Shown here: positions 1 to 64,000 of the stretch, in pieces
Layout of the letters: every line of letters begins with the position of its first letter
Numbering within the stretch: the stretch's first letter is position 1
Origin: a virus
IMG/VR virus record: IMGVR_UViG_3300012953_000013
Span: 1-64,000 of that record
DNA: 64,000 nt
Strand: one strand, 5' to 3'
Translations under genes and position numbers: made by a program
Notes under the pieces: generated by a model
What the model was told of the DNA's origin: nothing
Seen by the model: only the letters and a program-made list of their open reading frames with translations
Databases searched by the model: none

Positions 1-31
1 ATCTTCTAAGCTGTCTTTTTGTGATTTTCAT
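1..31 (-). CDS. 5' end of a further MKITKRQLRR-tagged ORF, truncated by the window edge
   Basis: ATG at 31 reads MKITKRQLRR...; overlaps the TGA of the upstream ORF (ATGA). Confidence 0.8.
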   Translation of the reverse strand, partial: MKITKRQLRR

Positions 32-300
32 AATGCACCTTGCACTATAAGCGTAAGAGCTTCTACGACTTCTTCTTTTGAATATCCTTTTCTAATAAGC
101 TCTCTAACTGGAACCACGATGGTATCTTCGAGATCAAAGTATTCTTTTTCAAGTAATGCGCTTTGATTTGCGTCATCAATTCCAGGAATGGGTTCAAACT
201 CTTTGGTCTGGCGGCCAAACTCTTCAGAGCCAAACTCTTTAAGGAGCCTTGCTCGTTCTTCTTTGATAATTCTTCTTAGTTGTCTTTTTGTGATTTTCAT
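28..300 (-). CDS. Tagged small acidic protein (MKITKRQLRRIIKEE)
   Basis: N-terminal repeated tag; TAATG coupling to the previous gene. Confidence 0.85.
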   Translation of the reverse strand: MKITKRQLRRIIKEERARLLKEFGSEEFGRQTKEFEPIPGIDDANQSALLEKEYFDLEDTIVVPVRELIRKGYSKEEVVEALTLIVQGAL

Positions 301-794
301 TACATACTCTCCGCAGCGTAAATTTTAAGATCTTCTACATTACCATCAAAATGCCAAAGCAGTTCTTCCCACTCATCTCTCTCAAATTCAAATTGGGCTG
401 CGTCAGCAAGATCATATGCCACGTCTTGAAGCTCCATATCTGGATTATCTGCTTGAAAATCATCAGCTGCAATTACTGCCCAATCCTGAAGTCGGGATAG
501 AAGATTATCAATATCCAACCTTGCAGAATCTGCTTTCATTTTCTTGATTCTTCTTTTTACTTCTCGATCTTCCTGTTTGCCAAGCACCTCATCATCAAGC
601 TTTTTCCAGTCTTCAGGAGAAAGTTCCTCCCGACTTAGGTCAATACCAAGGCGCCGGGACAAGTCTGGAACAGCGGCATCTGGAACGCCTGATATCGAGT
701 CTTCTCCAAAATCTATCACTTCGCCTGTTTCTCTGTTGACAAAATCAATTGCTTCTCGAATGATTCTTTTAAGTTGTCGTTTAGTTATCTTCAC
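300..794 (-). CDS. Tagged acidic hypothetical protein (MKITKRQLKRIIREA)
   Basis: GTG start with GGAGG upstream; tag. Confidence 0.85.
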   Translation of the reverse strand: MKITKRQLKRIIREAIDFVNRETGEVIDFGEDSISGVPDAAVPDLSRRLGIDLSREELSPEDWKKLDDEVLGKQEDREVKRRIKKMKADSARLDIDNLLSRLQDWAVIAADDFQADNPDMELQDVAYDLADAAQFEFERDEWEELLWHFDGNVEDLKIYAAESM

Positions 795-1068
795 TATAAC
801 CTCCAGTCATAAGCTTGACTATCAATGGTTCTATTTGCCCTATAATATTCATTGCTTCTATAGAAAAATCGTCTACTTCTTCATCAGAAAATTTACCATA
901 AAATCTATTTTCAAGTCTTGACATCATTGTCTCTATTATACTTTGAGCTTTTTCCATACTTTTATATTCATCGCTATAAGAAGGATTGTCGATCAAACCG
1001 TGATCATACTCGCCGTCATTAAAAGATTCTTTTATTAGTCTTACGATATCTTTTCTAGTTATCTTCAT
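781..1068 (-). CDS. Tagged acidic hypothetical protein (MKITRKDIVRLIKES)
   Basis: Tag variant; TAATG coupling. Confidence 0.85.
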   Translation of the reverse strand: MKITRKDIVRLIKESFNDGEYDHGLIDNPSYSDEYKSMEKAQSIIETMMSRLENRFYGKFSDEEVDDFSIEAMNIIGQIEPLIVKLMTGGYSEDN

Positions 1069-1322
1069 TATTCATCTTCCTCAGCTTCTAGCTCTTCAAG
1101 AGTTTTCTTACTCCACTTGCTTTTCGGCATCAATTTTTCGATACGAAAATTCAAAGCTTTCATTCCGTTAATTGTTGGTTGACCTAAATCGTCTGTGCCT
1201 ATTTTCTTTACAATTGTTCTCTTATTTTTGAACCTTCCTGTAAGAATCACATCACCTTCTTCAATATCAAGCTCTAGAGCTTCACTAATAATCTTTCTAA
1301 GCTGTCGTCTTGTAATTTTCAT
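1068..1322 (-). CDS. Tagged hypothetical protein (MKITRRQLRKIISEA) with small beta-rich domain (DIEEGDVILTGRFKNK)
   Basis: Start refined from 1337 to the tag ATG at 1322; ATGA overlap with the upstream gene. Confidence 0.85.
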   Translation of the reverse strand: MKITRRQLRKIISEALELDIEEGDVILTGRFKNKRTIVKKIGTDDLGQPTINGMKALNFRIEKLMPKSKWSKKTLEELEAEEDE

Positions 1323-2263
1323 GAAAAGCCTCCCCATCCTCCGTAATATTGTCCGCTGCCAGACGATCTCTTTATACGCTCTTTTTCGTATTCTTTCTTA
1401 AATTTCTCTTTCTGGTGATTTGAGCGATCATAATCTGTCATGCTGCTTGTTACGTCTATAAGCGCGCTGACTACTTTTCCGGTTAATCCATCGATGACGC
1501 TATTTCTTCTTTTCTCATCCATTGCCTCCATTCGAGGAACGGCAATCACTAATTCGTCTATTAAAATCTCAACCCACTCCTCAATCTGAGGTTTGAACTT
1601 TGTGACATCAGATACAGTGGCTATCGTTTTTCTCTCGGCTAGTAGCACTTGGTGAATGATTTTTCTTAGCTGAGTCTCAGTAATTCTCGCTTTATTTTCC
1701 GTCAAACTATAAAGTCTGTCCCAATGCTGCTGTGATATTCCTGCCGGCGGAGTTCCGCCAGTTTCATCAGAAATAGCATCAATCGCAGCTCGATATTTCT
1801 TTTTTTGCTTTGGCGAAGGAGATGAACTAAGGTTGTGTACCATATCTGCTAGTTTAACCCTAAGAGCTGGTTGGTCTCCTATTAGGTCGACGACATATGA
1901 TTGATAGTCTCCACCTTTTTCATGAGTTAAAGCGCGTACTACTCTGGTGACCTCTTCGCCTGCTCTGGGGTCGGTAATAGAACCTTTGATGAAACCCTCC
2001 ATTTCTTCGATAGAATCAACTGTAGAGCCAGGAGCGTCCTCCAGGGTATCATGGAGTAATGCAGCTAGCTGTGATATTCTATCATCCGGATAGAATCTGT
2101 TCACTATATTTCTAACTTCTGCTGGATGAGTGAAATAATCTTCTCCGCTTCTTCTCTTTTGCCCGACATGCGCCATCCTTGCCGTTGCATATACATCACG
2201 GAAATCATCCCTGTAGAATTTTTCTAATAGTATTTCTCTTATGAGTTTCCGTGATACCTTCAT
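1319..2263 (-). CDS. RelA/SpoT-type HD-domain (p)ppGpp hydrolase-like protein (small alarmone hydrolase) with N-terminal and internal tag
   Basis: Motifs AHVGQKRRSGEDYFTHP, AALLHDTLED and VKLADMVHNL match the SpoT/Mesh1 HD domain; tags MKVSRKLIREILLE and ITETQLRKIIHQVLLAE. Confidence 0.8.
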   Translation of the reverse strand: MKVSRKLIREILLEKFYRDDFRDVYATARMAHVGQKRRSGEDYFTHPAEVRNIVNRFYPDDRISQLAALLHDTLEDAPGSTVDSIEEMEGFIKGSITDPRAGEEVTRVVRALTHEKGGDYQSYVVDLIGDQPALRVKLADMVHNLSSSPSPKQKKKYRAAIDAISDETGGTPPAGISQQHWDRLYSLTENKARITETQLRKIIHQVLLAERKTIATVSDVTKFKPQIEEWVEILIDELVIAVPRMEAMDEKRRNSVIDGLTGKVVSALIDVTSSMTDYDRSNHQKEKFKKEYEKERIKRSSGSGQYYGGWGGFS

Positions 2264-2565
2264 TACTCGCACCCTCTATCACCGATAAAATTTTTTCTCC
2301 AATTAAGATAGACTTCATCTTCAGAAGAGATGCATACATCACACTGGAGTCGATTTTCACATTTATTCAACGCGTAACAAAATGGTTCTTTAATTTCTAG
2401 TAAACTAGATACGCAAGTAGGAATTTCTTTAAGGCAAGGATCACATTGGGTTGGCCTTTGCGATTCTACTTCAACAGGTGGTGTTTGAGTTTGAGGACAA
2501 GAATCTATACCCATAAGTAAAAAACTGACGCTAACTACCAATATTAGTCTAAAATCTAGCATCAT
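2263..2565 (-). CDS. Cys-rich secreted or lipoprotein-like protein
   Basis: Hydrophobic N-terminus ending LLMGIDSC; 7 Cys. Confidence 0.65.
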   Translation of the reverse strand: MMLDFRLILVVSVSFLLMGIDSCPQTQTPPVEVESQRPTQCDPCLKEIPTCVSSLLEIKEPFCYALNKCENRLQCDVCISSEDEVYLNWRKNFIGDRGCE

Positions 2566-2768
2566 TTCTTTTCCTTTTTGAGATCTTTAAAAAATTCGCG
2601 ATAAAACAGCTCTTCTCTTATTATCTTTCTAAGTAAAGATGAAGATATTTTTGTAGTTTCTTTTTTCATTTCATCGCACTCGCTCTTTTCTTTCTCTTCC
2701 CATTCTTTTGCCATTTCTGGATCATTAGCCCACATCCAACGTCTTTGTTTTTCTGATTTAAACGGCAT
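2562..2768 (-). CDS. Small phage protein (MPFKSEKQRRWMWAN...) with C-terminal tag copy
   Basis: ISSSLLRKIIREEL near the C-terminus. Confidence 0.75.
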   Translation of the reverse strand: MPFKSEKQRRWMWANDPEMAKEWEEKEKSECDEMKKETTKISSSLLRKIIREELFYREFFKDLKKEKK

Positions 2769-2781
2769 AATAAACTAAATC

Positions 2782-3879
2782 CTAATCGTAGTATGACCCA
2801 GGAGATCTCTTGTATGGCTTACGCCTTCCAAGTTGACCGCCAGCTCTTCTCTCTAAAAAGTCTATAAAATCATCCCAAGTGCCAGGCTTGTCTGAATTCC
2901 ATTCGTAGTCTTCCATACTAACAGTAATTTCACCAATGCCATGAGAAATAGAAGGTGGTGGACTTAAGCGAACATATTTCTTATATTTCTTCCACTTGAT
3001 GCCTTCCATATCAGAGGGCTCGATACCGGCTGTGAATTGATTACCTAAGAACCTGAGCCACGCTGTATCTGGATCAGAAGAGATTCTGGCTTTCATCGCT
3101 TTCGAATACTCATCATAAGCTGCATCTTCAATATCTCTTAAAAACTGGTAAGCTTTATTCGAATCCCACCCTTCTGGAGCAGGCATATTATACCCCTCCT
3201 CTCCGACATTGCTGAACCATCCAATTGCTTCATCAGCTATAAACCCCATCTCGTTATTATCAACGTAAGGTTTTAATGCAGGATCAGCTAATGCACCTGC
3301 AATATCACCAGTTAAAGCATAGTTGGCAAGTACATTATAATCATCCACATCTTCATACGGGTTCTGAATAATCGTTTGGTGCTCTTCTCTTAAAAGAAGC
3401 TGTTTGATGCGAAATCTTATAGAAGCTTCTGACATTTGACCTCTTGATTTTTGAAGAGCTGCGTTAGCCAGTTTTGCGTTTAAGCCTTTGGGTCCTTGAG
3501 GATCCCATTTTGAAGCTGCCCAAGAAAAATTCTTAGTAGGCCTTCCATATCTCTTGATCGTATCTCCAGTGCGGCTTATCGCACCCTTAATTGCTGCTAT
3601 TAAATCTTTGCCGCTGGCTCCAGGAGGAAGAACTCTTGTTCCTGAAATATGATAATTAGATCGACCCTCTCCTGGGCCGTGATAATCCATTCCACCCACA
3701 GCAGCCGAATCTTTAACAACGACTGTTATCACATCAGAACTTGAATCATGAAATACTTCAAGCTTTTGGTTGTATCTGTAATCACCATCAATATCGGCGT
3801 CAATGTAGCCTATAACATTTCCAGCTGGCTCGCTAGCTTCTTTGATAATTCTTCTAATTTGAGATCTAGTAATTTTCAT
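2782..3879 (-). CDS. Tagged two-module hypothetical protein
   Basis: MKITRSQIRRIIKEA and internal SEASIRFRIKQLLLREE; 365 aa. Confidence 0.85.
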   Translation of the reverse strand: MKITRSQIRRIIKEASEPAGNVIGYIDADIDGDYRYNQKLEVFHDSSSDVITVVVKDSAAVGGMDYHGPGEGRSNYHISGTRVLPPGASGKDLIAAIKGAISRTGDTIKRYGRPTKNFSWAASKWDPQGPKGLNAKLANAALQKSRGQMSEASIRFRIKQLLLREEHQTIIQNPYEDVDDYNVLANYALTGDIAGALADPALKPYVDNNEMGFIADEAIGWFSNVGEEGYNMPAPEGWDSNKAYQFLRDIEDAAYDEYSKAMKARISSDPDTAWLRFLGNQFTAGIEPSDMEGIKWKKYKKYVRLSPPPSISHGIGEITVSMEDYEWNSDKPGTWDDFIDFLERRAGGQLGRRKPYKRSPGSYYD

Positions 3880-4964
3880 CAGTCTAACCTTATTGGCATT
3901 AAATCTGGAAACTTCTCCATGAGATAAGGATTAACTCCACCACTTGAGTATACTCCATCTGGCTCTTGGGCTACTACTCTGCCAACGCCAGTTGTTCCGT
4001 CTTCATAAGCTCTAATGTTTACAAAAACTCCGTCCATGCCGTCAGCATATTCTATATCGCCCCAATCATTTTCAAACTCTTCAAAAGCATCAAAACCCAT
4101 GATAAAATCACCAGAATCAAAATCATATCCTAAAAATACTTCATTTGGATCTGAAAAACCGCTGTTTTTTAATACAGAATATATCGAGCTCATTAGAGCA
4201 GAATTGCCATAAATCATATCAAATACTTTATGGCCGTTAAAAGTTACCCTATCTGGCCACGCAGCATTTATCTCAGCATCGCTAACATCATCTAAAATGT
4301 CAACCATCTTTCCGGTTTCTTCTTTAACGATTCTTTTTATTTTTTCTCTAAATTCAAAAAGAGCAGCAGCTTCTTTGCTTGATTTGCTTAAAATCCTGCT
4401 TACAATTTTGTTTTGCTTTGAGCTAAGACCCCGGCCAGCTTTGAGCTGTTTTAATATTGACGTCAAGAAATTATTTGGCTTGGCTTCTAAAGCAGCTTCA
4501 ACTGCTGCAATTTTTTCAGCATTTGCACTTGTGCCTACATTAGTAGTTTTTCTTCGAGAAGAATAGCGAGATCTTCTTCCGTGCCAAGGAGCATTAGTAC
4601 CATAAGTACCCCCACCATATTGGCGACCGAAATCTCGACCCATCTTAGTAACATTACCCTCGTCATCATAAATGTTACCATCTTCATCGACGTACTGTTC
4701 ATACTCTTTAAGCATTTCAGATTCAGCCAACTTTTTTGCATTAGCTGATCGAGCAGTCCCGCGAGTCCAATGCCTCGCAAGATCTACGCTTTTTGACCAT
4801 CCTTTAGAATCTACAACAGCGCCATTTCCCCAAGTCTTACTCTGGACAGTCGCTAAGTCTTCAAGAGATCCACTCCAAGGGTGACCATCAACGTGTCCTT
4901 TCGAAAGCATTTTTTCATAATACTCTCGAATAACTTTTCGAAGTTGTTTTTCTGTGATCTTCAT
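3879..4964 (-). CDS. Tagged multi-module hypothetical protein
   Basis: MKITEKQLRKVIREY and internal FREKIKRIVKEE; 361 aa. Confidence 0.85.
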   Translation of the reverse strand: MKITEKQLRKVIREYYEKMLSKGHVDGHPWSGSLEDLATVQSKTWGNGAVVDSKGWSKSVDLARHWTRGTARSANAKKLAESEMLKEYEQYVDEDGNIYDDEGNVTKMGRDFGRQYGGGTYGTNAPWHGRRSRYSSRRKTTNVGTSANAEKIAAVEAALEAKPNNFLTSILKQLKAGRGLSSKQNKIVSRILSKSSKEAAALFEFREKIKRIVKEETGKMVDILDDVSDAEINAAWPDRVTFNGHKVFDMIYGNSALMSSIYSVLKNSGFSDPNEVFLGYDFDSGDFIMGFDAFEEFENDWGDIEYADGMDGVFVNIRAYEDGTTGVGRVVAQEPDGVYSSGGVNPYLMEKFPDLMPIRLD

Positions 4965-4966
4965 TA

Positions 4967-5572
4967 CTATCTCCGGCGAGTATTTGATCTAATGATCCTC
5001 TTGATTCTTCTTCTAACTGCCTCATCTTTTCGAGCTTCAGCATCTTCAGCTCTACTTTCTTCTTCTTTATCGTCTTCAATATCTCTTTTTAGATCTTTAA
5101 TATGATCGATGTCATCTTTAATATTTTTATGGAGTCTGTCCAATTCAGTATCAATTTCATCTTCATTGAGCCTGCGTCGAGTTTCTCGAACTATTCTTCT
5201 TAGTTTGCTCTTAAGTCTTCTTCGGCTCTCCATAGCAACCCCAACTAATTCTGTTCCTGGATCTTCAGATGTAGTTTCAGTAGCATCAAGCTCTACGCCT
5301 GCTGCACTGGCCAAATCTTGAATAGCTGCCATAGCAGTTTTTGCTTTATGCTCGACATCTCCGTGAGACCCATCATAATCTAAATGGCTGGGATCTGTTT
5401 TCGATTCATCTCCCTTGTTCCCGCCTTCTGGACCCTCAAAATCTTTATAGTGTCCTCCAACATCGCCAGACTTATGCCCATCATCTCTTTTATAATCATG
5501 AGCATCGCCACCCCAATGACCGGCTGCCTCTTCGCGAATAATTCTTCTTAATTGTCTTTTTGAAATTTTCAT
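4967..5572 (-). CDS. Tagged acidic, coiled-coil protein
   Basis: MKISKRQLRRIIREE; internal LKSKLRRIVRE and terminal RRRIKRIIRS; D/E/H/G-rich. Confidence 0.85.
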   Translation of the reverse strand: MKISKRQLRRIIREEAAGHWGGDAHDYKRDDGHKSGDVGGHYKDFEGPEGGNKGDESKTDPSHLDYDGSHGDVEHKAKTAMAAIQDLASAAGVELDATETTSEDPGTELVGVAMESRRRLKSKLRRIVRETRRRLNEDEIDTELDRLHKNIKDDIDHIKDLKRDIEDDKEEESRAEDAEARKDEAVRRRIKRIIRSNTRRR

Positions 5573-5573
5573 C

Positions 5574-5990
5574 TTATTCTTCCTTATTTCCTAATTTTGA
5601 AACTTTTTCTTTGAGGCTCTTGAGTCTATCTAAAACCCAGTTATAACCGCCAACGACTTTTGATTTTGCCCAATCGTAAACACCCAAACACCATCCTTTT
5701 ACAGTGTCCCAGAGATCACAGAATATTTCTACTACTTGGTCCCAAGCAAGATCTAATATATCTACAATTAGTTTTAATGGCGCACTAAGCACCCTAAGTA
5801 ATGGATGCTTATCTCTGCGTAGCATAAGCCAAGTCAAGACAACTCCAACTAACAAACCTTCCATCCTTGGGAAGTTTACATGAATATGATATAAAACTTC
5901 CCAAGCCCAAACTCCACCGAGAACAGCTATTTCGCAAACTGATTCTCCAAGTCCAACTATTAAATTCCACGTTGCTTTTAAAACTTCCAT
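5574..5990 (-). CDS. Membrane protein (untagged)
   Basis: Hydrophobic and amphipathic Trp-rich helices. Confidence 0.75.
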   Translation of the reverse strand: MEVLKATWNLIVGLGESVCEIAVLGGVWAWEVLYHIHVNFPRMEGLLVGVVLTWLMLRRDKHPLLRVLSAPLKLIVDILDLAWDQVVEIFCDLWDTVKGWCLGVYDWAKSKVVGGYNWVLDRLKSLKEKVSKLGNKEE

Positions 5991-6409
5991 TATCTAGGCC
6001 TCGTATAAAGTGATTTCAAACCTTTTTCGGGATATGGTTGAGAATGATCGTGCCAACCACCCTTTCTAAATTCGTCTAGCCATTCTGATCCGGCAGCAGC
6101 TAAATCTTCCATTGTTTGAACATTCGCATTTTGAATTATGTCTTCTAGGGCTTCTTCATCTTCCGGCCAGAGATCATCTACCCATAAGGCATCTAGAATC
6201 GCTGTTCCTGCTGCTATAAAGTCACCGTTCATTGCAGCTTCTAAACCCTTGACACCATAAGCTCTTCCGTCTAGAGCTGACTTATTCCCCAAAGCTTTTA
6301 AAACATAACCAGGACCAGCTGGCCGGCCAGACTGTTCTGAAACTAGATTCCAATTATCTTTAATTGTTTTTCTAATAACTTTTCTAAGTTGATTTTCTGT
6401 TAATTTCAT
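5990..6409 (-). CDS. Tagged hypothetical protein (MKLTENQLRKVIRKTIKD)
   Basis: Start refined to 6409; ATGA overlap. Confidence 0.8.
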   Translation of the reverse strand: MKLTENQLRKVIRKTIKDNWNLVSEQSGRPAGPGYVLKALGNKSALDGRAYGVKGLEAAMNGDFIAAGTAILDALWVDDLWPEDEEALEDIIQNANVQTMEDLAAAGSEWLDEFRKGGWHDHSQPYPEKGLKSLYTRPR

Positions 6410-6966
6410 CTGTACCATCCTGCTTCGTAGTCCTCATCATCAGACCAAACGCCACCCTCTCTATAAGCTAAGAGATCTTCCATTGTGGTGAACCATGCAT
6501 CATCTTCAGAATCAAAGAAAATAGTTCCGTCTTCTTGCATTATGTCTAACACAGAAAATATTTCATCTTGCATCAAATCATCAACTGGCGCAAGATTCAA
6601 AAGTTTATCAACTAAATCTGCTCCAGCAATAGATGGCTCTTCTTCTACAGCGGCAATTATAGCGTTTTCTATTTCGCCAAAACGCTCTTTCATAAATCCT
6701 TCATTCATAATATTCTCAACAATCTTTAAAACCTGGTGTCCCCTTACTACTTTATCATCTGTAAGAGCGATATCCTCAAAATCAATTGGGTGCACTAAGT
6801 TAGATCCTCCGGCCCATGCATCATCGACCGTTTCTAAATCTTCAGCTCTATCTCTAGCAAGAAATGCACTCTCTTGCTCTTCAGCAGAAATAGTCTTTTC
6901 TTCTTGCGAAAGAGTTTCGATTTCTTCTTTAATAATTTGCCTTATCTGTTTTCTAGTGATCTTCAT
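6406..6966 (-). CDS. Tagged acidic hypothetical protein (MKITRKQIRQIIKEE)
   Basis: Start refined from 7062 to the tag ATG at 6966. Confidence 0.85.
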   Translation of the reverse strand: MKITRKQIRQIIKEEIETLSQEEKTISAEEQESAFLARDRAEDLETVDDAWAGGSNLVHPIDFEDIALTDDKVVRGHQVLKIVENIMNEGFMKERFGEIENAIIAAVEEEPSIAGADLVDKLLNLAPVDDLMQDEIFSVLDIMQEDGTIFFDSEDDAWFTTMEDLLAYREGGVWSDDEDYEAGWYR

Positions 6967-6967
6967 T

Positions 6968-7198
6968 TTACCATCCTTCTCGTTCGCCGCGAGCTTCTTC
7001 GTGGAGCTCATCAGCAAGTCCGCGCATTTCATCAGCAGCTTCTTGGAATCCAATAGCTCCAATTAACTCATCAAGAGCTTCATGCAAATCAGCTAAAATT
7101 TCAGTTGCTGAACGAGCAGGAGCTGGTGTATATTCATTCAAGAGCTTTGCCTTCTCTTCCTTGATGATTCTCTGAAGCTGTCTTTTTGTAATTTTCAT
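6968..7198 (-). CDS. Tagged small acidic protein (MKITKRQLQRIIKEE)
   Basis: Start refined from 7312 to 7198. Confidence 0.85.
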   Translation of the reverse strand: MKITKRQLQRIIKEEKAKLLNEYTPAPARSATEILADLHEALDELIGAIGFQEAADEMRGLADELHEEARGEREGW

Positions 7199-7208
7199 TA
7201 TCCTATCC

Positions 7209-7460
7209 TTATGAAAGTATCTTAAGCTTAATGTAGCCGAAGCTTCTTTCAGCGACATCACCTGAAAGTGCTGCATCGATTTGTTCAAGCGCTGTTTGAG
7301 CTGCCGGATCATCTTCTGAGGCCATGCTAAGCTCTATTAAGCGATCGAAAAAAGCACGGCCTTGAGCGATAATGCTGTCAGCATCAACTGCTTGCTCATT
7401 CAAGAGCTTTTGTTTCTCTTCTTTAATAATTCTCTTAAGCTGTCGTTTTGTAAGTTTCAT
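7209..7460 (-). CDS. Tagged small protein (MKLTKRQLKRIIKEE)
   Basis: Tag; ATGA overlap. Confidence 0.85.
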   Translation of the reverse strand: MKLTKRQLKRIIKEEKQKLLNEQAVDADSIIAQGRAFFDRLIELSMASEDDPAAQTALEQIDAALSGDVAERSFGYIKLKILS

Positions 7461-7798
7461 GATAATTTTCCTACTGCATAGGGACCTATAATTTTTGTAT
7501 CTGGATCAGGTTCAACCATGTTCTTAGAAATAACAACAAAAGTATTTCCCGCTATTTCAACTTCAACGTATCTCATACCCATGCCACTCATATAATCAGT
7601 ATTGAAACCGTAATCAGCTATTTTGTCTGCCATGTCCATAATAGCGCTCGAGCCTGAATCAACAATCTCTTGAACTGCTTGGTGGAGCTTTGCAAGCCCT
7701 TCAGTCGGATCTCGATTAATTGGTCGACCCTGGAACGATGCCTGTTCCAGCATAGATTCTCTAATAATTCTTCTAAGCTGTCTTTTTGTTATTTTCAT
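7457..7798 (-). CDS. Tagged hypothetical protein (MKITKRQLRRIIRES)
   Basis: Tag; TAATG overlap. Confidence 0.85.
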   Translation of the reverse strand: MKITKRQLRRIIRESMLEQASFQGRPINRDPTEGLAKLHQAVQEIVDSGSSAIMDMADKIADYGFNTDYMSGMGMRYVEVEIAGNTFVVISKNMVEPDPDTKIIGPYAVGKLS

Positions 7799-8094
7799 TA
7801 CGGTCTTCCAATCTTTACAGACGGCATATCATGTTGCATACCTTGTTCTTTATAAAATTCGCGTGCCGCGTCAGTAAGTGCAGCGCTGGCTGCTTGAACA
7901 GCTTCGGCAGTAATGTTCATACCATCGGGTTCTGTTAGGCCTTGCTCAACCGCAACTTCATAAACAGTTTCAAGAATAGCTTCCTTAAACATTTCATATA
8001 CTCTTGAGTCGTACTGTCCAGCCGGAGCTTCTTTTAGAAGCCGCGCTTTCTCTTCTCTAATAATTCTCTTAAGTTGTCTTTTAGTAATTTTCAT
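7798..8094 (-). CDS. Tagged hypothetical protein (MKITKRQLKRIIREE)
   Basis: Tag; TAATG overlap. Confidence 0.85.
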   Translation of the reverse strand: MKITKRQLKRIIREEKARLLKEAPAGQYDSRVYEMFKEAILETVYEVAVEQGLTEPDGMNITAEAVQAASAALTDAAREFYKEQGMQHDMPSVKIGRP

Positions 8095-8399
8095 TACTGT
8101 ATCTCCGGGCCTAAGTCAATTTCGCTTGTATATTCATTTGTGTAGATTATCATACTAGAAGAATCATAACTGCCCTCAACTTGGCCGCCCATTGCTGTGG
8201 CTTCTCTTTCGATCGAGCCGTCAACATCATCTTCAAGGTCGAAATAGAAAAGAAGTTGACCCTCATTATCTTCTTCAGATTGAAGACCATACCCTCTTCC
8301 CCAAGCCAACCACTCTTCAGTTTTACGAGATAATGGCAGAGAACCAGCGCCTATAGTTTCTCTAATAATTTTTCTTATTTGCTTCCTTGATATTTTCAT
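8094..8399 (-). CDS. Tagged acidic protein (MKISRKQIRKIIRET)
   Basis: Tag. Confidence 0.85.
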   Translation of the reverse strand: MKISRKQIRKIIRETIGAGSLPLSRKTEEWLAWGRGYGLQSEEDNEGQLLFYFDLEDDVDGSIEREATAMGGQVEGSYDSSSMIIYTNEYTSEIDLGPEIQ

Positions 8400-8400
8400 T

Positions 8401-8700
8401 TTATCCTCTACTTGCCAAGTCTTCTAGTTCATCGATTAATGAATAAATGTTTGCATTTCGGTTTACTGGATCCATAGAACCTAAAATTGACATCAAAGTG
8501 CTTTCAGCTGCTCTAAATTCTTGATCTAACTGCATTTGTCTACCTTGCTCAGCACCGATTGGTTGTTCTTTTAGATAGTGGGGTCGATTCTGTTGCTGCG
8601 TAGAGTTAAATCCGGTTTCAGTAGAACCGAATCCAACTCCCCCGACTAATCCTCTGGACTCTTTGATTATTTTTCTTATTTGTTTTCTAGTAATTTTCAT
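8401..8700 (-). CDS. Tagged hypothetical protein (MKITRKQIRKIIKES)
   Basis: Start refined from 8736 to 8700. Confidence 0.85.
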   Translation of the reverse strand: MKITRKQIRKIIKESRGLVGGVGFGSTETGFNSTQQQNRPHYLKEQPIGAEQGRQMQLDQEFRAAESTLMSILGSMDPVNRNANIYSLIDELEDLASRG

Positions 8701-8704
8701 TTCT

Positions 8705-9037
8705 CTACCTATTCCCTGGATGATAATGGCCGTCATGCAGCCTCATTTCATTTTTTGAAATAACCCCTCTAATTGCTTGGACTAATTCTTCTTCAAGATC
8801 TAAAACAGCGCTCTCTACTTGTGTTATCCACTCTTCTCTTGTTGAACGACCAGCAAATATTTCTGGATCTTCATCAAAAAGCTCTTCTCCCATCGACCAG
8901 TTGTATTTTTCAACTATATCACCAACACCAGCAAAGATAAGATCTTCAAAGTCGATCATATCTGCAACTGACTCTTTGACTAATCTTGCTTTTTCTTCTC
9001 TGATGATTCTTATAAGCTGTCTTTTGGTGATTTTCAT
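8705..9037 (-). CDS. Tagged acidic protein (MKITKRQLIRIIREE)
   Basis: Tag. Confidence 0.85.
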   Translation of the reverse strand: MKITKRQLIRIIREEKARLVKESVADMIDFEDLIFAGVGDIVEKYNWSMGEELFDEDPEIFAGRSTREEWITQVESAVLDLEEELVQAIRGVISKNEMRLHDGHYHPGNR

Positions 9038-9038
9038 T

Positions 9039-9572
9039 TTATACCATCCCAGTCAAATCAACTACTGCCACGTCTTCTTCTGTGCCAACACTTTCAGTAA
9101 CAAGTGCAATTTGAGCATCAAGAGTTTCTAACAGCGCTTCAGCTTGTTTAGCAAGCGATTCAACAAGAGGTGCTTGCGCCGCTACTCCATCACCGCACCC
9201 AGGACAAAGAGCTGCAGCCGCTTGAACAGATTCAACAACCTGTTCTAAAGATCGCTGTGCAACTTCCATCTCTACAATAACTTCTTGTTCTGGAGCAAGG
9301 CTCTCAACTACTGGTGCGGCTTGAGCCGGCTCTACTGAAACTGGAGCAGAATCTGCTTGCATGTCAGATACATGCATATCATCTCCACACTCTCGAATTC
9401 TAGAGGCTCGAGCAGAATTTGAACCGAAGTCTCTAACTACTCTTGCATCTCTTCCGTAAGATTTTGCAAAATCTGGTCGCTTGTTTGGCTCCCAGCCTTC
9501 GAAGCCGATAGAGGTACCTCCATGAGCTGCTTCTGAAATAATTTTTCTAAGTTGTTTTCTAGTAATTTTCAT
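9039..9572 (-). CDS. Tagged protein with coiled coil and CPGC motif (MKITRKQLRKIISEA)
   Basis: Start refined from 9599 to 9572. Confidence 0.85.
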   Translation of the reverse strand: MKITRKQLRKIISEAAHGGTSIGFEGWEPNKRPDFAKSYGRDARVVRDFGSNSARASRIRECGDDMHVSDMQADSAPVSVEPAQAAPVVESLAPEQEVIVEMEVAQRSLEQVVESVQAAAALCPGCGDGVAAQAPLVESLAKQAEALLETLDAQIALVTESVGTEEDVAVVDLTGMV

Positions 9573-9573
9573 T

Positions 9574-9975
9574 TTATAAGTCTCCTGCAGCACGGGCATC
9601 AGCTTCTACTTCTTCTTCGCCCTGCATATAAATTTCTTGAGCAGATTCTAGTGCGTGAAAGACCTGCTCGCCTTCCTCACCGAGATCTCCATATCGAAGG
9701 ACTCGGCCTATTCTATCCATAGCCATGTCTATAGCGTTGGGGTTTTGTTCATAAACAGTTTCAGCAAACTGCTGACTCTTTGGTCCGCCACCATTGATGT
9801 ATGCAGCTACAACAGCCTCAACTTGCTGCTGCACAGCATCTCCCAAACCAGAATAAGCCTGGGCAAATTCTATCAAGGGTGAACCGGTTTCAACTGAGTC
9901 TCCCCACATCTCATTAAGAATTTTTCTTCTTTCTTCTTTAATGACTCTTCGAATTTGGCGGCGATTCAGTCTCAT
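9574..9975 (-). CDS. Tagged acidic protein (MRLNRRQIRRVIKEE)
   Basis: Tag variant; ATGA overlap. Confidence 0.85.
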   Translation of the reverse strand: MRLNRRQIRRVIKEERRKILNEMWGDSVETGSPLIEFAQAYSGLGDAVQQQVEAVVAAYINGGGPKSQQFAETVYEQNPNAIDMAMDRIGRVLRYGDLGEEGEQVFHALESAQEIYMQGEEEVEADARAAGDL

Positions 9976-10280
9976 CTTCTCCTCCGAGAACGACGAGCTG
10001 CTCGAGCTCTGTTTTCGATCATGATCTTACGCTTTTCTTCGCGGATCATTTGGCGTAGTTTATTGCGGGTAATTCTTTGGCGGCGCTCTTCAATGGGCTC
10101 GCCTTCTGCAGCGGCAGCATCATCAGCGGCAGCATCATCCGACTCATCTAACTCTAGATCAGGTCGACGCTCGCCATCTAAATCGTCTCTACCAGAACCA
10201 GCAGAAACATCGTCTCTTGCTCTTTGGCTCTGCAGCTCGCTTAAAATTATTTTTCTAAGTTGTCTTTTGGATATTCTCAT
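9972..10280 (-). CDS. Tagged low-complexity protein, first gene of the array (MRISKRQLRKIILSE)
   Basis: Second tag ITRNKLRQMIREE; Arg-rich tail; AAGGA upstream. Confidence 0.8.
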   Translation of the reverse strand: MRISKRQLRKIILSELQSQRARDDVSAGSGRDDLDGERRPDLELDESDDAAADDAAAAEGEPIEERRQRITRNKLRQMIREEKRKIMIENRARAARRSRRRR

Positions 10281-10495
10281 CAGGGTGTTCCTTGTAATAT
10301 AAAATCAAAGAATCACCGCTTAAATACTGATTAAACTTAAAAAACAGAAATTTAGTTGTGATTCTCATTTTGCTTATTCTCCAATTGGATGGTGGGCTCA
10401 GAATCTAAACTATCCCACTCTACTATTAAAATTAACAGAGCATTACGCTCGAATTTAATTATTACCCTTTTGGTAGAAAATTAAAGTGAAAACAC

Positions 10496-10525
10496 AAAAA
10501 AACGGCCGTCTCAGGCCGTTCTTTT
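10496..10525 (-). terminator. Intrinsic terminator (possibly bidirectional)
   Basis: AACGGCC-gtctca-GGCCGTT stem with A-run and T-run flanks; separates the small-ORF operon from the tagged array. Confidence 0.75.
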
Positions 10526-10545
10526 AAATTAATTATTGCTGTCAA

Positions 10546-10845
10546 CTACTGGGTAACCTGAGCCAGTCCCTCTGTAGTCAAAAGATGTCCTGTTTTTCCA
10601 TCAGGTCTCTTCATTCTATGCCAATATCTTCCGCAAGGGTTGCGCGGCCAAGATGATCCGCCAATCCAACCAGTGGTGAAGTAAGAAGTATATTGACCAC
10701 GCATATCAGTGCCGTTAGTCCACCTCTTACCCTTATATTTGCAAAGAGCTTTTCTAGCTTCTGTGCTGGTACAACCGGGATTGTTAAAAATAAACGTTGC
10801 GAGGAAACGAATATTGTCTCCCCATTTAGTTTGATTCGTCTTCAT
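10546..10845 (-). CDS. Hypothetical basic protein
   Basis: 99 aa ORF, ATGA overlap. Confidence 0.7.
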   Translation of the reverse strand: MKTNQTKWGDNIRFLATFIFNNPGCTSTEARKALCKYKGKRWTNGTDMRGQYTSYFTTGWIGGSSWPRNPCGRYWHRMKRPDGKTGHLLTTEGLAQVTQ

Positions 10846-11282
10846 AGGTAACTCACCATAGCCGATAGAGCTTCACTGTCGCTCATTCTGTGGCCTGCTC
10901 CAACTGAAACGAGCTTGGCTCCGGACCGTGAAGAAAGATCGACGCTGTCTTCGAAAGGAACAATTTTGTCTGCTTCTGAATGAAGAATGACGGTATTACT
11001 AGGGACAGTGTCGGCTGATCCGAACATGTTCCATGCTGGAGCGATCAAAACTCGAGGAGCTCCATTTGTATCGATATTTACTGCAATTGCTCCCCCTCTT
11101 GAGGATCCAACCACAACGTCAGGCTGGTGAATATCAACAGCGTCTTGCGCGATCTGCAAGGCTTCTGCCCAGCCAGTTCGTAGATCTGGATTAATCAACT
11201 CAAATCCAGCTCCTTTAATCGCCTGCGCTTTACTTCCACCGGGCTGAGATTCTTTACCATGCAATAACAATACCTTCTTCAT
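10842..11282 (-). CDS. Alpha/beta-hydrolase (YqiA-like esterase)
   Basis: LLLHG, GSSRGG nucleophile elbow, D (SEADK), GAGH. Confidence 0.8.
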   Translation of the reverse strand: MKKVLLLHGKESQPGGSKAQAIKGAGFELINPDLRTGWAEALQIAQDAVDIHQPDVVVGSSRGGAIAVNIDTNGAPRVLIAPAWNMFGSADTVPSNTVILHSEADKIVPFEDSVDLSSRSGAKLVSVGAGHRMSDSEALSAMVSYL

Positions 11283-11524
11283 TATTTAGCTCCTGCTTCT
11301 ACAAGTTTCTTAAATTTTGTATCTCCGCAAACTATTCGACGTGTCTTTCCAGTTTCTGGAATGACAATGTTAAATGCTGTACAGTAAACTCCTGCAAGGT
11401 GTCCCATTCCAGCTTCTACCATTTCATAATCTTGAGACTCCATTTTTCGATGTGTGTACATATTAGAAGTTACGATAGCTTTTACACCGTTTCTTAACTC
11501 GATTAAATCTCCTTCCTTAACCAT
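11282..11524 (-). CDS. Small GDLV (KOW/SH3-like) protein
   Basis: MVKEGDLIEL start, refined from 11542. Confidence 0.65.
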   Translation of the reverse strand: MVKEGDLIELRNGVKAIVTSNMYTHRKMESQDYEMVEAGMGHLAGVYCTAFNIVIPETGKTRRIVCGDTKFKKLVEAGAK

Positions 11525-11756
11525 TTTGCCTCCGAGCAACATTGTTTTTATTTCTTGGGTTATTGTTAAATCTAGGATTAACCGGTCCGCCGTTCAAATA
11601 ACGGTTTTTCTGAAACTCAGCAGTATTGTAGAAAAGCTCTGAGTCACATCGAGAACAGATTCCAACTCCTCTTCGTCGCTCTGTGCCCATTACCACTGTC
11701 TCTACAGCACCGCACTTTGAACATTTTCCAGACTTAAAAAACAACTTCTCATACAT
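11517..11756 (-). CDS. Zn-ribbon hypothetical protein
   Basis: CSKC...CSRC; AAGGAG RBS. Confidence 0.7.
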   Translation of the reverse strand: MYEKLFFKSGKCSKCGAVETVVMGTERRRGVGICSRCDSELFYNTAEFQKNRYLNGGPVNPRFNNNPRNKNNVARRQNG

Positions 11757-11798
11757 TGGGCTTTTCTCCTTTTAGTTAATTGCCTCAATACCTTTTAT

Positions 11799-11827
11799 AT
11801 TATAACTCGCGCGTACGCGATTTACAA
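11799..11827 (-). promoter_or_regulatory. Sigma70-like promoter TTGTAA-N17-TATAAT with palindromic CG-rich spacer
   Basis: Read directly; spacer contains the palindrome CGCGTACGCG. Confidence 0.55.
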
Positions 11828-11829
11828 AA

Positions 11830-12351
11830 CTAATACCGGCGTCGCGTGGACTTGCGATACCGCGATTTCCTCTTAAATTGATTCTTATTGGCTGACTTTT
11901 CTTCGTCGCTAAGCCAACAAATTTCTGCGCAAACCTTATTTCCGCTCTTGGCGAGAAACTTCGGCGCGCCGCAACTATTGCAGCAATCTCCAGTCTTAGC
12001 AGACTTCCAAGTGCTCCGCATACGTTGGTACATACGCTCAACAATATCTTCAATGTTTCCAGTTCGGTGAACTCGGGTCGACTTCACAATCCCCTTAGTT
12101 GATCCTTCCCTTGTGTTATAAGTCGCACAAACTCGAATCGCGTCTTTGCCAGAGCTTCGGACTTCTTGACCAACGATAGTCGTAAAGACGTTAACATCAA
12201 TATTAGCGTCTGGAATAGCCCGAGTAAAGACTCGTTCTGAAGTACCACGAACAGTGCTGGTCTCCTCAAAGCCGCACTCTTCGAGTTTATTGAGAATGCT
12301 CATTGCTAGCATTTCTCTGAGAATTTGAAGTTCTGGATCGTAATCAGACAT
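11830..12351 (-). CDS. Hypothetical protein with C-terminal Cys cluster and basic tail
   Basis: Start refined to MSDYDPEL, downstream of the promoter at 12397-12425. Confidence 0.75.
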   Translation of the reverse strand: MSDYDPELQILREMLAMSILNKLEECGFEETSTVRGTSERVFTRAIPDANIDVNVFTTIVGQEVRSSGKDAIRVCATYNTREGSTKGIVKSTRVHRTGNIEDIVERMYQRMRSTWKSAKTGDCCNSCGAPKFLAKSGNKVCAEICWLSDEEKSANKNQFKRKSRYRKSTRRRY

Positions 12352-12396
12352 TTTTTCCTGGAGTTTGGGTTCCGAATCCTTATTCCTTATATTATT

Positions 12397-12425
12397 ATTA
12401 TACCACACTGAAGGACTTATTTCAC
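12397..12425 (-). promoter_or_regulatory. GTGAAA-N17-TATAAT promoter (extended -10 TGG)
   Basis: ctGTGAAAtaagtccttcagtgtggTATAAT; one of 8 copies. Confidence 0.75.
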
Positions 12426-12640
12426 AGATTCCCCCCACAAACTTCAAACTTGTCAGCACTAAAATCTGAAACGCACGTGTATTTATCGAAATACTTTACG
12501 GGGTTTAGCCACTTTACTCGACAGTGAGCTTTACCGTCAGAAGCTCTTGCTGTATAACTCTCGACAGTAGCCATTTGCCCGTAAAACCACTTAGCATATG
12601 AACCCTCATCAACAAACATTACCAAATCACCTACTTTCAT
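12422..12640 (-). CDS. Small GDLV (KOW/SH3-like) protein
   Basis: MKVGDLVMFV. Confidence 0.75.
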   Translation of the reverse strand: MKVGDLVMFVDEGSYAKWFYGQMATVESYTARASDGKAHCRVKWLNPVKYFDKYTCVSDFSADKFEVCGGNL

Positions 12641-12767
12641 TATTTCCCTCAACTTTACGTAATTTTTGTAATTGAAAGCGTAACCAGGCTCCTATAAAAG
12701 GAATAGACCCAATTAGCGCTAGTAAAAAATTCCATTCTCCATGGCAGTTTGATAAGTGTTCAAACAT
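12627..12767 (-). CDS. 46-aa membrane peptide (MFEHLSNCHGEW...)
   Basis: Translated by hand; TAATG coupling; one TM helix. Confidence 0.55.
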   Translation of the reverse strand: MFEHLSNCHGEWNFLLALIGSIPFIGAWLRFQLQKLRKVEGNNESR

Positions 12768-12949
12768 TATGGTCTCTCCATTATATCTTCCCACCACTCA
12801 ATACACTCTTCGGGAGAACTCTTCCCATCGCATATTCCTGGCGGCGGCTGTGGGACTCCCCAGACTAACAAAAAGCTCATTACTCCCAGAAAAGCACCCA
12901 CTCCGAATCCGAGTAAAACAGCATTAACATATTCTTTATTGATTTTCAT
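12767..12949 (-). CDS. Small membrane protein
   Basis: One TM helix followed by a Cys pair. Confidence 0.65.
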   Translation of the reverse strand: MKINKEYVNAVLLGFGVGAFLGVMSFLLVWGVPQPPPGICDGKSSPEECIEWWEDIMERP

Positions 12950-13157
12950 TGACTACCTCTAAATGATTGACGTTTAGTGTTATATTATCTTCACCAAAAT
13001 TTACCAAGCAACTGTTTCTGCTGATTTGAATGACCACACCAACACGCCCAGCAATCTGCTTTTGGATCCTCATAAAGTATTTAACCGCTGTTAAATTTGC
13101 TCCGGACTTTAGAGCTGCTTTGCTTGGGCTGAATTTTACTAGATCTCCACTCTTCAC
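12936..13157 (-). CDS. Small GDLV protein
   Basis: MKSGDLVKF. Confidence 0.75.
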   Translation of the reverse strand: MKSGDLVKFSPSKAALKSGANLTAVKYFMRIQKQIAGRVGVVIQISRNSCLVNFGEDNITLNVNHLEVVNENQ

Positions 13158-13471
13158 TTGGGCACCTTGTTTAAGATTCCGTGAGACAGTAAAACTTCTT
13201 GCTTATAATCTTCAAAAGTAGCAGGAGTCATTCCTCCTCGGACAGTCTCAAGTTCTTCCATGGTTAATTCTCTGTCAAGTTCAATAAGCTCTAGATAACA
13301 ATCATGCTCTCTTGATACTTTTCCATCAGACCAATAAACTTCAGCAGAAAATCTCTTGGGAAAGGCTCCGGGATAGACTTCAAGTACTACTCCAGGGTTT
13401 TGATAATCTTTTTTTGCATTCTCAAATACCCAGGCATCAGTATGAAAATTAACCAAATCTCCAACTTTCAT
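13154..13471 (-). CDS. GDLV protein fused to a double-glycine-leader-like segment
   Basis: MKVGDLVNF...; ELTMEELETVRGG followed by 25 aa. Confidence 0.75.
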   Translation of the reverse strand: MKVGDLVNFHTDAWVFENAKKDYQNPGVVLEVYPGAFPKRFSAEVYWSDGKVSREHDCYLELIELDRELTMEELETVRGGMTPATFEDYKQEVLLSHGILNKVPK

Positions 13472-13544
13472 TCTGACCCTCCGTAAAAATACTCACTAAC
13501 AAAATACGTTAATACAAGTATTGCAATTGACCACCAAACAAAAT

Positions 13545-13691
13545 TCACTGCTCTATTTTCCTCACTACTCTCTTCAAATATTTTCCAACGACATCAGAGC
13601 CAAGCTCTATTCCAAAAATCCAATCTTCATTAGAGTCTACAACCAACACGGTCCTACTCATATATTTTACAAGGTCGCCTGCACTAATCAT
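13545..13691 (-). CDS. 48-aa GDLV protein (MISAGDLVKY...)
   Basis: Translated by hand, below the ORF-track cutoff. Confidence 0.6.
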   Translation of the reverse strand: MISAGDLVKYMSRTVLVVDSNEDWIFGIELGSDVVGKYLKRVVRKIEQ

Positions 13692-13837
13692 TTTCTATCT
13701 CTGCTTGTCCAAACTCAACAGCAATTTTTGCATAATGCCGAGCCATTTTTTTACAGTACGATTTTCCTGTTTCCTCGTATTTTCGATTCCACCTCAAATA
13801 AATTGTGTAGTAGTCAGGAATACCTGTAAGACTAGAT

Positions 13838-14044
13838 TTAGCTGGCTTTACTTTCAATTACCACCTCTCTACAAAAATCATAAGCTTCCCTAGAGTCGCT
13901 ACCGACTTGAATCATACATTCCATTACTTCATTTAGAAAGTAATATCTTGGAGAATAAAAAAGCCACCAAGCTGCGAAACAGATGCCGGTGATAACTAAA
14001 ACACCAGACAGCTCGATACAAAACCGCTTAGTTGATTCTCTCAT
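13838..14044 (-). CDS. Small membrane protein
   Basis: Start refined to MRESTKRF; one TM helix. Confidence 0.6.
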   Translation of the reverse strand: MRESTKRFCIELSGVLVITGICFAAWWLFYSPRYYFLNEVMECMIQVGSDSREAYDFCREVVIESKAS

Positions 14045-14045
14045 T

Positions 14046-14351
14046 TTATATCCAGCTCTCATCATTATCACAAATCTCCATAGGGGGCATCTCTCCAGAC
14101 TCCCAGCCACCGTGGCGCTCAATAACTTCAAGAACAACCGCACTTGGTACCCATCCGTATATTGTACTAGTTGGCGTTGAGGGATTCTCTGCGTACGGCA
14201 GAAGGAGGGGATCGGATGAAGATGGGTATCCAACCTCAACTGAAAAGTATGGACCCTGATCGTCTTTTGGGGTGCAGTAAGCGCCCTCATTTCCTTGTAC
14301 TGACATCGAAAAACCGTCAGCGCATTTGATTGGTGAATATTTCTTTTTCAT
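14046..14351 (-). CDS. Hypothetical phage protein (CADGFSMSVQ...)
   Basis: 101 aa, globular composition. Confidence 0.75.
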   Translation of the reverse strand: MKKKYSPIKCADGFSMSVQGNEGAYCTPKDDQGPYFSVEVGYPSSSDPLLLPYAENPSTPTSTIYGWVPSAVVLEVIERHGGWESGEMPPMEICDNDESWI

Positions 14352-14573
14352 CTATAAATTCCTCGTCAATGCCTGCGGCATAAAAGTTATTTTTTTAAAT
14401 ATCGGCCGTGGAAGCCATTCAGGTTTAACAGTAACAACAACCCGAACTGAGAAGTCGTTAGCTTCTAATACAACCATTGGAGTCTTATAAGAAGCTGCCC
14501 ATTTGACTAGCCAAGTGTCATGTTTCGATATGTAGTTTTTCTTTACTCTAACAAAATCTCCAGGATTTAACAT
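14352..14573 (-). CDS. Small GDLV protein
   Basis: MLNPGDFVRV, start refined to 14573. Confidence 0.7.
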   Translation of the reverse strand: MLNPGDFVRVKKNYISKHDTWLVKWAASYKTPMVVLEANDFSVRVVVTVKPEWLPRPIFKKITFMPQALTRNL

Positions 14574-14574
14574 T

Positions 14575-14742
14575 TTAACACCCGCACAGTTCAGCACATT
14601 GGCTAGCGATGAACCCAACTTCGAAATACCAGACGCAGAAAATGCCGGTGATGACGAAAGCTAGTTGAAGCCCCGCGGCTTGAAAACCGAGACGAGACTG
14701 TTCTTTTTGTAGTTTAGCAATTTGTTTATCTTGATCGGTCAA
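14575..14742 (-). CDS. 55-aa membrane protein (TTG start)
   Basis: Translated by hand: MTDQDKQIAKL...CAELCGC; AGGAAGG RBS. Confidence 0.55.
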   Translation of the reverse strand: MTDQDKQIAKLQKEQSRLGFQAAGLQLAFVITGIFCVWYFEVGFIASQCAELCGC

Positions 14743-14762
14743 AAAAACCTTCCTAGCTAAAG

Positions 14763-14987
14763 TTATCGATTTTCAAGGTAATCTAGAATCCAAACGTCTG
14801 GCTCGCCAGTTCGAGCTTTTGCAACTCCATACGGCATGCGGATAGGACCGTCAAATGCAAAGTATTCATATAGTTTTTGAAAAGCAGAACTATCATAAAA
14901 GTCTCTGCTAGAGTTAATGTATTGCGGCATTAGAGCTACCTCTTCTGGTGAGAGATTAGCATTGCTGTAAATTTCTTCTAGTGACAT
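14763..14987 (-). CDS. Hypothetical protein
   Basis: 74 aa; GGAGGT RBS. Confidence 0.75.
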   Translation of the reverse strand: MSLEEIYSNANLSPEEVALMPQYINSSRDFYDSSAFQKLYEYFAFDGPIRMPYGVAKARTGEPDVWILDYLENR

Positions 14988-14994
14988 AACACCT

Positions 14995-15140
14995 CCAAGA
15001 GTGGTTTAGGGAGAAGGGTTTAGAGACCTAATCTTTAGCTCCAGACGGCCGTATCGGCGCGAACAGTGTATCCCTAAGATACCTAGCTTTAGATGCCAGA
15101 CGACTAACTCAATAGTACGAGCAGTGTCCCTATCACCTTA
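14995..15140 (-). ncRNA. Candidate tandem structured 5' leader RNA (two ~55 nt units)
   Basis: Two imperfect repeats TAGGGA(TA)CACTGYTCG-[hairpin]-CGTCTGG..CTAAAG with different but pairing central stems. Confidence 0.45.
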
Positions 15141-15147
15141 TATTAAT

Positions 15148-15176
15148 ATTATACCACACTGAGAAGGGAATTTCAC
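15148..15176 (-). promoter_or_regulatory. GTGAAA-N17-TATAAT promoter
   Basis: ctGTGAAAttcccttctcagtgtggTATAAT. Confidence 0.75.
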
Positions 15177-15194
15177 AGATTCCCCCAATTATTT

Positions 15195-15839
15195 TTAACT
15201 AGAGTTTCTTTTTATTGCAGTCAAAATATTGGGTTTTTCAAAGCCAGCGAAACGAAGAATATTTTCGACTCCCTGTTCTGTGTTTAAGTCATCGACGTTA
15301 AAGATTTTAACATTCTCTGGATACTCGGCTTGAAGTGTTCTACAACGGTTGTAGTAATCAGTACAATACATTCGGATAGCTTCTTCTTGTGAAACTCCAT
15401 TATACTTTGGATATGATGCATCCCACTCGTTAGTCACAAGATTTGGGTCTTCATGGTCTTGAAGCGGGTTGTTGTTGTTTTTCTTAAATTTTGCTAAATA
15501 GCTCGTAACAATCTCTTCAATAGGCCTTTCGAGAACTATAAACTTGAAACTAAATCCGTCTCTAAGGTGAGGAATAGCAGCAAAACTGTTCATCAAAAAT
15601 GGTACCCACTGAACGTAATATGATCCTACGTCTCCCACAGTATTCCAAATCATGGATTGATGATGAAGCTGTTCCCACCTATATTGAATTGCTGCATTGT
15701 TAGTTGTATCCCATGGGAGGATTGGAAAAAGCTCGTGAGAAACTAGAGCTCCTTCTTGCTCATTCAAAAGCCAAGCTAAAGAAGAAGACCCACATCTTCC
15801 AGGGCCGAGTCCAAACACTAAATTTTTCTTAAGTTTCAT
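15195..15839 (-). CDS. Sulfotransferase-family (P-loop-like) protein
   Basis: N-terminal GLGPGRCGSSSLAWLLN; FIVLER motif. Confidence 0.6.
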   Translation of the reverse strand: MKLKKNLVFGLGPGRCGSSSLAWLLNEQEGALVSHELFPILPWDTTNNAAIQYRWEQLHHQSMIWNTVGDVGSYYVQWVPFLMNSFAAIPHLRDGFSFKFIVLERPIEEIVTSYLAKFKKNNNNPLQDHEDPNLVTNEWDASYPKYNGVSQEEAIRMYCTDYYNRCRTLQAEYPENVKIFNVDDLNTEQGVENILRFAGFEKPNILTAIKRNSS

Positions 15840-15848
15840 TATATTTCC

Positions 15849-17081
15849 TTATCTGTCGTTTCTAAAGCAGACAAAAGTTGGAAATCTCAATGACCCATCT
15901 TCTGTTACTTCTTGATATCTTACTTCTACAATCCTGCCAGTAAATTCTTTTCGATCATTCCAGATTTTTTCTCGGAGATCATCTGAGAATCCGGATCCAA
16001 CCTTTACTGTTACACCATTATAGTCTATTACAATTGCCCCGAGCTTACCCTCGTGTTTACCTGTGCCCTCTTCGAAACCCATTATTGGAAGGTCAACGTC
16101 ATGGAAAGCTTTAAATTTCATGACTTCCCAACCTCGACCAAATTTATAGGGAGCGTTAGGGTCTTTAATCATAGCCCCCTCATATCCCTGTTCAACGTAT
16201 TCGTCGTGACAGCTCTTAATTTCTTCATAGTCTCCAGAAATTAAACATCGTTCTACTGGCATCAAGAGATCCCAAGCAGTGCAGTTTTCATTTAACCTCT
16301 TAAGAAGCTCTGAATAGCGGGCACTACAGGACATGCTTGTTTTTCGACTGTCCCACTCCTCTAGGGGAAGATAGTCGAAAAGGGCAAGATAAGTTCCCGA
16401 AGCGTCTACGTCATCTTTTCGGTAAGCTTGACGCATGAGCGAAATAAAGTCTTCGCCCATAAGCTCTCCGTCGTAGCATCCATCCCCAAGCTTGATCAGC
16501 TCTGGGCCGATAGTTGACTCAAAATTTGTTATATGTTTGCCAGACCTGGCAAACATATTGACTTCTCCATCCCTCACGATCGAAAAACACCTAATTCCGT
16601 CCAACTTGGGCTCTAGAATAATGTCAGATGAACCATTCAACCGGTTTTGATGGAACTTATTAGCCAAGGAGAGCTCGAAGGTCTGAATTAAATCTGGGAA
16701 CGCCTTTTTGAGGGTTTTTGACGAAACTCCAATTGCGAGGTGCTTTTTTAAGATTTTCCTCATCCAGAACTCGTCTTCTTCTTTTACGCTAGAGAAACAA
16801 GCTGAAATTCTGTCAATTGCAGCATTTCCAGTTACACTTCTACTGGCGCATTCATCAGCAATCTTAAAAAACTCTTTCCAAGACTCTGTTTCCCCCAAGG
16901 GAAAATCGATGCGAGATCTTGTCTTTGGTACCTTAACTACATGGAAAGGCATCATGTGGTCAACACCATACTTTAGGGCTTTTTGCAACCTGGCGTTTTC
17001 TTTATGAGACTTTAGAATCTCAAGCTTAGCATTAGAGCTTGATGTATCTTTAATTTGCTGTAGAATTTCTGAAATATTCAC
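15849..17081 (-). CDS. lig: ATP-dependent DNA ligase
   Basis: EPKLDGIR (motif I), YDGEL, EGAMIK, KFK, OB-fold VKVGSGF...SLRFP. Confidence 0.93.
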   Translation of the reverse strand: MNISEILQQIKDTSSSNAKLEILKSHKENARLQKALKYGVDHMMPFHVVKVPKTRSRIDFPLGETESWKEFFKIADECASRSVTGNAAIDRISACFSSVKEEDEFWMRKILKKHLAIGVSSKTLKKAFPDLIQTFELSLANKFHQNRLNGSSDIILEPKLDGIRCFSIVRDGEVNMFARSGKHITNFESTIGPELIKLGDGCYDGELMGEDFISLMRQAYRKDDVDASGTYLALFDYLPLEEWDSRKTSMSCSARYSELLKRLNENCTAWDLLMPVERCLISGDYEEIKSCHDEYVEQGYEGAMIKDPNAPYKFGRGWEVMKFKAFHDVDLPIMGFEEGTGKHEGKLGAIVIDYNGVTVKVGSGFSDDLREKIWNDRKEFTGRIVEVRYQEVTEDGSLRFPTFVCFRNDR

Positions 17082-17317
17082 GGATCACACTTTTTGATAG
17101 AGAGTTCAATAGTCTTCTTTGCTTCAATAACGTATCCTCCGTGCCTGTATACGAACCTGCTAGAAGTTGTCGGGCCTGTACTTACAGATATTACGTTTGG
17201 ATGGGTTTCGCACTTGTCTGTTATGAGGTCTCGCATTTTGTCAGTTACTCCAACTTCATGCAACTCTTGAGAGAATTTCCTCATAAGCTCAAGATATTTC
17301 TCTTTATGCATTTTCAT
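17078..17317 (-). CDS. Hypothetical protein
   Basis: 79 aa ORF in operon. Confidence 0.65.
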   Translation of the reverse strand: MKMHKEKYLELMRKFSQELHEVGVTDKMRDLITDKCETHPNVISVSTGPTTSSRFVYRHGGYVIEAKKTIELSIKKCDP

Positions 17318-17543
17318 TTTTCTTCTCGGTTTTTCTTTTTACCAACTTAAGCTTATACAAATCTACCCATCGTACCGTTTCATTAACAAGAACACTTCCG
17401 GTTATTGAACCTTCACCAACTTTATGGTTGATCTCTGTCACAACTCCTATAAAGGGCTTCCCCGTCACGTAATCATGACCAATCTCTACTAAGTCTCCTA
17501 TTTCTGGCGGGTCATTACAGGGATTTTGTTTCTTGTTTTTCAT
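17304..17543 (-). CDS. Small GDLV protein
   Basis: PEIGDLVEIG; start refined to MKNKKQ. Confidence 0.65.
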   Translation of the reverse strand: MKNKKQNPCNDPPEIGDLVEIGHDYVTGKPFIGVVTEINHKVGEGSITGSVLVNETVRWVDLYKLKLVKRKTEKKNENA

Positions 17544-17775
17544 CGCGAATAACCTCGAGTTCATCAGTGTAGTGCACATTAATAGTTCCACATTCCCACA
17601 TAACACGAGCTCCTTGGGGTTCAGTTTCTAGATAAGACAGCTCTAAATCAGTTTCGATAAACTCAGCGCCATTTCTAAAAAGCTCTTCGGTTATATTGAT
17701 GTGGGTTTCTAAAACCATACCATGGTTATAATCTTCACAGTCTACATTGTTTACTAATTGACCCGCTTTAATCAT
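17515..17775 (-). CDS. Small GDLV-like protein
   Basis: MIKAGQLVN. Confidence 0.7.
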   Translation of the reverse strand: MIKAGQLVNNVDCEDYNHGMVLETHINITEELFRNGAEFIETDLELSYLETEPQGARVMWECGTINVHYTDELEVIRDEKQETKSL

Positions 17776-17995
17776 TTAATTCTCCATGTAGGGTTTGGAC
17801 CAGCATCTCTTCCAGGGTGCGAACATTATCTTCTGCCTCTGTAATCTGGCTAGTCAAGTCGACAACTTCCTTTACGATATCCTTATGTTCTCCAATCCCA
17901 GAAGCAGAGCTCAAGTAGACCTCAAGATTTGCCCGGGCTTTAAGAGCTTCGCTCTCATAGTGAATCACCGCTGCACGTAACAATTGTTCTCTCAT
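17768..17995 (-). CDS. Helical hypothetical phage protein (GIGEH motif)
   Basis: ANLEVYLSSASGIGEH; GGAG RBS. Confidence 0.75.
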   Translation of the reverse strand: MREQLLRAAVIHYESEALKARANLEVYLSSASGIGEHKDIVKEVVDLTSQITEAEDNVRTLEEMLVQTLHGELND

Positions 17996-18004
17996 TATTT
18001 CTCC

Positions 18005-18442
18005 TTATACTTTGTATTCAAAGTTAACTGTTGTTTCATTCATCCGCAGTTCAACTGCGTTATTCTTCAAGTGGAAACGCCGAGCCATATTTGTCAGTGG
18101 CGAAAGCGTTACGACTCGTGCAACATCTCCAAGCTTTTTAGCCATGGAAATAACTTGATTAATAATCTCTTTTCCAGCTCCTTTTTCAAGGCTCCAAACC
18201 GTGTATGGAATCATAATGTTTCCAGTTGGGTTTGTGTGCTCTTCCAGGTCTGCTACACTAGACGGAACGCATGTTGTTCTTGCGTAGCAGAGAAAAGCCT
18301 TCCACGCGCCGTCATCACCCCGGAGTCCATAGACTCCTCTTCCTGGCGCGGTTTTAAAATCTGGGCCGAGCTCTGGCCTCACAGGATCAGAGTCAGACCA
18401 TAGTTCTGGATGGGGTGTTACGTCTTCAAGGGTGTGGTTCAT
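18005..18442 (-). CDS. Hypothetical protein, possible GNAT-like fold
   Basis: YTVWSLEKGAGKEII...FHLKNNA resembles GNAT motifs A/B. Confidence 0.6.
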   Translation of the reverse strand: MNHTLEDVTPHPELWSDSDPVRPELGPDFKTAPGRGVYGLRGDDGAWKAFLCYARTTCVPSSVADLEEHTNPTGNIMIPYTVWSLEKGAGKEIINQVISMAKKLGDVARVVTLSPLTNMARRFHLKNNAVELRMNETTVNFEYKV

Positions 18443-18669
18443 TCTAGTGTCAATCCTTCTTTTGGAAATTTAGAGCTGTCGAGGTCTAGGGACATCATCA
18501 CCCGGTCTCCTTGAAAGAGACGGGTACCTTTTGGAATTGGCCGGTATCCAAGTGTGTCTTTGTTCCACCTTAATATCTTCCACTCTTGGCTTTCAAAAGC
18601 AAACCTCTTAAAGAATGAGCCGACGAAACAGCCCAACACAAATCCAATTATCCCTACAATATAAATCAT
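18439..18669 (-). CDS. Membrane-anchored hypothetical protein
   Basis: N-terminal TM helix. Confidence 0.7.
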   Translation of the reverse strand: MIYIVGIIGFVLGCFVGSFFKRFAFESQEWKILRWNKDTLGYRPIPKGTRLFQGDRVMMSLDLDSSKFPKEGLTLE

Positions 18670-18694
18670 ATTAGTGTCCTTTCAATTGTACACA

Positions 18695-19141
18695 TTATAT
18701 TTCAAAAGCTTTTGGGGTGTGACGGAACACGAAATAGGGATAGTAATCATCCGTATTGTCGGTTCCAAACTCCAGCCAGACGTGTCCATCTTCAACGTCA
18801 ACGAGCTGGTATCCCACGTCGTGGGACGAGTACTCAGAGTTTCGGCCCTCATAGACCTCGATCTTTACCTTTCCCAGCGGCTGCCGAAAAAAGATTGAGT
18901 CCGACTTTTCTCCATATTCAATCACGCCAAGGCAGGAGCGGTATCCATCATTTGGGTCCTCAAGGACTTTAAACACTATGCCATCGACGTTGAACTCTTT
19001 TGTCGCATCATCTGCCCCATAGTAGTCCAAGACGAGGTCCTTGAGGGTCGCAAAGTGCCGGAACACCTGTTCCCGGTATGGCCGCTCTTTTTCTTGTTCT
19101 TCACAGTCTTCTGATGTACTATAAGAGAAAAAATCCCGCAT
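18695..19141 (-). CDS. Acidic hypothetical protein
   Basis: Start refined to MRDFFS. Confidence 0.75.
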   Translation of the reverse strand: MRDFFSYSTSEDCEEQEKERPYREQVFRHFATLKDLVLDYYGADDATKEFNVDGIVFKVLEDPNDGYRSCLGVIEYGEKSDSIFFRQPLGKVKIEVYEGRNSEYSSHDVGYQLVDVEDGHVWLEFGTDNTDDYYPYFVFRHTPKAFEI

Positions 19142-19143
19142 GT

Positions 19144-19308
19144 TTAGCCCTTTTTTCGCTGGCGTTTTAACCATCTGGATAATTGTGTTTTTAACTGCTT
19201 GTGCACCTGTTCATCTGCCCCGTGTCTAATTGCGCCCTCAAGGGATTCAAGGAGCTTTTCAGCTGCCTCTACCGCATTAACTGTATATTGCTCTTCATAC
19301 ATATTCAT
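19144..19308 (-). CDS. 54-aa helical protein
   Basis: Translated by hand: MNMYEEQY...RQRKKG; TAATG coupling. Confidence 0.6.
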   Translation of the reverse strand: MNMYEEQYTVNAVEAAEKLLESLEGAIRHGADEQVHKQLKTQLSRWLKRQRKKG

Positions 19309-19760
19309 TAACAATCACCATCCTTAGCATCTTCGATAACACCCACACGTTTCCCCTCGGAAAACGCCTTGATGACCTGGCAGAGTTCCAACATACGGCC
19401 GCAGGCCTCGAGTCCGATGGACTCCAGCTGGGAGAGAGCCTTAAGCTCCATAGCCTCAACATCGACCGTGACCGGTCCGGTGCCGAAATCGACGATAATC
19501 TCCTTGACAACAGGTCCCGCAACAATCGGTAGCGCGGTTCCCTTATTATTATTATATGCCGAAGCATAGTCCTGCTGTCCCATGATTTCATAGGCATAGC
19601 GTTCTACAGCCTGCTTGGCCTCGCGGAGGCCAATGCACTTCTCCCCCTCTGGGGGAGTCGCCGCGGCGCGAAGCGCCTTGATTGCCGCGATTTTTTTGTT
19701 TGCAAGGATGTTTTCTCGCATCTCGGCAACGCCCTCGGCTGTACAGATGATTACTCCCAT
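19308..19760 (-). CDS. Protein with ribosomal L7/L12 C-terminal-like motif
   Basis: KKIAAIKALR...GLREAKQAVE matches the bL12 CTD pattern IKxVRxxxxLGLKEAKxxVE. Confidence 0.65.
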   Translation of the reverse strand: MGVIICTAEGVAEMRENILANKKIAAIKALRAAATPPEGEKCIGLREAKQAVERYAYEIMGQQDYASAYNNNKGTALPIVAGPVVKEIIVDFGTGPVTVDVEAMELKALSQLESIGLEACGRMLELCQVIKAFSEGKRVGVIEDAKDGDC

Positions 19761-19945
19761 TTGCTAACCTCTACTCGACCTCGGCAGGCCTGTTTATCTT
19801 TACGCGCCTTGGAGCTGGATTCGTCCAACCGTGCCGCACGCCCCCGCCAAGTGGCGGGGGTTCCGCCCGCGGCGAAATGAGCCCGACGGCGAGCCCCCTG
19901 TTCCGCCTTGATGCGGTCAAATTTTGTTTTACGCGACTTGTTCAT
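19751..19945 (-). CDS. Small Arg/Ala-rich basic protein
   Basis: 64 aa, GC-rich. Confidence 0.6.
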   Translation of the reverse strand: MNKSRKTKFDRIKAEQGARRRAHFAAGGTPATWRGRAARLDESSSKARKDKQACRGRVEVSKWE

Positions 19946-20300
19946 TATCTTTCATTTCTGCCTGAATGTGAGAGACGACTGCCTTCTTGAGCAGCCAGCT
20001 CGGGATCGTGTGTTCTTCCCCAACCCTGTCAATCGGAGTAACAATGTGGCACTTAACCCAGCAGGAGCGCCCGCGTCGGTAAGACTTCTTTTCCTCACTG
20101 TTCTCCTCGGTCTTGGTTTTTCGATACCGCCGCCCGCCGGTGGTTCGAAAAATCAATTCTTGAACTTCCATCATTGTGCCAGATGGAAGATGCATCCAAC
20201 CCCACCCCGTCGCGAGACCGCGCTGCGCGCGGTAATCCATAAACTTTTCGAAACTGATTTCGTCGATAAGTACGACGTCGTTTGTTTTAACGTATGCCAC
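19929..20300 (-). CDS. Hypothetical protein
   Basis: 123 aa; GGAG RBS; first gene after the promoter. Confidence 0.7.
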   Translation of the reverse strand: MAYVKTNDVVLIDEISFEKFMDYRAQRGLATGWGWMHLPSGTMMEVQELIFRTTGGRRYRKTKTEENSEEKKSYRRGRSCWVKCHIVTPIDRVGEEHTIPSWLLKKAVVSHIQAEMKDNEQVA

Positions 20301-20349
20301 TTTTTTCTCCAGGGCTGGGGTTTGTGTGTTCCTTGATCTTTATAGTTAT

Positions 20350-20378
20350 ATTATACCATATCTGAAGAGCTATTTCAC
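20350..20378 (-). promoter_or_regulatory. GTGAAA-N17-TATAAT promoter
   Basis: ctGTGAAAtagctcttcagatatggTATAAT. Confidence 0.75.
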
Positions 20379-20513
20379 AGAAACACCGCAGTTTATGTAA
20401 TTGTTTGACAATTAAAATAAAACCACCACATTAAATCTGAAGGGGGCTGAGTTGAGATGTACCCTCTCCAATATAGTCCGGCATATTCGATAATTTGAGA
20501 GCACGTATGCAAT

Positions 20514-20711
20514 TTACTCTCCTTCGTATTTGGTCATATTTGAAACAATGTAACCAGTATAGATATAGCCATTGTCATGCTGGACTTTAGCCATGGTGCC
20601 ACCGTAGTAAAGTTCCACCACAGTAAATTCTGGCTTAGAACCCTTTTTGCGATCTTTGATTCGCGGGGCTCGGTAGTAAACTCTATCTCCTACTCTAATT
20701 CTTGCGGCCAT
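20514..20711 (-). CDS. Small GDLV protein
   Basis: IRVGDRVYYR. Confidence 0.7.
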   Translation of the reverse strand: MAARIRVGDRVYYRAPRIKDRKKGSKPEFTVVELYYGGTMAKVQHDNGYIYTGYIVSNMTKYEGE

Positions 20712-20758
20712 CTCGGCCTCCTCTCTTGTGGTGGGGGCTGTGTATCCCCTATATTATT

Positions 20759-20787
20759 ATAATACCACACTGAGAAGCAAATTTCAC
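20759..20787 (-). promoter_or_regulatory. GTGAAA-N17-TATTAT promoter
   Basis: ctGTGAAAtttgcttctcagtgtggTATTAT. Confidence 0.7.
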
Positions 20788-20805
20788 AGAAATGCTTAAA
20801 AAAAT

Positions 20806-20835
20806 AAAAAAAGGGAGGGGCTTGCGCCCCTCCCT
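20806..20835 (-). terminator. Intrinsic terminator
   Basis: 9-10 bp GC stem, GCAA loop, U-run on the minus strand. Confidence 0.85.
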
Positions 20836-20863
20836 CCCCGAAGGTGTCAAGCCTATGGCTTAA

Positions 20864-21103
20864 CTAGACAGAAGGTGAGTCTTCAGAAAGTTCTGCTGTG
20901 AGAAAATTCTGTAGAGCTCGTGCTTCACGAACGGACATCGTGAGTCCTACGGTTCCGGTAGAATACTGCCCATCTACTGGATTCGTACTGATCGTAACAG
21001 TGTTGGCACCTGCTTGGTGGCTGGTGGGGTTAAGGCTTACGCCGTATGTGAAACGCTTGGTTGACTTCTGGTTAGTGTATGACATGCTTTTTTTCTCCTT
21101 CAT
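20864..21103 (-). CDS. Small monocistronic hypothetical protein
   Basis: Own TTGTAC/TATAAT promoter (~21148-21175), AAGGAG RBS and strong terminator. Confidence 0.75.
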   Translation of the reverse strand: MKEKKSMSYTNQKSTKRFTYGVSLNPTSHQAGANTVTISTNPVDGQYSTGTVGLTMSVREARALQNFLTAELSEDSPSV

Positions 21104-21219
21104 TTTGAATAAGCAATTTGTTGGTTGTTATTCCTTCCAACTATGATATTATATCCACTGGTTCAGGGTGTACAAGATATATCAAATAATTTTTTATTTT
21201 TTTAGCCCCCCCCCTCGCG

Positions 21220-21240
21220 AAAAACCGGCTTCGCCGGTTT
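21220..21240 (-). terminator. Intrinsic terminator
   Basis: AAACCGGC-ttc-GCCGGTTT. Confidence 0.75.
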
Positions 21241-21241
21241 A

Positions 21242-21520
21242 TTAGAAATTCGTCCGGCATTGAAGGAATTCATAGTTGGGATGTGTGCACTGCAGGCTTG
21301 AGGTAAAACTCTCTAAATCATAAGATTGAAATACTTCGCTTGGACAAGCGATATAACAGTCTGAGAGTTCACCAATTGGAAAGCCAAGATAAGAACACTC
21401 AAAGGGGATAAGGTGCAAAGCTGGAGTTGTTGCTCCTGCATCGACCTGTTGAATTTCTCGAGGTCCAGAACCACAACACCCAAAGCTAAGAATAAAAAAT
21501 AAGAGCACGGTATTACGCAT
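21242..21520 (-). CDS. Cys-rich lipoprotein-like protein
   Basis: Signal ending LSFGC; 8 Cys. Confidence 0.65.
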   Translation of the reverse strand: MRNTVLLFFILSFGCCGSGPREIQQVDAGATTPALHLIPFECSYLGFPIGELSDCYIACPSEVFQSYDLESFTSSLQCTHPNYEFLQCRTNF

Positions 21521-21538
21521 GATAAAATACCCTTCTTA

Positions 21539-21658
21539 TCAGTAAAGATAAGTAGACAACATGTTCCCCAACTTCATTGTCAGAAAAAAGCAAACTCCAA
21601 ATATCGTAACTGATGCGGTGGAAAGAATTAGCCACCTTTTAATTGATTCTTTATCCAT
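21539..21658 (-). CDS. 39-aa membrane peptide
   Basis: Translated by hand: MDKESIKRWLILS...; one TM helix. Confidence 0.45.
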   Translation of the reverse strand: MDKESIKRWLILSTASVTIFGVCFFLTMKLGNMLSTYLY

Positions 21659-21697
21659 GATGGTATTATAAGCCCTTATTGCAACTTGTTTAGTGGT

Positions 21698-23014
21698 CTA
21701 ATATCTGTAATCTTCAGGTTTATAGGGTCCATGAATTGGTACCCCAATATATTCTGATTGATGTGGTAGCAAAGTATCTAGACGAGCATTAATATGATTT
21801 AAGTGAAGTGAAGCAACTTCTTCGTCTAGACGCTTTGGCAAAGTATACAGTTTGTTCTCATATTTTTCACCATGGTTCCAAAGCTCCATTTGAGCTAACA
21901 CCTGGTTTGTAAAAGAACAAGACATAACAAAGCTTGGATGACCAGTAGCACAACCTAAATTCACCAGTCTTCCCTCTGCTAAGACGATAATATCTCTGCT
22001 AAGTTGGCCGCCAACAACACTTCTGTGAGGAATTTTATAGAGGTCTACTTGCGGCTTGATATTAACTCTTTCTGTCAATTTATTTAACCATGCCATGTCG
22101 ATTTCATTATCAAAGTGGCCAATATTGCAGACAATGGTTTTGTCATTCATTTCAAGAAAATGTTCTGCACGGATAACATCGCAGTTTCCCGTAGCGGTAA
22201 CAACTATGTTCGATTCTAGAATCGCATCTTCCATGCGCATTACTTGATAACCGTCCATCGCAGCTTGAAGAGCACAAATTGGATCGACTTCAGTAACTAT
22301 TACACGACAACCAGCAGCAGAAAGAGAAGCAGCGGAACCCTTTCCAACATCTCCATAGCCAGCAACAACGGCAACTTTACCGGCCATCATCACATCAGTC
22401 GCTCTTCGAATAGCATCTACTAGACTCTCACGGCAGCCGTACTTGTTATCAAACTTACTTTTAGTAACCGAATCATTTACGTTAATTGCCGGAACTGAAA
22501 GAACGCCATCGTTTTCATACTCTTTTAATCTAAGCACTCCCGTTGTTGTCTCTTCTGAAATACCAGCAATATCTTCATAAAGATGGGCGTGATTATCAAA
22601 AATGTATTTTGTTAAATCACCACCGTCGTCCAGTATCATGTTTGGCCCAAGTTCTTGATTAGGAGCAAACCACAAAACACTTTCTAGTGCTTCATTATAT
22701 TCTTCGTCAGTCATTCCCTTCCAAGCAAAAACTGGAATGCCTTTACTTGCAACATAAGCAGCTGCGTGGTCTTGAGTTGAGAAGATATTGCAAGTCATCC
22801 ATCGCACGTCCGCGCCGAGATCGACCAAAGTATCTATCAACACTGCAGTTTGGATAGTCATATGCAAACAGCCAGCGATTCTAGCTCCCTTAAGAGGTTT
22901 TTCATACGAATATCTCTCTCTTAGAGCCATCAACCCAGGCATCTCGCACTCTGCTAGCATTACTTCTTGCTTGCCCCAATCAGCCAAGTCAATATTTTTT
23001 ATCTTATAGTCCAT
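21698..23014 (-). CDS. ahcY: Adenosylhomocysteinase (SAH hydrolase)
   Basis: [65 protein letters not shown]. Confidence 0.97.
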
Positions 23015-24458
23015 GTTTTTTCCTTTGTTCATCGAATAAATTCATTAATTTATCTACAGATTTTTTGTAGTTTTTCTTATTTCTCCAACCGTTTTCTGGA
23101 ATCAATGTATTTTTATCGATCAGGGGGTGAAGAGGTATTGTTTTCCCAGTCATAGAATGATATACGGTATCTTGAGTGGCTAGAGAACCGTCTAGAATAC
23201 TATCAATTATATGCCTTGTTGTCTTTATTGATATGCGTTTACCTTCCCCGTACGGGCCACCGGTCCACCCAGTATTGACTAACCAGCACTGAACTCCGTG
23301 CTCTACTATTTTCTCTCTCAGAAGATTCGCATATTTTTCAACTGGTAGCGGCATAAAGGGAGCCCCAAAACAGGGAGAAAACGTAGCTGATGGTTCGGTT
23401 ACACCAGACTCTGTACCTGCAACTTTCGCAGTATAGCCAAGAGAAAACTGCTCTACTGCTTCTTCAGTTGTTAGTTTAGATACTGGAGGTAAAACGCCGA
23501 AAGAATCGCATGTAAGCATAATAATGTTTTTAGGGTGCTTATGAACGTACCCTTTAGAATCAGCGTTGGAAATAGCTGATGTTGAATATGATGCCCTTCC
23601 ATTCTCTGTATATCTGGAGCTTGAAAAATCAGGAACCCCATTTTCTAAAAACACGTTCTCTAAAATAGTGTTTGGTAATTGACAAGCGTCCCATATTTCG
23701 GGTTCGTCTTCTTGAGACAAATTAAAAGTCTTTGCATAACATCCGCCCTCGAAATTTGTTAATCCACTTGAAGTCCAAGCGTGTTCATCGTCACCGATTA
23801 AAATTCTATTAGAATCTGAACTTAAGGTGGTTTTTCCTGTACCGGAAAGACCGAAAAATATAGCTGGATTCTCCTTGTTCATATCAGTATTTACTGAGCA
23901 ATGCATTGGTAAAAATCCAGCTTGTGGAAACTGATAATTCAAAACTGAAAAAACACTCTTTTTAATTTCTCCAGCGTAAAGAGTGCCAGAGATTAAAATC
24001 TTTTTCCTAGAAATTGATATGAGAACTGTCGGCTCTTTTAGTAAAGAGGGAAAATGAAAAACTTCATACCCATCTTTAGCTGCTAAAGAATCTATCGGCA
24101 CAAACATATTTCTAGAAAACAAGGAGTGCTGGGGTAATTCTGAATATATTGAAACTGGCATAGAGAATTCTGGATCCCTAACAGCCTGAACTGTTTGTAG
24201 ATAAATGTTTTCTGAGTTTTCAGCAAAAAAATCTCTGAAAATCTCCCAATATTCATCAAACTCTTTAGACTCAATCGACTTGTTATTTTCCCAGTCTATT
24301 TTATTAAGACTAGAATAGTCAACTTCATATCTTTTTGCATTCGGACTACGGCCTGTAAATTCGCCTGTCCATGTGTATAAAACACTATTGATTACTACGT
24401 TCTTAGAATCAGCTTTTGCTTCTTGTAAAAGTTGAGCTTCTCCGACGTTTACTTTCAC
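23004..24458 (-). CDS. pckA: Phosphoenolpyruvate carboxykinase (ATP)
   Basis: [52 protein letters not shown]. Confidence 0.95.
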
Positions 24459-24478
24459 CTATAACCCCTCACTTTTTA

Positions 24479-24554
24479 TGGCTCCCCCGGCAGGACTCGA
24501 ACCTACGACCCGCTGATTAACAGTCAGCTGCTCTACCAACTGAGCTACAGGGGA
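24479..24554 (-). tRNA. tRNA-Asn(GTT)
   Basis: Cloverleaf, anticodon loop CTGTTAA, TTCGA T-loop, encoded CCA. Confidence 0.95.
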
Positions 24555-24593
24555 ATAATATAAGAAGATTATAATTTATAAATCTGGGATGTA

Positions 24594-24788
24594 TCAGCTA
24601 TTATCGTTTTTCTTTTTCAAGCTGGAAACTGCTGCCCTTATTTCAGACTCATCAAGGCCTAATTTACCGTTCAGTTCCCACAACGCTTTTTCAATTTCAT
24701 TAGTGACGTCTGGCATTTCAGCTAAATCTGAAACATCATAAACTTTCGGTTTTCTAAAATACTTTGCAATTTTCTCTCTTAATGACAT
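24594..24788 (-). CDS. Hypothetical protein
   Basis: 64 aa; GGAGG RBS. Confidence 0.7.
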   Translation of the reverse strand: MSLREKIAKYFRKPKVYDVSDLAEMPDVTNEIEKALWELNGKLGLDESEIRAAVSSLKKKNDNS

Positions 24789-24834
24789 ACACTGCGCCTC
24801 CTGCTTGTCGCCCTCTATATTAATCTGTCGCCCT

Positions 24835-24866
24835 AAAAAAAAGAGGAGTTACAAAAGTAACTCCCC
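24835..24866 (-). terminator. Intrinsic terminator
   Basis: GGAGTTAC-aaaa-GTAACTCC with U-run on the minus strand. Confidence 0.7.
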
Positions 24867-24983
24867 TCCTAAATATAACAAAGGTTACTAAACTAAACTC
24901 AAATCGAATCTGAGAATTTCACCTGTAACATATAATTTACTCAAATTAATATAGGCTTAAAGCATAGCCGCTCCTTAAAAAAA

Positions 24984-25070
24984 TGGTACCTGAGGCGGGA
25001 CTCGAACCCGCAAGCCCAATGGGGCGAGAGATTTTAAGTCTCTTGTGTATACCAATTCCACCACTCAGGC
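24984..25070 (-). tRNA. tRNA-Leu(TAA)
   Basis: Long variable arm, loop CTTAAAA, CCA; ATGAAA-N17-TATAAT promoter at 25099-25127. Confidence 0.95.
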
Positions 25071-25145
25071 ATAATCTCTATCAACCTCTAATACTTAGAT
25101 TATATCAATAAGCTCAAATGTTTTCATATCTAAAATCTTTCTTTC

Positions 25146-25382
25146 TTATCCTACGGTACCAACAAGAACCGGAAGAATAACATAATCATCAGGATCAAGA
25201 GCAACAACACCTGCATCCGGATCTGCTAGATTACAAGGAACAAAAAGTGCTTTACCACGAGCATCATTTGGTCCCCAAGCATTAGTAGCAACATCAGCAT
25301 CAGTAACAACACGAAGTGCGCCTTCACCAATACGAACAACACCACCAAAAGAAACATCACGAATAATACTAATAATTGCCAT
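25146..25382 (-). CDS. 78-aa protein with strongly biased (NNT, CGT) codon usage
   Basis: Start refined to MAIISIIRD; own promoter and 5' hairpin. Confidence 0.7.
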   Translation of the reverse strand: MAIISIIRDVSFGGVVRIGEGALRVVTDADVATNAWGPNDARGKALFVPCNLADPDAGVVALDPDDYVILPVLVGTVG

Positions 25383-25430
25383 TTGTCTATTTTCCACCGT
25401 GATTGGGTACCATCCCCAATCAACATATAG

Positions 25431-25459
25431 ATTATAACATATTAAGAGCAGTATTTCAC
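25431..25459 (-). promoter_or_regulatory. GTGAAA-N17-TATAAT promoter
   Basis: cGTGAAAtactgctcttaatatgtTATAAT. Confidence 0.7.
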
Positions 25460-25803
25460 GAATTGTCCGCAATTAATATTGAAAAAATTCCGTGCATATC
25501 TGAACAAAGAGGTTGGTGCCGCAATGGAGGGGGCTCGGTGTTATTATGATAGAAAATAAAAGTAGAGCTTGTCCAAGGTGATTCATCTTCAAGTTCTGAA
25601 GTACACCTCATCTCAAGAATATTTCCTGGCAATTGTCTCGAAGACCACTCTTTACAGCCTGCTGAAGCAGAGTTAACTGAAAATGCATCGATACAAAAAG
25701 ATCCCGATGGATTAAAAGAGTCTAACCAAGTAGTTGTTGATTGTACACGCGTGTGAGCGCACCCAGCAGTAGTTAATAACAGCAAAATTAAAAGTTTTCT
25801 CAT
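25456..25803 (-). CDS. Lipoprotein
   Basis: MRKLLILLLLTTAGC lipobox. Confidence 0.7.
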   Translation of the reverse strand: MRKLLILLLLTTAGCAHTRVQSTTTWLDSFNPSGSFCIDAFSVNSASAGCKEWSSRQLPGNILEMRCTSELEDESPWTSSTFIFYHNNTEPPPLRHQPLCSDMHGIFSILIADNS

Positions 25804-25804
25804 T

Positions 25805-26479
25805 TTATTCCTTAATCATAGCAAAAGTCGAGTAGTAGTCTTCGGGCTTGTGCTTATGTTTGTAAGCATTTATTTCTCTATAACCAAGATCCCAAAATGC
25901 AGTATTCACAGCTTCAACAACTCCGAAATTTTGTGGACGGTTGTATCGATTAGTGAAGTCATCTCCCGCGATGATTCCACCCGACTTAACTTTTGGATAA
26001 TAGAGTTGAATATCATTTAAAACTGACTCATAATCATGGGCTCCATCAATAAATATAAAGTCTAGCTCTCCATCTGGTATTTCGCAAGCTGCCAAACTGG
26101 ATTTTTCTCTTACCCAAATAGCGTTGCTTCCCCTAACATGATTCTCCACCCTAGATCTTGTCTCTTGATAAAGCTCTTCATCTAGATATTTGTTTACGGT
26201 ATCAAGCTTATTTGAGTCGTCAGCGGCTTCTTTGCAAAACGGGTCTATGAGGTATATTTTTTTCACATCCCAACACTCTAGCATAGCCAGCGTGCTTTTA
26301 CCTCTAAAGACTCCGATCTCTGCTGCGACAATATCTTTCTTATTCTTAAGAAGATGTAAGACCGGAGAAACAGACCCATAATACTTTTCTTTATCTCTGT
26401 CAAGTAAAAAACTCTGCCATTGATGGTATTTAATGTTTAACACATTTCGCTGGTTTGTTCGTTGGTATCTCTTAATCAA
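25805..26479 (-). CDS. Class I SAM-dependent methyltransferase (Methyltransf_24-like)
   Basis: AEIGVFRGKS, DFIFIDGAHDYE, GGIIAGDD. Confidence 0.88.
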   Translation of the reverse strand: MIKRYQRTNQRNVLNIKYHQWQSFLLDRDKEKYYGSVSPVLHLLKNKKDIVAAEIGVFRGKSTLAMLECWDVKKIYLIDPFCKEAADDSNKLDTVNKYLDEELYQETRSRVENHVRGSNAIWVREKSSLAACEIPDGELDFIFIDGAHDYESVLNDIQLYYPKVKSGGIIAGDDFTNRYNRPQNFGVVEAVNTAFWDLGYREINAYKHKHKPEDYYSTFAMIKE

Positions 26480-26568
26480 AGCTCAAGCCTTTTAATATCT
26501 CTTTAAATAGATTATATTTAGAATAGAAATTTGTATCGGCAAAACATATATAGATTAAAGGGAATGTT

Positions 26569-27216
26569 ATGTCAATAAGAAAACTTATAAGAGAAATCAT
26601 TGAAGAAGAAGAAGCAAATAGAGCTGCTAGCGCTACTATGCCAATGCCACAATTCCCAAAAGGGAGTTGGCACGCAGTAGAGCCTGGCTCAGAAGAATTT
26701 GAAGCTCTTCAAGACCACATATACAACTTGGTAAATACAGCTTATGCTGGAATAGGTGGCCACATAAAAATATCCTCTCCCCAGAGCTTAGGCAGATATA
26801 AATATTGGGTCGTAAATGATCATGATGATGATCCCGAAATAGACATTGCTATTTTTGGAAAGCCAGAGTTTGGTACTAAATCCGGGGGAGTTGGACATGA
26901 TGGTAGCGCAGAATCTGTTAGTTTATACAAAAATAAAAGCGCTGACCTCAGAAAAGGTGGGACAATAGACGGTATTGGAAACTGGTGGGGAGAAGTTAGC
27001 GGAAAAGCTGCTTACGGATTAATATCACGAGGAGCTCCAGCTGTAGAAGATGAAGCAATGGTAGCTCAATTACTAGATGGTGACAGCTACACTTGGCATG
27101 GAGAACACCCTAGCCCAAATGCTCCAGAAATGTTTAAGAGTAAAAAAGGGTGGTACACTAAAGATTTTGGTCCCGGTGGTAAACACACTAAAATAATCTT
27201 AGGAATCCCTTCTTAA
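26569..27216 (+). CDS. Tagged hypothetical protein (MSIRKLIREIIEEE)
   Basis: Tag variant; opposite strand; ATATTTA upstream. Confidence 0.8.
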   Translation: MSIRKLIREIIEEEEANRAASATMPMPQFPKGSWHAVEPGSEEFEALQDHIYNLVNTAYAGIGGHIKISSPQSLGRYKYWVVNDHDDDPEIDIAIFGKPEFGTKSGGVGHDGSAESVSLYKNKSADLRKGGTIDGIGNWWGEVSGKAAYGLISRGAPAVEDEAMVAQLLDGDSYTWHGEHPSPNAPEMFKSKKGWYTKDFGPGGKHTKIILGIPS

Positions 27217-27267
27217 ACTACGTTTATCCCTGATCAGAAGCCTTTCTTTTTTATCTTTAAACGTAGT

Positions 27268-28578
27268 TTATCTATCTTCAGGGCTGCAATATCTGTCATG
27301 AAGATTCGCGAAATATGCAGCTGTTAAAGCTCCAGCAGAAGTACCTGTCAATAAATTGATTATGCTTCTCTCTTCTCTTGGTATATCTATTACGTTTGCC
27401 GGCCTAAACTGGTGTATTGAATCTAATAAAGCAGCTACATAAGACACTTCATCAACAGCTGCAGCACCTCCGCCAGAAACACAGCACGAAATTCCTTCGT
27501 GGCCCATCCGCACTAAATCTTCATCTGAAAATAACCTTGGAACATTATTTTCGGGATCCCCGATATGAATTCTATTCCAAGCCTGATTATATGATTCTTC
27601 AAAAATGTCGTGAGTGGTATCATAATCATACTTATTGAAAGCTTTCCAGTCTGGATATTTTCTATTGTTTTTTTCTTCTAATACCTTACGAGTTTTTCCA
27701 GCATCTATTGCCATAACCGTAGGAAGATAAAATTCTTCTTGGCCATTTTCATCTTCAATTTTCATATAAAAATTCTGCATTATCTGCTGTTTGTCTGCAG
27801 TAGAATCTGTAAATAAAAACATGCAAGCTTTAACTAACTGATATCCCACCCCAACAAAACCTTTCCATTGAGCCCACCGAAAACCATCTTCAAATTTAAT
27901 TTCTTTAGCTTTTTTCACTGGATAAACTGAGATTATTATCTTGTTTTTATCTACTGTAGCAGCAACTGCACCACAATTTGTAGTAACAGCACCGTCAGTG
28001 ACCCAAAGACCGTTACCACCAAGCATTCCTTGCAGACCTTTTCCAGTTATCTGCCAAGCGCGCTTTTCGTCTCCGTGTCCTTGAAAGTTAAAGATGCCGC
28101 AAGAATTACGGCACGATTCTAAAACTTCGGGATCTAATGGAAGAAGAAGTGGTACGTTAAAGAAGTTGAATGGGATTGCAGAAGACTGGGATGTTAAAAC
28201 CCAGATCGGAGTTATCGGATCATAACGATAGTTATCATGTGGCATCATTTCAGGCCGAAGAACATTTTTTGGTATTTGATCTATTGGAACATTATACGAA
28301 ATAACACTTTGGTCTGTTGTCGGTATATAGGCAGTTATAGCTATCGGAGTTTTAAGATCTCCGCCCTTAAGTTCAGGGTCAAATAATTTCTTAAAAAGCT
28401 TTGACGAATCATATATACCATTTTCTATGGGAACGTTAAAGCCCCAAATTTTAATCTTAGCTAAAGCTATTTTCCACCAAGGTAAATGACACCCATCTGG
28501 CAACATATGCGCGAGTATTGGCATCGAGCTCGCCACCATTTTTTTAAAAGGTTTTTCTTCTATTATAAAATCTTCCAT
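27268..28578 (-). CDS. Patatin-like phospholipase, circularly permuted
   Basis: SAIP (aa 133-136) and DGA (aa 195-197) precede SGGGA (aa 368-372) and GTSAG (aa 412-416). Confidence 0.7.
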   Translation of the reverse strand: MEDFIIEEKPFKKMVASSMPILAHMLPDGCHLPWWKIALAKIKIWGFNVPIENGIYDSSKLFKKLFDPELKGGDLKTPIAITAYIPTTDQSVISYNVPIDQIPKNVLRPEMMPHDNYRYDPITPIWVLTSQSSAIPFNFFNVPLLLPLDPEVLESCRNSCGIFNFQGHGDEKRAWQITGKGLQGMLGGNGLWVTDGAVTTNCGAVAATVDKNKIIISVYPVKKAKEIKFEDGFRWAQWKGFVGVGYQLVKACMFLFTDSTADKQQIMQNFYMKIEDENGQEEFYLPTVMAIDAGKTRKVLEEKNNRKYPDWKAFNKYDYDTTHDIFEESYNQAWNRIHIGDPENNVPRLFSDEDLVRMGHEGISCCVSGGGAAAVDEVSYVAALLDSIHQFRPANVIDIPREERSIINLLTGTSAGALTAAYFANLHDRYCSPEDR

Positions 28579-28639
28579 CGCTTCTCCCGCCTATCTATTA
28601 CTAAGTATATTAAAAATTAGTGCGATTGGCAAAAGAGTT

Positions 28640-28831
28640 TTATTTTAAGCTCACTATGCTTAAGTCTGATATTTCATACCATTTTGGCTCTTTAGAGACA
28701 ATGACTAGAGCTACATGCTCCCATCTCATACCAGACATTTCTGCTACTTCTCTTACTCCAGATTTCACTACAATGCCAATACCGTCTGGAGTATTAACTA
28801 GAATTCCGGGAGCTAATTCGGAATATTTCAT
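28640..28831 (-). CDS. Small GDLV-like (SH3-type) protein
   Basis: LAPGILVNTPDGIGIVV. Confidence 0.65.
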   Translation of the reverse strand: MKYSELAPGILVNTPDGIGIVVKSGVREVAEMSGMRWEHVALVIVSKEPKWYEISDLSIVSLK

Positions 28832-29099
28832 TGGAAGAATACCAGTTTATTTTGCCGTTTATCAAGACACTTAATAACGCTAACGAAGATAAGTATTCCT
28901 CAGGATAATCTTCATTACAAGAATTGACCTCAACAATTACACCGTACCCAGTTTCAAACATATTATCTGAATAACAACTGGTGTAAGAATATAAAGAGTT
29001 ATAGTGGTTAGAGACATAAACAATATCTCCAACCTTAAATAGAAATTCTTCTAAATTATTCCCTGATCCAACTAGCATATGTATCCATACATAATCCAA
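28794..29099 (-). CDS. Small GDLV protein (start uncertain)
   Basis: FKVGDIVYV. Confidence 0.6.
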   Translation of the reverse strand: MDYVWIHMLVGSGNNLEEFLFKVGDIVYVSNHYNSLYSYTSCYSDNMFETGYGVIVEVNSCNEDYPEEYLSSLALLSVLINGKINWYSSNEIFRISSRNSS

Positions 29100-29298
29100 T
29101 CATAGAAATAGCTTCCATCTTATCTCTTTGTTCTTCTGTCGCTTGATGCCAATTGATGCCAGATTCTTCCATATCATCTAATATTTCTTCGACATTGTCA
29201 ACAGCTTTAGACAACGTTAAAGCATAAGAATTAATTTTCTTTTCAATTTTTTCGTACTGGAGATTCTCTCTTGCTTTGCTTAAATCTATTAACTTCAT
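29056..29298 (-). CDS. Coiled-coil hypothetical protein
   Basis: 80 aa. Confidence 0.7.
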   Translation of the reverse strand: MKLIDLSKARENLQYEKIEKKINSYALTLSKAVDNVEEILDDMEESGINWHQATEEQRDKMEAISMIGLCMDTYASWIRE

Positions 29299-30329
29299 TT
29301 ATTCCTACTTAAAATATGAGTGCTACTTTCATAAGCGCCGGCCGAAGTTTGGCCAACAAAGCAGCTAGTTGCTTGAAACATTGGAATAGAAGTGCAGCCA
29401 GAATAAGAAAGCCCGCTTCTAATACCGGTACAGAGCTCTTCTAAAACTCCGGAAACGTGGCCCTTAAACGGAACAGTCGAAGTTACGCCCTCAACTGAAG
29501 CTGTATGCCCTCGCCAGTTAATTTGAGCATCTTTGCTAGCCATTCCCCTATATACCTTATATCTCTCGCCATTCCTAGACCTAACATCCCCAGGGGACTC
29601 AGAAGTTCCCGCCAACAAAGACCCAAGCATAACAAAATCTGCTCCAGCAGCAATAGCCTTGACTATATCTCCGCTGTTTTTTATACCGCCATCAGCAATA
29701 ATTGGAACTTCTCCAGCCAATTCAGAGCTCGAGCAATCCATAACTGATTGTAGGGTCGGCATACCATGACCGGTTTGGATTCTCGTAGAGCAAATAGACC
29801 CACCGCCTATTCCCACCCTAACCGAACTTGCACCCCACTCAGCCAAGTCTTCGTACCCTTCTCGAGTAGCTACATTTCCAGCCATTATGTGAATATCATA
29901 TCCAAAAGTATTTCGAAGATTTTTTAAAGCTTGGCGCATAAGTGCGTGGTGTCCATGAGCGATATCAACACAAATTATCTCTGCTCCAGCATCAAGACAT
30001 TTTCTAGATCTTTCTAGCATGTCATCCCCAACACCAACTGCAAATCCCACTTTAATAGAATTAGAATTTTTGCTGCTTCCCACAACGCTCTCTACGAGTG
30101 AAGCTTGCACGTCTGGAGAATTGTACCTATGAATAATGCCCAATCCTCCAAGTTCCGATATTTTTACAGCCATATCAGCTTCAGTAACCGTATCCATTGG
30201 AGAAGAAATAATCGGGAGTTGATATCGAGTATTTCCCAATTTGCTTGATATGTCTATTTCTTTTCGAGAAAAGACTTCGCTGTATTTTGGTACTAGCAAA
30301 ACATCATCAAAACTCAAACAGTTCTTCAT
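29295..30329 (-). CDS. guaB: IMP dehydrogenase / GMP reductase family, lacking CBS domains
   Basis: [46 protein letters not shown]; GMP reductase activity cannot be excluded. Confidence 0.85.
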
Positions 30330-30397
30330 TTATAATCCCTTTAAAAGTCTATGATTAATAATATTCTGGTTATGCAAAGAGTACAATATTTAGTTAA

Positions 30398-30643
30398 ATG
30401 TTGGAAGATATTCACATAGGAGATGTTGTTAAGCTAAAAGGCCGGTATAAAGACGCGGGCAACATTGGCTTAGTGATCGACATTAACAAATCAGAATGGA
30501 TTGCTAAAAAAAGCGGATGGGTCTCATTTGACTTTGTTATCTTGAATGAAAGAGGAGAAATCATGAATGTTTCTGGTAGTTGTGTATCAGAGATAATAAA
30601 CTCTAATCAATCTCCATCGACTTGGCTTCCTGCAGGCTGTTAG
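30398..30643 (+). CDS. Small GDLV protein
   Basis: IHIGDVVKL. Confidence 0.7.
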   Translation: MLEDIHIGDVVKLKGRYKDAGNIGLVIDINKSEWIAKKSGWVSFDFVILNERGEIMNVSGSCVSEIINSNQSPSTWLPAGC

Positions 30644-31256
30644 TCATATTTATTATGCTATCCATACCAAGCTTCCTTGGTTTTCTGATTACTAAGGATA
30701 GCTTAAGAGTATCTTTGTTTGGCATTGAAGCGTTGAGTTCCATAACCTTGACTTTCTTTCTCTCCAGCATTTCTTTAATTTCATTTATTATTCCCGGGCG
30801 ATCATCCAAGGTTACTTTTAACGTGTGTGTCTTATAAGAAGTTAAAAATAGACCTTCAATCTTGTTAATTATCGTTAGAATAATAAAAACCGTCGCTGTG
30901 GTTATAGATGCCAGTTCATAATAGCCACTACCACATGCGATCCCTATTATAGCAGTTGTCCACAGAGAGCTAGCTGTGGTTAATCCTTTAATCGTCAACC
31001 CAGCCCTTAAAATGGCACCTGCACCAAGAAACCCAACTCCACTCACAACCTGCGCAACAATTCTCCCAGGATCAGAAGGTAAGTTTGGACTTGATATAAA
31101 TTGCGAATAATAAATAGAAATAATTGCTGCTAAAGCTGCACCAACAGCAAGAATCATATGAGTTCTTAATCCAGCTGGTTGCCCGTTAATTTCTCTTTCT
31201 AAACCTATTAAAGAACCGAGACCAGCAGCAACAAATATTCCGTATGGAATCTCCAT
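30603..31256 (-). CDS. MgtC/SapB family membrane protein with C-terminal ACT-like domain
   Basis: IGLERE, AGLRTH, DPGRIVAQVVSGVGFLGAG, GLTTASSLW. Confidence 0.9.
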   Translation of the reverse strand: MEIPYGIFVAAGLGSLIGLEREINGQPAGLRTHMILAVGAALAAIISIYYSQFISSPNLPSDPGRIVAQVVSGVGFLGAGAILRAGLTIKGLTTASSLWTTAIIGIACGSGYYELASITTATVFIILTIINKIEGLFLTSYKTHTLKVTLDDRPGIINEIKEMLERKKVKVMELNASMPNKDTLKLSLVIRKPRKLGMDSIINMTNSLQEAKSMEID

Positions 31257-31281
31257 TATTTACTCCTGCTAAAACTTGAAT

Positions 31282-31358
31282 TGGCTGGGGCAGCTGGATT
31301 CGAACCAGCAACGGCCGGGGTAACAACCCGGTGCACCTGCCTATGGCGCTTCACCCCA
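31282..31358 (-). tRNA. tRNA-Asn(GTT), atypical second copy
   Basis: Full cloverleaf, loop TTGTTAC, CCA; A at position 8 and two G-U pairs in the acceptor stem. Confidence 0.8.
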
Positions 31359-31362
31359 AGCA

Positions 31363-31438
31363 TGGAGCCATCGATAGGATTCGAACCTACGACCTGCTGA
31401 TTACAAATCAGCTGCTCTGCCAACTGAGCTACGATGGC
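31363..31438 (-). tRNA. tRNA-Thr(TGT)
   Basis: Cloverleaf, loop TTTGTAA, CCA. Confidence 0.95.
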
Positions 31439-31439
31439 A

Positions 31440-31871
31440 TTACTCTTCCAATTCAACAATCTCAATAGTAAAATTCAACCTTTGACCAGCAAGCGGATGA
31501 TTGAAGTCTAGAGTTACATTCTCATCAGACTGCTCTACAATTTTTGCAATAAAAGGGAGGCCATTCGGAGCTTTGCCCTGAATAGAGCCGCCTATTGTAA
31601 ACTCAAAATGTTCTGGAAACTGGCTTCTTGGAATTACTTGAACCGCTTCAGGGTTTGTTTCTCCATAACCGTGTTCTGGATCGATGTAAAACTCTTTAGT
31701 TCCACCAACTTCCAAACCAACGCATGCAGCGTCAAATCCTGGAATCATTTCTCCAGAACCAACTTCAAAAGAAATCGGGTCTCGACCTCGAGAATTATCA
31801 AATTCTGTTCCATCGTCAAGAGTTCCTGCGTAGTGGACTTTAATTTTGTTGCCTTTTTGTACTGTCGTCAT
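31440..31871 (-). CDS. FKBP-type peptidyl-prolyl isomerase (SlyD/SlpA type)
   Basis: VHYAGTLDDGTEFD, GSGEMIPGFD, PEHGYG, LDFNHPLAG. Confidence 0.92.
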   Translation of the reverse strand: MTTVQKGNKIKVHYAGTLDDGTEFDNSRGRDPISFEVGSGEMIPGFDAACVGLEVGGTKEFYIDPEHGYGETNPEAVQVIPRSQFPEHFEFTIGGSIQGKAPNGLPFIAKIVEQSDENVTLDFNHPLAGQRLNFTIEIVELEE

Positions 31872-31896
31872 TTTTTATTTCCTTATTGGGTTAAAG

Positions 31897-31972
31897 TGGT
31901 GAGCCGCCCGAGACTCGAACTCGGAACCTGCGGATTAAAAGTCCGATGCTCTGCCTATTGAGCTAGCGGCCC
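31897..31972 (-). tRNA. tRNA-Lys(TTT)
   Basis: Cloverleaf, loop CTTTTAA, CCA. Confidence 0.93.
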
Positions 31973-32051
31973 TAAACATGTTCATACCTGTTTAAGTTTT
32001 TTCCGCTCGGATTTAATCAACATCACCTTGCTATCCTTTCGATATATTAAT

Positions 32052-32678
32052 TTAATCAAAAACTAGGGGATTGTTCAAAACTTTTTTGCGTAAAACTTTT
32101 GGCAATCCAGGATTCACTCTGAGAGCTCTTGGCACGACTTCATGTCGAATATAATTTCTCATGTAAGAATCGTCTAAATTACTAGGGTCTTCAACGTATG
32201 GAACGTTTTTTCTGTCGCACCAATCTTCTAAAACCGCTTTTCTAGTGATAAGAAAGGGTCTCAGGTATCTACCTCTTTGCGAGGGGATAAGCTTTGGATC
32301 TCCGTGAAAAGACGTGAAAAGCCAGGTTTCAACGAGATCATCTAGATGGTGGCACGTAATAATTGGCCTATGAGAACAAAAAGGCATCTCAGCAACCCTG
32401 CTGAAAAAACCATATCTTTGATCTCTCCAAAACTCTTCTGTAGAAACCCCAGGCGGCTGTTTTTCTTCTAAGTCTCCAACAATGCATGGAATATCTTTAG
32501 ACTCGCAATATTCTGCGACAAGATCTTGCGCTTGATTTGAAAATGGAGTTCCGTGATTAAAGTGAAGAACAACTACGTCTTTATTTTTAGAAAGAAAATC
32601 TAAAGCCGCCATAGAATCAGCTCCACCAGAAACCGCAATTGCGATTTTATCTGGAAGCTTCACGGACATTCTAATCAT
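32052..32678 (-). CDS. tilS: tRNA(Ile)-lysidine synthetase, catalytic domain only
   Basis: PP-loop AVSGGADS, HFNHG, RDQRY, CHHLDDLVET, EDPSN, RNYIRH. Confidence 0.85.
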   Translation of the reverse strand: MIRMSVKLPDKIAIAVSGGADSMAALDFLSKNKDVVVLHFNHGTPFSNQAQDLVAEYCESKDIPCIVGDLEEKQPPGVSTEEFWRDQRYGFFSRVAEMPFCSHRPIITCHHLDDLVETWLFTSFHGDPKLIPSQRGRYLRPFLITRKAVLEDWCDRKNVPYVEDPSNLDDSYMRNYIRHEVVPRALRVNPGLPKVLRKKVLNNPLVFD

Positions 32679-33709
32679 TGCGTTGCGACTCTCTTAAGAA
32701 GAGGCGTTACTTGACTAAGAGAACCCTCTTTGTGTTCACGAAGCTCAATGAGGTTAGAGTTTAGTTGGGGGACAATAATCCTGGTCCATTCTATAATATC
32801 TTCAAGCTGTCCTTCTGCAAGATTCTCTACGTCTACTGACTCAGTAAAGTAAAATTCGATAAATTGCATTTTTCGATTTTCTTTCATATAGAAATTACAA
32901 TCAAAATCAACTTCAATATCTTTTTTCAAAACATCTTGATTTCTCTTTAGATACTCAAAGTTCTCAATCACTTTATTTGAATCTTTATCAGAAAGTTTAA
33001 TTTGAACTCTAAAAGACTTTTCGCCTCTTCCATTTTGCCTAAAAGCTGCTTCAATCTTATTGTTTCCTCCGTAGGGAGAAGGCCAATCACAGTGATAATT
33101 TGGGGTACCATGGCCATGAGAGTGACGGCCTTTGGATACACCTGCTCTTGAAAGATGCTCGATCAACTTTGGAAAAAACTCTCCATAAAAAGACTCTTTA
33201 GAAGAAACCATTCTGGAAAGCTGAGCTTTTTTCTTTACTCTAGACAAAGCTTCTTGACTGGCTGGAATTACTTCAAATGTGACAGCTGGAAGTGAATCGT
33301 CAATTTGGTATACCTTGGCTTGAACTCCGATAATGTCAATATCTGGGTGGTCATTTAAAAAGCTTATGAGTCTTTCGTCATCAGAAGAAATGTCTTCAAA
33401 AACCCAAATTGCAATTTTAGCACCAAGAGCAACAGAATAGTGAAGAGTTCTCCATCCATGGCTTGGATCAGCTTTGCCATACTGGTTTTCTACAATCGCC
33501 AAATGTTTACCATTTAGCTCTACTAACATATCTACGTGACGCTGACCGTCTCCTGCCTGAAGTTCAGTGTCCAAACACTCCATCTCGAAACCTAGCGCAT
33601 CTCCCATGACATCCATGTTCTTTGATAGCCATGGCGTAAAATGCTTTTCTTCTAACTGCCAAACACTTTTAAGAGACAGCTCATTAATAGTTCCAAGATT
33701 GATTTTCAT
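32675..33709 (-). CDS. PD-(D/E)xK endonuclease-like protein with DUF4268-like C-terminus
   Basis: FTPWL, VDML...IVENQYG...DPSH pattern. Confidence 0.65.
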   Translation of the reverse strand: MKINLGTINELSLKSVWQLEEKHFTPWLSKNMDVMGDALGFEMECLDTELQAGDGQRHVDMLVELNGKHLAIVENQYGKADPSHGWRTLHYSVALGAKIAIWVFEDISSDDERLISFLNDHPDIDIIGVQAKVYQIDDSLPAVTFEVIPASQEALSRVKKKAQLSRMVSSKESFYGEFFPKLIEHLSRAGVSKGRHSHGHGTPNYHCDWPSPYGGNNKIEAAFRQNGRGEKSFRVQIKLSDKDSNKVIENFEYLKRNQDVLKKDIEVDFDCNFYMKENRKMQFIEFYFTESVDVENLAEGQLEDIIEWTRIIVPQLNSNLIELREHKEGSLSQVTPLLKRVATQ

Positions 33710-33734
33710 TTGTTCTCCCCGAACATTAAGTAAA

Positions 33735-33812
33735 TGGTCGGCTGGCCGGGACTTGAACCCGGAACCCTCTGTTTATGAGACAGACGCTCTGACCTGATTG
33801 AGCTACCAGCCG
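33735..33812 (-). tRNA. tRNA with CAT anticodon (Ile2 or elongator Met)
   Basis: C1-G72 paired and no GGG/CCC anticodon stem, so not initiator; ~1.1 kb upstream of tilS. Confidence 0.9.
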
Positions 33813-33888
33813 GTATTTGTTAATTCCTTACTATTAGATAATAACAACTAATAGTCAATTTTTCATTATTTTTTTTAATGAATTGACA

Positions 33889-36000
33889 TTAATTTTCAGG
33901 AGGTAAGCACAAACCCTCTAAGATTTGAACTAAAGAATTATACATTGAGATTGCGTTATCTGAAAGCTCGAAATAGCTACCGCTTGTCGCATCTGATATT
34001 TCATCCCAACCATAAGATTCGTTGGTTGAGAATGTAAAGATTTTAAGCTGGGGCGTGGCCACAGCGGCTTCAATCACAGTTTGAGTGTTTATTTCTGGAT
34101 CTAAATAGCTTTGCTCTTCTTCATCAGAAAAAACAATTATTATCTTATCGACGCCGGCTCGCCACGATACATCAAACTGGTCCTTTGGTGGGTGAGATTC
34201 TCCGACATCACCAGTCCAGTTAGATTGAGAAACATCTAAGGGGGCATTTCCTGAAATACTGTCGATAGACATATAAATCGCATCTAGTAACATTTCACTA
34301 CTCGTATCCATTCCGTCGTTTCCTAAGCCCGCAAAAGAAGCTAAGAAATCTGGAAATGGCGATATATCAGATATCATAAACAACCGGTCTTCATCGGCTC
34401 CTGGGAGATTTCTTGGTCCAACTATTAATCCCCACTGTACAGCTTCTTCTGCCTCAAAATTAATCGCAAATTGATTAAGAGCAGAGAGAACAGCGTTGAT
34501 TTCTTGATCCATTGATCCAGACCAATCTACTATAAATAAAACATCTGTGTCTGGAATCTCATTGCCCCAGTCTACTACTCCGTCGCAGTCGTCGTCTGCT
34601 CCATTGCAAATTTCGGCTGAAGGCGTCGTTTCTCCGACACATAATCCGGGCTGGAATTGATTTATTCCGTTTGTATTTCCCCAAACTCCTTCTATGCACA
34701 TAAACTCTCCAGAAGAACAGATCCCGACATTTAGAGTTTCTGGTGGACCAGTATAACATTGAGAAAACAAATCTTCATCTATATCCCCGTTACAGTTATC
34801 ATCATAATTATTGCAGTCTTCTTGTTCAAGAGGAATTCCAATAACTGGATCGCAAAATTCATTAGGGTCTTCAGGTAAATAAGCACACATTGCTTGACAA
34901 TCGGTAGTTACTATTTCTTCGCAGCTAGGGTCTACGCAAACGCAAGTTTTATAACCTAAACCACACACCATTGGTGCTTCTAAACAAGGGAAAAAAGCCC
35001 CAAGGTCATCTATACTGCACAGGCACTCTAAGCCCTCATCTATATTTCCGTCGCAGTCATTGTCGAAACCGTCGCACACCTCTTCTTGTGGCTGGTCTGC
35101 TGTACAAGAAATCCAAGAACCACTTGAACAAGTTTCAAAACCTGGGCCGCAAATAGTGTTACATTCTTGAATTAGGTCTTCATCTATAGCGCCATCACAA
35201 TTATTATCAATTCCGTCGCAGATTTCTTCAGGGACTGGGCCGCAAGATCCGCACTCATTTGTTTGACCCTCATCAATTAAGTCATCGCAATCGTTGTCTA
35301 GGTAGTCACAGATTTCTTCTTGGGGTTCAGGGCCAAAACAAATTTCTTCTCCCTGTACACAAACAGCATTTCCAGAACCGCACTCGTTTTCGCATGGGGT
35401 TACCCCCAGATCTTCGTCTACTACGCCGTCACAGTCGTCATCCGACCCATTGCAGACTTCTGGACTGCAGGGTTGGCATGGGCCGTGAAAGAGTTGCCCT
35501 TTGTTACACCAAATCTGTTGTTTTCCAAAAGTGCCATCTTCTAATTCACAGTCATACCATTCTATAAAATCTGCTGGGGCTAAAGGATTACACTCAAAAG
35601 CTAATTCACATTCTCCTTGACTTAATATCTCAGGAGGCGGGCATCCGTCATCTTGTCCATAAATACATGCATTGTTGTTCTCGTCACAGACATCGACCAA
35701 GACAGTCATAGTTCTTATGGAGTTATCTGGTGTTGGAGGGCAATACCATTGTTGGGATTTGCAGCATTGAGGGTTACAAGCGCACCAGCCTGAATGAGAA
35801 TTCGATTCAACTGAATCACATGGATCAACTTCTACATCTGGAACGTCTGGAACTCCTATTTCTAAAATAGGGATATCAGCATCAGGGTAAACATGCAGTC
35901 GTGGGCCTTCGTCAAAATCGCCCTCTCCGTTGCGTTGATCTGAGCACGACCAAATCAATGGGAGCGCGATCAGAATTAATCTGGTCCAGCGCATCGCCAT
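33889..36000 (-). CDS. Lipoprotein with six MopE-type (ExCDGxDNDCDGxxDE) repeats and a C-terminal vWA domain
   Basis: LIWSC lipobox; six repeats; MIDAS DWSGS and IIVFSDE. Confidence 0.85.
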   Translation of the reverse strand: MAMRWTRLILIALPLIWSCSDQRNGEGDFDEGPRLHVYPDADIPILEIGVPDVPDVEVDPCDSVESNSHSGWCACNPQCCKSQQWYCPPTPDNSIRTMTVLVDVCDENNNACIYGQDDGCPPPEILSQGECELAFECNPLAPADFIEWYDCELEDGTFGKQQIWCNKGQLFHGPCQPCSPEVCNGSDDDCDGVVDEDLGVTPCENECGSGNAVCVQGEEICFGPEPQEEICDYLDNDCDDLIDEGQTNECGSCGPVPEEICDGIDNNCDGAIDEDLIQECNTICGPGFETCSSGSWISCTADQPQEEVCDGFDNDCDGNIDEGLECLCSIDDLGAFFPCLEAPMVCGLGYKTCVCVDPSCEEIVTTDCQAMCAYLPEDPNEFCDPVIGIPLEQEDCNNYDDNCNGDIDEDLFSQCYTGPPETLNVGICSSGEFMCIEGVWGNTNGINQFQPGLCVGETTPSAEICNGADDDCDGVVDWGNEIPDTDVLFIVDWSGSMDQEINAVLSALNQFAINFEAEEAVQWGLIVGPRNLPGADEDRLFMISDISPFPDFLASFAGLGNDGMDTSSEMLLDAIYMSIDSISGNAPLDVSQSNWTGDVGESHPPKDQFDVSWRAGVDKIIIVFSDEEEQSYLDPEINTQTVIEAAVATPQLKIFTFSTNESYGWDEISDATSGSYFELSDNAISMYNSLVQILEGLCLPPEN

Positions 36001-36069
36001 ATTTTTAAGTATATGATTTTTTTAAAGACTTGAAAATATTTTTTCACTCGTGATACTATATTTAAAAAT

Positions 36070-36465
36070 ATGAGTATAGAATCAATAGGCAATCAAGCCA
36101 CAACATGGGGTGTAGGAGCGATCAAATCTTCAGCTGCTCTAGGCACCGAAAAATCTGAAGAACAAACTATAAACAAGATACAAGAAAATGAAAATAAAGC
36201 TGTAAGCAACGATAAAGTATCTAAAATACAGCAAGAATTTACTTCTTTAAGTACTCAAGATTTTGTATCTCTAAGACAGCAATTTTCTCAAGGCTCTTTC
36301 GAAATTTTAGATGAAGTTATTTCTGATATGAAAGAAGATACTGAAAACGTCGGGAAAGCTATAGAAGCTATATCAGAACTCATTAAGAAAACTTCTAAAG
36401 ACCATATTGGTTTAATGGTTTTAGAAAAAACTCTTGAAGCTCTAAAAGAAAACGAACCAAAATAA
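36070..36465 (+). CDS. Helical hypothetical protein
   Basis: 131 aa; divergent promoter region; followed by terminator. Confidence 0.7.
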   Translation: MSIESIGNQATTWGVGAIKSSAALGTEKSEEQTINKIQENENKAVSNDKVSKIQQEFTSLSTQDFVSLRQQFSQGSFEILDEVISDMKEDTENVGKAIEAISELIKKTSKDHIGLMVLEKTLEALKENEPK

Positions 36466-36493
36466 AAAAGCGCGGGGGATAAACCCCCGCGCT
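36464..36493. terminator. Terminator between convergent genes
   Basis: 10 bp stem AGCGCGGGGG/CCCCCGCGCT. Confidence 0.8.
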
Positions 36494-36516
36494 GTCAAAT
36501 TATTTCACTTAACTAT

Positions 36517-36786
36517 TTACTGAACGTTAGTACCAGCATCGACTTCGTCATTAACGTCTTGAACCTCTGTAGCAGCATTTTCCGTATTAACAGTATTTGT
36601 TGTAACAGAATTTACTTGGGTCGTCTCAACATTATCGACAGGGGCCGAAGCAGTATTTACTTCTTCAGTTTCTGAAACTGCTGGATTGTAGTTATACACT
36701 CCATACGCTCCAAAAGCTACGAGCCCAGTGAAAATTGCGAGCTGCAACTTTTTTTCAGCCCACACGGTCTTAAACCAATTAAACAT
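36517..36786 (-). CDS. Membrane-anchored T/N/V-rich protein
   Basis: One TM helix and a low-complexity tail; AGGAG RBS. Confidence 0.75.
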   Translation of the reverse strand: MFNWFKTVWAEKKLQLAIFTGLVAFGAYGVYNYNPAVSETEEVNTASAPVDNVETTQVNSVTTNTVNTENAATEVQDVNDEVDAGTNVQ

Positions 36787-36847
36787 ATCAAATAACTCCT
36801 AGTTGATTGTAGGCATCTATAAACCCATGCCTTCCTGCGGTTTACGA

Positions 36848-36988
36848 TTACTCTTCTACTGAAGAATCTTCGCTAGAGCCAGAATCTGCTACCTCTGCTG
36901 AATCTGACGCTGTATCTTCTTCTTTGTCGCCGCATGCAGCTAAAAGCAAACCAGCAACTGAAAGAAAAACCAAACTGCGAATTAACAT
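36848..36988 (-). CDS. 46-aa acidic lipoprotein
   Basis: Translated by hand: MLIRSLVFLSVAGLLLAAC-GDKEEDTASDS...; AAGGAG RBS. Confidence 0.75.
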   Translation of the reverse strand: MLIRSLVFLSVAGLLLAACGDKEEDTASDSAEVADSGSSEDSSVEE

Positions 36989-37030
36989 AAAGTCTCCTTC
37001 ACTCGGTAAGAGTGGATTATTCGCTCAAAC

Positions 37031-37058
37031 AAAAAAGGCACTCCAAAGGAGTGCCTTT
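37031..37058 (-). terminator. Intrinsic terminator ending the large ncRNA
   Basis: AAAGGCACTCC-aaa-GGAGTGCCTTT with U6 on the minus strand. Confidence 0.85.
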
Positions 37059-37743
37059 AGATATAAAAAAATGAAACCCTCAGCACTTCTCGGTTCCACC
37101 TCGTGACCATCAAACCTTTTGAGTCTGTCCCCTTGCGGGTTAGATGTAAGCACACGGAATAGTTAGTTCCTTCACGAGCTTTCTCCCTGTTCTTGATCGG
37201 TAAGGATCACGGAACAGCACGCCCTACTATCGCCATAACATTCTGCGCTCATTTGAGTAAGCTGTACACTTCCCCTCTAATTTGCGCGCCACATTTCCAA
37301 ACCTTGGGTGGATGTCCATGTGACCCCTTTCGGGACGGTAGTTTTGTTGCCAATTCTACCAGAGAGACTTCTGTTACCGACAGTTGAATTCTAGAGGATC
37401 TTAATGGAAACTCTTTCCCAAGCCTTTCAGTTTGGTTATTGCCCTTATCCCGTTTTCGCGATGAATTCACAAGTCCGCGAATATCTTTGGCAGCAATTCC
37501 TCAGTGGTATGAGGACTCTTACCTTAGACTACTGGATGATATTCAGAGGTACCACCCCCTTTAACTCATCCCCTCTCTTAGTTTGGCGGCATGCCGTAAG
37601 ACCGACACCTTCCAAATCGAGGTTTTCTCTACCAACCGCTTTCGCCGCTTCTCAGGAGCCAGTAATTCCACCTGAGTTTTGAGACCCGAGAACTAGGGTC
37701 TATACCTTTCTAAGTTTTTAAAGATCGAATTAATTTATTAATT
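37031..37743 (-). ncRNA. Large structured ncRNA (~710 nt), GOLLD/ROOL-like candidate
   Basis: Raised GC, no credible ORF, many nested stems, GCAA/GAAA tetraloops on the minus strand, own promoter and terminator, inside a tRNA region. Confidence 0.7.
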
Positions 37744-37749
37744 ATCTGT

Positions 37750-37778
37750 ATTATAATGATGATTCATGCAATGTTCAA
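37750..37778 (-). promoter_or_regulatory. Sigma70-like promoter TTGAAC-N17-TATAAT for the large ncRNA
   Basis: Read directly. Confidence 0.7.
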
Positions 37779-37792
37779 TAAAAAGTTAATTT

Positions 37793-38260
37793 TTATTTTG
37801 TGTGAGAATCAGCAATAAAAGCCGCCCATGAATAAGGCTTAACTCTACACTTAAAGCCTGCGCCTTTTACCCATCCATTAACAGCATCGACAAAAACTCT
37901 AGTAGCTGATCTATGAGTTCTGCCGATATCTACATGGACCTCAATGTCTGCTTGAGGATATTTTTCTATTAAATCCATAGCAATGTCGATAGAATTTTGC
38001 ACTTCTTTCATTATTCTCACTCTTAAAACTGTATATTTTTCTCTTTTCAGTTTTTGTCTGTTGAAAAAATATGTTGCATAAAATTTATCTACTTGGCCGT
38101 GCAAGCAAATAGTTGTTACAAAAGTACACCTATCACTCTTAACTTGGCTATCGGTGCCTATAAATACTTTCCCACCGCCAACAATATATTTGTCGATCCG
38201 AGCCATCAGATCTGTAAAGGGTATGGGATCTCCCGATCCTGTAAACCATCGGTCTTTCAT
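37793..38260 (-). CDS. RNase H-like YkuK family protein
   Basis: VFIGTDSQ, KEVQNSI, IEVHVDIG, KPYSWAA...AD. Confidence 0.8.
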   Translation of the reverse strand: MKDRWFTGSGDPIPFTDLMARIDKYIVGGGKVFIGTDSQVKSDRCTFVTTICLHGQVDKFYATYFFNRQKLKREKYTVLRVRIMKEVQNSIDIAMDLIEKYPQADIEVHVDIGRTHRSATRVFVDAVNGWVKGAGFKCRVKPYSWAAFIADSHTK

Positions 38261-38320
38261 TAACGCACCATATAACTTTAACTATTTGAGTATTAAGTTT
38301 TTTTCATAAATTGTCCAAAA

Positions 38321-38397
38321 TGGTCGGGATGGCAGGATTTGAACCTGCGACCCTCTGCTCCCAAAGCAGATGCGCTGCCAGACTGCGCTACACCCCG
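38321..38397 (-). tRNA. tRNA-Pro(TGG)
   Basis: Cloverleaf, loop TTTGGGA, CCA. Confidence 0.95.
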
Positions 38398-38533
38398 TAA
38401 ATCTGTCGAATTGTTTTTAGTTATCCCATATCATATTAAAAAGGTTACTGGAGGTGGTGCTCCCTCTGTTCACCTGCTTGTATTAAACCAAAGCACCTTA
38501 GCTAAAAACCATTCACTGATTTATAAAAACATT

Positions 38534-38770
38534 TTAATCTCTTTTTTTTACTATCTCTACACTTCCATCTGGTCTTCTAATTGTTATACCTTCCCAATCG
38601 CAAAAATCTTTCAAAGTCCCACCTGGCTTTAAATTGCAAGTTGATGTTTCTGGATGATTTGAACACCTTGCAAAACTTTTGGACCCCGGTGCTGTATTGT
38701 TGTGAGACCAAACAATGGGCTCAGAACACTTGGGACATAATTGTAGTTTTTTTAATCTAGCCATATTCAT
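38534..38770 (-). CDS. Zn-ribbon hypothetical protein
   Basis: CPKC...C...C...C. Confidence 0.65.
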   Translation of the reverse strand: MNMARLKKLQLCPKCSEPIVWSHNNTAPGSKSFARCSNHPETSTCNLKPGGTLKDFCDWEGITIRRPDGSVEIVKKRD

Positions 38771-38779
38771 TTAAATATA

Positions 38780-38855
38780 TGGAGCGGGTGATGAGACTCG
38801 AACTCACAACATTCAGCTTGGAAGGCTGACGCTCTACCAATTGAGCTACACCCGC
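38780..38855 (-). tRNA. tRNA-Gly(TCC)
   Basis: Cloverleaf, loop CTTCCAA, CCA. Confidence 0.95.
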
Positions 38856-38862
38856 ATATAAA

Positions 38863-39744
38863 TCATTCAACATGACCAGTTCCTATAACTTCCCACTTCA
38901 TATGACTCTGAAAGATTCCTCCTAAATCTTGGGAACTAATTAATTCTATTCTATGTCTAATAAAATGTACAGCCGCAATTGAATTAATTGGAAACTGCTG
39001 TATGTAAGAACCCGGAATAATCATATATCCAGAGTCATCATCCATGCAACTAACTGCTCCTAAAAAAGTCGAGCCATCTGAACTATAAACAGCAACTATT
39101 ATTTCAAACTGAGAATTAGGGACTGAAGGGTACCAATTGAATGTCGTTCCAGATTTACTAATCACTGCTTCATACGCGTAAGATGGATCAACCCACAAAA
39201 GCGTATAAGGTTCTATAGAATCAAAACCCTCTAGAGTTTGAAAAGCATTAACTATCGTGCCATTTTCACTGGACACCGTATGAAAAGTATTTCTACTATA
39301 CTCATGCTCTAATAAATTAGTGTTAGACCAAGAACCATTTCCTGAAGGATAAAGGGGGATACTGTTAAAGTACGCTGGTTGTGTTGATGGCATTCCTTGA
39401 GAAGAGACATAAGTTTCGTATATATCGGTTTTACATGTCCCAACTTCTGTCAAATGGCTAGTATAGTCAGCAGCTGTTGGCAAATGCTGTTTTAATTCAG
39501 CAACAACTTGAATTTCGCTGCTAACTCCTAAGCAAGCTTGACAAGCTACTTGCTTAAAGTGAATTTCTGCGAATCCCACCAGTAAATCCGAAATAGAATC
39601 ATTTGTGTCAACTGAACTGCTCGTATCAGTATCTACCGTTATATTATCTTGCTGCTGCGCTGTGTCATTATTTGGCAGCTTCATTATACTAACATCTTGG
39701 CTGCAAGCCAAAAACGCTAAAGACACTATGATATTTCCAAACAT
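38863..39744 (-). CDS. Lipoprotein, beta-rich
   Basis: SLAFLAC lipobox; T/D-rich linker. Confidence 0.8.
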   Translation of the reverse strand: MFGNIIVSLAFLACSQDVSIMKLPNNDTAQQQDNITVDTDTSSSVDTNDSISDLLVGFAEIHFKQVACQACLGVSSEIQVVAELKQHLPTAADYTSHLTEVGTCKTDIYETYVSSQGMPSTQPAYFNSIPLYPSGNGSWSNTNLLEHEYSRNTFHTVSSENGTIVNAFQTLEGFDSIEPYTLLWVDPSYAYEAVISKSGTTFNWYPSVPNSQFEIIVAVYSSDGSTFLGAVSCMDDDSGYMIIPGSYIQQFPINSIAAVHFIRHRIELISSQDLGGIFQSHMKWEVIGTGHVE

Positions 39745-39749
39745 AGCGC

Positions 39750-39908
39750 TTACACAGATTTTAGAAAATTATAAAAACAAATAATAGCAAAAAAAGATCC
39801 AAGAAGGCCCCAACCATAATTGCCGTGATAGAAAGAGTTTACAGCAAAACCGCAATTAAAAGCTGCACAAGCAAAACTAAATGCGGAACTATTTAAAAAA
39901 TTAATCAA
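39750..39908 (-). CDS. 52-aa membrane peptide (TTG start)
   Basis: Translated by hand; hydrophobic. Confidence 0.45.
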   Translation of the reverse strand: MINFLNSSAFSFACAAFNCGFAVNSFYHGNYGWGLLGSFFAIICFYNFLKSV

Positions 39909-39935
39909 TTGTCATCCCTCAAAAATAAATTAAAA

Positions 39936-40012
<77 letters not shown>

Positions 40013-40044
40013 TCATAATATATTCTATACATAAAAAGAGAAGT

Positions 40045-40455
40045 TTACAATTTATCGATTAAAGACTTTGCTATTTCTTTTTTAAATCTCGTAGTTGACC
40101 ACTGATGGTCCCTTTGGTGATAATGAATAGGAATACTCAAATGATCTCCAGTGAACCCTCTGCCTATATAATCAGAACCAAGAATACGGACGTCTGGGCT
40201 AAGAGTCTCTAACAGTTTAACAAGATCTGATTCAGTCCAATAAGGCTGGACTTCATCAACATATTTTATAGACATCAATAAATCGTGTCTTTCTTGAGCT
40301 GTCAAAATCGGCTTCATTTTTTTTGAATTTTCTTCAGATGGATCTACATGGAGACCAACAATTAGCCAATCGCAGACGCTCTTTGAATCTTTGAACATTT
40401 TGACATATCCTGGATGAATAACATCAAAATTACCTGCTAAAAAACCTCTTTTCAT
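40045..40455 (-). CDS. Cytidylyltransferase (TagD/RfaE-like)
   Basis: GNFDVIHPGY HxGH-like motif, LIVGL, SIKYVDEV, STT. Confidence 0.85.
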   Translation of the reverse strand: MKRGFLAGNFDVIHPGYVKMFKDSKSVCDWLIVGLHVDPSEENSKKMKPILTAQERHDLLMSIKYVDEVQPYWTESDLVKLLETLSPDVRILGSDYIGRGFTGDHLSIPIHYHQRDHQWSTTRFKKEIAKSLIDKL

Positions 40456-40465
40456 TTTTTACACT

Positions 40466-40759
40466 TCACCCTTTAAAACTATCCCAAAAAGAAAGAAAGT
40501 CTTGCCGAGAATCTTTCGCCTTCTTCTTGTCGAGAAATAAAAACTTGATTGGAACTGTTCTATAGCCACCGCCAGTTTGGTCCCACAAACACGCGCATGC
40601 TGCGATTTTATCATCTGGATAAAATCGTTTAATAATCCCTTCGTGTGGGGCAGCGCTATCCACCATTGGAAACCAAGCCTTTTGCTCCAGTTCCCAACCC
40701 TCGAATTCTAAAAGTCCGGGATCAACTTTTTTTACTTTATTTTTCTTTCTTCTAGCCAT
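40466..40759 (-). CDS. Hypothetical protein
   Basis: 97 aa. Confidence 0.7.
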   Translation of the reverse strand: MARRKKNKVKKVDPGLLEFEGWELEQKAWFPMVDSAAPHEGIIKRFYPDDKIAACACLWDQTGGGYRTVPIKFLFLDKKKAKDSRQDFLSFWDSFKG

Positions 40760-40762
40760 AAT

Positions 40763-41059
40763 TTAAAACACACTGAGTAATACTGTTAAAATAATACTAA
40801 CCAAGAAACAGAAAGCTGAAAACATTAAACAGCCTAAAAAGAGTTTCAACAAGAAGTCTAAGACGTCGCCGCCTTCACCGTCGATGTCATCTGCAACCAT
40901 AAACGGAATCATAAAAAAATCAATGATAACACCTATACCGCAAAATCCTCCAGTGCAGAGATAAAGAATGCCTGTGTAAAATCGCCCTAAATAAAACCTA
41001 TGAGCTCCAGCAAAACCAAGAGCAAATAAGAAAGCATAGGAAATTAGAAGTTTACGCAT
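40763..41059 (-). CDS. TM2-domain membrane protein
   Basis: GFAGAHRFYLG...GILYLCTGGFCGIG.IIDF. Confidence 0.85.
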   Translation of the reverse strand: MRKLLISYAFLFALGFAGAHRFYLGRFYTGILYLCTGGFCGIGVIIDFFMIPFMVADDIDGEGGDVLDFLLKLFLGCLMFSAFCFLVSIILTVLLSVF

Positions 41060-41384
41060 TTTTTAGCCTCTCTTCGATAGATTTACGAATCTCTTCGTGG
41101 ACAAGTCTTCGACGAGCCCTCTTTTGTTTTGAAGTTGGTTTTGGTGAGCCAATACCATAAACTTTCTTCCATCCTTCAGTGGGACGTTTAGAATCACTCA
41201 GGGCTCTTTTCGAGATTTGCCGAAAGATTTTTCGAAACTTTCTGTTTACTTTTCTCCTCTCTTCGGGAGACATCTTTGATAGCATTTCTTCGAAATTTTC
41301 AATACTTTCCGGAGCAAATCCATTAACTGGAATCAATCCGGTCTCAAGATACTCAAGAAAAATCAAAGTTTCACGCAAGGCCAA
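41052..41384 (-). CDS. Basic helical hypothetical protein
   Basis: 110 aa. Confidence 0.7.
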   Translation of the reverse strand: MALRETLIFLEYLETGLIPVNGFAPESIENFEEMLSKMSPEERRKVNRKFRKIFRQISKRALSDSKRPTEGWKKVYGIGSPKPTSKQKRARRRLVHEEIRKSIEERLKNA

Positions 41385-41398
41385 CTCCTTATAGTACT

Positions 41399-41427
41399 AT
41401 TATACCATACTACGAGCTTTTTTTCAC
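41399..41427 (-). promoter_or_regulatory. GTGAAA-N17-TATAAT promoter
   Basis: ctGTGAAAaaaagctcgtagtatggTATAAT, overlapping the end of the upstream ORF. Confidence 0.7.
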
Positions 41428-41736
41428 AGTTCTTCCGCGTTTTCTTTTTTTATTTAAGGTGTTTGGTTTGGGGTTTCTTGGTTTTTTTATTATACATCTG
41501 TCAAAAACAAAAGTTTTGTCTCCAGCAGATTCAAAAGGAATTTGCCAGTTTTTTCTTAAGTAATCTGCTTCTTCTTGGAAGACTAGCTCTGCCATCCAGC
41601 CAGAGTATCCGGGCCAATCAAAATTATTGCCCCTTGAAGGTTTAACAAAAACCCTCTCAATCAATCTTACATGAATATGGGGAATCGCGTCTCCAGCAGG
41701 AGATTTCACCAGCACAACATCGCCAGCTTTTTTCAT
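41410..41736 (-). CDS. GDLV protein with basic tail
   Basis: MKKAGDVVLV. Confidence 0.7.
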   Translation of the reverse strand: MKKAGDVVLVKSPAGDAIPHIHVRLIERVFVKPSRGNNFDWPGYSGWMAELVFQEEADYLRKNWQIPFESAGDKTFVFDRCIIKKPRNPKPNTLNKKRKRGRTVKKSS

Positions 41737-41739
41737 TAA

Positions 41740-42750
41740 TTATGTGTTAACCCAATCAGACTGAGTGTTGATTCTCTTATTAAACCTTTTGTAGAGTTCT
41801 TCTGCTTTAGAAGAATCTCCGGCAACGGAATCGTCTATAAGATCTAATAAATCTTCAGCTTCTTCCGAGGAAAAGAAAGCCCGAAAACCTGAAGGAAGAC
41901 TCGAAACACTTTCTAAATAATTTGTCATATCAACTAGTAGTCTATCTTGCGGATCTGCTGCTAATACTCTGGATTTTATTTCTGTTTTACTAACTCCACC
42001 CCTGCCGCTAAACATCGCGTAGAGAGGTGACTGAAGTCTTTGAACAGACGAATAATCTGGGTTTGGAATCTTGAAGACTCTATCTGGAGTTTGAACCATT
42101 AAACCCTCTATTGGGCCGCCAAGAAGACTTTGGTCTACAGAATAAGCTATAATACTAGAAACTAAAGATCCGTAATCTTTAAGTTCAGACCTTTTAAGCT
42201 TTCCAGAACTAAGATTTGTTTTTGCGTCTTCTAAAAGCTCAATATCTTCTGGAGAAAGTTCAAAAGAATCATGGGAAATTTCTTCTAAAGAAACAAACCT
42301 GATTCCATCTTGAGATTGATTCAGCATATTTGTTTCCTCTGCTGTCAACTCTCCAGTATACTCTATAGCAGCCGGTTGGTCACCAATCAAGTAGTTTATA
42401 TAGTCTGGTCTTGAAACCGCGTCTATAAATTCAAAAGCAAACCGTCTAGAAGAAACAGGCGTCTCTAAAGCTGATAGTGCTGTCGTTATTTGTTTTGCTT
42501 TTCCTCTAGGTTCTCCCCATGAGCTTCCAGCTTCTCTACCGCTTTTTGTCTTAGAAGAAAAAGAGCCAGTGTCAGAGCCGTGAAGTATCTCTGAATGGCT
42601 TCCAGCGAATTTTTCTGAAAAATCAAAAACGCCCTCTCCAGTCAAAACATAGTTTATAAGATCTATTATCTCTTGTTGAGAAAGATCTCCAGGTTGTTTT
42701 GTACGAGCCTCTTTGATGACTTGCTTTATTAATTTTCTCAGCTCTTTCAT
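41740..42750 (-). CDS. Tagged protein with ligase-like nucleotidyltransferase motifs
   Basis: MKELRKLIKQVIKEA; AFEFI and PIEGLMV...FKI resemble motifs III/IV/V. Confidence 0.6.
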   Translation of the reverse strand: MKELRKLIKQVIKEARTKQPGDLSQQEIIDLINYVLTGEGVFDFSEKFAGSHSEILHGSDTGSFSSKTKSGREAGSSWGEPRGKAKQITTALSALETPVSSRRFAFEFIDAVSRPDYINYLIGDQPAAIEYTGELTAEETNMLNQSQDGIRFVSLEEISHDSFELSPEDIELLEDAKTNLSSGKLKRSELKDYGSLVSSIIAYSVDQSLLGGPIEGLMVQTPDRVFKIPNPDYSSVQRLQSPLYAMFSGRGGVSKTEIKSRVLAADPQDRLLVDMTNYLESVSSLPSGFRAFFSSEEAEDLLDLIDDSVAGDSSKAEELYKRFNKRINTQSDWVNT

Positions 42751-43352
42751 TCTAACACCGCAAAAATAAAGTCTCTAACTAAATCTTCACTCAAGTTAGA
42801 TCTTAAAATATTATAGATATTTTCTCCATTAACACCAGGAGGCATGTAGCTAGAAAATTTTTCCAAGTTGCCAACTTCTAAATAGTGGCGCAGTTTTCCA
42901 CCACTTACGTTGGGGGTGCCTTCTCCACGAGTGAACCTACCAGGATCTTCTTCGGCAGCAAAAATTACCCTACCTAAACTGCACATGGGCTCCATGTACT
43001 TTTCTCTAGAGACTTCAGGGTAATTTTGGGACGTATCTTCAGGATCTGAATAAACTGTATAGATATCGTTTTCATCACCGGTTGAACATGCTTGTTCAAT
43101 AGCTTGGTAAACTTTTCTTACGGGAGACCCTCCATATTCAATGCTGACGTTTGAGGGCATTATTGCTTCAAGCTCTTCACTCCATATTCTCTGCATAGCG
43201 CTCCCAAGAACAGGAAACTCACCCTCTCTTTTTCTGTCTGAAGTAGAAACAAACAAAATTACTTGATCATTTTCTTCAGACGCTATCATTACTAGAGAAT
43301 GGTGACCAACATGATATGGTTTCGCTGATACTGGAACTAGACCGATTCGCAT
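42747..43352 (-). CDS. HxGH-family nucleotidyltransferase-like protein
   Basis: SAKPYHVGHH, SGGKLR (KMSKS-like); C-terminal LVRDFIFAVLE. Confidence 0.75.
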   Translation of the reverse strand: MRIGLVPVSAKPYHVGHHSLVMIASEENDQVILFVSTSDRKREGEFPVLGSAMQRIWSEELEAIMPSNVSIEYGGSPVRKVYQAIEQACSTGDENDIYTVYSDPEDTSQNYPEVSREKYMEPMCSLGRVIFAAEEDPGRFTRGEGTPNVSGGKLRHYLEVGNLEKFSSYMPPGVNGENIYNILRSNLSEDLVRDFIFAVLE

Positions 43353-43492
43353 TTAGAACTCCCAAAAGATTTTTTAATTACAACTAAATATATAGCAGAG
43401 CTTACAATTATGCTAACAACGACCTGCTCGATTATTCTCACTGCTCGGCTAGGTTTTCTAAGATATTTCTTTTTTCTTCTCAAACACAAAGA

Positions 43493-43666
43493 TCACCTCT
43501 GGCATTTACAATTACAATTAGTTAACAGCGAATTTTTTGGTGGTAAATCATGAGATTGAACCCACCACCAAACAAAAATTGCTAACACTAAAGAGATCAA
43601 TGCTAGTAAAGGACTTTGCGGGATTAAAGAATGTAAGTGAAACGACTTTTTTCTTTTTTCTCGCAT
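43493..43666 (-). CDS. 57-aa membrane protein
   Basis: Translated by hand; TM helix and CNCKC tail. Confidence 0.5.
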   Translation of the reverse strand: MREKRKKSFHLHSLIPQSPLLALISLVLAIFVWWWVQSHDLPPKNSLLTNCNCKCQR

Positions 43667-43718
43667 GTTGATCTCTTGTTTTATGCATAAGAGATTATAT
43701 TAAAAAACCAAGCTTTTT

Positions 43719-44186
43719 TCAAGAAGTAGCAACAAATAATTCTAAATCTACAGCTTCAGAATTTGCCTTGGCTTTTAAAGAAGTAAAATCGACGTATGAG
43801 TCGAAAGCACTTCCTGCAGCAGATCCAGAAATTTTAGCATTACTAAAAATAAAAGACTGCCCAGCATCTAGCCTCACATCGTAACGATTGAAATCTTCTG
43901 GAGTATTTGAGGAAGAAACAAAAGAAAGCCTAACCCAATTAGAGTTGTCTAAGTTAGTGACTCTTCCGTATTTAACACTATCAATACCAAAAGTTCCAGG
44001 GCCTACACTACCCGAAAGCTGTAGAAGCGTAGTCGTATCTGCTATCGGAACTGAAACAATTCTTTGAGACACGTCAGCCACGCCTTTTATTTTGATTTCG
44101 TTTCTATTACCGAAATCTTGATTATTTATTTTTACTTCTTCGCGGAGAACTACTGTTAAAGTTCCCGGATTAATTTTTGATCCCAT
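43719..44186 (-). CDS. Beta-rich hypothetical protein, possibly virion structural
   Basis: S/T/G/V-rich; ATAATTA upstream. Confidence 0.65.
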   Translation of the reverse strand: MGSKINPGTLTVVLREEVKINNQDFGNRNEIKIKGVADVSQRIVSVPIADTTTLLQLSGSVGPGTFGIDSVKYGRVTNLDNSNWVRLSFVSSSNTPEDFNRYDVRLDAGQSFIFSNAKISGSAAGSAFDSYVDFTSLKAKANSEAVDLELFVATS

Positions 44187-44210
44187 ATGAAAACTCCCTA
44201 CTTTTTCTAA

Positions 44211-45056
44211 TTATTCAGGAGAGAATCTATATTTCGGCTCTATTTCAAACATTTGCGGTTCTACAGAATCATCAAGAGTTTTTAACCATTCTATTTCTTC
44301 AGAAGCAGCTTCTGGATTATTAAACGCTTTCCACCAACATGTTACATTTGGATCCCATCGATACCTTCTTTTCTTAAGCTCTGAATTTTTATCTCTAGGG
44401 CTTCCCATTGCAAAAACTCGATAGTCTGGACTGGATGCGGTTTCAACCAATTCTTGAATTTTATTATTTTTTCTCAGAACATGAATCATAGCATCAACGT
44501 CATTTGCTGCTTGGTGGGAGTCATACCAGAAACCCGTCCAAGCACACAAAACTTCTAAAGCTCTAGATGGACGGCAAAACCCTCTCCAGAATACTTGATT
44601 CATGGAGCAAGCCCAAACGCTTTCAGTGTTTTTAAGAGAAGCCCTGTTTAACTCTTTTTCAATAAAGCCTCTGTCAAAACTCGCGTTGTGACACACTACA
44701 AAATCTGCTCTATTAAGAGTTGAGTGAACCCAATTCCAGTCTATAGATTCTCCTGATACATCTTCATCAGAAATATTTGTTAAAGACTTAATTTCTTCAC
44801 TTAGAGGAAAACCGGGATCATTATAGTATGTTTTGCTTTTTGCTATAGCAGAAAACCCAAAGGTATTTCTATTGACTAAAGCAGGCCTGATGCAAATTTG
44901 AATCACTCTATCTACTTCAGCGTTCAATCCAGTAGTTTCAACGTCCAAAAAAACTACCATATAATCATCTTCGCTTCTCTCACAAGAAGGAGGATCTAGT
45001 TTTTCAAACTTATGAATCGTTACTGTTTTTTCGCCTTCAACCGCTAAATGCTTCAA
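44211..45056 (-). CDS. DEDDh 3'-5' exonuclease (DnaQ-like)
   Basis: FLDVETTGL, CHNASFDR, HQAANDV. Confidence 0.9.
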   Translation of the reverse strand: MKHLAVEGEKTVTIHKFEKLDPPSCERSEDDYMVVFLDVETTGLNAEVDRVIQICIRPALVNRNTFGFSAIAKSKTYYNDPGFPLSEEIKSLTNISDEDVSGESIDWNWVHSTLNRADFVVCHNASFDRGFIEKELNRASLKNTESVWACSMNQVFWRGFCRPSRALEVLCAWTGFWYDSHQAANDVDAMIHVLRKNNKIQELVETASSPDYRVFAMGSPRDKNSELKKRRYRWDPNVTCWWKAFNNPEAASEEIEWLKTLDDSVEPQMFEIEPKYRFSPE

Positions 45057-45340
45057 TTTTCATACTCCTCGTCTAGTCTAGCTTGTTCTTTAATCCCCAT
45101 CAGTAGTGATTGTTCGAGCAAGCTAAAAAGCTGTTCTCTGTTATATTCTGAAATGTATTCTTGGCCGTCGCAAAATCTTTTCAAATTTTCAGTTAGAGAA
45201 GAATCTAAATCAATTAAAATATTGTTCAAATTCTCTACTAGCATATCTACTTTTTCGTCATCCCAATCACAAGCTTCTAAAATAGCAGTTTCGTTGTGAA
45301 GCATCGATATTTGTGACATCAAATATTGTATGGGATTCAT
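45053..45340 (-). CDS. Acidic helical hypothetical protein
   Basis: 95 aa. Confidence 0.7.
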   Translation of the reverse strand: MNPIQYLMSQISMLHNETAILEACDWDDEKVDMLVENLNNILIDLDSSLTENLKRFCDGQEYISEYNREQLFSLLEQSLLMGIKEQARLDEEYEN

Positions 45341-45342
45341 TT

Positions 45343-45540
45343 TTACTCATGCAGCGGCATTAAAAGGTTAATCGATATTGTTGTTTCAGTTCCATCATCA
45401 AACTTGATGTGGGCTTCTGTTTTAAGGTCAGAAGTTCCGCCAACAAACCAAGCTTTTGGCTTTTCTCTATGTAAGGAGAGAACTGTGGCTTTTACCCTCA
45501 TGTCGCTAAAAAGCGTTACTCTATCACCTGGTTTAATCAT
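45343..45540 (-). CDS. Small GDLV protein
   Basis: MIKPGDRVTL. Confidence 0.7.
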   Translation of the reverse strand: MIKPGDRVTLFSDMRVKATVLSLHREKPKAWFVGGTSDLKTEAHIKFDDGTETTISINLLMPLHE

Positions 45541-45582
45541 ATTAATATCCTATAAGTTATTTTAAGTTTGTACAAGAAATTG

Positions 45583-46443
45583 TCAAAAGATACTCAAATA
45601 TCTTTCTCCGCGGTCGCACAACATGGTGACTACAGACTTGCTTGGCTTGTTTTCTTTAACCCACCTTTCACTGGCAAGTATGTTTGCTCCGCTACTAATA
45701 CCAACGAGAATCCCTGTTTCTCGAGAGAATTTTTTTGCTCTGTCGATTGCGTCTTGAGTTTTTACCACTAAGACTTCGTTCATGTCTTCAGCTTTTGCTA
45801 AGAAATCTTTTCCATCACTTATTCCTTGAATTCCATGAGGAGATTCTGCAGGTACTACCATGCATATTTTAGTGTCTGGACACTCTCCATAGATGTTTCT
45901 CTGAACATATTGGCGTACACCTTCAATAGTTCCCCCGGTGCCAGAACCATGAATAAACGCTCCCCACTCTTCACCTAAGTTCTCTAGTTGGCAACTTATT
46001 TCTCTAGCTGTAATTGTTCTATGACACTCTATATTATCAGGGTTACTAAACTGGTCAGGACTCCAAGCATTTAAGTTTGATTTCATAAAATCATCCCGCA
46101 TTTCGATCGCTTTTTCAAAATCGCTGGGCGGGGCATCGATTATTTTAGCACCATAAGATTTCATCATTTGACGACGTTCTTCTGACATATTGCTCGGCAT
46201 AAATATATAACACTTTAATCCAAGAGAAGCAGCTATAGCACTAAGAGCAATTCCCGTATTTCCGCTAGTTGCTTCGCAGAGCACAGTATTTTCTCTTATT
46301 TCACCATAGTGCTGGGCTTTCTTTACGACATAGAAAACCATCCTGTCTTTCACAGAACCTGTAGGGTTATATGTTTCTAACTTAGCATAAATCTTATCTG
46401 AAATTTTTATGAGAGGCGTATTGCCCGTAATCTTCTCAAACAT
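45583..46443 (-). CDS. cysK: PLP-dependent cysteine synthase family protein
   Basis: TGNTPL, KLETYNPTGSVKDR, EATSGNTG, GSGTGGT, GISSGAN, DRGERYLS. Confidence 0.9.
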   Translation of the reverse strand: MFEKITGNTPLIKISDKIYAKLETYNPTGSVKDRMVFYVVKKAQHYGEIRENTVLCEATSGNTGIALSAIAASLGLKCYIFMPSNMSEERRQMMKSYGAKIIDAPPSDFEKAIEMRDDFMKSNLNAWSPDQFSNPDNIECHRTITAREISCQLENLGEEWGAFIHGSGTGGTIEGVRQYVQRNIYGECPDTKICMVVPAESPHGIQGISDGKDFLAKAEDMNEVLVVKTQDAIDRAKKFSRETGILVGISSGANILASERWVKENKPSKSVVTMLCDRGERYLSIF

Positions 46444-46513
46444 TATTCCCTCATTCTGGTATTTTAATTCAGTGTATAGATGATTGTATGAATTAAACAG
46501 CAGAAGTTAAGAG

Positions 46514-47098
46514 CTAATTTTGAGTGTCAGCAATTTCTGAATCGATAGCTTCTTGAATGGCTTTTTCTAAAGCCGCTGAGCTCCAACCCCTTATTATTTC
46601 TACAATCACTAAATCGCTATTCAGTATATAAAAAGTCGGAAAACCCGTAATATTCCAGTATTCAGAAACTATCATATCTCTGTTTCCAGCAAGAACGGGC
46701 GCGGTGATGTTATAATGGGTACACCATCTTTCCTGAGCTTGAAGTGTTGGTGGAGAGTTTCCAGCCATATCTTCAATTAAAACAGTTACGTAAGAAAAGG
46801 GAGTATCTTTTGATATTTCATCTTGGGTTGCTTGGGTTTCTTCAGCAGCTACATGGCAATATCCACACCACTCAGTAGCAAAGTCTAAAACTATAACTTC
46901 GCCATAATGGGAATATAAATTCCAGTCTTTACCGTTTTGATCTTGGAGCGTGAAATCGCAAGCATGATCACCAACTTCGAAACCACATTCTGTCCAGTGG
47001 ATTGGATCTGGTTGGCTTGTCTCTTCATCTACTGATTTTGATCCACAGCCTGGCGAACAGCCAAAAAGAATCATTGATAATATCAGAAAACGAATCAT
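46514..47098 (-). CDS. Redoxin/TlpA-like lipoprotein
   Basis: ILFGC lipobox, DFTL, WCGYC, GFPTFYIL. Confidence 0.85.
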   Translation of the reverse strand: MIRFLILSMILFGCSPGCGSKSVDEETSQPDPIHWTECGFEVGDHACDFTLQDQNGKDWNLYSHYGEVIVLDFATEWCGYCHVAAEETQATQDEISKDTPFSYVTVLIEDMAGNSPPTLQAQERWCTHYNITAPVLAGNRDMIVSEYWNITGFPTFYILNSDLVIVEIIRGWSSAALEKAIQEAIDSEIADTQN

Positions 47099-47156
47099 TG
47101 CGTAATACCGCCCAGTAAAGCTAAGTATTACGCAATGAGGTTTTGTAGACTAAATT

Positions 47157-49028
47157 TTAAGAATCAGAAACGTCTTCGAATTCTGCATCCACCACGTCAT
47201 CATTAGGCGGAGGGTTAGATTCTGAAGTTTGAGCACTTGAAGCATTGTATAATTCTGAGCTCAGTGCATGGAGCTTAGATTCTAGATTTTCAAATGCCGT
47301 CTTCAAATCTTCTCCTGACTCTAAAGCTGATCTTCCCTCTTCTAGAGCTTGGTTAATAGAAGACATTGTCTCTTCAGAAACATTTTCTTTATTTTCATCA
47401 ACCATCTTTTGAGTCTGGTAAATCAAAGAATCAAGCTTGTTTTTAGCTTCAACTTGTTCAAACTTTAGCTTATCTTCTTCTGCTGCTGCTTCTGCATCAG
47501 CAACCATGGATTCAATATCCTTATCAGATAATCCTCCCTGCCCTTCAATTCTAATGCTTTGTTCTTTTCCTGTAGCCTTATCTTTAGCAGCAACACTTAA
47601 AATTCCATTTGCGTCTAGATCGAAAGTAACCTCAATTTGAGGAATACCTCTAGGAGCGGGTGGAATGCCTGAAAGCTGAAACTTTCCGAGGGTTCTGTTG
47701 TCTTTAGAGAATTTTCTTTCTCCTTGAAGAACATGAATATCGACAGCAGATTGATTATCTGCAGCGGTACTAAACACCTCTGTTTTTGCTGTTGGAATAG
47801 TTGAATTTCTTTGAATTAAAACTGTATTCACACCGCCAATGGTTTCGATTCCCAAAGATAGCGGTGTTACGTCTAGCAAGAGGATGTCCGTAACATGTCC
47901 AGAAAACACCCCGCCCTGAACTGCTGCTCCAAGTGCGACTACCTCATCAGGATTAACTGAAGAGTTTGCTTCTTTTCCAAAAAAATCTTCAACAGCTTTA
48001 CGAACAGCGGGAATTCTAGTAGAACCACCCACTAGAATTACTTCATCAATATCACCTTTAGATAGGCTGGCATCTTTCAAAGCATTTTTAACTGGAACAA
48101 GAGTTTTTTGAACAAAGGAATCAATCATTTGTTCAAACTTAGCGCGAGTTAAAGAGTGAACAAGGTGCTTTGGACCACTAGCGTCTGCAGTAATAAAAGG
48201 AAGATTAATATCAGACTTCTGCGCAGAAGACAGCTCAATCTTCGTTCTTTCAGCGGCTTCCTTTACTCTTTGAAGTACAATTGCATCGCCAGAAATATCA
48301 ATCCCGGTGTCTTTCTTAAACACAGACATTAGGTGCTCAATCAAAATTTGATCGACATCATCGCCACCTAAGTGGGTATCGCCATTCGTGCTTAAAACTT
48401 CAATAACCCCATCAGCAATTTCTAGAATAGAGATATCGAAAGTACCACCACCGAGGTCAAAAACAGCTACTTTTTGCTCTTTTGATTTGTCCATCCCATA
48501 AGCAAGAGCAGCGGCTGTTGGTTCGTTAATAATTCTCTTGACGTCTAGACCCGCAATCTTTCCAGCGTCTTTTGTGGCCTGTCGCTGAGCGTCATTGAAG
48601 TACGCAGGTACAGTAATTACTGCTTCGGTTACTTCTTGACCCAAGTATTTTTCAGCTTCTCTCTTAAGCTTCATCAAAACTTGAGCTGAGATTTCTTGAG
48701 GGGATAACTTTTTGTCGCCAACAATAATCCGGCAATCTCCCGACTCACCCCCAACAATCTTATAAGGAACCTTAGAAAGTTCTTCTTTTGCTTCGTTAAA
48801 GCGCATTCCCATGAATCGCTTCACCGAGTAAATTGTTGTCTCTGGATTTACAACTGATTGTCTTCGCGCAGAAGCTCCAACTAACCTATCTCCATCTTTG
48901 GTATAAGCGACAACAGATGGGGTAGTTCTGGTACCCTCTTCGTTTGTAATAACTTTTGGATTTTTTGGATCAACAACTGCGACAGCAGAATTAGTAGTAC
49001 CCAAGTCAATTCCGATAACTTTTCCCAT
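47157..49028 (-). CDS. dnaK: Chaperone DnaK (Hsp70)
   Basis: [53 protein letters not shown] tail. Confidence 0.98.
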
Positions 49029-49056
49029 TTTAACTCTTCTCCTTTTAGAATTAAAA

Positions 49057-49084
49057 TCTGGCCCGAGATATTACTCGGGCCAGA
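49057..49084 (-). terminator. 11 bp hairpin between hsp20 and dnaK (terminator or stabiliser)
   Basis: TCTGGCCCGAG-atatta-CTCGGGCCAGA followed by TTTT on the minus strand. Confidence 0.65.
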
Positions 49085-49093
49085 AATAAATTT

Positions 49094-49528
49094 TTACTGA
49101 ATTTCGATTGAAACTGGCTGAACTTCTGGGCGAGGTGGTACTTCAATTGTAAGAAGACCATTTTCGAACCGAGCGGTAGCAAGAGTCAAGTCTAGGTTAT
49201 TGTCATAATTGACAAAAGTCTTTGTGAAAGACCTGCGAGCAATACGCCGGTCATTGCGACCGTCTTCCCCAGACTCTGCAGAAACTGTGATACTCTTCTT
49301 TTCAGGCGAAATATTCACAGTAAGTTCAGATCGACTAAATCCAGCCAAAGCAAATTCCAAAATAGTGGAACCCTCTTCACCTCGATAGATATCGGCTACT
49401 GGATATCCCTGTGTCGATTGACGAAGATAAGTGGGAAACTCATTTGAGAAAACATCTCCAAAGAGATCCTCAAGAACTGAGCGGCCCAGAAGGCTTGGAC
49501 GATAAGTAGTAAGTTGTCTCGTAGTCAT
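49094..49528 (-). CDS. Small heat-shock protein (Hsp20/IbpA family)
   Basis: YPVADIY, ALAGF, IARRSF, ARFENGLLTI. Confidence 0.92.
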   Translation of the reverse strand: MTTRQLTTYRPSLLGRSVLEDLFGDVFSNEFPTYLRQSTQGYPVADIYRGEEGSTILEFALAGFSRSELTVNISPEKKSITVSAESGEDGRNDRRIARRSFTKTFVNYDNNLDLTLATARFENGLLTIEVPPRPEVQPVSIEIQ

Positions 49529-49770
49529 ATTAATTCTCCTTTACTAAGCGAGTGTAATTTACTGAGGCTTCAAGATCCCAAACGGCAATCTTTCCGCCTG
49601 ATTAAAAGATAATCACGGTATCAATAATGTACATTATATAAATTATTTTTTTAGACAATTATCTAAAATACAAAGAAATGAGGCACCTATTCACTGGTCC
49701 TCGCAGAATCAAGTTAAGAAACCGCGTCTCGGTCGTATGTCCCGTGCCTCCCTGCGGACTCACGACTTAA

Positions 49771-50019
49771 TTATAGGCGATTCTTAATAATATCACCCAA
49801 ATCTAAACCATGGTTATTACCGCGCTCTACAAAAGCATAAAGCTTTTCAGCCACAATAATAACATCTTCGGTTGCATAGGGATTAACCGGCTGTCGGTCA
49901 ACTTCTTCTTTAAAATGCTCGTTCTCAAACTGACGAGCACCACGGCTTTCTAAGATACCAATTGCCATACCCAATAGGTCGGCGCGGATGGCATACCCGC
50001 TCTTCTTTGAATCACTCAT
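49771..50019 (-). CDS. Small hypothetical phage protein (YAIRADLL...AEKLYAFV)
   Basis: 82 aa; AAGGAG RBS. Confidence 0.7.
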   Translation of the reverse strand: MSDSKKSGYAIRADLLGMAIGILESRGARQFENEHFKEEVDRQPVNPYATEDVIIVAEKLYAFVERGNNHGLDLGDIIKNRL

Positions 50020-50187
50020 TTTATTCTCCTTTATGTGTGTGTGTAAATGAGTTGTGGGTTAATCTCCACTATAGAAGAATATCAATAATTTTGCAAAGAT
50101 AAAATGTCATACTGCGTTTTTGAGATTAAGCCTAACTCAAACAGCTTGTCGATACACTCATTATCTCTAGATAAATGCTTTGAGAAG

Positions 50188-50548
50188 TGGTGGAGGCGGC
50201 GGGAGTCGAACCCGCGTCCGCAATAGTCTAAGTTTGAGTCATTCACAAGCTTAGTTGATTAATTCCCTAACCAACAAGGTATCTCGAAAAAATCCATCCA
50301 TCCGCATCGAGAATTAGGATCCACCTGTTAAAACAGGGTAACCGATTTTTGATCTTATTTATTTCAGTGAGATCAACCACTTATCCTAAATTGGTTAGAT
50401 GGCCTTAGGAAGCCACCCGATTAAGCTGCTAGAGCGTATTCGTAATTGTCGTTATTGTTGGCAATTATAGTTGTTGAACTTTTAAGGTTGTATCTTACCT
50501 ACTTGCACTCTCCCCCGGATTCTACCCCGTCGAAACCGTGACGCCCCC
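50188..50548 (-). ncRNA. ssrA: tmRNA, tag (A)NNNDNYEYALAA
   Basis: 5' GGGGGCG...TTCGAC; 3' TTCGACTCCCGCCGCCTCCACCA with G3-U70; tag ORF 50421-50462. Confidence 0.96.
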
Positions 50549-50553
50549 TTAAA

Positions 50554-50616
50554 TTAACAGCAACTTTTGCATTCGCATGTGCAACATTCGCAGCACTTAC
50601 AATTTTGATTTTTCAT
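50554..50616 (-). CDS. 20-aa metallothionein-like peptide MKNQNCKCCECCTCECKSCC
   Basis: 9 Cys of 20; AAGGAG RBS; TTGAAA-N17-TATAGT promoter upstream. Confidence 0.6.
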   Translation of the reverse strand: MKNQNCKCCECCTCECKSCC

Positions 50617-50677
50617 ATCAAACTCCTTTTAAGCCGGTTGTATTTCTAACTATACTCTGATTCTCCAAAATTTTCAA

Positions 50678-50818
50678 CTAATCAGAATCGTTTTTTATTT
50701 TAACTACGTCGCATTCCATCATAGAATATGCTACACCAGAAGCAACAATGGAGCCGTATATAGTGCCTGCTCCAAAAGCTAAGCTAATAAATCCTACTTG
50801 CATTAGCCATAGTTTCAT
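50678..50818 (-). CDS. 46-aa membrane peptide
   Basis: Translated by hand; GAGG RBS. Confidence 0.5.
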   Translation of the reverse strand: MKLWLMQVGFISLAFGAGTIYGSIVASGVAYSMMECDVVKIKNDSD

Positions 50819-50881
50819 TTTATACCTCGCACGCTCAAATTATAAATAAGCGTTGGTATAATTATAATTCATTAGAGTTGG

Positions 50882-51247
50882 ATGTACAGAGTGAATACGA
50901 TATTTGTAAACGACAGCCCAGTAGAAGTAGAAGTTGCTGATACTGACTTTAAGAGAGGTCTTGGGTTGATGTATCGAAGAGAACTTCCGGATACGCAGGG
51001 GATGTTTTTTATTTTTCCAGAAAACAAAGACCGCTCTTTTTGGATGAAAGACACTCATATACCACTCTCTATTGCATACATAAATGATAATGGGGTTATC
51101 ATCAACATCGAAGATATGGAACCACTCAGCCTTGACAGCGTGAACTCTAAACAGCCTTGCAGATACGCTTTAGAGATGAATAGAGGCTGGTTTAAAAAAA
51201 ATAACGTCTCAGTAGGCGATGAAATTAGAGGTTTCCATGGGTGGTGA
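50882..51247 (+). CDS. DUF192 family protein
   Basis: VEVADT...GLMYR, GMFFIF, FWMKDT.IPLSIAYI, YALEM. Confidence 0.9.
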   Translation: MYRVNTIFVNDSPVEVEVADTDFKRGLGLMYRRELPDTQGMFFIFPENKDRSFWMKDTHIPLSIAYINDNGVIINIEDMEPLSLDSVNSKQPCRYALEMNRGWFKKNNVSVGDEIRGFHGW

Positions 51248-52040
51248 TTATAAAGTCTTGGGGTATATAAAACCAACTTCTTCTTTTCACACAATTGAAG
51301 ATTGGCAAAACGCTGCTTTAAGATTACTCGAGCTTCAAAAATATGGAATGGATACTAGGGGCGGCGAAATAAGTTGCAAAGATATGAAATTTTGCAGCGA
51401 TGAAGACTTTCAAGAATTTGTATCCATAGTTTCTAAGTATTTTGGACACTTACTCAAAACAGAAGTTCCAAGATACGATCTCTTAACAGAGAAAAATGTT
51501 CTTGATTTTATAGAAGACTTTGTCAACCACAGAGTCTGGGGATTAGAAAATGAATTCAACAGTTATTTTCCTGATATTGACGACTTGCGCTTTAGCTACT
51601 TTTATTCTCGTGGGGACATTGAACCGTATGTCCTCCTCGATGAAACCTATACGAATCAGATCTACGGATCGACGTGGAACCCGAAAATAGTAAATCACTA
51701 TACTAGCGAAAAGGGCTTGGCAAACTTACAAAACTCAATAAGCTCTGGAGAAAGATATGACATTTCTTCTTTCACTTACATGGAAAGACCATTTTTTAGA
51801 AAAGAGTCTACAATTTGTGTTACGCTAATTGGTAATGTAAGAGCTGCTTTTCGAAGTGATATAAAATCTCTATCTACTGACAGTGGAAGAAGAGCATGTA
51901 ATCTTTACAGACTTGAATATCCCGGGAAAGACATAAACAATATTTGTTTTGATTTAGATAGATGCGATAAAACAAAGAGAACTCACTTGTGGAATGAGTT
52001 TATAGTTACGCCAATCGAAATCTTAAAAATTCAAAAATAA
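51219..52040 (+). CDS. Hypothetical protein (HYTSxxGL motif)
   Basis: 273 aa; operon with DUF192 gene. Confidence 0.7.
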   Translation: MKLEVSMGGDYKVLGYIKPTSSFHTIEDWQNAALRLLELQKYGMDTRGGEISCKDMKFCSDEDFQEFVSIVSKYFGHLLKTEVPRYDLLTEKNVLDFIEDFVNHRVWGLENEFNSYFPDIDDLRFSYFYSRGDIEPYVLLDETYTNQIYGSTWNPKIVNHYTSEKGLANLQNSISSGERYDISSFTYMERPFFRKESTICVTLIGNVRAAFRSDIKSLSTDSGRRACNLYRLEYPGKDINNICFDLDRCDKTKRTHLWNEFIVTPIEILKIQK

Positions 52041-52396
52041 ACTTGAATCGCTAATATAAGAAAAGACAAGAGGATGCAAACCATTGTTTTTGCTGTCCAC
52101 ATAGACTCCCCCAATAGTGCCCAAGTTAAAATCGGAAAGACTAGATATGAAAGGCCGAAACCAATAAATCTAATCTGCCAAACACTGCCGCTCATTGCTT
52201 CATAGATAAGTCTAGAACCATAATAACCAAGCGCCCCAATTAGAGGTCCAATTACCATCGCAAAAGCTAACCCATGATTAGAGAAAAAAGATTCTAAAGA
52301 GCTATCTTTAATGAATTGGCCATTAGCTGAAAACCACACCAAAATGTGCAGCAAAACTATAAGGGAACTTCCAAACAAGAGTCCAGTTAAATTCAT
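52031..52396 (-). CDS. Multi-pass membrane protein (DMT-like)
   Basis: Four hydrophobic helices. Confidence 0.7.
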
Positions 52397-53457
52397 AATA
52401 CTTCCCTCAAAGCTTTCATTGCTTCTTCCTGCTGTTTGTTTAGTTCTTTTGGTATCTCTACTTCAATATTTACGTAATGAATACCCTTATCACCCTTATG
52501 GTTCTCTACTCCAGCGCCTTGAATCATGAGAGTAGAACCGGGCTGGCATCCGCGAGGTACTCTTAACACCCAAACGTCATTCACAGTTTTTACTTTAATC
52601 TCTCCGCCAAGAGAAGCAGTTGTGAAACAGATTTTTTCTGTAGAATAAATGTCGCTATTTTTTCTAGTAAAACCAGAATAAGAAGAGGGAGAAACAACCT
52701 CTAAATAAACATCGCCTGGGGGTACTGTAGAATCTATAGAGTGACCAGCCTTAGAAAGTCTAATTTTTTGACCGGACTTTATCCCCTTTGGAATCTTTAT
52801 CTTTGTGCTTATTTGTTCTTCAGTTACACCTTGCCCCCTGCACGCAAAACAGGCTGGTGGTGGCTCTTTTCCAGAACCTCCGCAAGCGCGGCAAGTCGTT
52901 TGAATAACCATAGAACCGTGTCTTTGAGTTATTTGTCCAGCTCCATTACATTGGCGACAAATAGATAAATCACGCTTGGTATCGAATCCAAATCCATCGC
53001 ATCTTTGACAAGTTATTTGTCTCTTATATTGAACTTCGCTTTCACCGCCACTTATACAATCCATAAAGCTCAATCGAATTTTCAAGTGAAGCGGGGGATT
53101 CTTTTGGCGTTGGCTTCTTCTTTCTCTTCGGTGACCAGAACTTCGCTGCTGAGATCCGAAAAATTCACTGAAGATGTCTCCAAATCCGCCAAAATTTCCA
53201 AATCCACCGAAGGGATTTCGGCCATGGTCTGAGCTCATGTTAGAAAATGGATTAGGGTTATCATATTCAGATCTTTTCTGTTCATCAGAAAGCACTGCGT
53301 AGGCTTCAGATATCTTCTTAAATTTATCTTCCGCTACCTTGTTTCCAGAATTTTTATCTGGGTGGTATTTAACAGCTAATTTCCGATATGCTTTTTTTAT
53401 CTCACTTTGAGTGGCATTCTTATTAACCCCTAAAATAGTGTAAAAATCTTCCATCAC
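52393..53457 (-). CDS. dnaJ: Chaperone DnaJ
   Basis: J domain with HPD, G/F-rich linker, four CxxCxGxG repeats, C-terminal domain. Confidence 0.95.
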
Positions 53458-53741
53458 ACAACTCTCTTAAGATATTTTGCTGGGACTGCTTTATACAAAG
53501 TGTTTTCAAACAACAGATCAACACAAAGAATCAAAGAATTTACTATAAACATTCTTCCGTGGCGATTATTTTGGTGAATAGTAGGTTGTTCATGTTCATA
53601 AGGAGACGTCATGACAATAAGAAAATCCCCCTCTTTTAAAAGCTTAAGAGAAGTGAATAATTCTTCTTGAATTTCTGTCGCGGTCATAGATTCAACTGAT
53701 GGTAAATTTAATTGAACCAAGTCCCCTTTTTTAATAGCCAT
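53454..53741 (-). CDS. GDLV protein
   Basis: IKKGDLVQL. Confidence 0.7.
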
Positions 53742-54098
53742 TTAAAACCTCAACTCTTCCCAATCGCCATTCCAATTGGTATACTTTACTTTCTTAATAC
53801 CAGACTTGCGGAGTTCTTTCTCACAAAACTTACATGGCTTAGCCATTGTAAACTCATGATTGCATTTATTAAACCGCATAACTTCAATTTCATCTCCCGG
53901 CTCTGCAAATCGCAAAACATTCATTTCTGCGTGCATATGAGATGCCCAGGTGCCGTCAGCGTAACGCCTCTTGAACCTTGGGTGAGTTTTATCAGTATTT
54001 TCACCAACCCTCACAACCTTTCCGTTACGGCGCAAGATTGCTGCTAGGTGATAAGTGCGACCATTATTGATAGCTAAATCTTTAGCTCGATAATACAC
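53742..54098 (-). CDS. Cytidine/dCMP deaminase-fold protein
   Basis: HAE ... KPCKFC zinc motif. Confidence 0.8.
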   Translation of the reverse strand: MYYRAKDLAINNGRTYHLAAILRRNGKVVRVGENTDKTHPRFKRRYADGTWASHMHAEMNVLRFAEPGDEIEVMRFNKCNHEFTMAKPCKFCEKELRKSGIKKVKYTNWNGDWEELRF

Positions 54099-54151
54099 TT
54101 GGCATAGTTACCTCCTCAATTAATCATATCAAAAGAGAAGGAAGTGTTCAA

Positions 54152-54364
54152 CTAAAGTTGGCATCCGGAGGTGGAATCAATTATGTCTTTGACATTTATT
54201 AGCTGATCGTCTATCATCATTAGGGGGATCAACTGAGTATCAGAGTGTTGGGCAGGGCCTATAACTTCGATAGGGTGTTGGATTTGTTTACCATACACAA
54301 AAGAATTAACTGCCCAAAGCAAAATAAACGTAGACAGCAACATAGAGACTTTAAGAAACTTCAT
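54152..54364 (-). CDS. Small secreted protein
   Basis: Signal-like N-terminus. Confidence 0.55.
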   Translation of the reverse strand: MKFLKVSMLLSTFILLWAVNSFVYGKQIQHPIEVIGPAQHSDTQLIPLMMIDDQLINVKDIIDSTSGCQL

Positions 54365-54399
54365 AACTAGAAACCCTTTATAATATTCCTATATATTAC

Positions 54400-56193
54400 T
54401 TACAGTTTAATTCTATCAATAACTGGATTGTAAGAATAACTAAGTTCACGATAAAGTTTTTTGATTACTTTCTTAGTTATTTCAAGAACGGCTCCTTCGA
54501 GCTGCTTTCCTTTTAATTCACGGCCCATTTCATCTTTGGCCATTTCAAGAATCATTTTTTGAAACTTAGAAGACTTGAGCTCTTTTTGAAGATTTTTTTG
54601 AAAGTCTTTGTTTTGTTGGACTCTATCAGCTTCGATTCTCTTTACGATCATTTTTTCGATTTCTTTTTTATCAGATCTTGTGAGTTCTTCATTTATAAGC
54701 TGGAGGAGTCTTCGAGATCTTCTCTTGTTTTCACTAAGGATAACTTCCATTGCTGCTTTATTTTTAACGCCATTTTCTACAGCGCTTTTAATCTTGTTTA
54801 AATCAGATAAAAATTCCATAACTGTTAGGCTGGATCCAATTTGAGATAAAACGTGGTTTTTTGCTGTGTTTGAGACATTTGAAGCTTCTAGAAATTTAAT
54901 AAAAGCTTCACCTCTTGCTGGCCAAGAAGAAGGGTCTAGTGGTTTAAGAAGATTTTCCCATGCAGCATTAACTCCTAAATCATCAGCTCCAATCGCATAA
55001 CTCCTAGCTTCTTCACCCCGGTTAGCATAAGCAGATTTAAGAGCATCTTTCAGGCTTTTTGAGTAAGGAAGGCCCGGGCTTCCAGCTATAACAGAAGCTA
55101 TATCTACAATTTCTCTTTGTTCTAAATCAGACTCTCCAGCTTCAATTTTTATAATCTCTTGCACAACACTTTGAGGAGAAGCTTCGATTAAAGAAGGGTA
55201 ATTCGCTGCTGCAAATTGGGCAGGTCCCCCAATTTGAAAATTATACGTTATTCTGCCGCTAGACTGCTGGCTGTTTGGATAAGGTGGTAGTCTTAAGGAA
55301 TTACTACTCAAATTTTCTACTTGAAAATTTCCGTTGCCCGTAATCAAAACTATATATTTTTCATCACTTCTTTCTCCTCTGACAAGAGACATTTTAGCAA
55401 TATTAGCAACATACCAGCTGATTATGGCTTTTACTTTATCATAGTCTTGAAAATCTACGGGGGATTGGCCATCTAACGTGGCGTCTATCAGTTCGTTATA
55501 AGTCCCTTTTCCTCCAAAAACTTCTGTCACTGAGTCTTGAATAAAGTTAAAGAGATCAGATTCTTCTGGAGGGGTAGTTTGAAATAACTGCTGTATGTAA
55601 ACTGAGCTGTTGGCGTTAGTTGGACCTTTAATTCCCTTTGAGGTATCTGCAAAATATTTTACGTGATACTCTGTAGAACCTTTTTTCAAATCTGCATCTT
55701 CGGGCCCACCATCTCCCGGATCTAATCCATGGAGAAGGCCAAACAAAAGCTCGCCTCTACCAATAGATGGTTGGGGTCCTCCCGCTATATTCATCACCCA
55801 ATCTGTACCAGGAGGGGCTTTAGATTTTCCAACTCCGGGAGCTCCCATTCCTCCCTTATTTAAAGTATCGTATAGAGAAGGATTTTCTATTTTTAAAACT
55901 GACCACTTTTTAGCAAAATATTTTGTAACAGGCCCCTCAGCATTTTTGCCGTCTATGTGAGCGCAAACATCTTTTGCTAGCTCCGGAATATCTTCGATAG
56001 ATACGGGAGCTGCTTCATTTGGAATCATACCAGAAGACTTAAGAGAATCAGTAACTTCAGAAGCTGTTTTTCCAGGAGAAGAAACAAAAGTGTCGTCGCC
56101 AACTTCAATAGAAATAGTCTCTTTTAAAAGCTTGTCTACTAAGCTATCAACATTTGGAGCTCTATCCCAAACTATAGGGTTTTTAGACTTCAT
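54400..56193 (-). CDS. Large multi-module protein with tag-like segments and charged C-terminal helical domain
   Basis: VDSLVDKLLKE; RRLLQLINEE; ATAATTA upstream; ATG at 56193 (in-frame GTG at 56199 also possible). Confidence 0.8.
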   Translation of the reverse strand: MKSKNPIVWDRAPNVDSLVDKLLKETISIEVGDDTFVSSPGKTASEVTDSLKSSGMIPNEAAPVSIEDIPELAKDVCAHIDGKNAEGPVTKYFAKKWSVLKIENPSLYDTLNKGGMGAPGVGKSKAPPGTDWVMNIAGGPQPSIGRGELLFGLLHGLDPGDGGPEDADLKKGSTEYHVKYFADTSKGIKGPTNANSSVYIQQLFQTTPPEESDLFNFIQDSVTEVFGGKGTYNELIDATLDGQSPVDFQDYDKVKAIISWYVANIAKMSLVRGERSDEKYIVLITGNGNFQVENLSSNSLRLPPYPNSQQSSGRITYNFQIGGPAQFAAANYPSLIEASPQSVVQEIIKIEAGESDLEQREIVDIASVIAGSPGLPYSKSLKDALKSAYANRGEEARSYAIGADDLGVNAAWENLLKPLDPSSWPARGEAFIKFLEASNVSNTAKNHVLSQIGSSLTVMEFLSDLNKIKSAVENGVKNKAAMEVILSENKRRSRRLLQLINEELTRSDKKEIEKMIVKRIEADRVQQNKDFQKNLQKELKSSKFQKMILEMAKDEMGRELKGKQLEGAVLEITKKVIKKLYRELSYSYNPVIDRIKL

Positions 56194-56215
56194 GGTCACC
56201 TTCCACTATTAATTA

Positions 56216-56602
56216 TTACGATAGTCTAGGATAATAAACAAATTCTATTGTGTTTCCATCCGGATCTGTTATATAGTGATACGCAGAACCGTCTCTGTGG
56301 TAAGATGGACTGTTTGATGGTATATCACTCAACTCTTTTACTTCAAAGCCCAGATGAGGTGGATGCTGTGAGGCAACTGTAAGAGCTATCTTAGATTCAC
56401 CAACTTTCAACATTGCCCAGGAATCATCTTCATAAATCACATCTGCCCCGAGGTTTTCTTTATACCACGAGGCAGAACTATTAATGTTATCAACATTAAG
56501 AGCTACATGATCAAGGCGCGTCACCTTCTTCTTCAATTCCGATTCGGCCGTCAAATTGGCTTTGGTATATAATTCTTCCTGCATTAGTCCTCGCATTTTC
56601 AA
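56216..56602 (-). CDS. VOC/glyoxalase family protein
   Basis: LDHVALNV, WYKENLG, HLGFEV, DPDGNTIEF. Confidence 0.88.
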   Translation of the reverse strand: MKMRGLMQEELYTKANLTAESELKKKVTRLDHVALNVDNINSSASWYKENLGADVIYEDDSWAMLKVGESKIALTVASQHPPHLGFEVKELSDIPSNSPSYHRDGSAYHYITDPDGNTIEFVYYPRLS

Positions 56603-56738
56603 TTATATCTAAAGCTTCTGTGTATGTACAGCCGTGCTTCAAAAATTCTGATATTCCGTAGCTTAAAACTTCTAGAGAGGTCTCAGCGTCTAGTATTCGC
56701 TGGCCTTTTGCTTTTTCATATAGTTCTTCAAATTCCAT
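56511..56738 (-). CDS. Hypothetical protein
   Basis: 75 aa; overlaps the 5' extension of the VOC ORF, whose true start is probably later. Confidence 0.65.
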   Translation of the reverse strand: MEFEELYEKAKGQRILDAETSLEVLSYGISEFLKHGCTYTEALDIIENARTNAGRIIYQSQFDGRIGIEEEGDAP

Positions 56739-56771
56739 AATAATTCTCCCGAGAATATAAATATTCCGCCC

Positions 56772-57029
56772 TTATTCAAACATCACGGATGTTTCAAAAT
56801 ATGCCATGGCAGAAATATCGTCCCAGTTATTTTCTTTTTGTAGATCTTCAAATAGTTCTTGAAACTCCGAAGGGTCCAATCTACAAATTTCCATAGTTCT
56901 TTCTTTGATTTTTTCTTTTGCTTCCATGAGCTGTTGAGGTCCCAAAAGAGAAAATCTACTAATAACGTATCTAAACATTCTGACTTTTTCTGATTCTATT
57001 TCGTGCATCGACATAATGACCTCCATCAC
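56772..57029 (-). CDS. Hypothetical protein
   Basis: 85 aa. Confidence 0.65.
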   Translation of the reverse strand: MMEVIMSMHEIESEKVRMFRYVISRFSLLGPQQLMEAKEKIKERTMEICRLDPSEFQELFEDLQKENNWDDISAMAYFETSVMFE

Positions 57030-57050
57030 GAAACTAAATATATCTCTAAG

Positions 57051-57704
57051 CTATTTCTTTCTCAAGTTCTTCTTTCGGATCTTCTTCCGCTTTTTAATCT
57101 CTTGAGCTGACAGATGAGATTTTTTCTTCACTCGGCCAATCGAGGGTTTATCTAAACCATCCATTTCTCTTTGCTTTCTAGCAGAACGCAAGATCTGTTT
57201 TCTAATCTTCCTCTTATACATATCAGCTGAAAACTTGTTGGCCCTGTCAAAAATCGTCTTGCCATCTAAATGATCAGCTTCGTGCTGAACCGCTAAAGAA
57301 AGTGGCGGCTCTAGATCTATTTTTTTTCTTTCTCCAGAAATATTATCGTATTCCAAAGTTATATTTTCGTGTCTTGTAACGCTTAGTTTCGCTAAAGGAA
57401 CAGAAAGACAGGCTTCTTGCCATTTCCACTCTCCTTCTTCATTACTAAACTCAGGATTTGCTATAACCCAAAAATTTGAGTCTCCTATCTCAGCATCAGG
57501 ATTAACAGCGTCAAACCTAGATGTGTCGATAACAAAAACTCTCTTGGAGATATTAACCTGGGGAGCTGCTAAGCCAGCACCGGGGATAATCTTAAGTGTA
57601 TCTATTAAGTCTGTAGAAATCCACTTGATCTCTTCAAGATCCGCTGTTTCGGCTTTTTTACTCAAGCATTTAGCCGGCCACTGTTTAATAGTTCTAAAAG
57701 GCAT
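57051..57704 (-). CDS. def: Peptide deformylase with basic C-terminal extension
   Basis: GAGLAAPQV, EACLSVP, QHEADHLDG. Confidence 0.95.
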   Translation of the reverse strand: MPFRTIKQWPAKCLSKKAETADLEEIKWISTDLIDTLKIIPGAGLAAPQVNISKRVFVIDTSRFDAVNPDAEIGDSNFWVIANPEFSNEEGEWKWQEACLSVPLAKLSVTRHENITLEYDNISGERKKIDLEPPLSLAVQHEADHLDGKTIFDRANKFSADMYKRKIRKQILRSARKQREMDGLDKPSIGRVKKKSHLSAQEIKKRKKIRKKNLRKK

Positions 57705-57874
57705 TTACTCCTCCTCGTTATCTTTTTTTGTAACTAATGGAAAGGCGCAAAGCGCGCCGTTTAAAACTGCTAAAGCTGATAGCTCCATGCTGTCAAGAGC
57801 TATACCGAAAAATAAAAGACAACAGTTTATTCCTATTGCAAAATATAATATGGATTCTGGTACTTTAAAATTCA

Positions 57875-58117
57875 TCAATGAAAATCTTCATCATCAGGCT
57901 CTTCAAACTCTATCGTAGAATTAATTGCTCCGCAAGCGCCGCACTGATAATTATTAATCTCTGTGTTAGATTCGAATATTAAATTAGCGTCACTAACCAT
58001 AGAGACAAACTGAATCCACTCTTCAAAAGTAAATTTAAGAACCAGCGATTCTCCAACTGGAAAGATGACCAAATTATTCTGGCCATCTATTACTATCCCG
58101 TTTTCTAAACTGATCAT
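57875..58117 (-). CDS. Hypothetical protein with CxxC
   Basis: YQCGACG. Confidence 0.65.
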   Translation of the reverse strand: MISLENGIVIDGQNNLVIFPVGESLVLKFTFEEWIQFVSMVSDANLIFESNTEINNYQCGACGAINSTIEFEEPDDEDFH

Positions 58118-58120
58118 ACT

Positions 58121-58507
58121 CTACTCTGGATTATCGGTTTGAGTTTTGGGAGCTGTTTTCGTTGTTCTTTTTTTACGAGGTTTTCTTTTTGAGATATCAG
58201 TTTTTTGAGCTGTACTTGTTTTTTTACGACGAGTATATTTTCTTTTTGGTTTTACAGAAGGTTTTTCTTCTGGGATTTCTTCAACTTCTATCTTTTCTAA
58301 AATCTTAGAAGGAGTTGGCTCTAAAGTAATTTGAGCTTTTTCTTCACGGACAAACAAGTGTTCCACCTCTGACTCTAGAGGTGGAACACAGTCTCCAGTA
58401 TTGATTCTAGAGAGAAGTTGCTCGTAGCTTCTAATATCCCTACTTTTAAAGTAGGAAACTAAATCTAACTTACGTATTTTTACATAGTCTTTCCAAGCAA
58501 GAGCCAT
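58121..58507 (-). CDS. Protein with Lys/Arg/Thr-rich C-terminal tail
   Basis: 128 aa; AGGAG RBS. Confidence 0.7.
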   Translation of the reverse strand: MALAWKDYVKIRKLDLVSYFKSRDIRSYEQLLSRINTGDCVPPLESEVEHLFVREEKAQITLEPTPSKILEKIEVEEIPEEKPSVKPKRKYTRRKKTSTAQKTDISKRKPRKKRTTKTAPKTQTDNPE

Positions 58508-58541
58508 TTTTTCTCCTAAGCATAATCAAAAAATCATACTA

Positions 58542-58817
58542 TTAAATATCAATATATTCATGAATGATCTCTTGTACACATGACTGAAATCTCGGATCGT
58601 TAGCCAGCTTTTGAGCATCTGGCCCACCGTATTCTTCTGTGATTGGCTTTGCAATCTTTTGCATAGCTCTCAAGAAAATATTTCTAGCGGTAGAATGATT
58701 CATATTGTGACCATCTTCTGTCATTTTTTCAGCAATTTCTCGATATCCTAAGCACCCGTCTTGGCTACTAACAGTTGCATATCCAGTTTCTACTTTATGT
58801 CCTTTTGGCATACTCAT
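58542..58817 (-). CDS. Sigma region-4.2-like helix-turn-helix protein
   Basis: LGYREIAEKMT...MNHSTARNIFLRAMQKIA aligns to TLEEVG...VTRERIRQIE.KALRKL; TAATG overlap with the sigma stop; GAGAGGTG RBS. Confidence 0.65.
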   Translation of the reverse strand: MSMPKGHKVETGYATVSSQDGCLGYREIAEKMTEDGHNMNHSTARNIFLRAMQKIAKPITEEYGGPDAQKLANDPRFQSCVQEIIHEYIDI

Positions 58818-59578
58818 TACAAACACCTCTCGTTTAGTTGTTTAAGTTCTTTTTTAGTGATTGGAAAATTTTCATGATCGTTTGGTTCTTCTTCAATTCC
58901 AAAGCGAAGCCGCACGACCAATTCTTCTCTCTTAGAAAGAGAGCCTAAAGACTGTCTAATTAGACTTGCAAGTTCTTCTCTTTCAAGCTTAGACTCCATA
59001 GACTCGCTTTCGTCTGGAATGATTTCTGAAATTCGGCGTCCGCCATCATCATTCCATGAGACTGTTGCATCGATAGAAATTGCAGGCCGAGCGCTTTTAA
59101 TAATAGAGTCCAAAGTAGACTTCTTTACGCCCAAAATATCTGCAACTTCTTCTGGAGTCGGCTCAACTCCAAACTCTTCTTCGTACTCTTCTTTGACGAC
59201 TTTCATCTTCCACAACAACCCGCGAGCGTGAGTTGGAAGTTTGATCTGTCCAGTGTTTGAAGAAACATGCTTTCGAAGTGCTTGCTTAATCCACCAAACT
59301 GCATAGGTGCTAAACTTAAAGCCCTTTCGCCAATCGAAACGATCAACAGCCTTAATAAGACCTAAACTAGACTCTTGGATAAGGTCTTCTAGTTTGCAAC
59401 CAGTGTTTGTATAGTTTTTTGCTAGGCTGATTGCTAGCCGAAGATTGGCTTCAATCATGTGATTTCTAGCAGCTAAGTCGCCCTTTTCAATTCTTTGAGC
59501 TAGCTCAACTTCTTGCGATTTAGTAAGAAGATCTCTCTTTCCTACTTCTTTGAAAAATGAAGATAATTCATTACTCAT
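58817..59578 (-). CDS. Sigma70-family factor (RpoD/RpoS-like regions 1.2-4.1), lacking region 4.2
   Basis: LLTKSQE, NLRLAISLAK, DLIQE..LGLIKAVDRFD..KGFKFSTYAVWWIKQA, LSKRE..VVRLRFGI, then stop without HTH. Confidence 0.9.
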   Translation of the reverse strand: MSNELSSFFKEVGKRDLLTKSQEVELAQRIEKGDLAARNHMIEANLRLAISLAKNYTNTGCKLEDLIQESSLGLIKAVDRFDWRKGFKFSTYAVWWIKQALRKHVSSNTGQIKLPTHARGLLWKMKVVKEEYEEEFGVEPTPEEVADILGVKKSTLDSIIKSARPAISIDATVSWNDDGGRRISEIIPDESESMESKLEREELASLIRQSLGSLSKREELVVRLRFGIEEEPNDHENFPITKKELKQLNERCL

Positions 59579-59620
59579 ATTTTTTCCTTGTTTTAAATGT
59601 TTAAATTGTTAATTGTTTAT

Positions 59621-59878
59621 TTATCTGCGGGTGTTCTTGCGAGGTCGCCTCCCTTCCATGAATTTTTGATGAGCTTCCTTACGAGCTCTGCGAATATTCA
59701 GCTCTCGCTGAAGATAACACAGTTCTGTTTCTAGCTTAACCCGCTTTTTATGAGAAAACTTGTTCCCATTCAGCAGCTTTCGCAGAGTGTTGTACTGGCG
59801 ATCCAGATCACCATCAGAAATACGACCGAGCTCCCTCTTTTCAGACTCCAAAGTGCACCTCCTATTCAAATTATGCAC
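59621..59878 (-). CDS. Basic helical hypothetical protein
   Basis: 85 aa; first gene of the sigma operon. Confidence 0.7.
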   Translation of the reverse strand: MHNLNRRCTLESEKRELGRISDGDLDRQYNTLRKLLNGNKFSHKKRVKLETELCYLQRELNIRRARKEAHQKFMEGRRPRKNTRR

Positions 59879-59902
59879 GTCTAAACCTCACCTTGTATAG
59901 AT

Positions 59903-59931
59903 ATTATACCACATCTAGACAACTTTTTCAC
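59903..59931 (-). promoter_or_regulatory. GTGAAA-N17-TATAAT promoter of the sigma operon
   Basis: cGTGAAAaagttgtctagatgtggTATAAT. Confidence 0.75.
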
Positions 59932-59955
59932 GAAACATCCGCATTTTTTTTATTT

Positions 59956-61530
59956 TTATTCGTCATATACTATAGAGCAACCTACTGACAGCAGAGAATT
60001 AGCTGCTGCAACAGAGTTTTCTAAAGCGCATCTCACTACTTTCTTTGGATCTATAATCCCAAGCTCTAGTAAATTTCCAAATTTTTTCTCTCTAGCATCA
60101 TATCCAACAAAATCTTCTTCTTCTAAAAGCTTGTGGATTATCAAATCAGGAGACTCTCCACAATTAACGCTAATGTTCCACGCAGGTGCTTTAATAGCCT
60201 GAAGAAGCATATTATATCCAGCATAAAAATCAGTGTCCCAAGATTTATTAGATCTTACTTTTGAAGATGCTCTCAAGAGAGCTAAGCCGCCTCCAGGAAG
60301 GATCCCTTCTTCGACAGCTGCTTGAGTGGCATGAAGGGCGTCTTCCACTCTATCTTTTTTCTCTTTTAGCTCAGTTTCAGTAGACCCGCCGACTCTTAAA
60401 ACTGCTACAGCTCCCGCAAGGTTCGATAACCTTCTTCTCAAAACATCTGTTTCATTAGAGTCTAGACTTGAAGTTTGCAACATTTTTTTAATAGCAGAAA
60501 CCCTTGATTCTATTTCATCACTCGAATCAGCAGTCACAAAAATTGATTCATGTCTACTGATTATAACTTTTTTAACTCTTCCCAATTCTTCAATTTTAGT
60601 TGGAAAATCTTCGGCTCCAGAATAAGATTTTGTGTTGAACATCAGCGATAAATCGCTCATGGTATCTACCCTAGCGTTTCCAAACTCGGGGCTTCTAATT
60701 ACACAGACTTTTAAAACTCCCTTAATTGAGTTTAAAACCAGGGCTTTCAATACTTCACCCTCAACTTCATCTGCAACTATCACCAACGGTTTACCATCTC
60801 TAGCGCAAACTTCCAAAATAGGAAGAAGATCTCCCATTGAGCTTATGACTTGGTTTGCTAAAAGAACTACAGGGTTATCTAGCTCACAAACTAATCTGTC
60901 ACTATTAGTAACAAAATACGGTGATACAAACCCCCTGTTTAACTTAAGTCCATCTACGACATCCAAGGAAGTCATAAAGCCTTTTGCTTCTTCCACTGTT
61001 ATGATGCCATCTTTTCCAACAGCATTCATAGCCCTACAAAGAAACTCGCCGATCTCTCTGTCTCCATTCGCAGAAATAGTTCCTACATTTATTATATCTT
61101 CGTCTCCCTTAACAGGACGGGACATTTTATCTAGCTTGTTTAAGACTTCATTTTTTGCTGCTATCATCCCTTCACGGACTTTTACAGCGTTGTGGCCAGA
61201 TGTGAGAAGCTTCATCCCTTCTTGGAAAAGAGCTTGAGATAAAACTGTTGCTGTGGTTGTGCCATCTCCAGCGACTTCAGCTGTTCTAGACGCAGCTTCT
61301 TTAATAAGTTGAACTCCTAAATTCTTATAAGAGTCTTTAAGGTTAATCGACCTGGCAACTGTTACACCATCTTTAGTTAAAATAGGAGGGCCATCAGCAG
61401 ATTCAATAATAACATTTTGCCCAGATGGACCCATTGTGGTTTTTACTGCGTTTGCTAGTAAATTTACACCCTCTAGTAATTCTTCTCTAGCATCGTGAGA
61501 AAAAACTAAAACCCTATTTTCATCTTTCAT
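59956..61530 (-). CDS. groEL: Chaperonin GroEL (no GGM tail)
   Basis: TMGPSGQNV, TKDGVTVA, AGDGTTTATVL, RVEDALHAT.AAVEEGILPGGG, GIIDPKKV. Confidence 0.95.
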   Translation of the reverse strand: MKDENRVLVFSHDAREELLEGVNLLANAVKTTMGPSGQNVIIESADGPPILTKDGVTVARSINLKDSYKNLGVQLIKEAASRTAEVAGDGTTTATVLSQALFQEGMKLLTSGHNAVKVREGMIAAKNEVLNKLDKMSRPVKGDEDIINVGTISANGDREIGEFLCRAMNAVGKDGIITVEEAKGFMTSLDVVDGLKLNRGFVSPYFVTNSDRLVCELDNPVVLLANQVISSMGDLLPILEVCARDGKPLVIVADEVEGEVLKALVLNSIKGVLKVCVIRSPEFGNARVDTMSDLSLMFNTKSYSGAEDFPTKIEELGRVKKVIISRHESIFVTADSSDEIESRVSAIKKMLQTSSLDSNETDVLRRRLSNLAGAVAVLRVGGSTETELKEKKDRVEDALHATQAAVEEGILPGGGLALLRASSKVRSNKSWDTDFYAGYNMLLQAIKAPAWNISVNCGESPDLIIHKLLEEEDFVGYDAREKKFGNLLELGIIDPKKVVRCALENSVAAANSLLSVGCSIVYDE

Positions 61531-61533
61531 TTA

Positions 61534-61731
61534 TTACCCCTTTAACAAAGACGGCTTAGAAGATTCTCTAAGAAGACTTGCGCCCTCTTGAATCGCTCGT
61601 TTTTCGCTAGTTATAACGTTTTCTGCGACCAATATATCTCCTGCCCAATATGCAACTTCTTCTGAAGAAATGACTCCATTCAACCTGAGATGGTCTAAAT
61701 AAATTTTTTCTAGATAATTTTGTTTGCTCAT
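61534..61731 (-). CDS. Small hypothetical protein
   Basis: 65 aa in operon. Confidence 0.65.
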   Translation of the reverse strand: MSKQNYLEKIYLDHLRLNGVISSEEVAYWAGDILVAENVITSEKRAIQEGASLLRESSKPSLLKG

Positions 61732-62558
61732 TTTAAAACTCCAAAAGTATCAACAAACTTTTTCCATGGCTTCTCTTTAATAATAGAGTTAAAGCCAAAA
61801 TTAGTAAATTGATTTAAAACCCTATCAATATTAAAACAATTTTCTGACTTCTGTATAAGGTTTTCATCTTCTATATCATGAAATTTAATCATAAAAATAT
61901 TATGGTTGAAGGTATCATTTCTTGAAGGGTCTTTTGATAAAAATTCGTTTAGCAACTCTGGATCTTTCGTCATCTTAAGAGCGGTTTTATCTCCAACCCC
62001 CTTAAACCCTTGAATGTTATCAGAACTATCTCCTCGCAAAGCTTTCCAAACGACATAATCAAAATCTGGAGGCTCTACAAAACTCTTTTTAACAGGGTTA
62101 TAGACTTGAATATTACTATGCTCAGAAAAAACCTGGTGAAAATCAGTGTCTGTAGAGACTATAATAACTTCATCTTCTGAGTGGTCTTTATATGCTACAT
62201 GGGCAATAATGTCGTCGCACTCATAGTTAGGGTGTTTTAAGACAGTGATAGGAAAATCATTAATAAGAGCGTTAATAATCTCACGTTTTTGATTTGAATA
62301 ATTTTCGTCTACTTCGTATTCTCTAGTTCCTTTATAGTCAGGCGCTGCTTCTAATCTTGCTTTCGGGCTTCCCTCTAAAACAAAATAAGCTTTTTCAGCA
62401 TCTAGATCCTCTATCAATTTCCTAAGAGATCTAAAAAAATTGTATGTTATTGTGTGAGGGCCTTGCTTTTGCCACCGGGCAGAAAACTTAGCTCTATAAA
62501 GTAAATTGTAGCCATCTAAAATAACTACTCTAGTCTTTGAGTCTTGCGACACGGCCAT
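61728..62558 (-). CDS. 5'-3' exonuclease / RNase H (FEN/PolA N-terminal type)
   Basis: LDGYNLLYRA, YKGTR, ECDDII, STDTDF, ALRGDSSDNIQGFKGVGDKTA. Confidence 0.92.
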   Translation of the reverse strand: MAVSQDSKTRVVILDGYNLLYRAKFSARWQKQGPHTITYNFFRSLRKLIEDLDAEKAYFVLEGSPKARLEAAPDYKGTREYEVDENYSNQKREIINALINDFPITVLKHPNYECDDIIAHVAYKDHSEDEVIIVSTDTDFHQVFSEHSNIQVYNPVKKSFVEPPDFDYVVWKALRGDSSDNIQGFKGVGDKTALKMTKDPELLNEFLSKDPSRNDTFNHNIFMIKFHDIEDENLIQKSENCFNIDRVLNQFTNFGFNSIIKEKPWKKFVDTFGVLK

Positions 62559-62940
62559 CTCCTAAGTCTACTAAAGTACTGTTGCCTGATTGATTTTCAA
62601 TAGGAGAATCAGAACTGGCTTTCTTTTTTGCTATCATCATAGGAGCAGCTGTTTCTCCCCATTTCTCTATAGCTTCATTCGTGGCTTTTTCAACCAAAGA
62701 ATTTATGTTGATTTTAAGCGTTTGAAAAAGGTGGTCTTTCACTTTTTCAGGATTGTCGAAAATAGACCCTTCAAAATCTGAAAGATTTAACAAAGAAGAA
62801 GCGCCAGGAACTTCTACATAAAAATACTCTTCTTCACCAGCTATAGTTTTCTTAGTTACTTGCTCAAAAACTCTAGCTGGAAGTACAGCATTTCTTTGCG
62901 GATCTAAAAGATAAATAACTTGGCCTACATTATACTGCAT
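62530..62940 (-). CDS. Hypothetical protein with GDLV-like N-terminus
   Basis: YNVGQVIYL; GAGGTG RBS. Confidence 0.7.
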   Translation of the reverse strand: MQYNVGQVIYLLDPQRNAVLPARVFEQVTKKTIAGEEEYFYVEVPGASSLLNLSDFEGSIFDNPEKVKDHLFQTLKININSLVEKATNEAIEKWGETAAPMMIAKKKASSDSPIENQSGNSTLVDLGDGRVARLKD

Positions 62941-62988
62941 AAAATCACCTCTTTACTAAAAACTATCTAAAAACCTAAAAAAGTACAG

Positions 62989-63645
62989 TTAAACTTTTTC
63001 TAATGAAATTGAATAGCTTGCAGGGTTAGATTGCCAATACTCTAAAGATTTCTTAGCCATTTTTTCTTCATACAGAGTTTCAGCAGCAAGTAGCTTGGCT
63101 TTAGCCTTTAAGATAAACTGCTCATTTCTATTTTCGATTTTTCCCACTAGAGGAGTACATCTTTCGATGCAGTTTCTCACCAAGAGTCTAGACTTTCCTC
63201 TAGAGCCTGGAGCTGGAGGTTTAAAATCAGAAACAGTCAAATCTTTAAAATAAAAAACTGCGAAGTTTTCGAAATATTCATCGCAGCAAACATAAAGAAA
63301 ATCGCAACTACCTTTACGCTCTAGCGTTGCGTAATCTGCTTGAAAAGCCCATGATCCGCCCTTCCTCTTCGTAGTTATCTTACACTCTAGTTCTTTGTTG
63401 ATTTCGGGAACTAAAATATCTGGTTGTCCCGTCCGTCCGTCAGAAATAGCGGTGCTAAACCGCTTTTGAATTTCTTGGCAGAAAAATACTTCTTGGGGAC
63501 GAGACATTAAGATGTTTCTGCGACCCAAGTCTTGATAAAAATCTAGATCATAATCACAGTGAACAGACTCTAAGTCCTTATGGAACTTCTTCATTTTTTC
63601 GATAGCACTTTTTGCCATCTGCGCATTTAAATAATGCATACACAC
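62989..63645 (-). CDS. PD-(D/E)xK nuclease-fold protein
   Basis: GQPDILV...ELECK. Confidence 0.55.
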   Translation of the reverse strand: MCMHYLNAQMAKSAIEKMKKFHKDLESVHCDYDLDFYQDLGRRNILMSRPQEVFFCQEIQKRFSTAISDGRTGQPDILVPEINKELECKITTKRKGGSWAFQADYATLERKGSCDFLYVCCDEYFENFAVFYFKDLTVSDFKPPAPGSRGKSRLLVRNCIERCTPLVGKIENRNEQFILKAKAKLLAAETLYEEKMAKKSLEYWQSNPASYSISLEKV

Positions 63646-63662
63646 CTCCTAACGATATGTTT

Positions 63663-63691
63663 ATTATATCATAGTCGAGGGTATTTTTCAC
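63663..63691 (-). promoter_or_regulatory. GTGAAA-N17-TATAAT promoter
   Basis: cGTGAAAaataccctcgactatgaTATAAT. Confidence 0.7.
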
Positions 63692-63699
63692 GCTTTTAT

Positions 63700-63951
63700 T
63701 TAATTATTTTCCATTTTGTTTCTGACACTTTCGGTTATTTTCTGCCCTTTTGAAACTGCTTCTTGAAGAGGCTCAAGACCAAGAGCAATCCTCACCTTAT
63801 CATAAGATGCGGCATCAAATTTTTCTTTTAAAACAGATAAATCGGCATACTGATGCAGATCGAGCTGAACTACTGGAACTGGGTCTCCGTCTAGTCCGGG
63901 CTCAAATTCTCCAGTTTCTCTAGACTCAAAAACAAAAAGCATTTTTGGCAT
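63700..63951 (-). CDS. Hypothetical protein
   Basis: 83 aa. Confidence 0.7.
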   Translation of the reverse strand: MPKMLFVFESRETGEFEPGLDGDPVPVVQLDLHQYADLSVLKEKFDAASYDKVRIALGLEPLQEAVSKGQKITESVRNKMENN

Positions 63952-64000
63952 CTCTTGTTCTTGCGGTACTTGAATAAATGGGATATGCGAGCTTATTCCA

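Follow-up and report, generated by a model that had tools for sequence, protein, structure and literature searches.

What does a large marine phage encode in a GC-elevated stretch that holds only short open reading frames? The window analysed here (64 kb of DNA) is the first part of a 184,866-bp IMG/VR virus record that encodes a Gp23-type major capsid protein and therefore belongs to a T4-like phage; this capsid protein is less than 50% identical to the capsid of any cultured phage. The locus of interest sits between a gene for an RNaseH-like protein (PF04308; 37793-38260) and a small lipoprotein-like ORF (36988-36848). An earlier note on this DNA had described the region as elevated in GC content, which holds true (0.44-0.47 inside vs 0.33-0.40 in the flanks), and had proposed that it encodes a giant structured noncoding RNA of about 710 nt that is either GOLLD-like or a new class. 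Only short ORFs overlap it (42-92 codons, the longest within the stretch having 92). The questions are whether such an RNA gene exists, which kind of RNA it encodes, and how this RNA might be made and used.

Boundaries and homologues of the RNA gene

Positions 37778-37028 on the minus strand form a complete stand-alone RNA gene composed of a sigma-70-type promoter, a conserved body and an intrinsic terminator, with promoter and terminator identified by consensus match:

37750..37778, minus strand: sigma-70-type promoter (-35 TTGAAC at 37778-37773, 17-nt spacer, -10 TATAAT at 37755-37750)
37716..37726, minus strand: boxA-like element GAUCUUUAAAA at the 5' end of the conserved RNA (family motif G-N-U-C-U-U-U-N-A-N-A)
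37069..37726, minus strand: conserved RNA body of 658 nt (nhmmer matches, 77-sequence alignment, RNAalifold and pair counts)
37028..37058, minus strand: intrinsic terminator, an 11-bp hairpin AAAGGCACUCC-UUU-GGAGUGCCUUU followed by a U-run

Both signals had been recognized by the earlier note and are found where it placed them on the minus strand, i.e., the promoter TTGAAC-N17-TATAAT (37750-37778; 10 of 12 consensus positions matched) and the 11-bp terminator (37031-37058; hairpin and T-run spanning 37058-37034). Taken alone, such sites are not above chance in this region, neither for promoters (3 found vs 3.2 expected) nor for terminators (3 found vs 1.3 expected). Across the family described below, a -10-like hexamer lies 8-26 nt before the conserved start in 47-50 of the 77 members, most commonly at a distance of 12 nt, and the 3' flanks of the alignment show that a GC-rich hairpin with U-run also terminates many members without a downstream tRNA. 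The proposed size of about 710 nt fits the primary transcript of about 715 nt, whereas the conserved RNA body is only 658 nt long (37726-37069). We infer a transcription start near 37743, which has not been shown, and the 5' and 3' ends and the abundance of the RNA are likewise inferences without experiment.

Homologues were first sought by nhmmer in the loci around capsid genes of related phages, and the first match (L039; E=9.5e-100) lies directly behind one of these capsid genes. Invariant words from the pairwise alignment of L039 and the window copy were then used to scan viral and metagenome contigs, which recovered further copies from viral contigs and 108 stretches from metagenome contigs, nearly all of the latter from marine samples. 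The profile matches total 121, with 94 at full length and 77 distinct. An initial guessed motif, CCGTCCCGAAAGGGGTCA, had no match in viral contigs (the relatives differ at its last base), and the upstream RNaseH-like protein retrieved no related viral loci when used as bait. Pairwise identity across the family is 62-100% (median 76%) at a nearly fixed body length of 647-683 nt; the window copy aligns to positions 2-657 of the family profile (E=2.2e-179) and shares 66-86% identity with other members.

The carriers are large (about 200-320 kb) uncultured marine phages, and those that were checked are mostly T4-like. A single copy is present in each of two genomes that are complete, as judged by terminal repeats (203,859 and 293,409 bp), and in a third record of 316,664 bp that is 94% complete, whereas two divergent copies are found together on one metagenome contig. 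A species-genome collection yielded one match only, on a 305-kb contig binned into a MAG with the label Methylococcaceae; this contig encodes a Gp23 capsid and is therefore a mis-binned phage. No copy was detected by BLAST in 12 related large phage records, which are fragments or may carry divergent copies, so that absence is unproven; these relatives include several with capsid proteins about 64-67% identical, one of them 93% complete. Given that several related phages lack a BLAST-detectable copy, the RNA appears to be dispensable for the wider group. Among 50,697 GenBank phage records, blastn returned only chance matches of 24-35 nt even at E<=10, and we found no published description of this RNA family in the literature.

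A conserved fold without a conserved reading frame

The region is non-coding, with no reading frame conserved. Its four local ORFs stay open in merely 3, 6, 32, and 13 of the 77 homologues, and the length of the ORF segments shifts the frame in 36-55 of them. Conservation and translation of an overlapping ORF would have overturned the RNA gene proposed by the earlier note, and no overlapping ORF is conserved among the 77 homologues.

The fold was inferred from the 77-sequence alignment, using RNAalifold for the nested pairs. These amount to 179 pairs in 37 helices, and 96.5% of 13,758 cells pair, whereas sliding the 3' partners by 1-3 columns lowers this share to 39-44%. Covariation among homologues, suggested previously as a check, supports this fold by compensatory (both-sides) changes in 109 of the 179 nested pairs, and the covariation score of 0.390 (0.200 in shuffles) was reached by none of 500 shuffles. 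Folding the single minus-strand sequence of the window gave z = -3.6 relative to shuffled controls. G-U pairs contribute 12% of the paired cells and would be A-C mismatches on the opposite strand; the RNA strand is therefore the minus strand, in agreement with the earlier note, which saw GNRA loops only there.

A mutual-information scan, together with a closer look at adjacent columns, revealed five extra helices that cross or extend the nested fold. These are a loop-loop contact of six bp, a long-range helix of seven bp, a loop contact of two bp, a pseudoknot of five bp, and a junction helix of four bp. They are 98.3% paired and show both-side changes in 14 of 24 pairs. The full consensus thus comprises about 40 helices with 197 base pairs, including these five pseudoknot or long-range helices; of these pairs, 188 are present in the window copy. 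Its main elements are, in 5' to 3' order of the RNA:

37572..37700, minus strand: 5' domain (consensus helices 2-8)
37700-37683, minus strand: hairpin GACCC[..GUUCUC]GGGUC with invariant loop, in the 5' domain
37676-37668/37658-37651, minus strand: 8-bp helix with 8 of 8 pairs covarying, in the 5' domain
37650-37633, minus strand: GNRA-capped variable arm, in the 5' domain
37622-37572, minus strand: three-helix arm, in the 5' domain
37504..37555, minus strand: loop-loop (kissing) contact of six bp, GUGGUA (37555-37550) with UACCAC (37509-37504)
37469-37463 with 37391-37385, minus strand: long-range pseudoknot helix of 7 bp (99.6% paired; both-side changes in 4 of 7 pairs)
37325..37334, minus strand: CCC-GAAA-GGG tetraloop hairpin (100% paired; loop GAAA in most members, GCAA in four)
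37182..37232, minus strand: most conserved core, GAUAGUA.GGCGUGCUGUUCCGU ... AAGAACAGGGAGAAAG (invariant alignment columns)
37217-37205/37198-37187, minus strand: hairpin inside the core (consensus helix 29)
37074..37179, minus strand: 3' domain, closed by helix 37179-37172/37106-37099 (consensus helices 30-37)
37152-37148 with 37088-37084, minus strand: pseudoknot of UGCUU with AAGUG in the loop of the last hairpin, in the 3' domain
37146-37143/37111-37108, minus strand: helix in the 3' domain
37139-37130, minus strand: GCAA hairpin in the 3' domain

All five stems that the earlier note had named from the single sequence recur in this consensus and are kept across the 77 homologues. The stem noted at 37100-37106/37162-37168 corresponds to the helix closing the 3' domain, that at 37187-37192/37212-37217 to the pairing of CUGUUC with GAACAG in the core, that at 37499-37514 to a hairpin at 37515-37498, that at 37651-37656/37671-37676 to the fully covarying 8-bp helix, and that at 37682-37701 to the GACCC...GGGUC hairpin. 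Both GNRA hairpins of the earlier note, GCAA at 37139-37130 and GAAA at 37334-37325, are conserved as well.

The kissing contact connects the tips of two adjacent arms and is 97.6% paired, with the column pair 231/274 changing from U-A to A-U in 19 sequences; whether it forms within one molecule or between molecules cannot be distinguished from these data. In the 3' domain, the five-bp pseudoknot links an internal loop to the last hairpin loop (99.7% paired; 3 of 5 pairs covary), and 3 of 4 pairs covary in the helix at columns 665-668/724-727. Long invariant segments without pairing separate the covarying helices. The core sequence GGAGA (37186-37182) may pair with UCUUU near the 5' end (37724-37720), which is neither supported nor refuted because this pairing never varies.

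Taken together, we regard it as virtually certain that the locus is a real structured RNA gene. That the region is functionless, as the remnant of a protein gene or as a spacer that is GC-rich by chance, could be argued only from the presence of overlapping ORFs, and this reading is refuted by the lack of conservation of any of these, by the compensatory changes in 109 base pairs, and by the existence of 77 distinct homologues of 62-100% identity that keep a nearly fixed length; we give it practically no credence.

Relationship to known RNA families

Apart from rRNA, RNase P, and introns, very few RNAs are known to exceed 600 nt and to keep an elaborate conserved fold. When 36900-37900 was searched with cmscan against Rfam 15, no family reached its gathering threshold and lax filters brought up nothing relevant at E<=10 either, and no Rfam family was matched by nine diverse homologues at E<=1. 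Neither the GOLLD model (RF02032; gathering score 150 bits) nor the ROOL model (RF03087; gathering score 99.1 bits) has a match at the locus at E<=10. Across the whole 185-kb genome, the best GOLLD match reaches 5 bits at an unrelated place. The whole-genome search with the ROOL model found nothing, but control genomes were also blank and this result is weak alone; it stands beside the equally blank cmscan of the locus and the nine homologues. The models of RNase P RNA, group I and II introns, tmRNA, OLE, raiA, HEARO, and SSU and LSU rRNA have no match at the locus or in the nine homologues, and those of self-cleaving ribozymes have none at E<=10. A fragment of rRNA was rejected as an explanation, with the Rfam rRNA models blank and the profile HMM of the family without a match in the E. 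coli rrnH operon at E<=100.

The earlier note had left open whether the RNA is GOLLD-like or a new class and had named cmscan among the checks. The lack of matches to GOLLD, ROOL, OLE, HEARO, introns, and RNase P favours the new class, while membership in GOLLD does not stand, given a covariance model that remains unmatched at E<=10. The family is very probably distinct from both GOLLD and ROOL. We read it as a new class of giant phage RNA, similar to these two in niche and complexity, a member of neither, and without known function.

The resemblance to GOLLD lies in a very large ornate RNA of phages and prophages with a tRNA-island setting, many pseudoknots, no conserved ORF, and unknown function; in one marine case, the GOLLD gene directly follows a tRNA-Met (PMC12286853). 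However, GOLLD RNAs are 800 nt or longer compared to about 660 nt here, and they have a variable 5' half and a tRNA-bearing linker, whereas the marine family has neither and a nearly fixed length. ROOL RNAs are closer in size (about 580-660 nt) and share the phage or prophage origin, the tRNA-island setting, multiple pseudoknots, and a conserved loop-loop contact, but are known from the rumen and from phages of Firmicutes, unlike the new family from uncultured marine phages. Both GOLLD and ROOL form protein-free, RNA-only nanocages whose purpose is still unknown (PMC12286853). The 14-mer cage of GOLLD has been demonstrated experimentally, whereas no assembly is known for the marine RNA.

OLE (RF01071) and raiA (RF03072) are also large, highly conserved noncoding RNAs with complex folds and unclear biochemical roles, but their genes belong to the chromosomes of Firmicutes and Actinobacteria and not to phages, and neither model is matched here. 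Stable RNAs from phage tRNA clusters have precedent in T4, where "species 1 and 2" (rnaC/rnaD) are non-tRNA transcripts of unknown function that are co-transcribed and processed with tRNAs. Like the RNA described here, they are non-tRNA stable RNAs inside the tRNA cluster of a T4-type phage, but they are small (about 120-140 nt), and we claim no homology. Candidate viral structured RNAs in a published survey had an average length of about 67 nt (PMC10690425).

tRNA islands, production, and possible role

The gene resides in phage tRNA islands, on the strand of the tRNAs. All nine tRNA genes of the window and its tmRNA gene are on the minus strand, with tRNA-Pro 595 nt and tRNA-Gly 1054 nt upstream of the RNA. 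Every tRNA listed within 600 nt of a family member shares the strand of the RNA, and a few farther ones are on the opposite strand. A tRNA lies less than 120 nt upstream in 20 copies, many of them 6-10 nt before the conserved start and most commonly with anticodon CAU (also Lys), and less than 150 nt downstream in 9 copies, several at 4-9 nt after the conserved end. Overall, the nearest feature found is a tRNA (up to 120 nt upstream or 150 nt downstream) in 27 of 94 full-length matches. Since tRNAs abut the RNA by as little as 4-10 nt, it must be part of a tRNA operon transcript in those phages; the family member contributed by the window has a promoter and a terminator of its own, as judged by consensus match.

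This proximity to tRNAs could speak for a ribozyme, e.g., a phage RNA-processing enzyme for the neighbouring tRNA transcripts or a self-processing element, and the RNA resembles typical large ribozymes in its size, its pseudoknots and GNRA loops, and the invariant nucleotides at its junctions. We nevertheless consider catalysis very unlikely. Models of RNase P, group I and II introns, and self-cleaving ribozymes are unmatched at E<=10, the gene is not inserted into another gene and hence not an intron, no conserved cleavage-site signature was seen, and host RNase P and 3' nucleases can release the tRNA-flanked copies without any intrinsic activity.

The commonest protein-coding neighbour is a gene for a SlyD-like FKBP isomerase, seen near the RNA in 42 loci; of 94 non-redundant copies, 28 have it at a distance of 3 kb or less. 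In about 17 loci other than the window, it starts 27-86 nt downstream on the same strand, and in the window the lipoprotein-like ORF comes next, an arrangement that would suit a cis-acting element, either the regulatory 5' UTR of a downstream gene or the 3' UTR of an upstream one. Yet the 11-bp terminator of the window copy precedes the next ORF and its promoter separates it from the upstream gene, the flanks vary across the family (tRNAs before, behind, or on both sides; the capsid gene; small ORFs of various kinds), and the nearest feature is often a tRNA and not an mRNA (27 of 94, see above). We therefore view a leader or trailer function as largely refuted and assign it only a very slim chance.

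The FKBP gene was also considered as a dedicated partner, and it was indeed not found in four relatives without the RNA. It was nevertheless rejected; its family occurs in more than 535 viral stretches, with the RNA within 6 kb in only 1 of the 80 best loci. This gene is a shared resident of the islands and not a specific partner. The RNaseH-like (PF04308), PP-loop, and cold-shock neighbours were rejected as conserved partners as well, each being present in 6-12 copies only, and no dedicated protein partner emerges among the neighbouring genes across the family.

A hint at how the RNA is produced comes from its 5' end. The motif G-N-U-C-U-U-U-N-A-N-A is found at the same position in 72 of 77 distinct members and matches both boxA copies of the E. 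coli rrnH operon, one (GCTCTTTAACA) ahead of 16S and the other (GCTCTTTAAAA) in the spacer that separates tRNA-Ala from 23S. The positions critical for binding of NusB-NusE are G2, C5, U6, and U8, the last of which stacks on F122 (PMC3177189). All four are invariant in the family and position 3 alone varies, with A in the window copy and C in E. coli. Known boxA elements block Rho-dependent termination in long non-coding sequence and recruit SuhB (PMC4807359). Its position is like that in rrnH, where boxA likewise opens a long RNA that is structured and not translated, immediately behind a promoter or tRNA, although the downstream phage RNA has no detectable similarity to rRNA. The match suggests, from sequence alone, that this RNA is made like rRNA, and in the absence of binding data we lean only slightly towards a functional boxA. 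Alternatively, the same bases could be conserved merely as the 5' strand of the closing helix UCUUU/GGAGA. No boxB or boxC was identified. The boxA match spans just 9 fixed positions, and the host is unidentified.

We favour, as the probable though unproven overall reading, a stable structured noncoding RNA of about 660 nt that is produced in the style of rRNA and serves as an architectural, possibly multimeric particle during infection. For the window copy, transcription would start at a dedicated sigma-70 promoter, while elsewhere in the family the RNA would be made within a tRNA operon and cut free by tRNA-processing nucleases, a step inferred because tRNAs abut it by 4-10 nt. The boxA-like element would then recruit the NusB-S10 antitermination and chaperone complex of the host, which might allow the 660-nt untranslated RNA to escape Rho-dependent termination and to fold while being made. 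As proposed for GOLLD and ROOL, the mature RNA may act as an architectural particle, RNA-only or with host proteins, that is possibly multimeric and probably tied to the translation-related gene island of the phage. The boxA-like 5' end provides a testable handle on production by rRNA-type antitermination and, via Nus factors, a possible route to function.

A different emphasis would see the RNA as a ribonucleoprotein or protein sponge whose invariant purine-rich single strands bind host ribosomal proteins, Nus factors, or translation factors that the phage thereby sequesters or redirects. The long invariant unpaired segments between covarying helices agree with this idea, boxA is a known protein-binding site, translation-related genes are nearby (tRNAs, tmRNA, and a PP-loop/TilS-like gene), and a cold-shock-domain gene lies about 126 nt from the RNA in 12 copies. 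Analogous cases are OLE RNA, which binds bS21, and GOLLD, with which ribosomes were pulled down (PMC12286853). However, none of the protein families shows a specific link to the RNA, its commonest neighbour, the FKBP gene, is widespread in marine phages without the RNA nearby, and neither a ribosomal-protein leader nor any other Rfam motif was matched. We consider this unlikely but worth keeping in mind; it overlaps the architectural reading and does not exclude it.

Returning to the architectural particle, self-assembly in the manner of GOLLD or ROOL is a tentative possibility that rests on analogy to these two classes, and our data contain no sign of multimerization or of a protein partner. 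Further still goes the doubtful, frankly speculative scenario of a third, independently evolved class of giant phage RNA with RNA-only quaternary structure that would hijack the antitermination and chaperone machinery of host rRNA via boxA and act in the takeover of translation, e.g., by enclosing or scaffolding tRNAs, ribosomes, or Nus factors. If the quaternary reading were true, the loop-loop contact (37555-37550/37509-37504) would be an intermolecular bridge like that of ROOL, where a contact read as tertiary by covariation analysis proved to be intermolecular (PMC12286853). A third unrelated class in phage tRNA islands would make giant ornate RNAs a recurring phage invention. The family has more than 100 members in marine phages from numerous ocean metagenomes, its length is nearly fixed, and its fold is well determined, which makes it a ready target for cryo-EM.

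Public sequencing data hint that seawater RNA includes this transcript, a hint that we rate as weak to moderate. Parts of the stretch occur in runs from 12 studies, and RNA libraries account for 11 of the 20 runs listed. Such contigs show neither ends, strand, nor level, and carry-over of DNA into RNA libraries is possible. The absence of a discrete transcript would have spoken against the earlier note, and contigs from RNA libraries do cover the stretch, albeit without information on ends or strand. Within the examined range (35000-40000), no RNA-library contig covers the flanking protein genes (35000-37000, 37793-38260, and 38863-39744), where lack of coverage is not evidence. Contigs from four marine metatranscriptome studies cover 37081-37687, several of them without any difference to the window, and RNA-library contigs also lie on the tRNA genes.

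Giant-RNA subtypes and relatives

A single 14-kb marine contig (locus L200) holds the giant RNA twice, at 5411-6082 and 13038-13710. The two copies are divergent and represent one of each of the two subtypes of this RNA. The subtypes differ in their 3' pseudoknot, which is formed by CUU/AAG in one versus UGC/GYA in the other, and by an insertion in the 3' domain. On another contig, NHDW01000006.1 (L207, G013:C5; 305,838 bp), the giant RNA is found together with genes for an FKBP and a Gp23 capsid protein. This contig belongs to a MAG that bears the label "Methylococcaceae bacterium TMED69" but is almost certainly the genome of a jumbo T4-like phage that was binned with a bacterium; the Methylococcaceae label could be a weak hint to the host or a mere binning error. 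A complete relative of 293 kb has two Gp23-type capsid paralogues, of 640 and 631 aa, encoded in tandem (G015:C1:176509-180120).

Genes flanking the giant RNA

37793-38260, minus strand: RNaseH-like gene of the YkuK type (PF04308/DUF458), immediately before the giant-RNA promoter
36848-36988, minus strand: 46-codon ORF, right after the giant-RNA terminator

The 46-codon ORF is probably a genuine small lipoprotein gene. At several other loci (L115, L150, L151, L159, and L190), an RNaseH-like gene of the same family lies 61-2000 nt from the giant RNA. We also note that the 46-codon ORF has a strong ribosome-binding site (AAGGAG) and a lipoprotein-like signal (…LLLAAC…).

The tRNA island and its auxiliary genes

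33889-36000, minus strand: 703-aa protein with four MopE-type putative metal-binding repeats
33735-33812, minus strand: tRNA with anticodon CAU, near the PP-loop gene
32052-32678, minus strand: PP-loop gene (TilS-like, PF01171), within the tRNA island
31440-31871, minus strand: SlyD-like FKBP peptidyl-prolyl isomerase gene, flanked by tRNA-Thr and tRNA-Lys
30603-31256, minus strand: MgtC-family auxiliary gene
29295-30329, minus strand: IMP dehydrogenase/GMP reductase-family auxiliary gene

Marine viral contigs carry the SlyD-like FKBP family in more than 535 stretches. In loci L098, L131, L145, L146, L150, L155, L179, L190, L198, and L206, the DNA just 3' of the giant RNA and ahead of the FKBP gene holds a conserved sequence with the pattern CCGCAGGGAGGCAUGGGAUUACAGAUGCCUCA, which may serve to control translation. 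It could fold into a 7-bp hairpin (GAGGCAU/AUGCCUC) that, if formed, would hide a Shine-Dalgarno-like GGAGG and an AUG.

The tRNA with anticodon CAU may not be a tRNA-Met but a lysidine-requiring tRNA-Ile2; many relatives have a tRNA with this anticodon immediately upstream of the giant RNA. The 703-aa protein with its MopE-type repeats is unusual for a phage; it also matches von Willebrand A, though only weakly.

The phage tmRNA

50188-50548, minus strand: one-piece tmRNA (120 bits)

The tag peptide encoded by this tmRNA is ANNNDNYEYALAA. A "permuted tmRNA" Rfam match at 50421-50623 overlaps the one-piece match.

Follow-up and report, generated by a model that had tools for sequence, protein, structure and literature searches.

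A sigma factor gene ending after region 4.1 and its small helix-turn-helix partner in T4-like jumbo phages: a candidate two-polypeptide sigma domain 4

The window analyzed here is the stretch of 64,000 nucleotides at the start of IMGVR_UViG_3300012953_000013, an IMG/VR virus contig of 184,866 bp that is about 71% complete. It encodes an RpoD-like sigma factor that stops shortly after region 4.1, and directly behind it a separate small gene, hereafter the partner, whose product is predicted to carry a helix-turn-helix (HTH). We propose that domain 4 of the truncated sigma is made whole by the partner HTH, packed on region 4.1, a reading to which we give a probability of roughly 65%. Sigma domain 4, a single folding unit, grips the beta flap, recognizes the -35 element and is the contact site of most activators and anti-sigma factors. 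If our proposal is right, this domain can be completed in trans, naturally and widely. The arrangement occurs widely among uncultured marine T4-like jumbo phages, and the evidence for it is solid on the comparative side and suggestive on the structural side.

The truncated sigma gene and its partner in relatives

Regions 1.2, 2 and 3, by which we judged membership of the sigma-70 family in Pfam, are all present in the window sigma, the first of them at residues 6-36 (PF00140, Sigma70_r1_2, E 9.7e-10, above the cut-off) and the two others as given in Table 1. PHROGs assigns the protein to the RNA polymerase sigma factors (phrog_351, E 3.6e-55), and a genome search of the whole record found this one sigma gene. 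Sigma70_r4 (PF04545) was matched at residues 211-229 with 20.1 bits, below its cut-off of 24.1. An earlier examination of the window made without database searches, below called the sequence-only reading, had described regions 1.2, 2, 3 and 4.1 as intact and followed by a stop, and Pfam agrees with it. Region 4.1 keeps residues L214, R217, E218, R223, R225, F226 and G227 invariant among 52 relatives, as would be expected if it were still one half of a sigma4 fold.

The residues that follow RLRFGI had been called 25 unrelated residues. Their number is right, since exactly 25 are found before the TAA, but they are not unrelated: among 52 relatives, P239, I240 and T241 of the motif F-P-I-T... show a conservation of 90% or more. 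This tail is only 5-15 residues long in other members, and across the family, in all of the 76 pairs described below, the sigma ends 5-55 residues past RFG[ILMV]. Thus neither the window sigma nor any of its 76 distinct relatives contains a complete region 4, that is region 4.1 plus the region 4.2 HTH, in one polypeptide.

Table 1. Features of the sigma/partner locus, with positions in the window
Feature	Position	Strand	Remarks
Promoter-like site, GTGAAA-17 nt-TATAAT with TG extended -10	59903..59931	-	Upstream of small ORF, sigma and partner
Small conserved ORF, 85 aa	59621..59878	-	Directly upstream of sigma; relatives have a gene of 70-79 aa in the same place
Truncated RpoD-like sigma factor, 253 aa, regions 1.2 to 4.1	58817..59578	-	Pfam and PHROG matches
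Sigma region 2 (core binding, -10 recognition)	59255..59458	-	Residues 41-108; PF04542 E 4.2e-20; 74.1 bits in genome search
Sigma region 3	59000..59209	-	Residues 124-193; PF04539 E 7.3e-9; 36.1 bits for a cut-off of 25.3
Sigma region 4.1 (…LSKREELVVRLRFGI), first half of domain 4	58892..58948	-	PF04545 positions 2-18 of 50 only
Sigma tail, acidic linker and F-P-I-T helix, 25 aa	58820..58891	-	Last codons hold the partner ribosome-binding site
TAATG stop/start overlap	58815..58819	-	GAGG Shine-Dalgarno at 58826-58829
Partner gene, 91 aa, starts MSMPKGH	58542..58817	-	Phage-only stand-alone family
Partner N-terminal peptide MSMPKGxK…GYAT	58758..58817	-	Highly conserved, predicted disordered
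Predicted partner helix-turn-helix (YREIAEKMT, 5-residue longer turn, MNHSTARNIFLRAMQKIA…)	58629..58745	-	hhalign and models
Predicted partner C-terminal helices, DPRFQ motif, extra to canonical sigma4	58554..58616	-	P75, F77 and Q78 at least 90% conserved

At the junction, the sequence-only reading had correctly described the TAATG overlap, a ribosome-binding site of the partner's own (GAGG, 8-11 nt upstream of its ATG) and a TAA that shuts the partner reading frame nine codons 5' of this ATG. The genes of the neighborhood lie in the order 5'-3' exonuclease, GroEL, small ORF, sigma, partner, small ORFs and peptide deformylase. The small ORF directly upstream of the sigma gene, with which it is probably co-transcribed, had no match in Pfam. 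The record also contains a major capsid gene of the Gp23 type, by which we assign it to 'group 2' of the jumbo phages, a T4-like group. Members of this group are without an RNA polymerase of their own and encode sigma factors, and a survey of jumbo phages notes RpoD-like sigmas for them with no mention of a split (PMC7824862).

We then asked how far the arrangement extends. A protein search listed at least 120 relatives of the sigma, down to 53% identity, which came from many samples and from contigs of up to 293 kb; all were 249-271 residues long with the exception of one fragment of 201 residues. Loci were gathered starting from the partner (29 IMG/VR loci, plus contigs encoding chosen sigma relatives) as well as from the sigma (80 IMG/VR loci), and removal of duplicates left 76 distinct sigma/partner pairs from independent metagenome assemblies. 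The two genes are separate and inherited together in 76 of 76, so that the pair is indeed kept as two genes in relatives. Such a recurrence is far beyond chance, although co-occurrence within one clade partly reflects phylogenetic inertia. The partner starts between 23 nt before and 38 nt after the sigma stop in 73 of the 76 pairs, most of which show an overlap or a gap of at most 4 nt, and the three possible frame relations are represented by 36, 23 and 14 pairs. A Shine-Dalgarno-like motif lies upstream of the partner, within the last sigma codons, in 72 of the 73 adjacent pairs. The three remaining, distant pairs (loci L029, L032 and L033) have one or two small genes inserted, with the partner about 0.5 kb downstream (up to 537 nt), and their sigma is truncated in the same way despite the inserted genes.

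The link between truncation and partner is strict. Among the loci found from the sigma, all 71 with at least 44% identity have the partner (E <= 1e-21). At 34% identity or less, the partner is found in none of nine loci; eight of these nine sigmas have a normal region 4.2 (TLEEIG…RERIRQI…LRKLR), and the ninth is cut by the end of its contig. The gene downstream of the sigma in Vibrio phage 2.275.O is likewise not a homologue of the partner.

Single fused proteins among the homologues, which would have pointed to an assembly error, were looked for in an exhaustive phmmer scan of 1.84 billion (1.84e9) representative proteins as well as in a profile search restricted to longer proteins, and neither search found a fusion of sigma and partner. 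A 438-residue aldehyde dehydrogenase encoded on a 2-kb contig was considered as a fused form and judged spurious, and a repeat protein of 2384 residues among the phmmer hits was a low-complexity false positive. What phmmer did return for the partner were 214 representative clusters, nearly all of 85-105 residues. No partner relative was found in 185,579 prokaryote species genomes. The stand-alone matches of 85-105 residues and this absence from prokaryotes indicate a phage-only, stand-alone family. Prokaryote genomes also gave no relative of the sigma above 35% identity, so neither protein provides a pointer to the host.

One could nevertheless imagine that a single full-length sigma is made, either because the stop results from an assembly or sequencing frameshift, or by programmed frameshifting or stop read-through. 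Both genes share one frame in 14 distinct relatives, with one to three TAA stops and 0-10 sense codons lying between them, and in these occasional read-through is conceivable. Yet the frame relations of the other pairs, gaps that range from -23 to +38 nt and reach 537 nt with intervening genes, the conserved MSMPKG start of a partner provided with its own Shine-Dalgarno motif, and the recurrence of the same architecture in many independent assemblies with no fused homologue all speak against a single protein. The fusion product would moreover hold an insertion of about 45 residues inside domain 4. We regard this explanation as hardly credible. The same truncation across variable gaps, frames and even inserted genes leaves no room for an assembly error or for programmed frameshifting as a conserved device, and bears out the view of the sequence-only reading that a simple frameshift error was unlikely. 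Altogether, sigma and partner are two real genes, neither an assembly error nor the product of a conserved programmed frameshift.

Sequence and predicted structure of the partner

An alignment of 65 members of the partner family shows three conserved blocks: the N-terminal MxMPKGxK…GYAT, the core Y-R-x-I-A-x-x-M-T-x-x-G-x-K-M-N-H-S-T-A-R-N-x-x-L-x-A-M-x-K-I-A and the C-terminal D-P-x-F-Q. The most invariant stretch, M-N-H-S-T-A-R-N, forms the start of the second HTH helix. Searches of the partner against Pfam and PHROGs gave nothing above threshold. Below threshold, the commonest Pfam match was Sigma70_r4_2, obtained with 6 of the 65 members (best E 0.0056), and Sigma70_r4 was matched by 2 of 65. 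Profiles of the whole partner and of its core, searched against the sequences of the PDB, found no sigma at E <= 10 and only chance helical matches. The one lead from a search of the ESM Atlas by features, at rank 22 (0.87), was a viral cluster with Sigma70_r4 in 19% of its members.

To compare the partner with sigma domains directly, sigma4 profiles were built from 47 domains of five bacterial genomes and aligned with the partner profile by hhalign. ECF-type sigma4 gave a score of about 30 (Prob 72-88%), against 16-18 for GerE (Prob 6-7%), 13-14 for sigma4 of groups 1-3 (Prob below 2%), 12-13 for TetR_N (Prob about 1%) and 8-16 for reversed or column-shuffled controls. However, ECF sigma4 itself reaches 30.5 against TetR_N, the same as partner against ECF sigma4, and a score of about 30 thus shows an HTH and not specifically a sigma4. 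In the best register, YREIAEKMT is aligned to helix 3, the turn is five residues longer and MNHSTARNIFLRAMQKIA coincides with the recognition helix. This puts the near-invariant R45 of the partner opposite a sigma4 arginine, which we take to be R588 of E. coli sigma70. A weak match of the partner to sigma region 3.0 (hhalign E 1.3e-3, Prob 18%) was rejected as amphipathic-helix similarity.

The sequence-only reading had seen in the partner a region-4.2-like HTH. An HTH at the place of region 4.2 is what the model of a relative described below suggests, but the likeness to region 4.2 does not hold at the level of sequence, where it is at noise. With an HMM of region 4.2 only, the partner scored a median of -3.0, against -4.1 for other ORFs, and a sparse profile made from six canonical phage sigmas gave the partner Prob below 1% in hhalign. 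Simple gene fission predicts likeness to region 4.2 of groups 1-3, and in the partner this likeness is at noise level too. By its sequence the partner would be an HTH weakly resembling ECF sigma4 and no more, and it could have arisen either by far divergence after gene fission or by recruitment of a different HTH.

Modeled alone with the family alignment, AF2 folds the partner with a mean pLDDT of 84.3 into helices at residues 25-34, 41-63, 68-72 and 75-88, of which the first two, forming the HTH, reach pLDDT 88-97. The confidence is low for residues 1-20 (pLDDT 55-57 alone, and below 50 in the fusion model presented next). The model of the partner alone did not retrieve sigma4 in a Foldseek search of the PDB (best E 2.2). 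VIA-align gave Z of at most 4.2, and the rows of low rmsd were mostly DNA-binding domains of the LuxR/NarL/GerE and LysR types; DosR, RcsB, NarL and GerE were matched with Z 3.3-4.0 and rmsd 1.7-2.9 Å over 45-49 residues.

We therefore turned to a model that contains both pieces of the presumed domain. For this fusion model a relative (locus L002, with a sigma 59% and a partner 65% identical to those of the window) was taken, its in-frame TAA was read as a residue, and the resulting 157 residues were predicted by AF2 as a single chain, with an alignment of 14 paired read-through rows plus sigma-only and partner-only rows. The mean pLDDT was 75 and the pTM 0.65. The region 4.1 helices (86-92) and the partner core (88-95) were confident, the sigma tail had low to middling pLDDT and the partner N-terminus was low. 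Searched with VIA-align against 48,161 PDB representatives, the fusion model best matched complete sigma domains 4, and these matches span both the sigma and the partner pieces: AlgU sigma4 gave Z 9.1 and 1.6 Å over 75 residues (model range 1-128), and region 4 of E. coli sigmaE on -35 DNA gave Z 8.6 and 1.5 Å over 69 of 69 residues (range 8-129). Further matches were WhiG, SigH, SigL, SigC, SigD, SigK, sigmaB, sigma28, Taq sigmaA and sigma32. LuxR-type domains are interleaved among them and also use the last helix of the partner, and the partner C-terminal helices take in the alignment the position that the last helix has in LuxR/NarL-type domains. With Foldseek the top rows were again sigma region 4 (7kuf, 8d5v, 3t72 and 1ku7_A, the latter with a TM of 0.76 by target), at E values of 1.3-5 that are not significant.

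In this uncontrolled single-chain model of the relative, the partner HTH superposes on helices 3-4 of sigma4 and is packed on region 4.1, and the fit at 1.5 Å over a whole sigma4 means that it does so in the canonical geometry. The model thus suggests that the partner HTH would dock on region 4.1 as in an ordinary sigma4, with the reservation that AlphaFold may have rebuilt a fold learned from solved sigma4 structures. Mutual information between sigma region 4.1 and the partner, calculated over the 76 pairs, gave no interpretable signal.

Proposed mechanism, promoters and alternative explanations

According to the reading that we prefer, the sigma would supply regions 1.2, 2 and 3 together with the two helices of region 4.1, and the 91-residue partner would be made from the same mRNA by translational coupling. 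The partner HTH would pack on region 4.1 to give a complete sigma domain 4. With the HTH coming from the partner and region 4.1 from the sigma, a domain able to bind the beta flap and to read the -35 element would be built from two polypeptides; it would sit on the tip of the beta flap and show the second HTH helix of the partner to the -35 region, where N-H-S-T-A-R-N at the start of this helix would set the specificity.

A separate question is which promoters would be read. The promoter-like site of Table 1 is the best one in 57000-60100 (10 of 12 matches, with the TG), and no such site was found between sigma and partner. For the class GTGAAA-N17-TATAAT, 8 exact coding-strand sites were observed against 0.1 expected, most of them with TGn before the -10, and a GTGAAA-type motif upstream of the sigma was also seen in four relatives (loci L001, L049, L058 and L073). 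A de novo k-mer search of upstream regions returned only Shine-Dalgarno and TATAAT-like words. The sequence-only reading had suggested GTGAAA as the -35 target of the partner. The class is real, but one of its sites drives the sigma operon and GTGAAA matches TTGACA at 4 of 6 positions, so that these promoters are at least as likely to be early promoters of the host sigma as targets of the phage pair. Autoregulation of the sigma operon, by analogy with Tn916 Sig7-Sig8, is possible.

It had also been suggested that the sigma alone and the sigma with its HTH would act in turn, as a temporal switch. This is disfavored by the arrangement of the genes: as they are translationally coupled and have no promoter between them, the two proteins should be made together and in similar amounts. 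A related idea is that the split itself is functional. The partner would then be a dissociable -35 reader whose conserved, disordered N-terminal peptide docks on RNA polymerase, on a clamp or on another factor, and the phage holoenzyme could toggle between -35-dependent and extended -10-only promoters, or exchange its reader. We consider this idea distinctly unlikely; if true, it would represent a mode of control of promoter specificity that has not been described for RpoD-like sigmas.

On the other hand, the sigma could simply be blind to the -35 element and rely on its regions 2 and 3 for extended -10 promoters, with the partner as a separate, co-expressed HTH factor or co-activator that binds DNA alone, somewhat like T4 MotA. 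Several results would fit. Taken by itself, the partner is predicted to form an independent helical domain with an HTH, and the structures nearest to it, by weak matches, are DNA-binding domains of the LuxR/NarL/GerE and LysR types. It has no significant sequence relation to sigma4, the GTGAAA promoters have TGn extended -10 elements, and in three pairs other genes lie between sigma and partner. However, region 4.1 would then retain all its canonical core residues though it had lost its fold partner, and one would not expect the strict one-to-one link with truncated sigmas and the absence of the partner beside full-length ones, nor a fusion model that gives a full sigma4 at 1.5-1.6 Å. We thus hold an independent HTH factor to be possible but unlikely.

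The partner could also regulate the sigma instead of completing it, acting as an anti-sigma or appropriator on the phage region 4.1 or on domain 4 of the host sigma, or as a tether through its N-terminal peptide, as T4 gp33 does with the sliding clamp. Supporting this idea, the 20 N-terminal residues are highly conserved and yet predicted to be disordered, as is typical of a docking peptide, and small proteins directed at sigma4 are found in T4-like phages, for example AsiA and gp33 (PMC7824862). At odds with a regulator of this kind, the M-N-H-S-T-A-R-N block makes up the first part of the second HTH helix, a position typical of residues in contact with DNA, and the fusion model puts this helix at the place of the sigma4 recognition helix, exposed as in sigmaE-DNA complexes. 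A purely regulatory partner is in our opinion very unlikely.

Comparison with known systems

Parallels can be drawn with several systems in which the functions of a sigma factor are shared. In SigO-RsoA from B. subtilis and in Tn916 Sig7-Sig8, promoter recognition is shared by two co-expressed small proteins that are encoded by adjacent genes and both sit on RNA polymerase (bioRxiv 10.64898/2026.10.01.756105). The sequence-only reading had invoked SigO-RsoA, and as a functional analogy this is fair, since here too sigma functions are divided over two adjacent genes. The point of the split is different, however: SigO-RsoA and Sig7-Sig8 are ECF-like and split between domains 2 and 4, each protein having a whole domain, whereas here the sigma is RpoD-like, keeps regions 1.2 to 4.1 and breaks off within domain 4, at the border of regions 4.1 and 4.2, and the partner would bring the HTH half plus extra helices.

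Closer by lineage are T4, which shares the Gp23 capsid, and its pair gp55 and gp33. In T4 as in SPO1 with gp33/gp34, sigma function is spread over two phage proteins, one of which replaces domain 4 on the beta flap (PMC7824862), and the same would be true here. T4 gp55 is nevertheless a minimal domain-2 sigma, and gp33 reads no DNA and couples to the sliding clamp, in contrast with a sigma of nearly full length and a partner predicted to bring a DNA-reading HTH into a composite domain 4. A further likeness is offered by sigma appropriation in T4, where AsiA remodels domain 4 of sigma70 and MotA reads the -30 box. In both situations the recognition of DNA upstream of the -10 would be given to a small phage DNA-binding protein and the sigma's own domain 4 no longer reads the -35. 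Appropriation, however, acts on an intact host sigma70 and needs two phage proteins, whereas the phage sigma described here is genetically without region 4.2, with one partner predicted to bring back the canonical fold.

The known split sigmas, namely gp55/gp33, SPO1 gp33/gp34, SigO-RsoA and Sig7-Sig8, all divide between domains 2 and 4, and our literature searches turned up no account of a sigma divided within domain 4. If confirmed, the arrangement would represent a new tactic by which T4-like jumbo phages redirect the host RNA polymerase. Synthetic biology would also gain from it a ready means of exchanging -35 specificities, for instance in circuits built on split sigmas.

Ordinary phage-encoded sigmas, RpoD-like or of group 2, belong to the same family over regions 1.2-4.1, with 29-39% identity; examples are those of Synechococcus phage S-CBS1 and Microcystis phage MaAM05. 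Unlike the sigmas of the pairs, these have no partner gene downstream and contain all of region 4.2 within one chain.

A GTGAAA promoter class

We found that exact matches to GTGAAA-17 nt-TATAAT, which carry a TGn extended -10 in most sites (TGTGGTATAAT), occur eight times on the coding strand, where shuffled sequences give an expectation of 0.1, and once on the opposite one. One of these sites lies upstream of the sigma operon. The motif is likewise found upstream of sigma in four related phage loci (L001, L049, L058 and L073).

Features of the record
Feature	Position	Strand	Remarks
GTGAAA-17 nt-TATAAT sites (5' G)	63691, 59931, 41427, 25459, 20378, 15176, 12425	minus	within the window
Further GTGAAA-17 nt-TATAAT site	99443		same record, beyond the window
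85-aa ORF	59621-59878	minus	adjoins sigma on its upstream side
Partner residues 1-20	58758-58817	minus	MSMPKGxK…GYAT
128-aa ORF	58121-58507	minus	just downstream of the partner gene
Hairpin	58358-58389	minus	perfect 13-bp stem (7 G-C pairs), 6-nt loop, then T-rich tail

The junction and the partner N-terminus

Sigma and the HTH partner share one frame in 14 distinct relatives (L002, L047, L082, L106, L115, L117, L069, L079, L084, L101, L060, L071, L109 and L031), with one to three stops and 0-10 sense codons between them. The stop codon at these junctions is TAA in all 14, and low-level read-through could yield a fused sigma-partner product in these phages. In another relative (L086:2467-2658), the sigma tail extends 55 residues beyond the conserved RFG of region 4.1, with a tandem ISKEARA-type repeat, and this sigma gene runs 23 nt past the start of the partner.

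The first 20 residues of the partner are among its most conserved parts. Their pLDDT remains below 60 both in the prediction of the partner alone and in a single-chain AF2 model fusing the sigma C-terminus and the partner of L002, with the TAA read as a residue. This segment looks like a docking peptide, whatever its target.

Genes flanking the pair

The 85-aa ORF sits behind the same GTGAAA promoter as sigma and has no Pfam match. Relatives likewise have a small gene predicted here, and the distant ones L032 and L033 share a C-[YF]-x-Q-R-E motif. The product of the 85-aa ORF might add a third component to the sigma/partner module or regulate it.

On the other side, the 128-aa gene, also without a Pfam match, keeps its synteny in relatives. 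Its counterparts in L001, L002, L032 and L033 share an N-terminal motif around …SY-E-x-L-x-x-R…G-x-x-PP-x-E-x-E, and the C-terminal half is strongly basic. The hairpin falls within this coding sequence, where it may act as a terminator-like or regulatory element.
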